Part shown: in pieces, positions 1-64,000 of the stretch
Numbering within the stretch: the stretch's first letter is position 1
Layout of the letters: each line of letters opens with the position of its first letter
Origin: the human T2T-CHM13v2.0 reference genome, Homo sapiens
Direction: 5' to 3' (one strand)
Assembly (NCBI RefSeq): GCF_009914755.1
Contig: NC_060934.1
Length of the DNA stretch: 64,000 nucleotides
Notes under the pieces: model-generated
The model's input: the letters and a program-made list of their open reading frames with translations, nothing else
Databases searched by the model: none
What the model was told of the DNA's origin: nothing
Program-made: the position numbers and the translations under genes

Positions 1-337
1 GTAGCCTATGGGTTTTAACATTAGACTATATAGCAGAAAATATTAACCTAACATAGATCTTGTCCCAGCAGTAAATGACATTTATATCATCATAATTATA
101 TAAATACTCTTCATTGCTTTTCAGTATCTGGATACTTTCTACAGAAAACTGTAAATAATTTGGCTGGGATTGCAGAACAAAATGTAATAACACCAATGAT
201 AAAGTAAAAATAAACGTGTTAGTGAAAATGGCAAAAGTCTTGAAAGGGTATAGGGGACATAGATAAAAGGACATCAGTATTAATATTCTCATCTTACAGA
301 GCTGTAAGAGCATCAAGAAATATTGCCAAAAGACCAA

Positions 338-846
338 AAAGATATCTGCACTCCCATGTTTATCACAGCACTATTTACAGTAGCCATGATATGGAATCAG
401 CCTAAGTGTCCATCAACAGATGAATGGATAAAGAATATGTAGCACACATACACAATGGAATACTACTCAGCCACAAAAAGAATAAAATCCTGTCATTTGT
501 GACAATGTGGATGAACATGGAGGACAGTACGTGAAGTGAAATAAGCCAGGCACAGAAAGACAAATACTGCATGATTTTACTTATATGTGGAATCTAAAAT
601 AAGTTGATCTCAAAGAAGCAGAGGGTAGAATGGTGGATACCAGATGCTGAGGACTTTAGTTGGGAGGTGGGGGTGAGGAGGTGTTGATTAAAGAATACAT
701 AATTACAGTTACATAGGAGGAATAATTTCCAAGAGATCTATTGTGGAACAAGGCAACTATAGGTAATGATGATACATTGTATTCTGTAAAAATGTAAAGA
801 GAACAGATGTTATGTATTATCACTAAAAAAATGATAACTATGTAAG
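338..846 (+). mobile_element. L1MA-type LINE-1 3' fragment (end of ORF2 plus 3' UTR)
   Basis: Matches L1MA 3' motifs (gatatctgcactcccatgtt, cctaagtgtccatcaacagatgaatgg, ataagccaggcacagaaagacaaatactgcatg). Boundaries approximate. Confidence 0.8.
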
Positions 847-849
847 AAA

Positions 850-1198
850 AAAAGTCAGGTAATGACAAGTGCTGGCGTGGGTAAGAGAAATTGGAACCCT
901 TTGCATTGCTGGTGGGAATGTAAAATGCTGCAGCCTCTGTGGAAAACAGTGGTGGTTTCTCAAAAAGCTAGATCTAAAATTACCATATGATTCACAATTT
1001 CACTCCTAGGTATATATCCAGAAGAACTGACAGTGGGGACTCAAAAGGATACTTGTACATCAATGTTAATAGCAGCATTATTCACAATAGCCAAAAAGGT
1101 GGAAAAAACTCAAGTGTCCATTACTAATAAATATATAAACAAAATGTGGTATATCAATACATTGGAATATTATTCACCCATAAAAAGGAATGAAGCAC
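850..1198 (+). mobile_element. Old L1M (L1MB-like) ORF2 C-terminal fragment
   Basis: attgctggtgggaatgtaaaatg...; ORF 1033-1281 translates to an L1 ORF2 C-terminus-like peptide (KDTCTSMLIAALFTIAK...KMWYINTLEYYSPIKRNE). Confidence 0.75.
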
Positions 1199-1199
1199 T

Positions 1200-6966
<5,767 letters not shown>

Positions 6967-6967
6967 G

Positions 6968-9142
6968 GTAATTGCCCAGACCAATGTCAAGACACTTTTC
7001 CCCTGTGATATCTTCTAGCAATTTTACAAGTTTTGGGTCTTATTGTTTTAGTTTTTCATCCATTTTGAATTAAATTTTGCATATGGTGTTAAATAAGGAT
7101 CCAATTTCATTCCTCAGTGTGTGTATATCCAGTATCCCAATATCATACATTAAAGACATTATCTCTTCCCCATTGTGAGTTCTCAGAACCGTTGTTAAAG
7201 ATCAGTTGACTAAAAATGTGTGGGTTTATTGCTGGGTTCTCTGTTCTGTTACATTGATCTATATGTCTATTTTTATGCCAGAACCATTCTCTTTTTATTA
7301 GCTTAGCTTTGTAATAATATTTTGAAATCAGAGAGTATGATGCCTCCAACTTTGTTCTTCTTGCTCAAGATTGCTTTGACTATTCAGGGTCTTTTGTGGT
7401 TCCATGTGAATTTTAGAATTGTTTTACTATTTCTGTGAAAAATGCCATTGGAATTTTGATATGAATTGCATTGAATCTGTAGATGGCTTTTTGTAGTAGA
7501 GACATTTTAACAATATTATTTGAATTCATAAACATGGGTATCTTCCCATTTATTTGTATCTTATTTATTTCTTTCATTAATGTTTTATAGTTTTTAGTAT
7601 GCAAATCTTTCACTTTTTGGTTAATTTTATTCTTAAGTATTTTGTTCTGATGCTATTGTAATGGGGTTTTAAAAAATATCATTTTCAGATAGCTTGTTGT
7701 TAATATATATAAACACTACTGATATTTGTATGTTGATTTTATATCCTGCAACCTGTACTGAATTCATTTATTAATTCTAACAATTTTTTAGTGAAGTATT
7801 TAGGGTTTTCCCTATATAAAACGATGTCATCTGTAAACAGACAATTTCACTTTTTCCTTTTTATTAATAATTTGTTTATGATTTAGCCTTGGCAGGTTTC
7901 ATTTCTTTTTTGTTGTCCACTTGGTCTGGGTAGGACTTCTAGTACTATGTTGAATATAAGTGATAAGAATGGACATCCTTGTCTTGTTACTAATCTTAGA
8001 AGAAAAGCTTTTGGCTTTTTACTGTTGAATATGATTTTGGCTGTGGGCATGTCATATATGACCTTTATTATGTTGAGATACATTCTTTGTATATCAATTT
8101 GTTTAGAGTTTTATCATAAAGAATGTTGAATTTTATCCAATAATTTTTCTGCATCTATTGAGATGATCACATGGTTTTTGTCCTTTAGTCTGTTAATATG
8201 GTATATCACATTTAGTGATTTGTGTATACTGAACATCTTGCATCTTCGGAATAAATCTCACTTGATCATGATAAATTAGTCTCTTACTGTGCTGTTGAAT
8301 TTGCTTTGCTAGTATTTTACTGAGAATTTTTGCATTTTTGTCCATCAGTGATACTTTCCTATAATTTTCTTTTCTTGTAGTGACCTTGTCCAGCTTTGGT
8401 ATCAGGTCTTTGATATGAGCTTTGGTATCACTAAAGTTGGTCTCATAAAATGGCTTTGAAAGTGTTCCCTCCTCTTCAATTTTTTGGATGAGTTTGAGAA
8501 GGAATGGTATTAATTCTTTAAATGTTTGGTAGAGTTCACTTGTGAATCCATCTGGTCCTGGGCATTACTTTGTTAGAAGGTTTTTGACAACTGAGAATCT
8601 TACTTATTTTTGGTCTGTTCAGGTTTTCTATTTGTTTATGGTTTAATCTTCATAGGTTGTATGCTTCCAGAAATTTCTCCATTTTGTCTAGGTTATCCAA
8701 TATGTGGTGTACAATTGCTTGTAGTAGTCTCTTATAATCCTTTGTATTTCTGTGGTATCAGTTGTAACATCCCATTTTTCCTTTATAATTTTATTTAAGT
8801 CTTCTCTCTTTTTTGTTTAGTCTAACTAACATGGGAATAATAAAAATGAGAACAGAAATAAATGAAATAGACATTAGAAAACCCGTAGAAAAGATCAAGG
8901 AAGCTAAGAGTTGGCTTTTTGAAAAGATAACATCAACAAAGCAACTCCTAGCTTTCTTGATCTTTTCTATTTGTTTCTTAATCTCTATTTCATTTACTTC
9001 TGTTCTCGTCTTTATTATTTCCTTCCTTCTGCTAACTTTCGGTTTCATTTGTTCTTCTTTTTCTAATTCCTTGAGATAAAAAGTTCATTAAGATCTTTCT
9101 TTTTTCTTAATGTAGGCATTTATTACTATAAACCTCCTTCTT
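6968..9142 (-). mobile_element. Old L1M ORF2 segment, antisense
   Basis: Minus-strand ORFs give ORF2 peptides ([51 protein letters not shown]). Confidence 0.85.
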
Positions 9143-9582
9143 CATTTATAATTCTGACAGTGAAAATTTCAACATAAAATTATTTACCCAGAACAAAATA
9201 GCTTCCAAATATGAAGACATGACTGCCATTGTCAACCAATATGGAGTAAGCCAACTACAGTGTATATTTCATACTGACTACAACTAAAATCTCTGGACAG
9301 AATACAAATGGCAATTACCTAAGAACTCCGAAAAGTAAACAGTAGCAAGCGGACTGGGGACTTAACTTACAATCTGGACAATGATCTGTAATGAAGGTGA
9401 GTTTCATGGTCTTATGTTCTTCCTTTACCTCCAGTCTTTGACTAAGATAAGGCCCAAGTGGCAGAACAGTGTGATAGGCGCTAAAAGTAGAAATTCTGAA
9501 AAACAAAGCATTATTTCTAGCCATAGAATCAGAAAAAGAGGCCCCCCGCAACATGCCAGACAGTTTGAGAATACTCATTTAC

Positions 9583-9675
9583 CTCCGCTCCCCTCCCCTC
9601 CTCTCCCCTGTCTTCCCCTCCCCTCCCCTCTTCTCCTCTCCTTTCCTTCCCTTTCTTTTCTTCTCATTTCTCTCC
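9583..9675 (+). repeat. C/T-rich low-complexity tract
   Basis: (cccct/ctt)n run visible directly. Confidence 0.8.
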
Positions 9676-12177
9676 CAGCCCTGCCCATAGGACTAGCCAC
9701 TTACAGAGTTTTATGGCTATGACATTGATGACAGAGGCACCTAAGATCCTGAAAAGGGACTTGTCTCTCTGCACAGAAGAATTGAAAAATGGGACCTTGT
9801 TCCTTAAATAATGTGGAAGAATTTCCTTTTTAAAAAATCCCTCTTTCTCACCAGTTTGCCTCTAAAGAAGTCCCAGTCTCACAGAACTGAAAACCTGGCG
9901 GGGGTGGGGGGTGGGGGGTGCTAAAACCTTGAGAAAAAAGATAATATATTTGGAACAAAAGAAGTGAGGAAAAGTCTCTTAAATCCAGAGAGAAGGAGAG
10001 AGACAGAGAGAAAATGTTCGGGGCTGGAGGATTCCCAAGAAGAGAACACTGGAGAAGGGGACTCATCTAATTCTGGATATGAAACAGCAGAAGTACCAGG
10101 ATCATGCTGGAGTTACCTGCAGGCAAAAGAGACCCAAAGAAGCACAGAAAAGTATTTAAGAATTGAAATGTGATAAAACCATGGGCCAAGTCCCAAACTA
10201 ATTTCTGAGTGGTACATGTACTGGGTAGACTCAAACTTTAATAACAGAACTGACATTGAAACCACCATGCATGGGAGATGAGACCAAATTTACAGTCTGA
10301 ACATAACCACATTGATCCCATACTTTTAAAAAAAATGGGACACAGGTTCTGACAATGTAACATTCAAAATGTCCAGAATATGATTCATATTAAGCCACAT
10401 GAAAAAAATAATAAAACAAAACAAAAAGAAAGTCTGACCAATTCTCAAGAGAAAAGACAATCAGCAGAGGACAATCCTGAGATGATCCAGACATTGTATT
10501 ATCAAATAATAATAACAATTATCAAAGACTTGAAAGCAGCCAGTATAGCCATCACCCATGATGTAGTGATGAACATGTTTTAAATGAATAAAATATGCCT
10601 AAGAAATAGAAAGCATAAAATAGAACCAGATGAAAATTTTAGAGCTAAAATATATAATATTTGAAATAAAACCTTTACTTGATGGGCCTAATACCAGAAC
10701 AAAAATGACAGAAGAAAAAAATCAATAAACTTAAAGATAAAACAGGAGAAATATACAATTTAAAGACAGATTTTTTTTTAATGAACATAGTCTCAGTGAA
10801 CTGTGAGACAATATCAAAAGGTTTAAGACTCATGTCATTGGCATCCCAAATGAGAAAAGAAAGACATTACTACAGGAAAAAAACATTTAAAGAAACAGTA
10901 GTTGAAAACTTCCCAAATTTGATTTAAAAAATAAACTTAACAAAATCAAGATTCTCAGTGACTCTCAAAACAATGTAAACTAAAAACCAAAACAAAACCC
11001 ATACATACCCAGACACATAATCATAAAACTGATTAAATCCAAGTATAAAGAAAAAAAATCTTGAAAATAGCCAGAGAAAAGCAACATATTACATATAAGA
11101 GAAAAATGATTTAAATGATCATGTACTTCTCATGTGTTCTCTGGAATCTTCTGCCAGCTCTCAAACATTTTCTCTATCTGGATTTAAAAGACTCTTTTCC
11201 TCACTTCTTTTGTTCCAAATATATATTTTTCTGACGAGAAAAGAGGGTTTTTTTCTTATATATTTATCATAAGAAACTATGGAGATCAGAAGAAAGTGAA
11301 ATATCTTCAAAGTGCTGAAAAAGAAAAGACTATATCTAGAGAATATATTTTTCAGGAATAAAGGTGTTACAAAGACATTTTCAGATGAAAAAAAAAAAAC
11401 TAGTAGAATCCATTGTGAAGAAACTTGCTCTAAAAGAAATGCAAAAGGAAGTCCTTTAGGCTAAACAGAAATGATGCCAAAGGGAAATGAACAAAGGAGA
11501 AGCAACAGAAATAGTAAATTTGGGGGTAAAGGTAATAGGCTATTTTTCTCCTCTCAAATAATTTAAAAGATGTATGGCAGTTTAAAGCAAAAATCACAAC
11601 ACTGTCTGAAGGAACTTCAACATACATAGATGTAATACATCAAACAACTATCCTCTTGCCCCTAGTTATTTAATGTATTAATTACATCTATGTATGTTGA
11701 AATTCCTTCAGATAATGTTATAATTTTGGTTATAATTATAATTTTTGTTATAATTTAGTAAAAATGGTAGAAATGGTCAAATACTAATTCTAAGTAAACT
11801 GAGAAAGGTTATGTATGTATTTTTTAATTCCTGAAGAGGTCATTAAAATACTGCAAATGTAGTCAAAAATCAATAAATTCAAATGGAACACTAAAAATAT
11901 TCATTTAATCCAAACAATGGGAGAAATGGGGGAATAGAGGTACCAAAAAAACATGAGGGGTATAAATAAATTTGTTAAAAGCAAATAAAAGACAAAAAGA
12001 AAGCAAATAAAAACAAATTTAGAAATCTATAGAACCATATCAATAATTAGATTAAATGTAAACGTACCAAAAAGTACAAACTTGTTAGATTTGATTTTTA
12101 AAAATAAATCCAATTATACGCTATGACAAGAAACCCACTTAAAATATAATTATATAAATAGGTTAAAAGGATGGATA

Positions 12178-12533
<356 letters not shown>

Positions 12534-13163
12534 TTAGGAATAAAAAAGGCCATAAAATTATGATAAACAGGTCAATTCACAAACAAAATATAACAATCCT
12601 AAAAGTACATGTACCTAATAAACTTCCAAAACATATGAAGCAAAAATTGACATAACTCAAAGAAGAAACAGCCAAATCTGCAATTACAAATGGAGACTTC
12701 AACACTTCTCTCTCAGTAATCAATAGAACAAGTAGATGGAGACCTGAACAATACTATCAACCTACTTAACCTAACAGAAACTTGAAGAACACTGAAGACA
12801 ACTATAGTAAAGTACATTCTTTAGCAGTGCTCATAACACTCACCAAGACAGACCATATTCTGGGCCACAACTTAAGCAAATATAAAAGAACTCAAATCAT
12901 ACAAAGTATTTTATATGACCATAATGGCATTAACCCAGAAATTAGTAACAGAAAGGTAACATCTGGAAAATTCTCCCAAATATTGGGAAATTAAACTACT
13001 GCTATAAGTTACTTTTAGGTAAAAGACAAGTCAGAAGGGAAATCATAACATATATTCAATGGAATAAAAATGAAAATAGAACATATCGAAATTTGTGTGA
13101 TGTAGCCAAAGCAGTGCTTACAGGAAAATTGATAGCAAAAAATGCTCTTATTTAAAATGAAGA

Positions 13164-13458
13164 GGCCAGGCATGGTGGCTCACGTCTGTAATCCCAGCAC
13201 TTTGGGAGGCCGAGACGGGTGGATCATGAGGTCAGGAGTTCAAGACCAGCCTGGCCAAGATGCTGAAACCCCATCTCTACTAAAAATACAAAAATTAGCC
13301 AGGCATGGCATGGTGGCACGTGCCTGTAATCCCAGTTACTCAGGAGGCTGAGGCAGGAGAATCACTTGAACCCTGGTGGCAGAGGTTGCAGTGAGCCAAG
13401 ATCACGCCACTGCACTCCAGCCTGGGTGACAGAGCAAGACTCTGTCTAAATAAAAAAA
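13164..13458 (+). mobile_element. Alu (AluSg-like)
   Basis: Full dimer; TSD taaaatgaaga at 13153-13163 and 13459-13469. Confidence 0.93.
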
Positions 13459-14247
13459 TAAAATGAAGAGAGGTTTCACATCATTAATCTAATCATCTAC
13501 CTTAAGAAGCTATAAAAAGAAAAGCAAATAAAATCTAAAGCAAGCAGAAAGAAATAGAGTAGAAATAAAATTGAAATAAATAAAAATCAATCAACTAAAA
13601 GCTGGCTCTTCAAAAAGATCAGTAAAATTGATAAAACTCTAACAGACCAAAAACGAGCTGAGAGACATACAAATTACCAGTATCAAGAAGGGAAGAGATG
13701 AATCAATATAAACCATATAAATATTAAAAGGAAAATAAAATATTATGAACTATCCACTATCCATAAATTCAAGAATAACGTCCATAAAACAGAACAATGC
13801 CTTGAGAGACACAAACTACCAAAATTCATTCGAGAAAAAACAGAAAATAGGAATAATCATATATCTACCAAGGAAATTGAATTCATAGTTTAAAACCTTC
13901 AACAAAGAAAACCACAGAACATACACTAGTTGATTTCACTGCTGACACCAATTCTACATCAGTAAACATTTAAGGAAGAAATAATACCATTTCTAAACAA
14001 TCTCTTCCTGAAAACAGAAGGAAATAGTTCTTAATGCATTTTGAGGCCAGCATTATCCTTGTAACAAAATGAAATAAAGACATTACAAGAAATAAAAGAT
14101 ATAAGCCAACATCTCTCATAAAAATGTAATAAAAATCCCCAACAAAATATTAACAAATTAATTCACAAATGTAAAGAAAAATAACACAACCAAGTGGAGT
14201 TTATTCCAGCAATGAAAGGCTGATTCAACATTCAAAATTAAATCAAT

Positions 14248-14571
<324 letters not shown>

Positions 14572-14789
14572 TCAATGTAATTCACCATATTAACAGACTA
14601 CATAAGAAACAGCACATGATAATTTCAACAGATGCTGAGAATATATCCGACAAAATTCAACATTAATTCATTATTTTAAAAAATTCATAGCTATGAACTT
14701 CTTTAGTTTGATAAATGGCATCTACAAAATGTTCCAGCTAATGTCATATTTAATAGTGAAAAATTGAATGTTTTCTCTCTCCAGAGAAG

Positions 14790-15880
14790 CTTTTTCACTT
14801 GTGTACAAGGAGACAAGAACAAGAATTTTGACTGAAAGGCTATTTGCAATAAGAATAAATTAGAAATAGCCTAAATGTCCATCTATAAGAATTGATAAGT
14901 AATTTTTTGAAAAATAAACCAGAGTTACATGTATTAACAGAAATAAATCTCAAAAACATAATTTACAGAGAAAAACAAGGGAGTTGCCTAATAATACATG
15001 CAGCATGATACTATTTGTATGATGGTTAAGACATACAAAATAGTACTATACAATTTATTATGGAAATACATTATATGTTTATATAATACATGATATATAC
15101 ATGTATATGTTATGCATATTGCACTATATATACTATATATATTATACTGTATATACATATATGTATATTATGTAATGCTATATATAATGTGTAGTTATAT
15201 ACAATACTATAACATGTATAGTATATGTTAATATGTAATATTTATTAATATTTATTTTAAATATATTATTTATGTATCTATAAATTATATCAATATTTTT
15301 ATACATGATATATAATAAATTCATATATAAACATACATGTATTTTTAATGTATCAATACTATATAGTTATATATTACTACATCATATATAAATATGTATA
15401 AATTTAATATACTATATACTTATTTAATATATATTACTATATAAACATTTATATCCTTGAAAGACATATATTCTATATAAACATTTATATAGAAATATAT
15501 ATTAAATAAGCATATAATATATTAAACTGATACATATTTATATATGGCATAGTAATATATAACTATATAATAGTGATACATTAAAAATAACTATCTGTTT
15601 ATATAGTATAAGTAAAATAAAACAAAGGGAAATGTAAATTAAAAATTCAGGATACTTTACCTCCTCTGTGTTATACTGGAAAATAATGGGATTGGAGAGA
15701 AATACTCAGGCAGGTTTAAATTATGTCTATACTCTTATTTCTTCTAAAATATTGGAAGCAAATAGTCCTTGTGTAAAGATTTATCAGTCTTAACAAAGTT
15801 ACTTACTGGTGGGTGATGGGTGTTTGTCACATAATTCCCTACACTTTTTTGTATAGTTTTATTTTTTCCTAATAAAAATA
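14790..15880 (+). mobile_element. L1ME-like 3' end fragments flanking an AT-rich expansion
   Basis: gcctaaatgtccatc, aataaatctcaaaaacataat, aaattcaggat... motifs typical of old L1 3' UTRs. Confidence 0.55.
15055..15610. repeat. (TA)n-rich low-complexity region
   Basis: Almost entirely TA/TATA units, with an internal direct repeat ctatataaacatttatat. Confidence 0.9.
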
Positions 15881-16375
15881 CTAGAAGGAAAAAAAGTTCA
15901 ACACACTTACTTGTTCCAATTAAAAAGTTTGTCTCTGGAGAGAAGGGCTGGGATAGGTGGTGGTAGGAGGAAAGCGGGCAGGAGACTCTTGCTTTTCACC
16001 GTGAGCTCCTCTTTACTATTTGATTTGTTTTTGTCAGTTTATAATTCTCACAAAATTATTTTTGTTTTAATAAAAATGAACTGATAGTAGAAAATGGTGA
16101 GCACAATTTCAGATTCTAAATTATTTGATGACTTGATCATATTTGATCTTGTAGTTTTCAAGTTTAGCATCAGTACCCAGCACAGAGTGGTTACTAAGTA
16201 CATGTTTACTGTTTGTTTTATTTTATTTACTAAATATTATAGTCCACATATATAAATATGATGTCTGTTTTCTAATCACTGGCCCCAAATTTATTCTGTT
16301 CCCTTGGACAAATCATTTAACTCTATGGTACTTCAGATTCCTTGTTTTACAAAAGTCAATAATAATACTTGTCTC

Positions 16376-16672
16376 AGCTGGTCATGGTGGCCCACGCCTG
16401 TAATCCCAGCACTTCGGGATGTTGAGGCAGGTGGATACTTGAGGTCAGGAGTTCAAGACCAGCCTGGCCAACATCGTGAAACCTCATCTCTGCTAAAAAT
16501 ACAAAAATTAGCCAGGCTGGTGGCAAGCACCTGTAATCCCAGCTACTCAGACCGAAGCAGGAGAATTGCTTGAACCTGGGAGGCAGAGGTTGCAGTGAAG
16601 GGAGATCGCGCCACTGCACTCCAGCCTGCATGACAGAGCAAGACTCCATCTCAAATAATAGTAATAATCATA
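16376..16672 (+). mobile_element. Alu (AluS) inserted in a MIR fragment
   Basis: Full dimer; TSD approximately aataat(a)acttgtct; flank ccttggacaaatcatttaactct... is MIR-like. Confidence 0.9.
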
Positions 16673-17920
16673 ATAATAACTTGTCTATGTCCCAACATTA
16701 AGTTTCAAATAAGAAAATGGATATCAATAAACTGTTCTTGAAAGGTATAAAGTATACGCAAATTGAAGAAATGTAGGAGACCACTGGAAGATTGGGAAGA
16801 ATTCTCAAGAGATCATATCATCACATAAATATCCACAGTCCATGGTTTTCCAGAACATGTTAGTGACCATAAAAAACACCCTCTTTCCATATATGTGTCT
16901 TGAAAGTCTGAATATAGCTTGTTGTTTTGGTGGAGTGGAGGTGGGAGTTGGGGGATGATATTTTGTGTAGAAATATTATGGAAATGGACATCTTTAGTCA
17001 TAATTAAAGATGTTTTCTTAGGAAGAAATTTCTTAAGATGGCATGATGACACACTACTCAGTTTCTGGCAAAGGTTCCACTGAGCCTGTGATAAAGCAGT
17101 AACAAGTATAACACTTCTTACTTGACTTAAAACCATTTTGGCTCTAGGACAGACCTGGCTGTCCCATGAGTGCGGGGTGTGGGTGCTAAATAATCCAGGG
17201 AAGAGCAATGACTATGTAGAGATATGGGGCCTCTCTCCAAATATTGTGATTCTAATGTGAGACTATAAAGAGCTAGCCTCGGAAGGAAGGAGATGGTTAA
17301 GAAAAGAGGTCACCAAATATTTGTTGGCACTGAATTAGTCACTTGGGTACTGAGTATAATCAAAGCTGAGACATGGTCCTTGCTTTCAAGGAATTTATAG
17401 GCTGAGACATAAGTAACTTGGACACCACCAGCAGACTATCAACATGGGATGGAATAATGAGTCAAAAACATATGCACTATTCATATTGATCACATACAAA
17501 AGCCACACTTTTATATTACTAGTATATTATTTTTCTTTTGGATACAAAGATGGAATGTTATTGCTAAGTTTGAAGAGTCTATCTAAAAGGTCCAAAGTAT
17601 ATCTAGAAAGAGAAATCCCTTTGCCCAAACCACTGAAATAGTAATAGGGCACGCACTTGGTGACATATCTCAAAGTTCCCAGAAATAGTCCAAGTGGCCT
17701 CGCATGGCTAGAAAGTTCTCCGCTTTTAATTTTGTTGTGTTCCAAAGACTTACTTGTGAGTCAGCTGTTGGAAACTTGGTATGTGTTTTCACATTGAAAG
17801 AAAGCCACAAGTGAGGGTCATTTCTTTAGATGGGCCAAAAAAAGGTTGTACAAATCCATTCTGAATAAGGAATTATAATACTAATGGAATGGTGGAATCT
17901 GATCCCTAGGTGTAACTATC

Positions 17921-17968
17921 TGTGTGTATATATGTGTTTGTGTATGTGTGTGCATGTGTATGTGTGTG
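17921..17968. repeat. Imperfect (TG)n microsatellite
   Basis: Seen directly. Confidence 0.8.
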
Positions 17969-18391
17969 CCATGAAAATGCACCACTCACATCTGCCACAG
18001 GGAGCATAACTGATTAATGGTTCTAGCTACTCCTCTTCTACATATATCACTGCATTTGTGCCAAGGTCACACTTCCCATGAGCTGCTTCTAGTCAATGAC
18101 TGAACACAGTAGCCAAGGATATTAAGGCAGGTTTATTCCAGCAAATTATAGGACTCTTCCTGCAGATAATTTTGGCTTGAGGACTCCCCATGAGCCTGGC
18201 TGAATCATTTTTGGAAATGCCCTAGTCTAAGATGCCTTCCCCTCTCCTCGCCTCCCCTCCCCCCAACCACAGACATTAGACTGGTCTGAAGGCTTTCTTC
18301 ACCTTCACCAGTTCCTCCCTGCTTCCAATCAATCTCTGGAACATCTAATCGTATCTTAGTGTCTGCTTCTTGGTAGACTCAATCTACTGCA
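17965..18391 (+). mobile_element. LTR16-type ERVL long terminal repeat
   Basis: LTR16-like motifs (gggagcataactga, cacacttcccatgagctgct...caatgactga, catctaatcgtatcttagtgtctgcttct) followed directly by ERVL internal sequence. Confidence 0.7.
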
Positions 18392-20275
18392 AGTAACAGT
18401 GAAAATGGAGCAAAAAAGCAGGGAATACGATGGGGATTTGTGACTGACTCATCAACCAAAAGGGAAAAGGGGGGCCATCCTGAATGGGGTAGGTGAGCAT
18501 GAACAGCCCCTGACAAAAGGTGATGGCTCATTTACTAAATATTTCATTAGTGGTTATCTAAGAATTTAGCCAGGTAGAGGGATGCAGCTGCAATAATTCT
18601 GGGATTTAAAAGACATGAGGAGAAAATATCTATCAAGAGAGCAGAGTTGCAGGCTACCGCAAAATTATATTGAGGCCCTGGGAAAAAATGAGAAACTGAG
18701 GGAGTTAACAAGTAACTAATGGCTAAATGGGAGAGCCAGAGGACTTCTCTGGTCATTAATAAAAGGGCTGTTATATCCTGTGGTGGAAAAACAGACATGG
18801 CTAAGCAGAAAACTGAAGATCTGATGGAGTTATAGGGATTCAGAGATGTTTGAATACTCAATCAATTAAGCTGGTCTGTTATGCTATCAGGGCTATATTG
18901 GAAAAACCCAGTACCCTGAAATATGAGATAGGCCCATTTAGATGGATTTCAGCTCCAAATATTGGAGCTGAAGACCTCCCTGAACCCTCAGAGTTTAGTG
19001 ACCACCCTTCCCTAATAAGAGGTAGCACCTGCCCTGAGTTGGAAAACCTGGCAGAAGCCTATCCCTGCAAGGCAACAGTTGATCCCTTTGGGAGCCACTC
19101 CCACCTCCTCTCCTGGATACCAGGCTGATAACTAGAATTAAAGCCCAGGATAGCCCAACTAAGAAAACAAATGAGACTATGTAGCCAGGAGTTATGAAAA
19201 TTAGCTAAGATGTATCAATAGGAGCCAGAGATATACTCCTAGGATTGGATTTTGAAAGAGCTTGATCAAGGGGGCCAGGATGTACAACTGGATAACCAAG
19301 AATTCAGTGACTTCAGGTTACTCTCTTGAGATGTGGGATTTAACACTCTGGCATGGATCCCAGTGGATGGGGCAAACTCCCTGCTAGGGTGACTTTTAGA
19401 GGTCTGCAAAAAGTAATAGCCATGTTGAGCAACGTAGAAGTACCTGAGTTGCCCTGGCAGATGGTAAAGACAGGTATGTATAAAAGAGACTGAAGGAAGT
19501 GGTTGGAATGGATATATTAATAAGGACAGAAGATTCATCAGAGGATGTTCCAGGGGAGAACCCAAAGGACACCATTTGCTAAGGCCATTAGGAATGTGCT
19601 GGTGAGAGGCACACAGCATCACTAAGAAGTTCAGTGATGGCTGTTATCTGCAGGCCAGTTTTGGACTTGGCAATAACCGTAAGGATGGTGGTTGGAGAGG
19701 CAAAGCAATAGAGCCTTAGGTGTCGGTGCTTAACTTCCAGAAGCCAAAAAGTTACAATTACTATAATGACTAGCAAGGTCAGAGGGGCAGCCAAGGGTCC
19801 TTGACTGGCAGAGAGTTACACAAATGGTTAACAGAGCATGACATCACCAGGGGCAAATATAATAGATGAGCAGACTACATGAGTGTTAGTTAACAACTGT
19901 AATCACAAAAAAAAGACAAAAATGGATGACTGGGAAACTGAGGATTGTTGCCCCAATCAAGAGTCCTGATCCTTTGCTAGTTAGTCCCTGGTCCCGAGCC
20001 AATTTGCAGATCCAGAACCCTTTGACTGAAGACATGGCCAGGACTTTAGGAGGGGTGCTGTAGCATTATATATTATAATTCTCCTTCCTCAAAGGGACCT
20101 ATGGTCATTTACTCAGGTGACTGTAAACTAAGGAAAAGGAGAAAACAAATACATTTTGAGGAATATTTAATACAGGCTCTGAGCAGACAGTGACACCTGG
20201 AAACCCAAAGTATTATCATGCCCTCCTTATTCCAGAGGAATTTATGGAGGCCAGGCAATAAGTGGAATCCTAGAA
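18392..20275 (+). mobile_element. ERVL (HERV16-like) internal region: degenerate gag and start of protease, 3' truncated
   Basis: About 19210-19460 reads as ERVL gag (ggattggattttg...cttgatcaagggggc...ggatttaacactctggca). About 20090-20210 reads as the protease N-terminus, a degenerate form of D-L-x-x-F-T-Q-V-T-V...DTGSE...PGNPK. Confidence 0.7.
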
Positions 20276-21134
20276 TTGTGCTTAATGCAAATTAGATGCC
20301 TATTACTTATTGACTGATTTGATTCACTACAAGAATGGTTATGAAAAATAAGGAGAAAGATTTTATTCCTTGGACATGACTACAAAAAATAATCTTCCAT
20401 GTACAAATTCTACAGGCAAAAACATAATTAGCAAAAAATGTTGATATGAGAGTTATTGCTAGGAGGTTGAAATTCTAAGCAAGAATTTATTAGACTGAAG
20501 GTTTCTAGGAAAGGCAAGAATTGCAAGGACAGTTCTTCCATTAGGCTGAAATAAGCTCACGAGGTCAACAAAGAATTATGATTGATTAGGAAGGACCTAT
20601 TTCCTCTTCTTTTGGAGGCCTTTAACTTCTACTTCACTTGCCCTCCATTTAAAAGCTTTCTTCCTATGGTGATCTGTTTCAAGATCCTAGCCAGAGGCAT
20701 AGGAGCCTCCAACCAGCAGTCAAGGGCATTCTGAGTATCAGAAGTATTTAATTCAGTAGGGACATATGCAAGAATCTATTCCTTTACAGTTTAACTACTT
20801 TTGTACACAACATTATATCCTTATATTCTCCTATAATTTTTTAAATGAGACTAGCTCTAGGATCCTGTGGGTTCCTTTCTCTAATTAATACACCATCAAT
20901 AGAGAATCAAAGGTTCAGTTATCAGATTGTCTTTCTTTCTCTAAGCCAGTCCAGAAGGGTGGATAGGACTTACTATTGCATAGTCTTCAAATATAACTAC
21001 CCAATTAAACTGGTCTAGATACTTTTAGGATATATAGCAGTGATCTCCCTTATAATTTGTAATTCCCTGCTGTAAACTGCAATCTGCATATGGAAATTTT
21101 AAGTTGGGTCATCCTTATAAGTCTCCAAAAACAC

Positions 21135-21385
21135 TTCTGGAAAGGGACATTTTGGCAATATGTATCAAAAGCTTTAAAAACGTATATATGCTTTGACTAA
21201 AAATCTCCACTTCTAAAATTTTTTTCTGAGGAAATAATCAGAATGGGATGCACAAGTGCATAAGAATGTTCATCTCAGCTTTATTTCATGGCAAACAGAG
21301 AGGATGACTAAAAAGAAGAGTGAATAAATAAATCTATACGATGAAATTCAATCAATAAAGGTACTATAGAAAAATTTATCTTTTG
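21135..21385 (+). mobile_element. L1ME-like fragment
   Basis: ttggcaatatgtatcaaaagc...gaatgttcatctcagctttattt motif. Confidence 0.55.
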
Positions 21386-21386
21386 A

Positions 21387-21671
21387 GGCCAGGGACAGTG
21401 GCTCATGCCTTTGGGAGGCTAAGGTGAAAGGATTGCTTTTGAGCTCAGGAGTTTGAGATCAGCCTGGGCAACATAGTGAGACCTTATCTCTACAAAAAAT
21501 TTTAAAAATTAGCCAGGCATTGTGGTACATGCCTGTAGTTCCACCTACTGGGGGGCTGAGGTGGGAGGATCACTTGAGCCCAAGGAGGTCAAGGGTGCAG
21601 GGTGCAGTGAGCCATGACTGTGTCACTGCACTCCAGTATGGGTGACGGAGTGACATCCTGTAGCAAAAAAA
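21387..21671 (+). mobile_element. Alu (AluJ-like) with a small internal deletion and duplication
   Basis: Dimer lacking gtaatcccagcac in the left arm; gggtgcagggtgcag duplication. Confidence 0.88.
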
Positions 21672-23229
21672 GGATAAAAATCAACATCAGAAAATTTGGA
21701 TCAACTTTTGGATAAATATATATACTTAAAACATATTTTCATATGTCTGTAAATACATATATACATTCCTATCTATACACACATACACAGTAAAAGCAGA
21801 GAGACAGTAAGGACTAGAATAAAAAAGAACAAAATAATTGAGTATTAGTGCTCTGATCATCTTTTACAGTTCTCCTTGGCAAGACTAATATATTCAAGAG
21901 AAAAATTCCTATTTGCTCCATATATCAAGCAGAAAACAGAAGCTAGACATCCACAGCTATTAAAACAACAACCACTACCAAAACAAACAACAAAAAAAGT
22001 AGTATTCTGTTTAAATGATTGTGTCAGCTCTCTCTTTCTCTCTCTTGCTTCTTGGGACTTGACTGTATTGTTAGTGTTATCCATGTGGGAGAAACCTAAG
22101 TCAGCTGCACAATCAGATCAGAAATCTGGTGGAGGCTCTCAAGGGGTTCCTATTCATCCCAACCCCCTTCCCCACTAATTGTATCCTCCATTCCTTCAGT
22201 CTTCATGGATCTGGTGGGTGAGGCATGGGGCTGGTCAGGAAAAAGCAGCAGGGCAGATGCTGCAGTTTTAAGTGAAATCAGGTGTTGCTTTCCCTGAAGT
22301 AAGATCTGGAAAATGTCAACCTTAAGTAACCGGTACTGGCAGCTGAACACGTAGTCTTCCCCACTGGGCTCAGTGTTTCCTTTCCCTGCAAGAAGTACCT
22401 AGGCTTTTCCCTTTCCTCTTGCATTGCCCCATCTCCTTCATCGTGGGACTCTTTAGAGTTCATTGAATAAAAATTTCCATTTTGTAGATACTCATCTGAC
22501 ATGATTCTAAGTATGTTGGAAATGGAAAAGTGGCAATAGAATCCACAAGTGTCAAATAAAACACACTTTAGTGTTGTTGGTGACCTAGGCTTCAACCTGT
22601 GGAGGAAATATAAAAGATTTCTTGGAGGAATGGGGAGAAACAACTGAGTCCTGGCTCTTTTCTCCATATGCTGAGAGATACAGGCAGAAACACAGCACAC
22701 AAATTTGATAAAGCCAAAGTATTAAATGGAGCTGAGAGAACATTCCTTAGATTTCCTTTCTTTTTCTTCTGCTAGGCCAGTCTGGAACTATTTCATTGCA
22801 GAATTGCAATCCAGATTGCAGAAACACACATGTGCACATGCACAGCTGATATATGATCATCTTTCTTGTCTCTGGTTGATTTGCATATTGTGCCTCAGCA
22901 CATTCTGGGATTGAACCAAGTAATGATGGAGGAGGTCTGGAACCCCATCTTAACTAGGGCACATCTCCATTGGGAGAAACCAGTCTCACATACATCGAAG
23001 GGTACCAGGATGAAACATAGATCACTATGAGTATGGGGTGAGTGCCAGTTATTCTCTAGTCTAGTTGGGGCAAATGCAATCTGTGATGAAGCCCAACAAT
23101 TATAAGTTTAGTTGATATCTAAAGAGCAAATCAGTGGGACAACCTTAGAACTTAAAATTCTGAAAAACTGTGCAACAACTATAGGAAAAGAGCACTGTAC
23201 TAGGAACTACTGCTAAATCTTCACTAAGA

Positions 23230-24075
<846 letters not shown>

Positions 24076-24092
24076 TAAACAGCGTATCTACA

Positions 24093-24665
24093 GATCACCT
24101 ATGTAGTATTCTTGCCAAACATATTTAAACAGAATCTAACAATAAGGAAGCAATCAGATAAATCCAGATTTAGGTGCATTTTATAAGAAAACTTGCTTGC
24201 ACTCTTAAAAAAATGTCAATGTCACACAAGACAAAATATAATTAGGGAAACGAGTCTAGATTTTAAAAGACTAAAGAGACAAGAAAACTAAATGTAAGTG
24301 TGATTCTTGCTTGGATCCGAGATTGGTGGGGTAGTGGGTGGGAATAGCCAGCATACACATTATTGAATAATTAGGAAAAATTAGTATACAAACTGTGTAT
24401 TAGATGATTATTGAATCAATGAATATTGGGTTTCTTAGGTGTAGTAATAGTATTGTGATTATTCAGGAGAATGTTCTTAGTATAGGAGATGCATGCTAAG
24501 GGCTAAAATGTCATGATGTTTGCAACTTACTCTCAAACAATTCAGCCAATCTTACATAGGTGATAGAGAGAAAGCAAATTTGGTAAAATGTAAACAATTG
24601 ATTAATTTAGTCTTTCAACTTTCATTTCTGTTTAAAAGTTTTCAAAATAAAAAGTTAAGAAGAAA
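24093..24665 (+). mobile_element. Old L1 (L1MC/L1ME) 3' UTR
   Basis: gtattcttgccaaa...caatcagataaatccaga...gactaaagagaca...aaagttttcaaaataaaaagtt. Confidence 0.65.
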
Positions 24666-25499
24666 AAATAAGAAGAAAGAAAAGATCTTTGCCAGTCACC
24701 ACTGCTAAACTTTTCTTCCAGTAGACAACTTTCATGTTACAAAAACAACTTGAAGTTCCGGGAGATTAAAAAACAAATGGTAGGGAGGTCAGTAAGGTTA
24801 AATTACCAAAGCCATTTACTCTCATCCCTATCACCTTGGGCAGGCTTAATTAGAGAGTAAACACAATAACACAATTGACCCAAAACCTAAAAGCTATATA
24901 TAGAAGTAGATAGGTAGTTCAACAGACAAATTGAATTCAAACCAGTCATTTTGTTTTTTACATACACGAGAATATAAAAACAATTACATGCAAACTCTCA
25001 TTGAATCTTCATAATAACCAAATGAGATACTTAGCTTCATTTTAGAAATGGGAAAACCAAGGCAAAACCAAATTGAATTCCATACTAGAGTTTTTATAAC
25101 TGTCAAACCAATAATGTGCATTATTATATAATATTAGAGGTTTTCCAAGAGTAAACACATTACCCTTTTAAAAACAGGATGGTTGAGTCTTGGTTTCTCT
25201 TCTATTAGCATTATTAATTTGTTGTTTGTCCTCTATAATTTTCTTTTGCCTTATAACAAAACAATTTTTAAAAACCTCTATGTTAAGCCCTGATAAAAAT
25301 TCTTATTGCATTTAGACGAGCAACCCAGAGGTTGTTTATGGAGGAGTCCCTGCCTCCTTGTCCTTCTTCTTCCCTTGTCACATCATGCTCTTTTATGCCC
25401 TAAGCTACAGCCACATTTAACTACTTGTACTTACTTGAAAGCACAGGTTCTGTCAGGCCACCAGGATTTCTTGATGGTAGTTTAAATTAAGGGAAACAT

Positions 25500-25852
25500 G
25501 ATGTGGCCCTTCATGGCACAGGTATGCCTAACGCAAACATACTAGACACAGCAACACGCAAGACCAACTCTATACATACAGGGAGTCAGGACACCATGAT
25601 TCTGCTTGCTATGATTTCTTCTGGTTTGGCCTTGAGGTTTCTCTCCATAGAGGCCATAATCCAGGACACCCACTTTCAGGGAGAGCCCCAAATGGGAGGA
25701 AAGTTAGGGTCAGGTGTGTCAGTTAGGTGGGACACAGAGGTGGGTGCATAACAAAACACATGAAATAACAGAATAATTTTATTAAAGATCCATGGGAGAA
25801 GCACATGCCCATGAGGACCAACAAGAAATCTGGAGACTGCAGGATGCTCAGT

Positions 25853-25916
<64 letters not shown>

Positions 25917-26305
25917 AAGAAAGACCTGTTAGCCAAAGCCTTTATTGGGATCTAGGGTATTACCCAACTAGGTTTCTCTTACGAAGCTCTAATTGGTGGG
26001 TTTAGAGCAAGAAGGCATGAGTTCTGGGGGGTCACACTGTGACTGAGATGTGGTCTCTGTGGCATATCTACACAGTTAGTGCGGGATGTGAGGGTCAGTG
26101 GGGCAAGTCAAGTAAGTTTTATCTAGCTGTCCCACAGGGAAGTGGTCAGGAGGCAGTTATATCTGGATCAACCACACTGAGAAACTGGGAGGAGGTGTAA
26201 ATGGAAACTGTCAAGGGTGACTGAGCCCTGCTTCTGGTATAAGGAAGTAAAATTTATATTCAAAATGGATGCCGAGGCAATGCACACTTACAAGAATTCA
26301 CTACA
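25500..26305 (-). mobile_element. ERVL-class LTR (MER54/MER73-like) with a short internal stub and an internal (GA)n
   Basis: Minus strand begins tgtagtgaattcttg...gcctcggcatccattttgaatat...ccagaagcagggctcagtcacccttgacagtttcc. Left boundary approximate. Confidence 0.6.
25852..25912. repeat. (GA)n microsatellite
   Basis: About 30 GA units with one interruption. Confidence 0.95.
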
Positions 26306-28404
26306 TTGCTTCCATATTGGCTACTTAGGCAAATCCCTTATCCTCAATGAGCCTCAGTTTGTTCATCTATAAAGTAGATGATTAAATCAGATGATCTCCA
26401 ATGTTCATTTGCTCTGTGCTCTCAATGTCCATGAATCTATGAACTTGCTATGAATAAATTACAAAGGAGATTAAATTTTAGCAAAGAAGAGATTTTCTTA
26501 GGAGAAATTATCTTAAAGAAGTTGTGAAAGTCAAATAAAGGATAAAGTTCCAAATCACAGTCAGGTTTAATGGACTTCACTGATGATATAAAAGAAATCC
26601 AAAACATGCCATCTTTAAGATTTATATCAAATTGCAAATGAATATCTAAATAACATGTTGAAAAAGACATTAAGAGACAGATTAATTTTAAACTGCAGTA
26701 TGAAATTCAGCTCCTCTTTCGGTTACTAGGCAGAAGACAGGCTCAGAGTCTGTGAATCTATGTAAATGTAGCCCATGAAGGAGAAAAATTAGTTTCTTAG
26801 TGTCTCATTTTCCATCACCTGTTAGATTCAGAGATAAATTATTTAAAGCTCTGGGGAAGACTAGTACCCAATATAACTAATAAAATAATACTTTTAAATC
26901 ACTCAATCTCTCAACTCTCTTTTCTTTCAAAAGACTCAAAGCTCTTTCCACACACTGAAATGGACACTTGGGTGGGGTGGAATCAAGTGTCTTAAAGCTA
27001 GAGAAAGAACCCCTCCCACATTATTCAACTCACTCAATGTGAGCAGTGGAAGAACAAATGAGGAAAGGTACCACTTTCCACAATTTCACCCCTTTATTCA
27101 GGGGATAGCTCAGGCAAATAGTGATACCAGAAAAAGCAGATGTATTTACACACACCATGGGTTCTCCTCTACCCACATAAGCTCTAACAGAGTTATCTTC
27201 AGAATTCAAATATTAACATGTATTGTTGGTCATAAATTTTTATTTTAAAATGTTCTTAGATCTTCAGAAGCAAAACTAATAAGGATATTTTAAGAGGACT
27301 CTAGCATTCATTCATTAATTTATTCAACATTTATTGAATATCGAGTCATAGCATGCACTGAGGTAAAAGGAATATAAAATGAATAAGACAGTCCCTAATT
27401 TCTAAAAGCTCACAAACTAGAAACCAGACCTAATACTGCCAGTGTTTTTGAGAGTAATTATATTCAAGTCCAAACCACTGGAAGTAACTTGGAAGGTTTT
27501 TACTAAGAGGCTGACATCAAAGGGTAGGGAATTGCCTGATTTCTAAGAGACTTGCTAGAGAGCCACACATTAGTTACAAGCACGGGGGTCTCTCATAATA
27601 TATATTTTTTTCTCCTTCAAGCTCAGATTTCTCTGAGAAAAATTTTTAAAAATTCCATGAACTAAAATTGTTTTCTCTATGACAATAAAATGGAGGGAGG
27701 AAGAGAGAGGGGAAGGGGAAGAAATGGTATATGTAGGAAGGCAGAATTAGAAAGGAGGTTCTGAGATCTGTTTACAAAGTGCTCAGAAAGCAGGTGATGT
27801 CTTCTTTCTGGTAAATTATGGGCAGAAAGTTTAAGAGCTGAGGGAAGCTTGCAAAGTGCTGATATAAAAATGAAACCATAATCAAACACAAAAGACAGAA
27901 GATCTCTAATTCTTATAGAAAATTTAGTTTATAGTGTTGGCAATGATTAAATAAATAGCTAAATTTTTATTAGAAGGTATTTCATTTGTACTTAAATGTT
28001 TATATTTTCTCCAAACTTGCTCTTTGTTATAACTTTTAAGTCATGTACAAATAATCGTAGTGGGAAAATCACAGATGCATACTTAGAATTGAGTTTGTTA
28101 TATCAATAAAACATCTTTTAAGGACAATTAAAAATCAATAGCAGTTTTGTTTGAGAACTTTCATTCCAACTACAGCAGGGAAGATGGCCGGGGGACTGAA
28201 TAGTGGAGATTGAGAAAGAAAGAGAATCTAGGAGATCACTGCAATACCATAGCCACAAAATAGGCTTTTGATTGCTTGGCTAGGGAAGATGAAAAAAATG
28301 CAAGATGACTGCAAGTTTTCAATAGGAAGGAAGTTGTGAGTAATAATATAATTGAAATAAATAGATCTTAAAACAGAGCAAAACTTCTGAGAAAATTTCT
28401 CAGG

Positions 28405-28901
28405 ACTTGACTCAAATGTCACTTTTTCAGTGAAGTCTTGTGTGGCAGGAAACAAAAATGGAATGATCACTGCACCATTTCCTCTTCCTGGGCAGACAAA
28501 AGAACATTTCCTGGATTCCCTTGTAGTTAGGGTGGGAGCATATGACTTAGTTTTGGCCAGTGGGATGTATGTAGGAGTGATGTGCCACTTCCAGGCCAAG
28601 AAACTTGCTGAATACTGATCTACCTTTATCTCTTTCTGCCCCTAGAAACAATGTCTCTGTGGCAGCATCACGATATGTAGGAAGCCTGGAATCCTGAGTC
28701 ACTAGATGACACGATGAGCCACCTATATCAGACTTATTCTGAACAAAAGCTAAACTTTTGTTGGGCTAAACCACTAACATCTAGATTTAGTGCTACAGCA
28801 TAGCATAGCTTATTTTTATTAATACATCTTGCTTGGCTACCATACCCAAAATTTCCACAAGCCTCTGCCCCTATGAAAGAAAAACACCCATATATCCACT
28901 T
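28405..28901 (+). mobile_element. L2 3' region, 5' part (split first by MLT1, then by the L1HS plus transduction block)
   Basis: ctcaaatgtcactttttcagtgaagtcttg resumes after the MLT1 as cttggctaccatacccaaaatt..., and continues again at 36590. Confidence 0.65.
28441..28826 (+). mobile_element. MaLR solo LTR (MLT1I/J-like) with 5-bp TSD
   Basis: TG...CA ends (tgtggcagg...taataca); tcttg at 28436-28440 and 28827-28831; MLT1 motif gtgatgtgccacttccaggcc. Confidence 0.85.
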
Positions 28902-28921
28902 TTTTTTTTTTTTTTTTTTTT
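28891..28921 (-). repeat. Distal TSD (tatatccactt) plus second poly(A) tail of the L1HS insertion
   Basis: tatatccactt at 28891-28901 is identical to 36590-36600; followed by a pure T run to 28921. Confidence 0.88.
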
Positions 28922-30520
28922 GATTTTTAAATTTGGTATTGGAGTAAGATAGGCTTTCCTAAGCACAAATGAAAAAGAACTGAACACTGAAAAATATTTG
29001 ACTTTATGACAGTTTAAATTTATACATTAAATAAACAGTGGCAAAATTACAAAACAAATAAACTGAAAATAAATGTTTAAAACTTATATGAGTAATGGAT
29101 ATCATATCGTTAACATAAACGAAGTGCTAACCAGAAAGACGTACACCTAAATAGAAAAATTGGCAAAAGACGTAAGCAAGTAATTTATAAAAGAAAAAAT
29201 ATAAAAATCCCAAGAAACATATAAAAATACATATTTCAACTTTACTTGTAATCAAAGAAATATAAATTAAAACATTTTCTCCACCAAATTGGCAGAATAA
29301 TTTAATATCCAATATTAATGAGGAAGAGAATGAACAATCAGCTTTTAGTCTGCTGGTGGGAATGTAACCCAGCACCTACCTGAAGGGCAACTTGGCAATG
29401 TATATCCAAATCTTGAAAAATTTATATCGTTGGATCTAGTCATTTCACTTCTAGAAATTTATCCAAAAGAACTAATTAGAGATGTGTACAAAGATTTATA
29501 TATATGGATGTTTTTTGTTGAAATATTTACATTTTCAAATTGGATTAATCTAAGTAACCCAAAATAGAACATTGGCTAAAATAATTTATGGTACATTAAT
29601 ATGATGAAATACTATGCAGAAATTTTTTAAAAAGTATTTTAAGAAACATTTAGCTATTTGAGAAAATGTTGATTAATGTGAAGTAGAAGTACATAATGAA
29701 ACATTACATAAAATGTAACCTTAATTTTATAAGAAGATACTATTTATAACACTTATATGTACATATATTTACATTATATATGGAAGACTAAAAAAACCCA
29801 AAATCTTGTATATATGTATATATTTATCAATCATATATTATACATTTAACAATAAAATCTAAAAGAAATTTAAAATAAAATACACCCAAGTGTTAGACAT
29901 TATTATAGTTGGGAATTAATTTAATTTTTTTCCTGAAAACCAAAAACTATAAAACGTTGCTGAGGGCATTTAATGAAGACTGGAATAAATGGAAAGATAT
30001 ATGATGTTGATGGGTTGGAAGATTCAATATGGTAAAAATAGCAATTCCCCCCAAATTGATTTTTAGATTCAATAAAATCCCAATCAATTTCCCAGCATGT
30101 TTGTGTGTGCATGTTTGTGTATGTGGAAGGAGAGAAGACAATTGGTGTAAAATTTATACAGAAGTGCAAACATCCAAGAATATTCAAGACTGTGTTAGAG
30201 AAGAAATGAAGTTGAAGATTTTACATAAGTAGATGTCAAGACTTATTATAAAGCTATAATAATTAAGCCAATGTAATGTTGATGAGAGGAGAGACATATT
30301 GGCCAGTGGAATAGACTAGAGTCCAGAAACAGATCCACACATATTTAGTCAGCTAGGGCCACTGGTAGGGTATGTAGGACCCTGGGAAAATATGTTCTGT
30401 AGGGCTCCTGACTATATAAATAATTTGATTAAAATGTATTACAAAATGTATGGGCCCAAATGAGACTTAAGAATTTTTGATGAAGAGTTAGAATAATGGG
30501 TTGAGTGGGTCTACTTCCCT
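28922..30520 (-). other. L1-mediated 3' transduced segment (~1.6 kb; old L1M fragments and a hAT-like fragment)
   Basis: Lies between the L1HS poly(A) tract (30521-30572) and a second poly(A)/TSD; the flanking L2 is continuous when the block is removed. Confidence 0.82.
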
Positions 30521-30780
30521 GTTTGTTTATTTATTTATTTTTTTTTATTTTTTTTTTAATGTTTTTTTTTTTTTTATTATACTCTAAGTTTTAGGGAACA
30601 TGTGCACATTGTGCAGGTTAGTTACATATGTATACATGTGCCATGCTGGTGCGCTGCACCCACTAACGTGTCATCTAGCATTAGGTATATCTCCCAATGC
30701 TATCCCTCCCCCCTCCCCCGACCCCACCACAGTCCCCAGAGTGTGATATTCCCCTTCCTGTGTCCATGTGATCTCATTGT

Positions 30781-34603
<3,823 letters not shown>

Positions 34604-34666
34604 TATGATGTTAGCTGGTGATTTTGCTCATTAGTTGATGCAGTTTCTTCCTAGTCTCGATGGTCT

Positions 34667-35683
34667 TTACATTTTGGCATGATTTTGCAGCGGCTGGTAC
34701 CGGTTGTTCCTTTCCATGTTTAGCGCTTCCTTCAGGAGCTCTTTTAGGGCAGGCCTGGTGGTGACAAAATCTCTCAGCATTTGCTTGTCTATAAAGTATT
34801 TTATTTCTCCTTCACTTATGAAGCTTTGTTTGGCTGGATATGAAATTCTGGGTTGAAAATTCTTTTCTTTAAGAATGTTGAATATTGGCCCCCACTCTCT
34901 TCTGGCTTGTAGGGTTTCTGCCGAGAGATCCGCTGTTAGTCTGATGGGCTTTCCTTTGAGGGTAACCCGACCTTTCTCTCTGGCTGCCCTTAACATTTTT
35001 TCCTTCATTTCAACTTTGGTGAATCTGACAATTATGTGTCTTGGAGTTGCTCTTCTCGAGGAGTATCTTTGTGGCATTCTCTGTATTTCCTGAATCTGAA
35101 CGTTGGCCTGCCTTGCTAGATTGGGGAAGTTCTCCTGGATAATATCCTGCAGAGTGTTTTCCAACTTGGTTCCATTCTCCACATCACTTTCAGGTACACC
35201 AATCAGACGTAGATTTGGTCTTTTCACATAGTCCCATATTTCTTGGAGGCTTTGCTCATTTCTTTTTATTCTTTTTTCTCTAAACTTCCCTTCTCGCTTC
35301 ATTTCATTCATTTCATCTTCCATTGCTGATACCCTTTCTTCCAGTTGATCGCATCGGCTCCTGAGGCTTCTGCATTCTTCACGTAGTTCTCGAGCCTTGG
35401 TTTTCAGCTCCATCAGCTCCTTTAAGCACTTCTCTGTATTGGTTATTCTAGTTATACAATCTTCTAAATTTTTTTCAAAGTTTTCAACTTCTTTGCCTTT
35501 GGTTTGAATGTCCTCCCGTAGCTCAGAGTAATTTGATCATCTGAAGCCTTCTTCTCTCAGCTCGTCAAAATCATTCTCCATCCAGCTTTGTTCTGTTGCT
35601 GGTGAGGAACTGCGTTCCTTTGGAGGAGGAGAGGCGCTCTGCGTTTTAGAGTTTCCAGTTTTTCTGTTCTGTTTTTTCCCCAT
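34667..35683 (-). pseudogene. ORF1: L1 ORF1p with premature stop R49* and an altered YPAKLS motif
   Basis: ATG at 35683 (MGKKQNRK...), 1017-nt frame; TGA at 35537-35539; YPAKQS in place of YPAKLS. Confidence 0.93.
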
Positions 35684-36589
35684 CTTTGTGGTTTTATCTA
35701 CTTTTGGTCTTTGATGATGGTGATGTACAGATGGGTTTTCGGTGTAGATGTCCTTTCTGGTTGTTAGTTTTCCTTCTAACAGACAGGACCCTCAGCTGCA
35801 GGTCTGTTGGAATACCCTGCCGTGTGAGGTGTCAGTGTGCCCCTGCTGGGGGGTGCCTCCCAGTTAGGCTGCTCGGGGGTCAGGGGTCAGGGACCCACTT
35901 GAGGAGGCAGTCTGCCCGTTCTCAGATCTCCAGCTGCGTGCTGGGAGAACCACTGCTCTCTTCAAAGCTGTCAGACAGGGACACTTAAGTCTGCAGAGGT
36001 TACTGCTGTCTTTTTGTTTGTCTGTGCCCTGCCCCCAGAGGTGGAGCCTACAGAGGCAGGCAGGCCTCCTTGAGCTGTGGTGGGCTCCACCCAGTTCGAG
36101 CTTCCCGGCTGCTTTGTTTATGTAAGCAAGCCTGGGCAATGGCAGGCGCCCCTCCCCCAGCCTCGTTGCCGCCTTGCAGTTTGATCTCAGACTGCTGTGC
36201 TAGCAATTAGCGAGATTCCGTGGGCGTAGGACCCTCTGAGCCAGGTGTGGGATATCGTCTCGTGGTGCGCTGTTTCTTAAGCCGGTCTGAAAAGCGCAAT
36301 ATTTGGGTGGGAGTGACCCGATTTTCCAGGTGCGTCCGTCACCCCTTTCTTTGACTCGGAAAGGGAACTCCCTGACCCCTTGCGCTTCCCAGGTGAGGCA
36401 ATGCCTCGCCCTGCTTCGGCTCGCGCACGGTGCGCACACACACTGGCCTGCACCCACTGTCTGGCACTCCCTAGTGAGATGAACCCGGTACCTCAGATGG
36501 AAATGCAGAAATCACCCGTCTTCTGCGTCGCTCACGCTGGGAGCTGTAGACCGGAGCTGTTCCTATTCGGCCATCTTGGCTCCTCCTCC
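35684..36589 (-). promoter_or_regulatory. L1HS 5' UTR: CpG-rich internal sense promoter and antisense promoter; YY1 site intact
   Basis: High CpG density; AAGATGGCC (YY1) at 36569-36577 on the minus strand. Promoter function is established knowledge for L1HS 5' UTRs. Confidence 0.85.
36139..36354 (+). pseudogene. ORF0: L1 antisense ORF0 with premature stop Q24*
   Basis: ATG at 36139 gives MAGAPPPASLPPCSLISDCCASN, then TAG at 36208-36210 where ORF0 has CAG. End coordinate inferred from the 71-aa length. Confidence 0.8.
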
Positions 36590-36810
36590 TATATCCACTT
36601 CTTATCCTTCTCACTTTTTTTTTCTTTTTAGCACTTGTCACTCTATAACTTACAGTAAATTTTACCTATTTATGTTATTATCTCTCTTCCCCAGTAGAAT
36701 GTAAGCTCCATGAGGACAGAAATTTGTATCTGTTTGGTTTGTTACAGCCCGGTGATACAGGGCTTGGAACATGGCAGACATTCAATAGATATTTGTTGGA
36801 TAAATGAATA
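36590..36810 (+). mobile_element. L2 3' end (continuation of 28405-28901), beginning with the proximal TSD
   Basis: tagcacttgtcact...tagaatgtaagctccatgaggacag...caatagatatttgttggataaatgaat is an L2 terminus. Confidence 0.8.
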
Positions 36811-36984
36811 TAAAGATGGTAACTTTAGCTGTGTGTAAAAAATGGTCAGACCTTAAGTGGAGAAGTACTACGGGGAACTGTGAATGCTAGTATGAGAGAT
36901 CCAGAGACACATGCTTGGGACACATTAACATAGTTGGAACAGTCGTAGTTGAAATCATAAGAATGAGTTCCTTGAGAGGATGAA

Positions 36985-37392
36985 TGTTGCAGGATGGGTT
37001 TTTCAAGAGCAAATCCTGAGTAAGAGTCTGGGTGTTTATTAAGGATCGACAACTTTGAAAGGAAGCAGACTGGTTAGAGAAAGAAGTCAAATTGCAATGC
37101 AGGCTGGAAATACCTCAGCCAAACTGGTAGAAAACTGTGAAGTAAATGCTGCCTGTCAGAGTTGTCCTGAAATAGACCCAAATAGTTGGACCTTTATAGC
37201 CCCATCTCATTCAGTCACTGATGTGGGCTGTCTTGAGTAGGGCTGACCTTGGATGAGGCTACTCTCTGCAGATAAGGCAGATCCTAAAGGAGATGACAGC
37301 CGGAAGCTGTCTATTGACCTCATTTCTTATAGCTGGATGGCAAGTACTTTTTTTAAGGGAAATATGAGCAGTATATCTCCATATCTACCACA
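36985..37392 (-). mobile_element. ERVL solo LTR (LTR16/LTR33-like)
   Basis: TG...CA ends, antisense AATAAA (gtttatt) and ERVL-like body. Subfamily uncertain. Confidence 0.55.
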
Positions 37393-37416
37393 AATGGGGA
37401 AAAGAAGGCTAATGGC

Positions 37417-37608
37417 TAGAGTTGCCAGATTTAGCAAGTATAAATATAAGACACCCATTCAAATTTAAATTTCAGATAAATAGCAAAGTGAGTTATTAAT
37501 ATAAATATTCCCACGTAATAGTTGAATCACAATTATGCTAACAAATTATTTGTTGTTTATTTAAAATTCAAATTTAACTGAGTGTCCTGTGTTTATTTGT
37601 CAGCTCTA
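37417..37608. mobile_element. MER53 palindromic hAT MITE with 8-bp TSD
   Basis: tagagttgccagatttagc...aaatttaaatttcagataaa / tttatttaaaattcaaattt...cagctcta; TSD ctaatggc and ctaaaggc. Confidence 0.85.
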
Positions 37609-37767
37609 CTAAAGGCTGAGTCAGGATAGAGTCTCAGTGGTCAGGAGAGAAGTAAGTGGAATTGTCAATAAGAGATGAGAGAAAGTCAGAGAATGATCCA
37701 TGAACCAAGATAAAGTAATAGCATTGAGATACAAAGAAGGAGGTGGCTTTCAAAATAATGAAGTGAC

Positions 37768-38422
37768 TGACAGAATTTCCTATTTTTAGAAGACTGAATA
37801 ATATTCCATTGTGTATATGTGCCACATTTTATTTATTCATTCCTTGATAGACAAATAAGTTGATTCCATACCTTGGCTATTGTAAATAATGCTGCAAGGA
37901 ATACAGGAATGCAGATATCTCTTCAATATGCCAATTTCAATTCCTTTGGATATAAACTCAGAAGGTGGAACTGGAGGGCATTATGCTAAGTGAAATAAGC
38001 CAGGCACAAAGAGACAAATACTGTATGATCTCACTTATATGTGGAATCTAAAAAAGTCGATCTCATAGAAACAAATTAGAAAGGAGGTTACCAGAGGCTG
38101 GGAGGGAGAAGGAGGGATGAGGAAAGGGAATATGTTGATCAAAGGGTACAAACTCTCAGAGCAGAGGATTAAGTTTTGGTGATCCATTGTACTGCATGCT
38201 GACCACAATTGATAACAATGTGTATTTCAAAATCGCTAAAAGAATAGATTAATGTTCTCACCACAAAAAAATCATAAGTTGATGAGGTGATGGATATGTT
38301 AGCTTGACTGAATATTTCTACAATGTGTACACAGATCAAAATATCACATTGTACTGGAGTGTGGTCAGTATGTATGTATATTTATCATACATAATTATAA
38401 TTTGTCAATTAAAATAAAAAGA
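37768..38422 (+). mobile_element. 5'-inverted (twin-primed) L1MA insertion
   Basis: About 37768-37964 is antisense ORF2 end and about 37965-38422 is sense 3' UTR; approximate TSD aaaataatg..tga. Confidence 0.75.
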
Positions 38423-41067
38423 AAAATAATGTGATATAAAATTGAATTTTGAAAAATGAAAAAGATGTGTAAAAGATGATGACTGAGTATTACTGCAGTG
38501 ACTAAAAGATTAGAGATAAGAAAAAGCTTCAAAAAACAGTGGCCTTCAGTGTCAAATGACACAGAGACAGGCAAAACAGCCAAAATATTTGCAGGGGTGA
38601 TGAGGTATGTCAAAGCAGATGTGATAGGGCATGCTTTGCCACAAGATGGCACTCATAGTTCCTTCTTTTTCTGAGTTTCTATCAATAAATATTCTGCAAA
38701 TTTTTTATTGTTATAGAACAAAGAGACTATCTTATGTTTCACAACTTATAGCATTGTGTTTCATGTTATATCATTTTCCCACAACTTATCATTGTTTTTC
38801 CTTTTAGAACATGAAGATATAATGAATGCTGGAATTGACTGAGGGGGAGGGAGACTGGCATTAGAACTTGGAGGAGGGAGCAAATGCAATGCTATTGTAG
38901 ATACAAAGTACAAAGCCTTAACAAAAGGCTGTTAGATTTAACAATCAGATGATGACTGATGAGTTTCAAGAAAATGAAGAATAGTGATGGAAGTGGTAGC
39001 CAGACTGCCTAATGTTGAGGAATGGGAATGCGCTGAGAAAGTAGAAGCAGTGAGTACAGACTATATGTTTAGCACATCTGCTATAAAAGAAAAAGAAGGA
39101 AAAATAGGTGGACTTTTTCCTTATAAGGAACTATTTTCCAAATAAGGGTTTGTTTACCTTATATGTAAGTTTCAAATATTTGACCAAAATACCTCTTAAA
39201 CGGCAATTGCCTCACATAAAAATATCTCTATAAAACAAACGCAGTTGTGTTGCAGAGACACTTCTACTTAACTGAACAACTCCTTTAGTCCCTCTATATT
39301 ATAGCACTTATTTCTTTTCAAAATAATTTCATACCTTTTTCTTATATTGTCTACTGAGTGAATGTTTGAATAAAGGTCTATAGAGAACATAAGATTTGCC
39401 TGACATACCACAGCTAGAGAGAAACAGAGCCATGAGTCAAAGTTTTCTGATGTATAATTCCATACTCATTTTATTGAATTCCTTTTTCTGTTACTTGATT
39501 TCTAGTTCAAGTTTTCCACTTATTATCAACGTTATTTTTCAACATGTATAAAGTGACAATGGCTATATGAAATTACCCCGTTCTCAATAGTTTCCATGCT
39601 GTCTCAGATATGTAACAGTTAAAAGTTACCTGTCTCCCGAACAGCATGGGAAAATATGCGCATTATTATCTCTGCTTTGTGTAAAACTGAGTATAATATT
39701 GAGCTAAACCAAAAATAATTTATAAATCACCACACTGTTGCACAGGTAAAATCCTGTGCTTATTGTTTCAGGTGGATAGGTACTTCTACTAGAATACAAA
39801 CAGTCTCACCACACAATCAAAAGGTTTTTTTTTTCAGCCAATAAATCTAATCTGTACACACTCATTTTTCTTTTATTTTTATCATCAAGGTGAAAATCAG
39901 TTTCTGTATTTGTGTAAATCTAAGTAAAATCTAATCCTTTGGACATAAGAAAGAGTGAAAGGAAGACAACTTTAGCTTTGTTCTTCTCATTCAATTTCCT
40001 CACCCCAAATATAGAGAAAAAGGTGGAGGGGCTTCTATAACTAGTTCACCGGTAACTCCACATAAGTCAAACAAAAGAACACTTCAAACCTGCTTTGTGG
40101 CTAGACCTCCATGGGGAACAGCCTTCTTACTGAATTGGAAAGAATAAAGGGTATTTTTGAACTTACAGTGCCTGAAAACATCATGTCTGCAAAGTGTGGT
40201 TGGCATTTTTGTACATTTAAAAGAGTCTAATGAAGCCCAGCTCCATACAAATTCCTACAAAAAAAAAAAAAAACACGAAGAATGGAAAATGGTTCCTGCC
40301 ACCCAGGGGTCAGAGTGGTGGTTGTTTCTCCAACCAATTGTACAAAGGAGACCTGTCATTTATATAGTTCCGAAGTCTTGCATTAGCAAGTACACCACGA
40401 AGACTGGCCCTTACCCAAATAATTTACTCAGAGAGACATTTAATATGGGGTAAATACAGCCTCAGAGAGAACAGCTTTGAAGGATGTCTTTGAAAAGGTC
40501 AGAAGAAGATGAAATGAGGAACGTTGTTACTTAGGGCCTTTATTAAACAAATGCTTGCCTTAGCTCATCTCCAGCATGTCTTAAATAATGACATACCCAC
40601 TTCACAGACAAAAAACAAATTGGAATGTGAAATTTTTCATTAGTATAGGCCCTCAGGCCAATGGGTTGTTCTAAAAGTATGTGAATGGCCTCTTTCCACC
40701 AGCCTGGAGACTGCTTCTACCTCAGGGATGTATCTATTGCTCTGTTAAACAGTCAAGTTTGTATTTCAGATGTTCTCCCTTAACTGTAATACAAGTTAAA
40801 TTTGAAAACTCTGTTCTCCCTAAGCCTTATGCATGTCCTATCCCTTCAGGTTCTTGGCTTTAGGTAGCTATAACCAGTTACTGCTACTGTTACAACAGAC
40901 AGCACTTTAGGTGTTAACTTTTTTGGGGTCATAGGCACTTTGCTATCATAAAATCAACTGGCTATTGAATTAAATAAATTTTTTGGTTATCCATAACATC
41001 ACTTCCAACAACTGATTTCTTTGCTGCTGCTATTCATCTCTAGTTCTTTGTACATATAAATGTATCC

Positions 41068-41600
41068 ATCCATTCAACGAATATTACTGAGCACCTGCTA
41101 TTGTTCTAGACAAAGGGATTATGGAAGTCATCAGAACAGACAAGGTCTGGCTATATGGACCTACATTCCAGATAGGTAGGAACAGAAGAGTGTGGGATGA
41201 GGGAAGTAACAGGCAATACTTAAACAACATACATTAAGATAGTGATAAGTCACATGAAGATAAGAAAACAGGTTAATGTAATTGATAATGTATGGAGAAC
41301 TACTTTTGTCTGAATAATAAAAAACTGCTGCTGTGAGATGAGGTGTTAAAGTGTCACTTTTGAGTTAGGGCCCAATGATGACAAGAAGCCAGCATGTACA
41401 GGTCTGGGAGGAGAATGCTGTAAGCAGAGAAAACAGCAAGTACAAAGGTTTGAAAATAGAACAAGCTTGGAATCTTTGAGGAGCAAAAAGAAAGCCAAGG
41501 TTGTTGAATACTAATAAAAGGAAGTGGCAGGTAGGATATGAGTTCTGAGAAATCCAAGAGGCAAGTTGGAGCTGCTAGATCATGAAGGAGTTATACATGA
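41068..41600 (-). mobile_element. L2 3' fragment
   Basis: cattcaacgaatattactgagcacctgcta...cagacaaggtc...gaaaacagcaagtacaaagg. Confidence 0.7.
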
Positions 41601-41619
41601 GGGATCTCAAAAACTGTAA

Positions 41620-42395
41620 AGTTTTTTCTAACTCCTAAATATTTTAGTGTATTTTTCCTGGGATCAAGGACAGTTATGAAAGTACAGTTACCAAAATGAG
41701 GAAATTTTCATTGTTATAACCATAGTACAGTTATTGAAATCGGAAAATAATATGAATATATTTTATCTAATTTATAAACCTTTCTTAAACTTCGCTAATG
41801 GCCCCCAAAATGTCCTTTATAGAAAAGTTATTGAGAGCCCAGCATTATACATTGCATTAATTTTTTTTTTTTTTTGAGACAGAGTCTCACTCTGTCACCG
41901 AGGCTAGAATGCAGTGGTGAGATCTGAGCTCTCCACTGCAACCTCTGCCTCCCAGGTTCAAGAGATTCTCATGCCGCAGCCTCCTGAGTAGCTGGGATTA
42001 CAGGTGCGAACCACCATGCCCAGCTATTATTTTGTATTTTTAGTAGAGATGGAGTTTCACTATGTTGGCTAGGCTGGTCTTGAATTCCTGGCCTCAAGTG
42101 ACCCACCTGCCTTGGCCTCCCGAAGTGTTGGGCTTACAGGCATGAGCCACTGCACCTGGCTGCATTGCATTTAATGTTCATGCCTCTTTAGTTCCTAATA
42201 TTTTCTTGTCTTTCATGAACTTGAAATTTTTTTAAAGAACTTGCCATTTATTTTGCAGTATGTCCTTCAATTTAGGTTTGTTTGATGTTTCTTTGAGATT
42301 AGATTCAGGTGACACACGTTATAAAAAAGTTATCCTTTTCAATATAGCATATCAGGAGAGGTACAGAGTGTCACCTTGTTCCATTACTAATATGC
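41620..42395 (-). mobile_element. L1MC-type 3' UTR, antisense, hosting an Alu
   Basis: ctcctaaatattttagtgtatttttcct...aatgtcctttatag...gattagattcagg. Confidence 0.6.
41861..42161 (-). mobile_element. Alu (AluS/J), the only minus-strand Alu in the window
   Basis: T-tail at 41861, full dimer, approximate TSD cattgcatt. Confidence 0.92.
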
Positions 42396-42579
42396 TGGGA
42401 AGGTGAGATTTAAAAATTGTATGCTTTGCTAGGAGGAGATCAATGTATGTTTATGCTTTAAACGATTGCAAAAATATAATGTTAATTGTAAAACTAGAAA
42501 TATAATTAGGCAAATGCCTGTGAATTAAAAGCAAATGCAAGAAGGCTTTCTTTCCTTGTTCAAAACTGTAACCATAGCC

Positions 42580-42730
42580 AAGGGAGGGGAGGGGAGGGGA
42601 GGGAAAGGGAGGGGAGGGAGGAAGGAGAGAGAGAGAGAAGGAAGGAAGGAAGGAAGGAAGGAAGGAAGGAAGGAAGGAAGGAAGGAAGGAAGGAAAGAAG
42701 GAAGGAAGGAAAGAAGGAAAGAAGGAAAGG
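42580..42730 (+). repeat. Purine tract containing (GGAA)14 at 42640-42695
   Basis: Counted directly. Confidence 0.93.
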
Positions 42731-45190
42731 GCAAGATGGAAGAATAGAAGCCTATAGCATGTGTCTCCCTGTCCCCCATCCCAAGAATATCAAATATTAA
42801 CAACTGTTTGCACACAGAAAATCACTGTCACAAGAACCAAAAATCAGGTGAATAATCACACTACCTGGTTTTAACTTCATATAACTGAAAAGAGGCATTG
42901 AAGAGGGTAGGAGAGACAGTCTTGAGTCACCAACACCAACCCTCCCACATCCCCTGGCAGCAGCCTTACGGCACGGAAAGTCTGTGCACTTGGGGGAGAG
43001 ACAGCACAGCAGATGGGGGACTTTACATTGAACTCAGTGCTGCCTTGTCACAGAGAGCAAAGCTGTGCTGCACTCAGCCAGTGCCTGTGCATGGAGGGAG
43101 CATTTGGACCAGACTAGCCAGAGGGAAATCACCTATCCTAGCAGTCAGAGCTTGAGTTTCTTAGAAAGTCTCACCGCCACAGGTCAAAGTGCTCTGGGGT
43201 TCCAGGTAAACCTGAAAGCAGTCTAGGCCACAGGGACTGCAATTCCTAGGCAACTCCTAGAGCTAGGCTGGGCTCAGAGCCAGTAGACTCAGGTGACATG
43301 TTACCTAGGAAGATACCAGCCAGGGTGGCTAAGGGAGTGCTTGTGCCGCCACTCCCCCAGCCTAATCAGTGCAGCTAGTAGCAATGAAAGTGACTCCTTC
43401 CTTCTACTTATACAGAGGAGAGCTAAGAGTAAAGAGGACTTTGTCTGTATCTTGGATACCAGCTCAGTCACAGTAGGAGAGAGCACTGCACAGAATGGTG
43501 CGGCCCTCATTCTAGGCCCTAGCTCACTGACATTTCTAGACACACCCCAATCCAAAATGGAACCAGCTGCCTTGATGAGAAGGTCCTAGTCCTGGCAGGA
43601 TTCATTGCTGCTGACTGAAGAGCCCTTGGGTCCTGAATAACCACCAATGATACCCAAGTAGTATGCCATTGGCTTTGGGCTCTGAGATGTGCTCACTTTA
43701 GGGTGTGACCCAAGACATTCTCAGTTGTGGTGGCTACAGTGAAAGACTCCTTGTGTTTGAGAAAGAGGGAAAAGTAAAGAGGACTTTGTCTTGCACCTTG
43801 CCTTAGGTATCAGCTCAGCCACAGTGAGGTAAAGCGACAAGCAGTTTCTGGGGGTCCCTGAGTCCAGGCCTAGGCTCTTGGACAGCATTTCTGGACTTTC
43901 CCTGGGTCAGAGAGGAGCTCACTTCCCTGAAGAGTTAGTCCCAGGCCTGGCAGCATTCACCACAAGCAAACAAAGAGCCCTTGGGCTTTAAGTGAACATC
44001 AGCAGTGGCCTGGCAGAACCTCCCATGGGCTGCTGATGGTGGTGGCCACACAGAAAGGCTCCTCTGCCTGTGAAAAGCGGAGAGAAGAGTGGGAAGGACT
44101 TTGTATTGTGGTGTGAGTGCCAGCTTAACCACAGTAAAATGGAACATCAGGTAAATTTCTAAAGTTTTTGACTCCAATCCCCGGCTCCAAGATACATCTC
44201 TGAACCTGCCTGGGGTCTGGAGGAACTTGCTGCCTTGAGGGAAGAACACAAAGCTGGTTAGCTTCACCACTGGTTGATCATAGAGACATTGAGCTTTGAG
44301 TGAACACAGATGGCAGCCTGGTAAGTGGTTACAACAGGCCTTGGGCAAGACCCAGTGCTGGGATAGCATCAGATCTAAGCCAGTGCAGTCCCAGTGGTAG
44401 TGACCACAGGGGTGCTTGCATCACTACATCCCAGTTCCAGCACCTCAGTACAGACAGAGAGAGACTACATTTGTTTGGGAGAAAGTAAGGAAAAAGAACA
44501 AGAGTCTCTGCTTGGTAATCCAGATAACTCTTCAAAATCTTATCCAAGACCACCAAGGTGGTAGCTCTACGAGTCTGCAAAAACCACAGTGTTAGGCTTG
44601 GAGCCCAAGTCCCTTTGAATACCTGGAAAGCATTCTCAAGAAGGACAGGCGCAAATAAGCCCAGACTGTGAAGACTATAATAAATACCCAATTATTTAAT
44701 GCCCAGACACTGAAGAACATCTACGAGCATCAACACCATCCAGGAAAATCTTACTTCACCAAATGAACTAAATGAGGCACCAGAGATCAATCCTGGAGAA
44801 ACAGATATATGACCTTCCAGACAGAGTATTCAAAACAGCTGTTTTAAGCAAACTCGAAAGAAATTCAAGGTAACACAGAGAAAGAATTCAGAATTTTATC
44901 AGATAAATTTAACAAAGAGCTCGAAATAATGAAAAAGAAGCAGAAATTCTATAGTTGAAAAAGGCAATTGATATGCTGAAAACTGTATCAGTCTCTTAAT
45001 AGCAAAATTGATCAAGAAAGAATTAGTAAACTTGAAGACATGCTATTTGAAAACATACAGTCAGAGGATACAAAAGAAAGAAAAGAATAAAGCAGAATGA
45101 AGCATGCCTACAGGATCTACGAAATAACCTCAAAAGGGTAATCTAAGAGATATTGGCCTTAAAGAGGATGCAGATAAAGAGATGAGGGTA

Positions 45191-45535
<345 letters not shown>

Positions 45536-47714
45536 TCAAAGGGATGATATCAAGAATTTCTCAAACCTGGAGAAGATACCAACATTCAAGTACAAGAAGG
45601 TTATTGAACACCAAGCAGGTTTATCTCAAAGAAGACTAACTCAAGGTATTCAATAATCAAGCTCCCAAAGGTCAAGAATAAGGAAAGGACCCTAAAAGCA
45701 GCAAGAGAAAAGGATGGAATAACATACAATGGAGCTGCAATAGGTCTGGCAGCAGATTTTTCAGTGGAAACCTCACACTCCAGGAGAAGAGGAGCATGAC
45801 ATATTAAAAATGCTAAATAAAAAAAAAAACTTTTACCCTAAAGTGATATATCTGGTAAAATATCCTTCAAGCATGCAGGAGAAATAAAGACCTTCTGAGA
45901 CAAACTAGGGGTGAAGAATTTCATCACCACCACACCTGTCTTACAAGAAATGCTAATGGGAGTTCTTCATTCTGAAAGAAAAAGATGTTAATGAGCAAGA
46001 AGAAATCATTGAAAGGTACAAAACTCAATGGTAACAGTAAGCACACATGAAAACATAGCATATTGTAACACTGTAATTATAGTGTGTAAACTATTCTTAA
46101 GTAGGAAGAAGAAATGATGAATCAATCAGAAACAATAACTACAACAAATTTTCAAGACATAGGCAGTACAGTAAGACATAAAGAGAAACAACAAAAGTTA
46201 AAAATTGAGGGGATGAAGTTAAAGTATAGAGTTTTAATTAGTTTTCTTTTTGTCTGTTTGTTTATATAATCAGTGTTAAGTTGTCATCAGTTTTAAATAA
46301 CGAGTTGTAAGATAATATTTGCAAGCCTCATTGTAACCTCAAATCAAGAAACTTAGAACAAATACACAAAAATATAAAATGAGCTATTAAATTGTATCAC
46401 CAGAGAAAATCACCTTCACTAAAAGAAATACAAGAAGGAAGGAAAGAAGGAAGAGAAGACCATGAAACAACCAGAAAACAAATCTAAAAATGGCAAGAGT
46501 AAGTCTGTACTTATCAGTGATAACATTGAATGGAAAATGGACTAAACTCCGCAATTTCTACTTATCAATGATAACATTGAATGGAAAATGGACTAAACTC
46601 CACAATCAAAAGACATAAAGTGACTGAATGGATGTAAAAATAAGACCAAATTATTTGTTGTCTATAAGAAACACACTTCACCTATAAAGATACACATAGA
46701 CTGAAAATAAAGGGATGGAAAAAGATATTCCATGCCAATGAAAACCAAAAAACAGCAGGAGAGTCATACTTATATCAGACAAAACAGATTTCAAGATAAA
46801 AGCTATAAAAAGAGACAAAGAAGGTCATTATATAATGATAAAGGGGTCAATTCTGCAAGAGGATATAACAATTGTAAATATATATGTACCCAATACTGGA
46901 GTGCCCAGATATGTAAAGCAAATATTATTAGAGCTAAAGAGAGAGATAGGGCCCAATACATAATAGCTGGAGACTTCAACACCCCACTTTCAGCATTGGA
47001 CAGATCTCTCAGATGGAAAATCAAGAAGGAAACATCGGACTTCATCTGCGCTATAGAACAAATGGACCTAATAGTTATTTACAGAACATTCCATCCACTG
47101 GCTGCAGAATATACATAGTTCTGCTCAGCACATGGATCATTCTCAAGGATAGACTATATGTTAGGTCACAAAACAAGTCTTAAAATACTCAAAAAACTGA
47201 AATAATATACAGCATTTTTGACCATAATGGAATAAAACTATAAATTAATAACAAGAGGAATTTTGGACACTATACAAACACATGGAAATTAAACAATATG
47301 CTCCTGCCTGACAAGTAAGTCCATGAAGGAATTAAGAAAATTGCAAAATTTCTTGAAAAAAAAGATAATGAAAACACAACATACCACAACCTATGGGATA
47401 CAGCAGAAGCAATACTAAGAGGAAAATATACAGCTGTAAGTGCCTACATCAAAAAAGAATAAAAACTTCAATTAAAAAAACCTAATGATGCATCTTAAAG
47501 AATTAGAAATGCAAGAGCAAACTGAACTCAAAATTAGTAGAAGAAAAGAAATAATAAAGATCAGAGCAGAAATAAATGAATTTGAAATGAGGAAAACAAC
47601 ACAAAAGTCAATGAAACAAAAAGTTGTTTTTTTGAAAAGATAAACAAAATTGACAAACCTCTAGTTCAACTAACAAAGAAAAAAAAAGGGAGAAGACCCT
47701 AATAAATAAAACCA

Positions 47715-48140
47715 GGTTGGGAGTGCTGGCTCATGCCTGTAATCCCGGCACTTCAGGAGGCTGTGGTGGGCAAATTGCTTGAGCCCAGGAGTTCAAGACC
47801 AGCCTGGGCAAAATGGCGAGACTTCATCTCTACTAAAAATACAAAATACTAGCTAGGCATGGTGGCACATGCCTGTAGTCCCAGCTACTCAGGAGCCTGA
47901 GTTGGGAGGCTCTCTTGATCCCAGAAGGTCAAGGCTGCAGTGAGCTCTGATTGCACCACTGCACTCTACCTGGATGACAGAGTGAGACCCTATCTCAAAA
48001 AAAATATATAAAATATATACATAAATATATATTTATATCTATATAAATATAATATACATAAAATATATTATAATTTTATATAACATATATGATTTTATAT
48101 AAAATGTATATTTATACAATATATAAATATAACATATATA
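47715..48140 (+). mobile_element. AluJ-like element whose tail has expanded into about 135 bp of (TA)n-rich sequence
   Basis: Alu body to about 48004; approximate TSD ataaaa(c/t)cagg reappears only after the TA tract. Confidence 0.88.
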
Positions 48141-49907
48141 ATAAAATAAAATCAGGGATTAAAAAGGAGATATTACAACTGATATTGCAAAAATTCAAAG
48201 GATAATTAGTGGCTATCATGAGGAACTATATGCCAGTAAATTGGAAAATCTAGCAGAAATAGACAAATTCCTAGACACATACAACCTACCAAGATTGAAC
48301 CATGAAGAAATCCAAAATCTGAACAGAAAAATAACAAGTAATGAAATTGAAGTCATAATAAAAAGTCTCACAGTAAAGGAAAGGTCAGGACCTGATAGCT
48401 TCACAGCTGAATTTTACCATACATTTAAAGAACACCTAATACCAATCCTACTCAAACTATTCTGAAAAATAGAGGAGGACGGAATACTTCCAAACTCATT
48501 CTGTGAGGCTAGTGATACCCTGATAGCTAAACCAGACAAAGACACATCAAAAACAGAAAACTACAGGCCAATATCTCTGATGATTATTCATGCAAAAATC
48601 CTCAACAAAATACTAGCAACCTAAATTCAACAATACACTGATGACCAAGTGAGATTTATCCCAGGTATGCAAGGATAATTCAACATATGCAAATCAATCA
48701 ATGTGATACATCATATCAACAAAATGAAGGACAAAAACCATATGATCATTTCAATTAATGCTGAAAAAGCATTTGATTACATTTAACATCCCTTCATGAT
48801 AAAACTGTCAAATAACTAGGTACTGAAGGAACATGCCTCAACACATAAAAGCTAGATACAACAGACCCACGGCTAGTATCATACTGTACAGGGACAAACT
48901 GAAAATCTTTCCTCTAATATATGGAACAAAACAAAAATACCCACTTTTACCACTGTTATTTAACATAGTACTGGAAGTCCTAGCTAGAGAAATCAGACAA
49001 GAAAAAAAAATAAAGGGCATCCAAATTGGAAAGAAAGAAGTCAAATTTCCTTGTTTGCAGATTATATGATCTTACATTTGGAAAAACCTAAAGACCCCAT
49101 CAAAAAACTATCTAAATGAATTCAGTAAGTTGCAGGATACAAAATCAACATGAAAAAATCAGTAGTATTTCTATATGTCAACAGTGAACAATATGAAAAA
49201 GAAATCAAACAAGTAATCCCATGTACATTAGCCACAAATAAAATTGAATACCTAGAAATTTCAAATAAGTGAAATATCTCTACAATAAAAACTATAAAAC
49301 ACTGATGAAAAAAATGGAAAAGGACACAAAAAAATGAAAAGATATTCCATGTTCATGGATTGGAAGAATCAATACTGTTAAAGTGTTCACACTACCCAGA
49401 CCAATCTACAGATTCAATGCAATCCCTATCAAAATACCAATGACATTCTTCCTAGAAATAGAAAAAACAATCCTAAAATTTATATGGAACACAGAAGATC
49501 CAGAATAGCCGAACCTACCCTGGGCAAAAAGAACAAAACTGAAATAATCACATTACCTGACTTCAAATTATACTACAGAGCTTGTAGTAGCCAATATAGC
49601 ACCGTACTGGCTTAAAAACATAGACCAACAGAACAAAATCAAGAACACCAGAAACAAATCCACACATCTATAGTGAACTCATTTTTGACAGTTTCCAAGA
49701 ACATGTTGGAGAAAAGACAGTCACTTCAATAAAGAATGCTAGAAAAATTGGATATGCATATATAGAGGAATAAAACTAGATTCCTATCTCTCACAAAAAT
49801 AAAATCAAAATGGATTAAAGACTTAAATGTTAGACCTCAAACTATAAAACTACCAAGAGAAAACATTGGGAAAACTCTCCAGGACAGTGGACTAGGCAAA
49901 ATTTCTT

Positions 49908-51913
<2,006 letters not shown>

Positions 51914-52810
51914 TCACACCAAGTTAAAACACTTTTGCACAGCAAAGGAATCAGTCAACAAAATGAAGAGATAACCCACAGAATAAGAGAAAATGTTTGC
52001 AAACTCCCCATCTGACAAGGAATTAATAACCAAACTATATAAGGAACCCAAACAACTCTACAGGAAAAAATCTAAAAATTTAATTTTAAAACAAGCAAAA
52101 GACTTAAATAGGCATTTCTGAAAATAAGACATACAAATGGCATACAGGCACATGAAATGGGGCTCAACATCATTGATCATCAGAGAAATGCAAATGAAAA
52201 CTACAATGAGATACCATCTCACCCCATTTAAAATGTCTTTCATCCAAAGACAGGCAATAACAAATGCTGGAGAGGATGTAGACGGTACGGAAATGCTCCT
52301 ATGCTGTTGGTGGAAATGTAAATTAGTACGACTACTATGGAAAAAAGTTTGGAGGTTCCTCAGAAAACTAAAAATAGAGCTACTATAGGATTCAGCAATC
52401 CCATTGCTGGGTATATACCCAAAAGAAAGGAAATCAGTGTATCGAAGAGATACCTGCATTTCCATGTTTGTTGCAGCACTGTTCACAAAAGCCAAGATTT
52501 GCAAGCAACCCAAGTGTCCATAACATATAAATAAATAAATAAAATGTGATACTTATACACAATAGAGTAATATTCAGCCAGAAAAAGAATCAGATCCTGT
52601 CATTTGCAACAACAACATGGATGGATCTGGCAGTCATTATGCTACATGAAATAAGCCAGGCAAGGGAAGACAAACATCGCATGTTCTTACTTACCTGAAG
52701 ATCTAAAAATCAAAACAATTGAACTCATGGAGATAAGAGAGTAGAAGGATGGTTGTCAGAGGCTGGGAAAGGTAGTGGGAAGCTGGGTGCAGAGGAGGTG
52801 GTATGATTAA

Positions 52811-52938
52811 CCCATTTATGCCCAGTGTTCTATTACTGGAATGCTAAGCTGTGGGAGTTATTTATATCCTACTACTCAAGGTCATCGCCAAGGTCTGATT
52901 TTTCACAAAAAAAAATTGTAACCTTTGGCATAAATGGG
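52811..52938 (+). mobile_element. MER85 piggyBac-derived MITE with TTAA target duplication
   Basis: TTAA at 52807-52810; TIRs cccatttatgcc...ggcataaatggg; TTAA at 52939-52942; internal ctcaaggtcatcgccaaggtctgatt. Confidence 0.92.
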
Positions 52939-54064
52939 TTAATGGGTTCAAAAAATAGAAAGAATGAATAAGACCTGGTACATTTAAAATAGCTAAAAGA
53001 GTATAATTGGATTGTTTATAACACAAAGGATAAAAATCTGAGGGGATAGATACCCCATTTTCCATAATGTGATTAGTATGTGTTGCATGCCTATTGCAAA
53101 GCAAGTGTATATATTTATGGGGTACATAGGGCATATCTTGTGTACCTCATAAATATATACACATACACCTACTGTGTATCCACAAAAATAAAAAGATTAA
53201 AAAAATAAAGAGATGGAAAATAGAATTTGCACTGTTAATGATAAGAAATAAGACATGTTTACAAACTTTCAACAAATAAAAATAACTGACTTTAAATATA
53301 AATTTATATAGTTAAATAAAATAGACTAGATATTTAGGTAAATAAATAAGTTGCTTTTACATCATAGACAATGCGGAAAGAAATTGTTGATCATTTATGA
53401 ATTGTAATTAATTTAGACACCCAGTGGCAAATGCAAGATTTCCAAAATTTTTTTCTTCCAAGTATAGTGTAATTTATTTTGCCATGAATATTAGCTAAAA
53501 GTAAACAAACAAGGGAAAAGTGTGGTTGTAAATTTTATCACTGGGGATAATGGAGAAGGAAAAGATCAGAAAACCCAAAATCTATATAGAGAATGTAAGA
53601 AATTAGAGGAGATAGGGAATAAGCAAGAAGCTCTGCAACATGAATTTAAATAGTCGACTGAATCATAAAGGCTTTCAGTGCATGGACTATTGTTCTCTGG
53701 TATAGTTTTCTTTATCAGTCTCCCTTAAGATATAGTATGCAAAAATAAAAGCTAAAGTCTGTATGTGACCTGGCGCATACATCAGGACAACTGTTTCCCT
53801 TTTGATCACCAGAACTCTATTAGCACCTGTTACATTCAAATCTAATATGCAGAATTTTAGAAATGAAAAACCAAGACTTTCATCAGGTCCAGTTCCCTCA
53901 GTTTTCAAATGAGGAAAATGAAGTGAATTAAAGTTAACTGACTTGCCCAAAGTCACCCACAGGGATACTACTGATGAGCAAACAGTTTAGGCTTAGAGCC
54001 CCAGAATGCTAATAGAGACATCATAAATATGTCACTATCAAAATACCACTACCCAGGGAGCTCG

Positions 54065-54235
54065 TGGAATAGAGCACTGGACTTAGAGTCAGCAAACTTG
54101 TATTTGAATCTCAGCTCTGCCTCTTACTTCCTATGAGACCATGGGCAAGTCACTTCAGCTCTCTGAAAAATGGGAATGCTTAAGACCTACTTCATAAAAA
54201 TGTTACGTATATTCAATGTGAAAGTGCTTTGTGAA
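54065..54235 (+). mobile_element. MIR
   Basis: agagcactggacttagagtcag...ttgaatctcagctctgcc...atgggcaagtcactt core. Confidence 0.75.
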
Positions 54236-54491
54236 AAACAACAGATAGTAAAACTATTAGAATATATGATAATGGTGATGATCTCATAGTCACTACTTAG
54301 TTAAATGGATATAATACTTTTTAAGTAACTAGACTGTTATGTGAATGTTGTGTAACATATTTCATGTCTCTAATTCTCATGATTCAGAAAAGATGTTGCA
54401 TATGTTTAAATTTGCCTTTAAAGATTTTTTTTAACTTTTAATTACGAAAAATCTCAAACGTTTACAATGTGGTTAGAATATAATGAATCCC

Positions 54492-54892
<401 letters not shown>

Positions 54893-57800
54893 TTAACCAT
54901 TTTAAGAGCACAGTTCAATGACATTAACTACATTCATATTGCTGTGTCTGCTAGTCTTAAACTTCCATCCACTTCCCACCTATCCAGTGGATAATTATGA
55001 AGATCTTACTCTTTAAATCAGACATCTAGCACTTTAATTTTCATCCAAATTGGTATGAAACTTTTTTGCTCTAAGCCTCAGTTTCCTCTTCAGCAAAATA
55101 TCATAGCATCCATCTCTCAAAGTTGTGAATTTTAAAGGATGTTCTGTAACATCATATAGCTAGTACTCAATAAATGTTAGCTCACTTGCTCCCACCATTC
55201 ATAGGTATGACTGTTCCCAGAGAGTTGTGCTGATAACACGATGGATTCCATTTCACTGATGTGATGGCTCTCAAGTTTTATTTGGAGGATTTTACTGACA
55301 TTTCTTCATTGTTCCTTTGTACCTTATCAAGGTAGGACATTTAAACCGAATTAAGTTTCCTAAATGATATAAATGTAATAAAGAGTTCCTTATATCTTCT
55401 TGGTGATAGTATTTACTTTTAAAATAATTATAAAAGAAATAGAATAAGCTCCATAGCCTAAGTGAGAAGTTCCTGAAGTCACTGCAGCCATTTATTAAAG
55501 CGTACTGGTAGGCAAACAGAAAATACCTTTGACTTTCCTTTAATGATGGAGTCACTGTGAAGGACACAGGAAAATGCTGACTTCTTCTAGGTCACTGCTC
55601 AACCTATGTCTGTCCTCTCTGATAAGTTCTTCTCAGCTTCACTTTATCCTTCTGCATACTAAATGGGGACATATTCTAAGACCTACTCCTCTTCTTTGAG
55701 ATTTTTCACAAGCTCCTATGGGTGACTTACTTATATTTCTTCAGCCTGCATCTCTATATGAAGAATTCTAAAATAAACATCTCCAGCCAACAATTCTTTG
55801 TCTGACTCTAAGAAACTTCTGAACCCCAAAAGAAGCATATTCAAACCTAAACTCATCATCACCCCCTCAAACCCTCTCAGAAACCCTCTGTTTCTGTTGA
55901 TGATGCCATCACTCCTGTGTCAGACTGTCTTAGAGACTCATCCTTCCATTTTTACATCCAAGACAAAGAGTGATTATTCCTTAGAAACGTTTCTTTTATT
56001 TGTTCTGCTCTTATCCCAACTCCACTAATGGGGGCATTACAGCTTCATCCAGCCTATTTAATGCAATAGCTCATGGAGTCAATAAAATACACTTTCTAGC
56101 ATATAACATTTAATCAAGAAACCAGAATTCTAAACACTTTTAGGAATTAAGTGAGAGTCATGCCTGAGCAGCCCTTCAACTAACACTTAGGAGAGTTTAA
56201 AGACATAAATTCTTTTTCTGAGCCAGAAAAAAACCAAAGTTCTCTTTATTGGTAAAGCATGTTATTTTATAACTAGGTCTGAATAATGCAAACATCTGAT
56301 AATCTTTAAAGAAATCACACCAACAAAATCTGAGCGCAATCTGGGCTTTCTCAAATACAGCTCACATTTCCCTAATTTTTACAGTCTCTATATAAAGACT
56401 TATATTCCCATTATTACATTTAGAGTGCCCTTCAAAGGTGCCATAAAGTTCCAGTCTTGATAGTCTCCAATTAGTGTCCTAGCTACATAGCTCTGAAGTT
56501 CCAGTTTACTAGCTTAACATACAAGCTAGAGCTTATCTTAACTGAGAACACTTATCTCTAATGACTGGCTTCTATTAAAACCAATCCCCCAGCAATACAA
56601 AACAGCTAATTTACAGATTTTAACTTTCTGCTTAGCTTTTCTCTTGCAATGTATTACAGTATCGTCCAGATATCTACCTTCCCAGGTGACTCTTTTTTCA
56701 GAGAATACCCCAATTGACATTGACTCACTCCAGTACTCTGAAACTCATAGTTTTGATAATAAATATACAAAGGTTCATTTGCAAATATATTCACTATAGT
56801 TGCATTTGTCTAGCAGAATTTAAGACATAACAATGTCTATTCATAAGTGGGTAGAATAAGGGTAAGTGTATTGATGAAACAAAATTGTCATGAGTTGGTA
56901 ATTGTTGAAATTCAGTGATGGGTTCATTATATAATTCTCTCTACTTTTTTGCATATGTTTAAAATTTCTTCCATAATACAACCTTTTAAAATTAGGGTAC
57001 TATTAATATAATGTAACTACTAGAAACAATTAAGATTGATCAATCTGTACTCACAGAAATAGGGCTATGATATATTATTAAGTGAGATAGCAACTTGATA
57101 AACAATAATGCTCCATTTTGGGTTTTACAAATTCTGTATGTATGTGTTTATGTGTATATATATATATTTGTATATCCACAGATAAAAATCTGGTTACTTT
57201 GGACCCACCAAACTAACAGCTAACCCTGGTAATTAAGAATTACAGTGGATGATCATAGCTTACTCTTTTTGCTACAATAATTTTTATAACCAACATCTGA
57301 AAATTTTAAAAATAAAATCATATTAACAACTGAAATATTTAGTGCAAGGTGGATCTTGAGGATTATATTCTTGGGAGCATAGAATAATAAAAGTATACAT
57401 CTATGCTTCAAAGCATGCTACATATTGAAGGCAAAATAAGTTTATTTGATGTATTCTCTCAAGACATTGACTTTAATTAAGTGCTTTTTCTACCAACCTT
57501 ATCTGGGACTGCCTTCTGTTACTTTCTGAAAAGGTTTTACTTAATTCTTTGATCTTTCCCATTACGGGCAAAACAGATGGCGGAAAACCATAGAAGATTT
57601 TCTTGCCCCTCGTTTAGTCCAAATTCATAATTTTTTGTAAAATCATGATCGAAGTCAATTTGTATATTTCTGCTTTGTCCAAAGATACTCCTACCACTCC
57701 CCTAAGGAGAATCTGCAGTTATCCTTGCTTTTGTACTGCTGATTTTTGTAGTCTTCATGTCCAAGTTTCCCTGCCTTTCACTATCTCTCCACCCAAATCT

Positions 57801-57895
57801 GGATCAGGTGTCTTCCTCTATTATAACACTTGTCATACTCTACCGAAATTGTTTACTTATCTGCTTCCCCTGTAAGACTGCAAGTGGGCTGCAAC

Positions 57896-58227
57896 CAGGG
57901 GTGGATCCAAGTTTTATGGGGCTTGAAACTAATACAATTTAGGGAGCCTACATTAAAAAATATACAAAATTACAAATATCAAATTATGTATAAATATGTA
58001 TATTTATTTAAAATGAGAAAAAAAAATCACAACACATTCTTGAAGGTTTAGCGATTAAGATCCTTCTCTTCTGAGACTTCTTTAGACAATTTACCAGAAA
58101 TGTTTACATAGAAATGCATTTCAGTTACAACCCGGCTTTCCCTTCCCATTACTGGCATTTACAAGAGCCTAGGAAAGTGGTATATACTGAAGTATGAGCT
58201 TCATTAACTTCACGGTAAATCCATGTG
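57896..58227 (+). mobile_element. hAT-Tip100-type non-autonomous DNA transposon fragment
   Basis: caggggtggatccaagttttatggggcttgaa...cttcacggtaaatcc termini. Subfamily uncertain. Confidence 0.55.
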
Positions 58228-58284
58228 TGACTTCTTTATTGCTGTATTCTCAGCACTCAGCACAGTGCCTTAAATGTATTAGAC

Positions 58285-58526
58285 CAGGGGTATAGGGTCT
58301 TTTGGCTTCCCTGGGCCACATTGGAAGAAGAAGAATTGTCTTGAGCCACACATAAAATATGCTAAAAATAATGACAGTTGATGAACTAAAAAATAAAAAT
58401 AAAAATAAAAATAAATCACACACAAAAATATCTCTTGTTTAAGAAACTTTACAAATTTGTGTTGTGTCACATTCAAAGCTGTCCTGGGCCACATGCAGCC
58501 CGTGGGCCATGGTTTGGACAAGTTTT
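58285..58526 (+). mobile_element. MER30 (hAT-Charlie MITE)
   Basis: cttttggcttccctgggccacattggaagaagaagaattgtcttg...gggccacatgcagcccgtgggcc...ttggacaag; approximate TSD t(a/t)ttaga. Confidence 0.88.
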
Positions 58527-58599
58527 TTTAGATCCTCAAAAATATAGCTGTGAGCAGGAAGGCAGGGATGGGTGGATTCATACTCTTTTTTACCAAATA

Positions 58600-59100
58600 T
58601 ATGCTACAAACCCTTTAATGGCTTCCTACCGCTCTTAAGATAAAAAATTACTGTATAACCCAGCCTTTGCCTTCCTCTCCAACTGCATCTTGATCTCTTC
58701 TTTACCTTCTATACTCCAACTACATTAACCTTCTCTTACTGCCTTAGGACCTGTCCATAGGTAGTTTCCTTTGCCCAGACTCCTCTTCCCATCCCAACTC
58801 CACCATTTACAGCTCAGTTCAAATGCTACTTTGTCAAGAAAGACTTGAAGCCTAGTTTAAGTCTCCCAGTAATCTCATTCACGATATTCCCTACTTCCTC
58901 AAAAACACTCCTCACAATTGTAATTACAGAGTTTTGTAAAAAGTTGTTTAATACCTATTTGCTACTGGAATGAAAACTCTATGAAAGTAGGGGTGACAGT
59001 GTGTTTGTTTATTTATTGTTTCCCCAGTTTACCACAATGCTGTATACAGAGTAGGTGCTCAATAAATATTTGTAGAATTAATGAAGAAATAAATGAATGA
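58600..59100 (+). mobile_element. L2 3' region
   Basis: Ends gtaggtgctcaataaatatttgtagaattaatgaa. Confidence 0.7.
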
Positions 59101-59329
59101 AGACTAATGTCCAAGAGGATAGAACTCTCAGTATGTATTACAGAAAAGACAGTACCTAGGATCAAAACATTCACTGGTCAAAGAGAACAATAAAATATTT
59201 ATTAATAATAGCTAATATTTATTGCTTGCTGAATGTTAGACTTTGTAGTATGCAATTATCTTTATATGCAATTATCTCATTCGATCCTCAGAAGAATCTA
59301 GCAAGTAGATATTAGAATAAACTTGTTGA

Positions 59330-59715
59330 TTTTGACCAAAAAAATCCTTCTGGATTTTGAACGAGATTGTGTTCACTCTACAGATCACTCTAAAGATCAG
59401 ACTGACATCTTAACAATGTGTATTGTAAACCATAAACATAGCAAATATCTCCATTTATTCAGGTATTCTTTTATCATTGTTTTACAGTTTTCAGCATCAG
59501 ATCTTACACAAATTTTGTTAGAGTTATACCTAGTCATTTCATGGTTTAGTGTTCTATTGTGAATAATACTATATTTTAAAGTCTCAATTTGTGATTGTTA
59601 ATTGTTAGGATATAGAAATACAATTCTTTTTATTGATCTTGTATCCTTCACCTTATTAATCTCAGTTAGTTCCAGCGACATTTTTGTAGATTTTTTGAAG
59701 TTTCCTAGACAATCC
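59330..59715 (-). mobile_element. Old L1M ORF2 fragment, antisense
   Basis: ctggattttga...actgacatcttaacaat...tctccatttattcaggt...tatagaaatacaatt. Confidence 0.65.
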
Positions 59716-59993
59716 AGCTTTCATTTGATTTGTGTGGTTCTTTAACATAAATCTATTTAGCACTAGCCAGGGAAAATGCTATATTAATGTCAGACAGGTT
59801 TCAACCACAGAACAGTCTTCTTATTGGTAACCGTTGCTCCATCCTCAATCCACAAAGAATATTGTTTAGGGAGGATTATGAATGAATCAGGAGTTACCCA
59901 TAAGAGATTATCTGGTGGTGATTCTGACTTCTTAACCTGAATTGTCCTGACTCCTATAATTTGGAAAGGGAAAGACAGGAATAAAGGGCTACT

Positions 59994-60140
59994 CCAGGAA
60001 TTCTCAAAATTTATATACACAGGAATCCCCTGTGAACACCTATTAAAAATACAGATTTCTGAGACTTCAACCATTTTAGCAAGCCACCTCAGATGAGTCT
60101 GATGCAGATGGTCCATGAACCATACTTGAGGAATACTAGT
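59994..60140. mobile_element. MER5-type hAT MITE
   Basis: ttctcaaa...gaatcccctg...aaaatacagatttctg...tctgatgca...ggtcc...catacttgaggaatact. Confidence 0.65.
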
Positions 60141-60161
60141 CTATATTCTATGCTCTGTAAA

Positions 60162-60368
60162 GCAGCACTGCCCAGAAAAGCAAGGCACATATGTAATTTA
60201 AAATTTTTTGGTAGTCCTACTTTTAAAAAAGATAAATTTAATTTTAACAATATATTTTTGTTGGCCCAATATATCCAAAATATTATCATTTTGACATGTG
60301 GCACTGGCCACATTTCAAGCACTCAGTAGCCACATGTGGCTAGTGGCTATTCATCTGAAACAGCACTT
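60162..60368. mobile_element. MER33/MER3-type hAT MITE
   Basis: gcactgcc...cacatatgtaatttaaaatt...ccacatttcaagcactcagtagccacatgtggctagtggcta...cagcac. Confidence 0.75.
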
Positions 60369-62621
60369 TCATATGAATATTTGATTTTAAGCAATATTGC
60401 TCAACTTCTTTGATAATAAAAGTCACCTCAAACTTTGTCTCTTCTTTTTTTTCCATAAAAGCTTTTTTACAATAAATTAATAAGCTTCTCCCCTGAAAGT
60501 TCTAAATCTGTAGGTTTGGATAGGAAACCCTAAGAATATGTGCCACTGTAGGTGATTCACATTTTCAGGGAAGTTTGGGAATCACAGCAGCAGGGCATGA
60601 ACCAAAGCTCATGTAGGCTCTCAGGCAAATAGTTTCTATGGGCTGGATAAGGCTGAACTCTTGACAAAGAGATCCCAGAACATCAAAGAATTATTGGTCT
60701 TGGCTTTCTCCAGCCTCCCAATTCTATTTACTTCTTCCTCAAGGATATTTCTATTACCCCCAATGACCTTGCTTTCTTCCTCCCAGGAAAACTGCTTTCT
60801 GATCTAGCATTCTTACCAAGCGTTAAACAACTAATATGAATTATCACTCATAGCAAGATCTGGGCCACTTAACCTCAAACTTGAACCAAAGACATGTGAC
60901 CAGAACTTCACATTTTTCTTCCTATACATCAAAAATTCCAGAAATTCTAGTATTCTGTGTCTCTAAATTAAATCCCCTAGGTAAGAAGGAGGATGTCTCC
61001 TTCATAGGCAGAATCTCAGTCATTAACTTGAACATACTCACCTTAATAAGAAGCTTCAATTCATAGTCTCCAAAACATTGTGAAGTTGAGGAAGAATTGC
61101 TGATCTTAGAAACCCCAAAATCACTGCCTTCTCCATCTATGCACAAAAGTGGCCCTGCCCACAAAGGTCAGATAGAACCAGATCAATTAAAGGGATGTTA
61201 CTCAAGAGTAGAATGTAAAATTTAAGGACAGAGATTCTGGAATCAATCAGATTGGGACCCATTTTATCCCATGGGTTCCAAATTACTATTTCTCCATAAC
61301 TAATCTTATTTGTTACTATCAGCACTTAAAGCAATATTTTCCAGTATGACAGTTCCCTGAACTTTTTATTTTGAATTAACAAATGGTTATGTTCATCATA
61401 TCTTTAAATTGCACTCTTTCTTTCAATATGTTTTTGCTTTAGTGAACCAATCAATATCTTGAAAATGTTAAGATAGCCAAATTTGCAATAAAACATATTA
61501 AATTCAGAGGTACAAGATGGTCCTTACATTGTTATACAAAGAGGAAAGAGACGACTAATATGTATTAAACATTTGCCATATATGTCAAATCATTTCAACC
61601 CCTTGAGGTAATTTCTACTATTCTCACTTTAAAAAAGGGGAAACTGAAGTCTAGAGAGTCTAAGTACCTTGTTATAGGTTACCCTGCAAGTAAGTAGTGG
61701 AGCAAGAGTTTGAATTTGTTTTACCCAAAAGGCCTTGGCCTTTCCACTATACCCTTATAAATGTTAATAAAATCATTTTATGTAAATTTTCACAGATCAA
61801 ATTTATCAAATTTGATACTGAGTTTTTTAATGTTTTTAATAAAATTGAAAAAAAAATTTAAAATATTTTATTTTCCAGTTATTTGTGACTAATATATTGA
61901 AATATAATAGATTTTTGTGTATTGACTTTATAGCCTATAATTTAGCTAAACTCACTTATTAGTCCTGCCAGTATTTTTGTAGATTATACAGAGCCAATCT
62001 CTATAACTTGTCTATTTCTCTGTTCCATGTCAAGTAAAAATGACTACATAAATTTTTATCAAATTTGGAAAATATAATGTGATTAGGCTAATAATAGTCT
62101 ATCAGGAGATGACTTTCAGGACCATTTAAAGAGGCAGACAATCATCATCACAAGCAGCTGAAAGTGAAGCATGATTGCAGACCCACATGACTGCCCAAAG
62201 AAAGGAAAAGGCAACATTGATTAAAATACCAGAGACAGAGAAAACAATCAATTAAGAAACACATTAAGGGTAGATACATCAAACTGCAATTTATTGCATG
62301 CTTGTTATTTGGGCAACTTCAAGTATTACAATGCTCCAGGGTAAGAAGCAGCAGAGTTTTATTAATTTAACTATGGCAGACAATTCTCTTCAGCAGTAGG
62401 GAGATCAGCCAATAAAACAGCCATTATTTGTTGTTTCTTAGTGCTATCTTTGTCCCTTACTCTTCATTATCCAATATAATTTGTTATTACGTTATACATT
62501 GTGGCCGATTAATTTAAAAACACTCAAGAGATTTCCATTCTTGGTTAGGAAGAGTCAGGCTGTATCAGACCAATCTTCCTGCTGAGAATAACTAGAAAAA
62601 AACAATTTTAAAAATCAGTTT

Positions 62622-62914
62622 GGCCAGGCAGTTGCCTGAGCCTGTCCAGCACTTTGGGAGGCCAAGGCAGGAGGACTGCTTGAGGCCAGGAATTCTAGAC
62701 CAGCCCAGGCAACAAAGGGAGACACCCATCTCCACAAAAGTAAAACAATAAATAAAAATAAAATTAGCCTGGTGTGGTAGCATGCACCTGTGGTCCCAGT
62801 ACTCAGGAGGCTGAGGCAGGAGGATCACTGGAGCCTGAGAGGTTGAGGCTGCAGCGAGCCATGATGGCACCACTGCACTCCAGCCTGGGCAACAGAGCAA
62901 GACACTACCTCGAA
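62622..62914 (+). mobile_element. Alu (AluJ-like)
   Basis: Dimer; TSD aaaaatcagttt. Confidence 0.9.
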
Positions 62915-63362
62915 AAAAATCAGTTTGAAGGCATCATATAGTTGTCAAGACAGGCAGTATATAACAGGTAGATCTATGAAAGAAAAATCCCTAATTGAGG
63001 TTAGCTGTCTTTCATGGCTTTCCTTTCAAAGCAGTTGCTGATTCACATGCAAAACAGAGCCAAGAAGCTGAATAAGGAGAAAGCAGCAGCTAAGAGGCTA
63101 AGACTCTGAGCACAGTTTCTGGCAGTCTCACAGTGCTGGGATACAAGTACAGCACTTGTAGTTTGGGAGGATATGCCCTGGTAAATTTCCTATGCTTCCT
63201 GTTGGGAACCTGAAAGGATGCAACCTAAGAGTAAGAATGAACCAGAAATAAAATGGTCCTTACAAAGACAGAAACAAGCTTCAAGTCAGCGGGGTTCCAA
63301 CTAGGATTGAGATAACTGGCCCCTAATCTGTCTGCCAGTAAATATTTACTGAAAGAAAATGA

Positions 63363-64000
63363 TGTGATGGTTTGTGTTGTGCTAACTTGGTTAAGCTGGA
63401 AACTACATTTCTCCACGTCCTCTTCTCCCTATCGTTCTATGTTAGAGTTGGCCAACAACGAATTTACGTAAGATTTAAAATGCATGATGAGTTCATGTCC
63501 TTTGTAGGGACACGGATGAAGCTGGAAACCATCATTCTCAGCAAACTATCGCAAGGACGAAAAACCAAACACCGCATGTTCTCACTCATAGGTGGGAATT
63601 GAACAATGAGAACACATGAACACAGGAAGGGGAACATCACACACCAGGGACTGTTGTGGGGTGGGGGGGAGGGGGGAGGGATAGCATTAGGAGATATACC
63701 TAATGCTAAATGACGAGTTAATGGGTGCAGCACACCAACATGGCACACGTATACATATGTTACAAACCTGCATGTTGTGCACATGTACCCTAAAACTTAA
63801 AGTATAATAATAATAAAATAATTTAAAAAAAGATTTAAAATGCAAAAGATAAGAAGCAGCCATTACAATCTACAGGTTTTTGTTTGTTTTTTGTTTTTTT
63901 GTTTGTTTTTTGTTTTTTTACAGTCAAAGGTGTTTCTCAACAGATGCCTGGGAGCTGAGCTTCCAGTTCTGGGAGTGTGGGCTGCAAAATATACAGAGTA
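63363..64000 (+). mobile_element. ERVL-type LTR fragment hosting an L1PA insertion
   Basis: tgtgatggtt...aacttggttaagctggaaactacatttc...gttagagttggcca start. Subfamily and right end uncertain. Confidence 0.5.
63485..63829 (+). mobile_element. Short 5'-truncated L1PA 3' end
   Basis: Perfect 15-bp TSD aagatttaaaatgca (63470-63484 and 63830-63844); ends ...MFSLIGGN, 3' UTR and tail. Confidence 0.93.

What the first reader, a model, noticed from the sequence alone, without database searches (positions are those of the whole stretch)
28891..36600. Full-length pre-Ta L1HS carrying a ~1.6-kb 3' transduction from another locus
Seen: the 11-mer tatatccactt next to the L1 5' end (36590-36600) is absent beside the L1's own A-tail (30521-30572). 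It reappears at 28891-28901, abutting a second, pure poly(T) run that ends at 28921. Removing 28902-36600 rejoins one L2 fragment (…ccatacccaaaatt…tatatccactt|cttatcc…tagcacttgtcac…). Established: read-through of the weak L1 poly(A) signal mobilises 3' flank and gives TSD-L1-polyA-flank-polyA-TSD. Inference: 28922-30520 is copied from downstream of a source L1HS and tags the parent element. Standard repeat annotation would label it only as ancient L1M/hAT fragments and hide that it is a young duplication.
Basis: partly seen in the sequence, partly recalled or inferred. Interest (0 to 1): 0.85.

Follow-up and report, generated by a model that had tools for sequence, protein, structure and literature searches.

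The report
Ordinary L1 insertion with 3' transduction
A full-length but broken human L1 retrotransposon in an HPSE2 intron carried 1.6 kb of chromosome 18 DNA with it when it inserted, which is a textbook L1 3' transduction and is ordinary.

Summary
TATATCCACTT occurs only twice in the window (28891-28901 and 36590-36600). One copy abuts the 5' end of a minus-strand L1 and the other abuts a pure 22-T run (28900-28921). The interpretation also holds. Window 28921-30531 has one other near-identical copy in the same assembly, at chr18:22773849-22775459, with 7 mismatches and no gaps in 1611 nt. Similarity stops exactly at both ends. On the L1 side, chr18 runs straight on with no L1, so CHM13 carries an empty source site. 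On the other side, chr18 shows a CA cleavage site followed by a GT-rich stretch.

- The transduced segment reaches 30531, not 30520, and the internal A-tail is 30532-30572.
- No source L1 exists in this assembly, and no sibling copy carries the tag.
- The L1 (30573-36589, 6017 nt) has a canonical 5' end and the ACG pre-Ta mark, but it cannot code. ORF1 has an in-frame stop and ORF2 a frameshift.
- The "rejoined L2" claim could not be shown.

Divergence of 0.43% suggests an age of roughly 1-9 My. The mechanism is well known and interest is low.

The parts
28891..28901 (.). Target-site duplication, the copy at the 3' side of the insertion in L1 sense
   Evidence: one of only two copies of the 11-mer in the window.
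28902..28921 (-). Terminal pure poly(A), read as T on the + strand. It has 19-22 untemplated A, because 28900-28901 may belong to the duplication and 28921 matches an A at chr18.
   Evidence: T run 28900-28921; the chr18 alignment starts at 28921.
28922..30531 (-). 3'-transduced segment copied from chr18:22773849-22775458 of the same assembly. GC is 28%. It contains ancient L1 ORF2 remnants on the + strand at 29342-29624 and 29909-30321.
   Evidence: only one other near-identical locus; 7 mismatches, 0 gaps in 1611 nt; sharp boundaries; first 152 nt found only at chr18 and chr10; tblastn with the window's own ORF2.
30532..30572 (-). Internal, interrupted A-rich tail of the L1, inherited from the source copy. 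In sense it reads A14 CATT A10 T A9 T AAATA.
30573..36589 (-). Full-length L1 body of 6017 nt, in the same orientation as HPSE2. The ACG pre-Ta mark in sense is CGT at 30667-30669.
   Evidence: 19 of 39 other copies start matching exactly at 36589 and 35 of 39 within 3-4 nt of it; 39 other copies are 98-99% identical over the 3' 869 nt. for ACG.
34667..35683 (-). ORF1 (1017 nt span), interrupted by one in-frame stop at 35537-35539 (codon 49)
30781..34603 (-). ORF2 span of 3823 nt, not a multiple of 3. A frameshift lies in an A-run near 34400; the N-terminal 77 codons are in one frame and the remaining about 1200 codons in another.
36590..36600 (.). Target-site duplication, the copy at the 5' side of the L1

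Best explanation
This is a single germline L1 retrotransposition event with 3' transduction. A pre-Ta-type L1 once sat on the + strand of chr18 immediately before CHM13 position 22773849. Its transcript ran through the element's own poly(A) signal and A-rich tail and continued 1.6 kb into the flank. It was cleaved at a CA that lies 11 nt after the start of a weak TTTAAA hexamer and just before a GT-rich stretch, and was then polyadenylated. Target-primed reverse transcription inserted this RNA into an HPSE2 intron on chr10. The result is TSD, L1, old tail, chr18 flank, new poly(A), TSD (7688 nt, window 28902-36589). Shown: the anatomy, the donor locus, the sharp boundaries and the empty donor site in this assembly. 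Inferred: that an L1 once occupied the chr18 site (it is now lost or polymorphic), the use of that poly(A) site, and the age. The daughter copy has since lost both reading frames.
For: (1) An 11-bp duplication brackets the whole composite and nothing brackets the L1 alone. (2) Window 28921-30531 equals chr18 22775459-22773849 with 7 mismatches and 0 gaps in 1611 nt. This is the only other near-identical copy: of 41 matches (40 of 1239 candidates scored), the other 39 are 82% identical or less and confined to query 1011-1431. (3) Similarity ends exactly at the internal tail and at the terminal poly(A), while chr18 continues with unrelated sequence on both sides and has no poly(A) or duplication. 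chr18 is therefore the donor and chr10 the copy. (4) In L1 sense, the chr18 sequence just past the copied end reads GCTGTGTGTTTTCTGC. The copy ends in ...TTTAAAAATCA, and only one AATAAA occurs in the segment, at its very start. (5) The internal tail is interrupted while the terminal tail is pure A. This fits a tail encoded in the source DNA versus a newly added one. (6) The chr18 junction on the primed strand reads TTTATT/AT, which resembles the L1 endonuclease preference (that preference is recalled knowledge).
Against: No L1 is present at the chr18 site in this assembly, so the source element itself is not observed. The chr10 target on the nicked strand (ACTT/CT) is a poor match to the recalled TTTT/AA preference. 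The poly(A) hexamer is only a weak variant (the list of variants is recalled). 4 of the 7 differences are transversions, which is unusual but uninformative at n=7. Ape orthologues and other human haplotypes could not be examined.
Confidence: 0.93

Rival explanations
1. The immediate parent was not the chr18 element but a now-absent daughter of it that already carried the same 1.6-kb tag. That daughter was re-transcribed and terminated at the same downstream site (a two-step lineage).
For: The chr18 site is empty in CHM13, so nothing ties the chr10 copy directly to chr18 rather than to an intermediate.
Against: No other copy of the tag exists in this assembly (with 13 of 13 candidates scored and only chr18 and chr10 at 100%). 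A daughter would carry a terminal poly(A) that should then appear inside the chr10 copy followed by more flank, and it does not.
Confidence: 0.04
2. This is a chimeric retrocopy made by template switching. L1 reverse transcriptase started on a polyadenylated chr18 transcript and jumped to the 3' end of an L1 RNA, without the two ever being one transcript.
For: This route would also give one duplication, one terminal poly(A) and an L1 joined tail-first to foreign sequence.
Against: The chr18 segment begins at a T-rich/A junction typical of an L1 integration site. The internal tail is interrupted (A14 CATT A10 T A9 T AAATA), as expected of an old genomic tail, while the terminal tail of the same age at chr10 is still pure. 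It would also need an independent transcript starting exactly there.
Confidence: 0.02
3. Two independent events or a DNA-level duplication placed chr18 sequence next to an L1, and the 11-mer repeat is chance.
For: 2 of 100 shuffles of the window gave two copies of an 11-mer like this one.
Against: The repeat abuts exactly the L1 5' end and exactly a pure 22-T run. The copied block starts exactly at the L1 tail and ends exactly at that run. The L1 alone has no duplication.
Confidence: 0.01

Closest known systems
L1-mediated 3' transduction, as described in the abstract of PMC9311842. The classic reports by Moran 1999, Goodier 2000 and Pickeral 2000 are recalled; the PMC id tried for Pickeral 2000, like that for Szak 2003, was not held.
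   Same: Read-through of the L1 terminator, an internal L1 tail, carried flank, a second poly(A), and one target-site duplication around everything. A donor locus is identifiable by near-identity.
   Different: Nothing in kind. The 1.6-kb length exceeds the 7-997 nt range that short-read surveys report (PMC9311842 abstract). The donor site is empty in this assembly.
L1HS pre-Ta subfamily
   Same: ACG at the 3'UTR diagnostic trinucleotide (its meaning from passages of PMC7026601). The element is 98-99% identical to many young copies.
   Different: Only this one diagnostic site was checked. Both reading frames are broken, unlike the few pre-Ta copies reported as still competent (PMC7026601 passage).
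Somatically active germline source L1s catalogued in cancer genomes (PMC7058536)
   Same: Source elements are traced through unique downstream tags, as done here.
   Different: The held part of that paper's supplement has no 18q11 entry. Its '18q' passages shown name 18q21.32 only (the file was cut when stored).

Membership tests
L1 3' transduction | An L1 3' end with its own A-rich tail lies inside the insertion, followed by non-L1 sequence that ends in a second poly(A) | tested here: met
   tail at 30532-30572, segment at 28922-30531, pure A run read as T at 28900-28921.
L1 3' transduction | One target-site duplication flanks L1 plus carried segment, and none flanks the L1 alone | tested here: met
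   11-mer, exactly 2 copies in the window; only T-run words shared beside the internal tail.
L1 3' transduction | The carried segment is near-identical to a unique donor locus, and the match starts at the L1 tail and stops at the poly(A) addition site | tested here: met
   chr18:22773849-22775459, 99.57%, sharp ends.
L1 3' transduction | A source L1 lies immediately upstream of the donor segment | tested here: not met
   the chr18 site in this assembly is empty. One search finds only an 85%-identical old L1 3' fragment 2.9 kb away. Presence in other human haplotypes cannot be tested here, so this lowers direct proof of the source, not the mechanism.
L1 3' transduction | A polyadenylation signal and downstream element at the donor end | tested here: inconclusive
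   a TTTAAA hexamer starts 11 nt before the end, the cleavage site is CA, and a GT-rich stretch lies just downstream at chr18. There is no canonical AATAAA nearby. The hexamer list is recalled.
L1 3' transduction | Insertion absent from ape orthologues or from human empty alleles | not testable with these tools
   Only the window's own assembly is held.
L1HS pre-Ta | ACG at the diagnostic 3'UTR trinucleotide | tested here: met
   (CGT at 30667-30669 on +, ACG in sense); passages of PMC7026601. The exact sequence context of the site is recalled.
Retrotransposition-competent L1 | Two intact reading frames | tested here: not met
   ORF1 has an in-frame stop at 35537-35539 and ORF2 has a frameshift near 34400.

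The most novel reading that the evidence does not exclude
The progenitor at chr18:22773848/9 (18q11.2 by my rough mapping) is not extinct. It still segregates in some human populations as an unrecognised pre-Ta source element missing from CHM13. The 1.6-kb tag preserved on chr10 would then allow its lineage to be traced in pangenomes and tumours.
Probability: 0.08. Interest if true: 0.35.

Novelty: new member of a known kind. Interest (0 to 1): 0.18.

Why it matters
The finding matters little beyond bookkeeping. It shows that 1.6 kb annotated as old repeats in an HPSE2 intron is a young inter-chromosomal duplicate. It also pins the position, strand and tail of a parent L1 that CHM13 does not carry. 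This could help anyone building L1 source-offspring maps, or interpreting multi-mapping reads between chr10 and chr18. The element is non-coding-competent, and nothing suggests a functional consequence.

Tried and rejected
**L2 rejoining.**
- The right flank (36608-36823) belongs to an old multi-copy repeat: one search returned 40 matches, and 40 of 71 candidates were scored.
- The left flank (28500-28901) gave only 2 weak non-self hits, both at 28517-28596.
- I took 13 copies of the right-flank repeat with 400 nt upstream. Blastn matched the left flank only by words of 12-17 nt at E 0.24-0.83. A profile of the 13 copies matched only 36610-36739.
- Those copies are themselves barely alignable upstream, at 36-49% pairwise identity, so the test is uninformative.
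- A summed local-alignment test gave z=3.1 for the left flank but also z=3.1 for a control stretch 300 nt further left, and -0.6 for a control on the right. This is inconclusive.

**5' transduction.** One hit (chr22:29124690) ran 40 nt into the 5' flank. One search shows that this one and two others (3 of the 4 hits starting outside query 49-55) are chance purine-rich matches. The fourth was not examined.

**Siblings.** None were found. Tags shorter than about 60 nt would be missed.

**Literature.**
- No paper holds both HPSE2 and L1HS.
- '18q11.2' with LINE-1 and transduction gave 1 unrelated paper, and HPSE2 with LINE-1 and transduction gave 1 unrelated paper.
- PMC13192797 has no chr18, chr10 or HPSE2 mention in its main text.
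- The PMC ids for Szak 2003 and Pickeral 2000 are not held.
- Supplement access closed, so the catalogue tables of PMC9311842 were not seen.
Full report
**What is in the sequence.**
- A LINE-1 lies on the minus strand. Its first base is at 36589 and its last base before the A-rich tail is at 30573, a body of 6017 nt.
- Directly beyond the 5' end, at 36590-36600, is TATATCCACTT. The same 11-mer occurs once more in the 64-kb window, at 28891-28901, and nowhere else on either strand. The chance expectation is 0.11, and 2 of 100 shuffles gave two or more copies.
- The second copy runs into a pure run of 22 T at 28900-28921. This is one of only two T runs of 15 or more in the window.
- Beside the L1's own tail nothing resembles the 5' flank except T runs.
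Only the tail coordinates need adjusting (see the next paragraph).

**Where the extra 1.6 kb comes from.**
- I searched the window's own assembly with 28922-30520. The search returned 41 matches, with 40 of 1239 first-look candidates scored.
- Two matches are full-length and near-identical: the query itself and chr18:22773860-22775458 on the minus strand. The other 39 are 67-82% identical and cover only query 1011-1431, which is an old interspersed repeat.
- Blastn of window 28001-37500 against 14 kb of that chr18 region aligns window 28921-30531 to chr18 22775459-22773849 with 7 mismatches and no gaps in 1611 nt, or 99.565%.
- The printed boundaries show that similarity stops abruptly at both ends.
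- At the low-coordinate end of the window segment, chr10 goes into the T run and the 11-mer, while chr18 goes on with unrelated sequence.
- At the other end, chr10 goes into the A-rich tail and the L1 3' end, while chr18 continues ...GTTTGTTTATT|ATCCAATCAG... with no L1.
- chr18 has neither a poly(A) nor a duplication. It is therefore the donor, chr10 holds the copy, and the chr18 site in CHM13 is the empty state of the site that the source L1 must once have occupied.
The carried segment is 28922-30531 and the internal tail is 30532-30572.

**How the transcript ended.**
- In L1 sense the carried segment ends ...CCAAATTTAAAAATCA. At chr18 the next bases are GCTGTGTGTTTTCTGC.
- That gives a CA cleavage site with a GT-rich downstream stretch, and a TTTAAA hexamer starting 11 nt before the end.
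- The only canonical AATAAA in the segment is at its first base. Three ATTAAA hexamers further in were passed over.
- Reading TTTAAA as a weak poly(A) signal rests on recalled lists of hexamer variants, so I mark this step as inferred.
- The internal tail is interrupted (A14 CATT A10 T A9 T AAATA) while the terminal tail is pure A. This fits an old tail transcribed from source DNA and a new tail added to the read-through RNA.

**The element itself.**
- I searched with a query spanning the 5' end plus 51 nt of flank. Of 39 non-self hits (40 of 2431 candidates scored), 19 begin exactly at the base matching window 36589, and 35 begin within query positions 49-55. The 5' end is therefore the family's canonical terminus.
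- Three of the four hits starting outside 49-55 were inspected. They are chance extensions through purine-rich flanks, not a 5' transduction.
- The 3' 869 nt is 98-99% identical to 39 other copies (40 of 3929 candidates scored).
- The 3'UTR carries ACG in sense (CGT at 30667-30669). Passages of PMC7026601 give this as diagnostic of the pre-Ta subfamily, against ACA for Ta and GAG for L1PA2 and older. Which trinucleotide in the 3'UTR is the diagnostic one I know from recall. No other diagnostic site was checked.
- The element is not coding-competent. ORF1 (35683-34667) has one in-frame stop at 35537-35539.
- ORF2 (34603-30781, 3823 nt) changes frame in an A-run near 34400.

**Age.**
- Seven differences in 1611 nt is 0.43%. 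Three are transitions, four are transversions, and one sits at a CpG.
- With recalled human mutation rates of 0.5-1.0 x 10^-9 per site per year acting on both copies, this gives about 2-4 My. The Poisson range is roughly 1-9 My.
- That is compatible with a human-specific pre-Ta insertion but does not prove it. No ape sequence was available.

**Relatives of the tag.** The first 152 nt of the carried segment occur at 100% identity only at chr18 and chr10. All 13 of 13 candidates were scored, and the other 11 are 72-86% identical. CHM13 thus holds no sibling from the same source with a tag of detectable length.

**What the carried DNA is.**
- It is AT-rich, with 28% GC.
- It holds two non-collinear remnants of an ancient L1 ORF2 on the plus strand, at 29342-29624 and 29909-30321. 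These were detected by tblastn with the window's own ORF2, at E 1e-6 and 1.5e-18.
The hAT part of that remark was not tested.

**Claims not settled.**
- Whether the two flanks rejoin into one L2 fragment could not be shown.
- The right flank from about 36608 belongs to an old repeat family.
- The left flank gave no usable matches, and the comparison copies do not align with each other upstream.
- A summed alignment test scored a control stretch as high as the left flank.
- My impression that the right flank is an L2 3' end is recall only.

**Context.** According to the hub's annotation, HPSE2 is on the minus strand and has no exon in the window. The composite therefore sits in an intron, in the same orientation as the gene.

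**Literature.**
- The mechanism is standard. The abstract of PMC9311842 describes it, and the search listing for PMC13009371 states that about 25% of insertions carry a transduction.
- I found no main-text mention of this locus. There were 0 papers with HPSE2 and L1HS, and one unrelated paper each for '18q11.2' or HPSE2 combined with LINE-1 and transduction.
- The held, truncated supplement of PMC7058536 lists no 18q11 source.
This event may well be listed in tables I could not see.

**Verdict.** Both the observation and the interpretation are right, with small corrections. The event is an ordinary, old germline L1 3' transduction. Its parent is absent from this assembly, and the copy itself is dead.

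Noticed in passing
window 36608-36823: The right flank of the insertion belongs to an old multi-copy interspersed repeat, 68-93% identical to 39 other loci. By recall it looks like an L2 3' end.
   Followed up: partly
L010 (chr18:22775460-22775530) and L009 (chr18:22770438-22770906): At the donor locus a sequence that I recognise from memory as an Alu 5' end starts about 35 nt past the cleavage site. An 85%-identical old L1 3' fragment lies 2.9 kb on the other side. Neither takes part in the event.
   Followed up: no
window 28902-36589: The 7.7-kb composite lies in the same orientation as HPSE2 (minus strand) inside an intron. Sense-oriented full-length L1s in introns are said to be disfavoured (recalled), but nothing here was tested.
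   Followed up: no
window 29342-29624 and 29909-30321: Two ancient L1 ORF2 remnants sit on the plus strand in non-collinear order: the later ORF2 part lies at the lower coordinates. They are probably two separate old fragments.
   Followed up: partly
window 36612-36623 and 28897-28908: A 12-nt shared word CACTTTTTTTTT was found. It is a T-run coincidence and not an alternative target-site duplication.
   Followed up: yes
window 28891-28901 / 36590-36601: On the nicked strand the chr10 target reads ACTT/CT, a poor match to the recalled TTTT/AA endonuclease preference. The inferred chr18 source site, TATT/AT, is closer.
   Followed up: no
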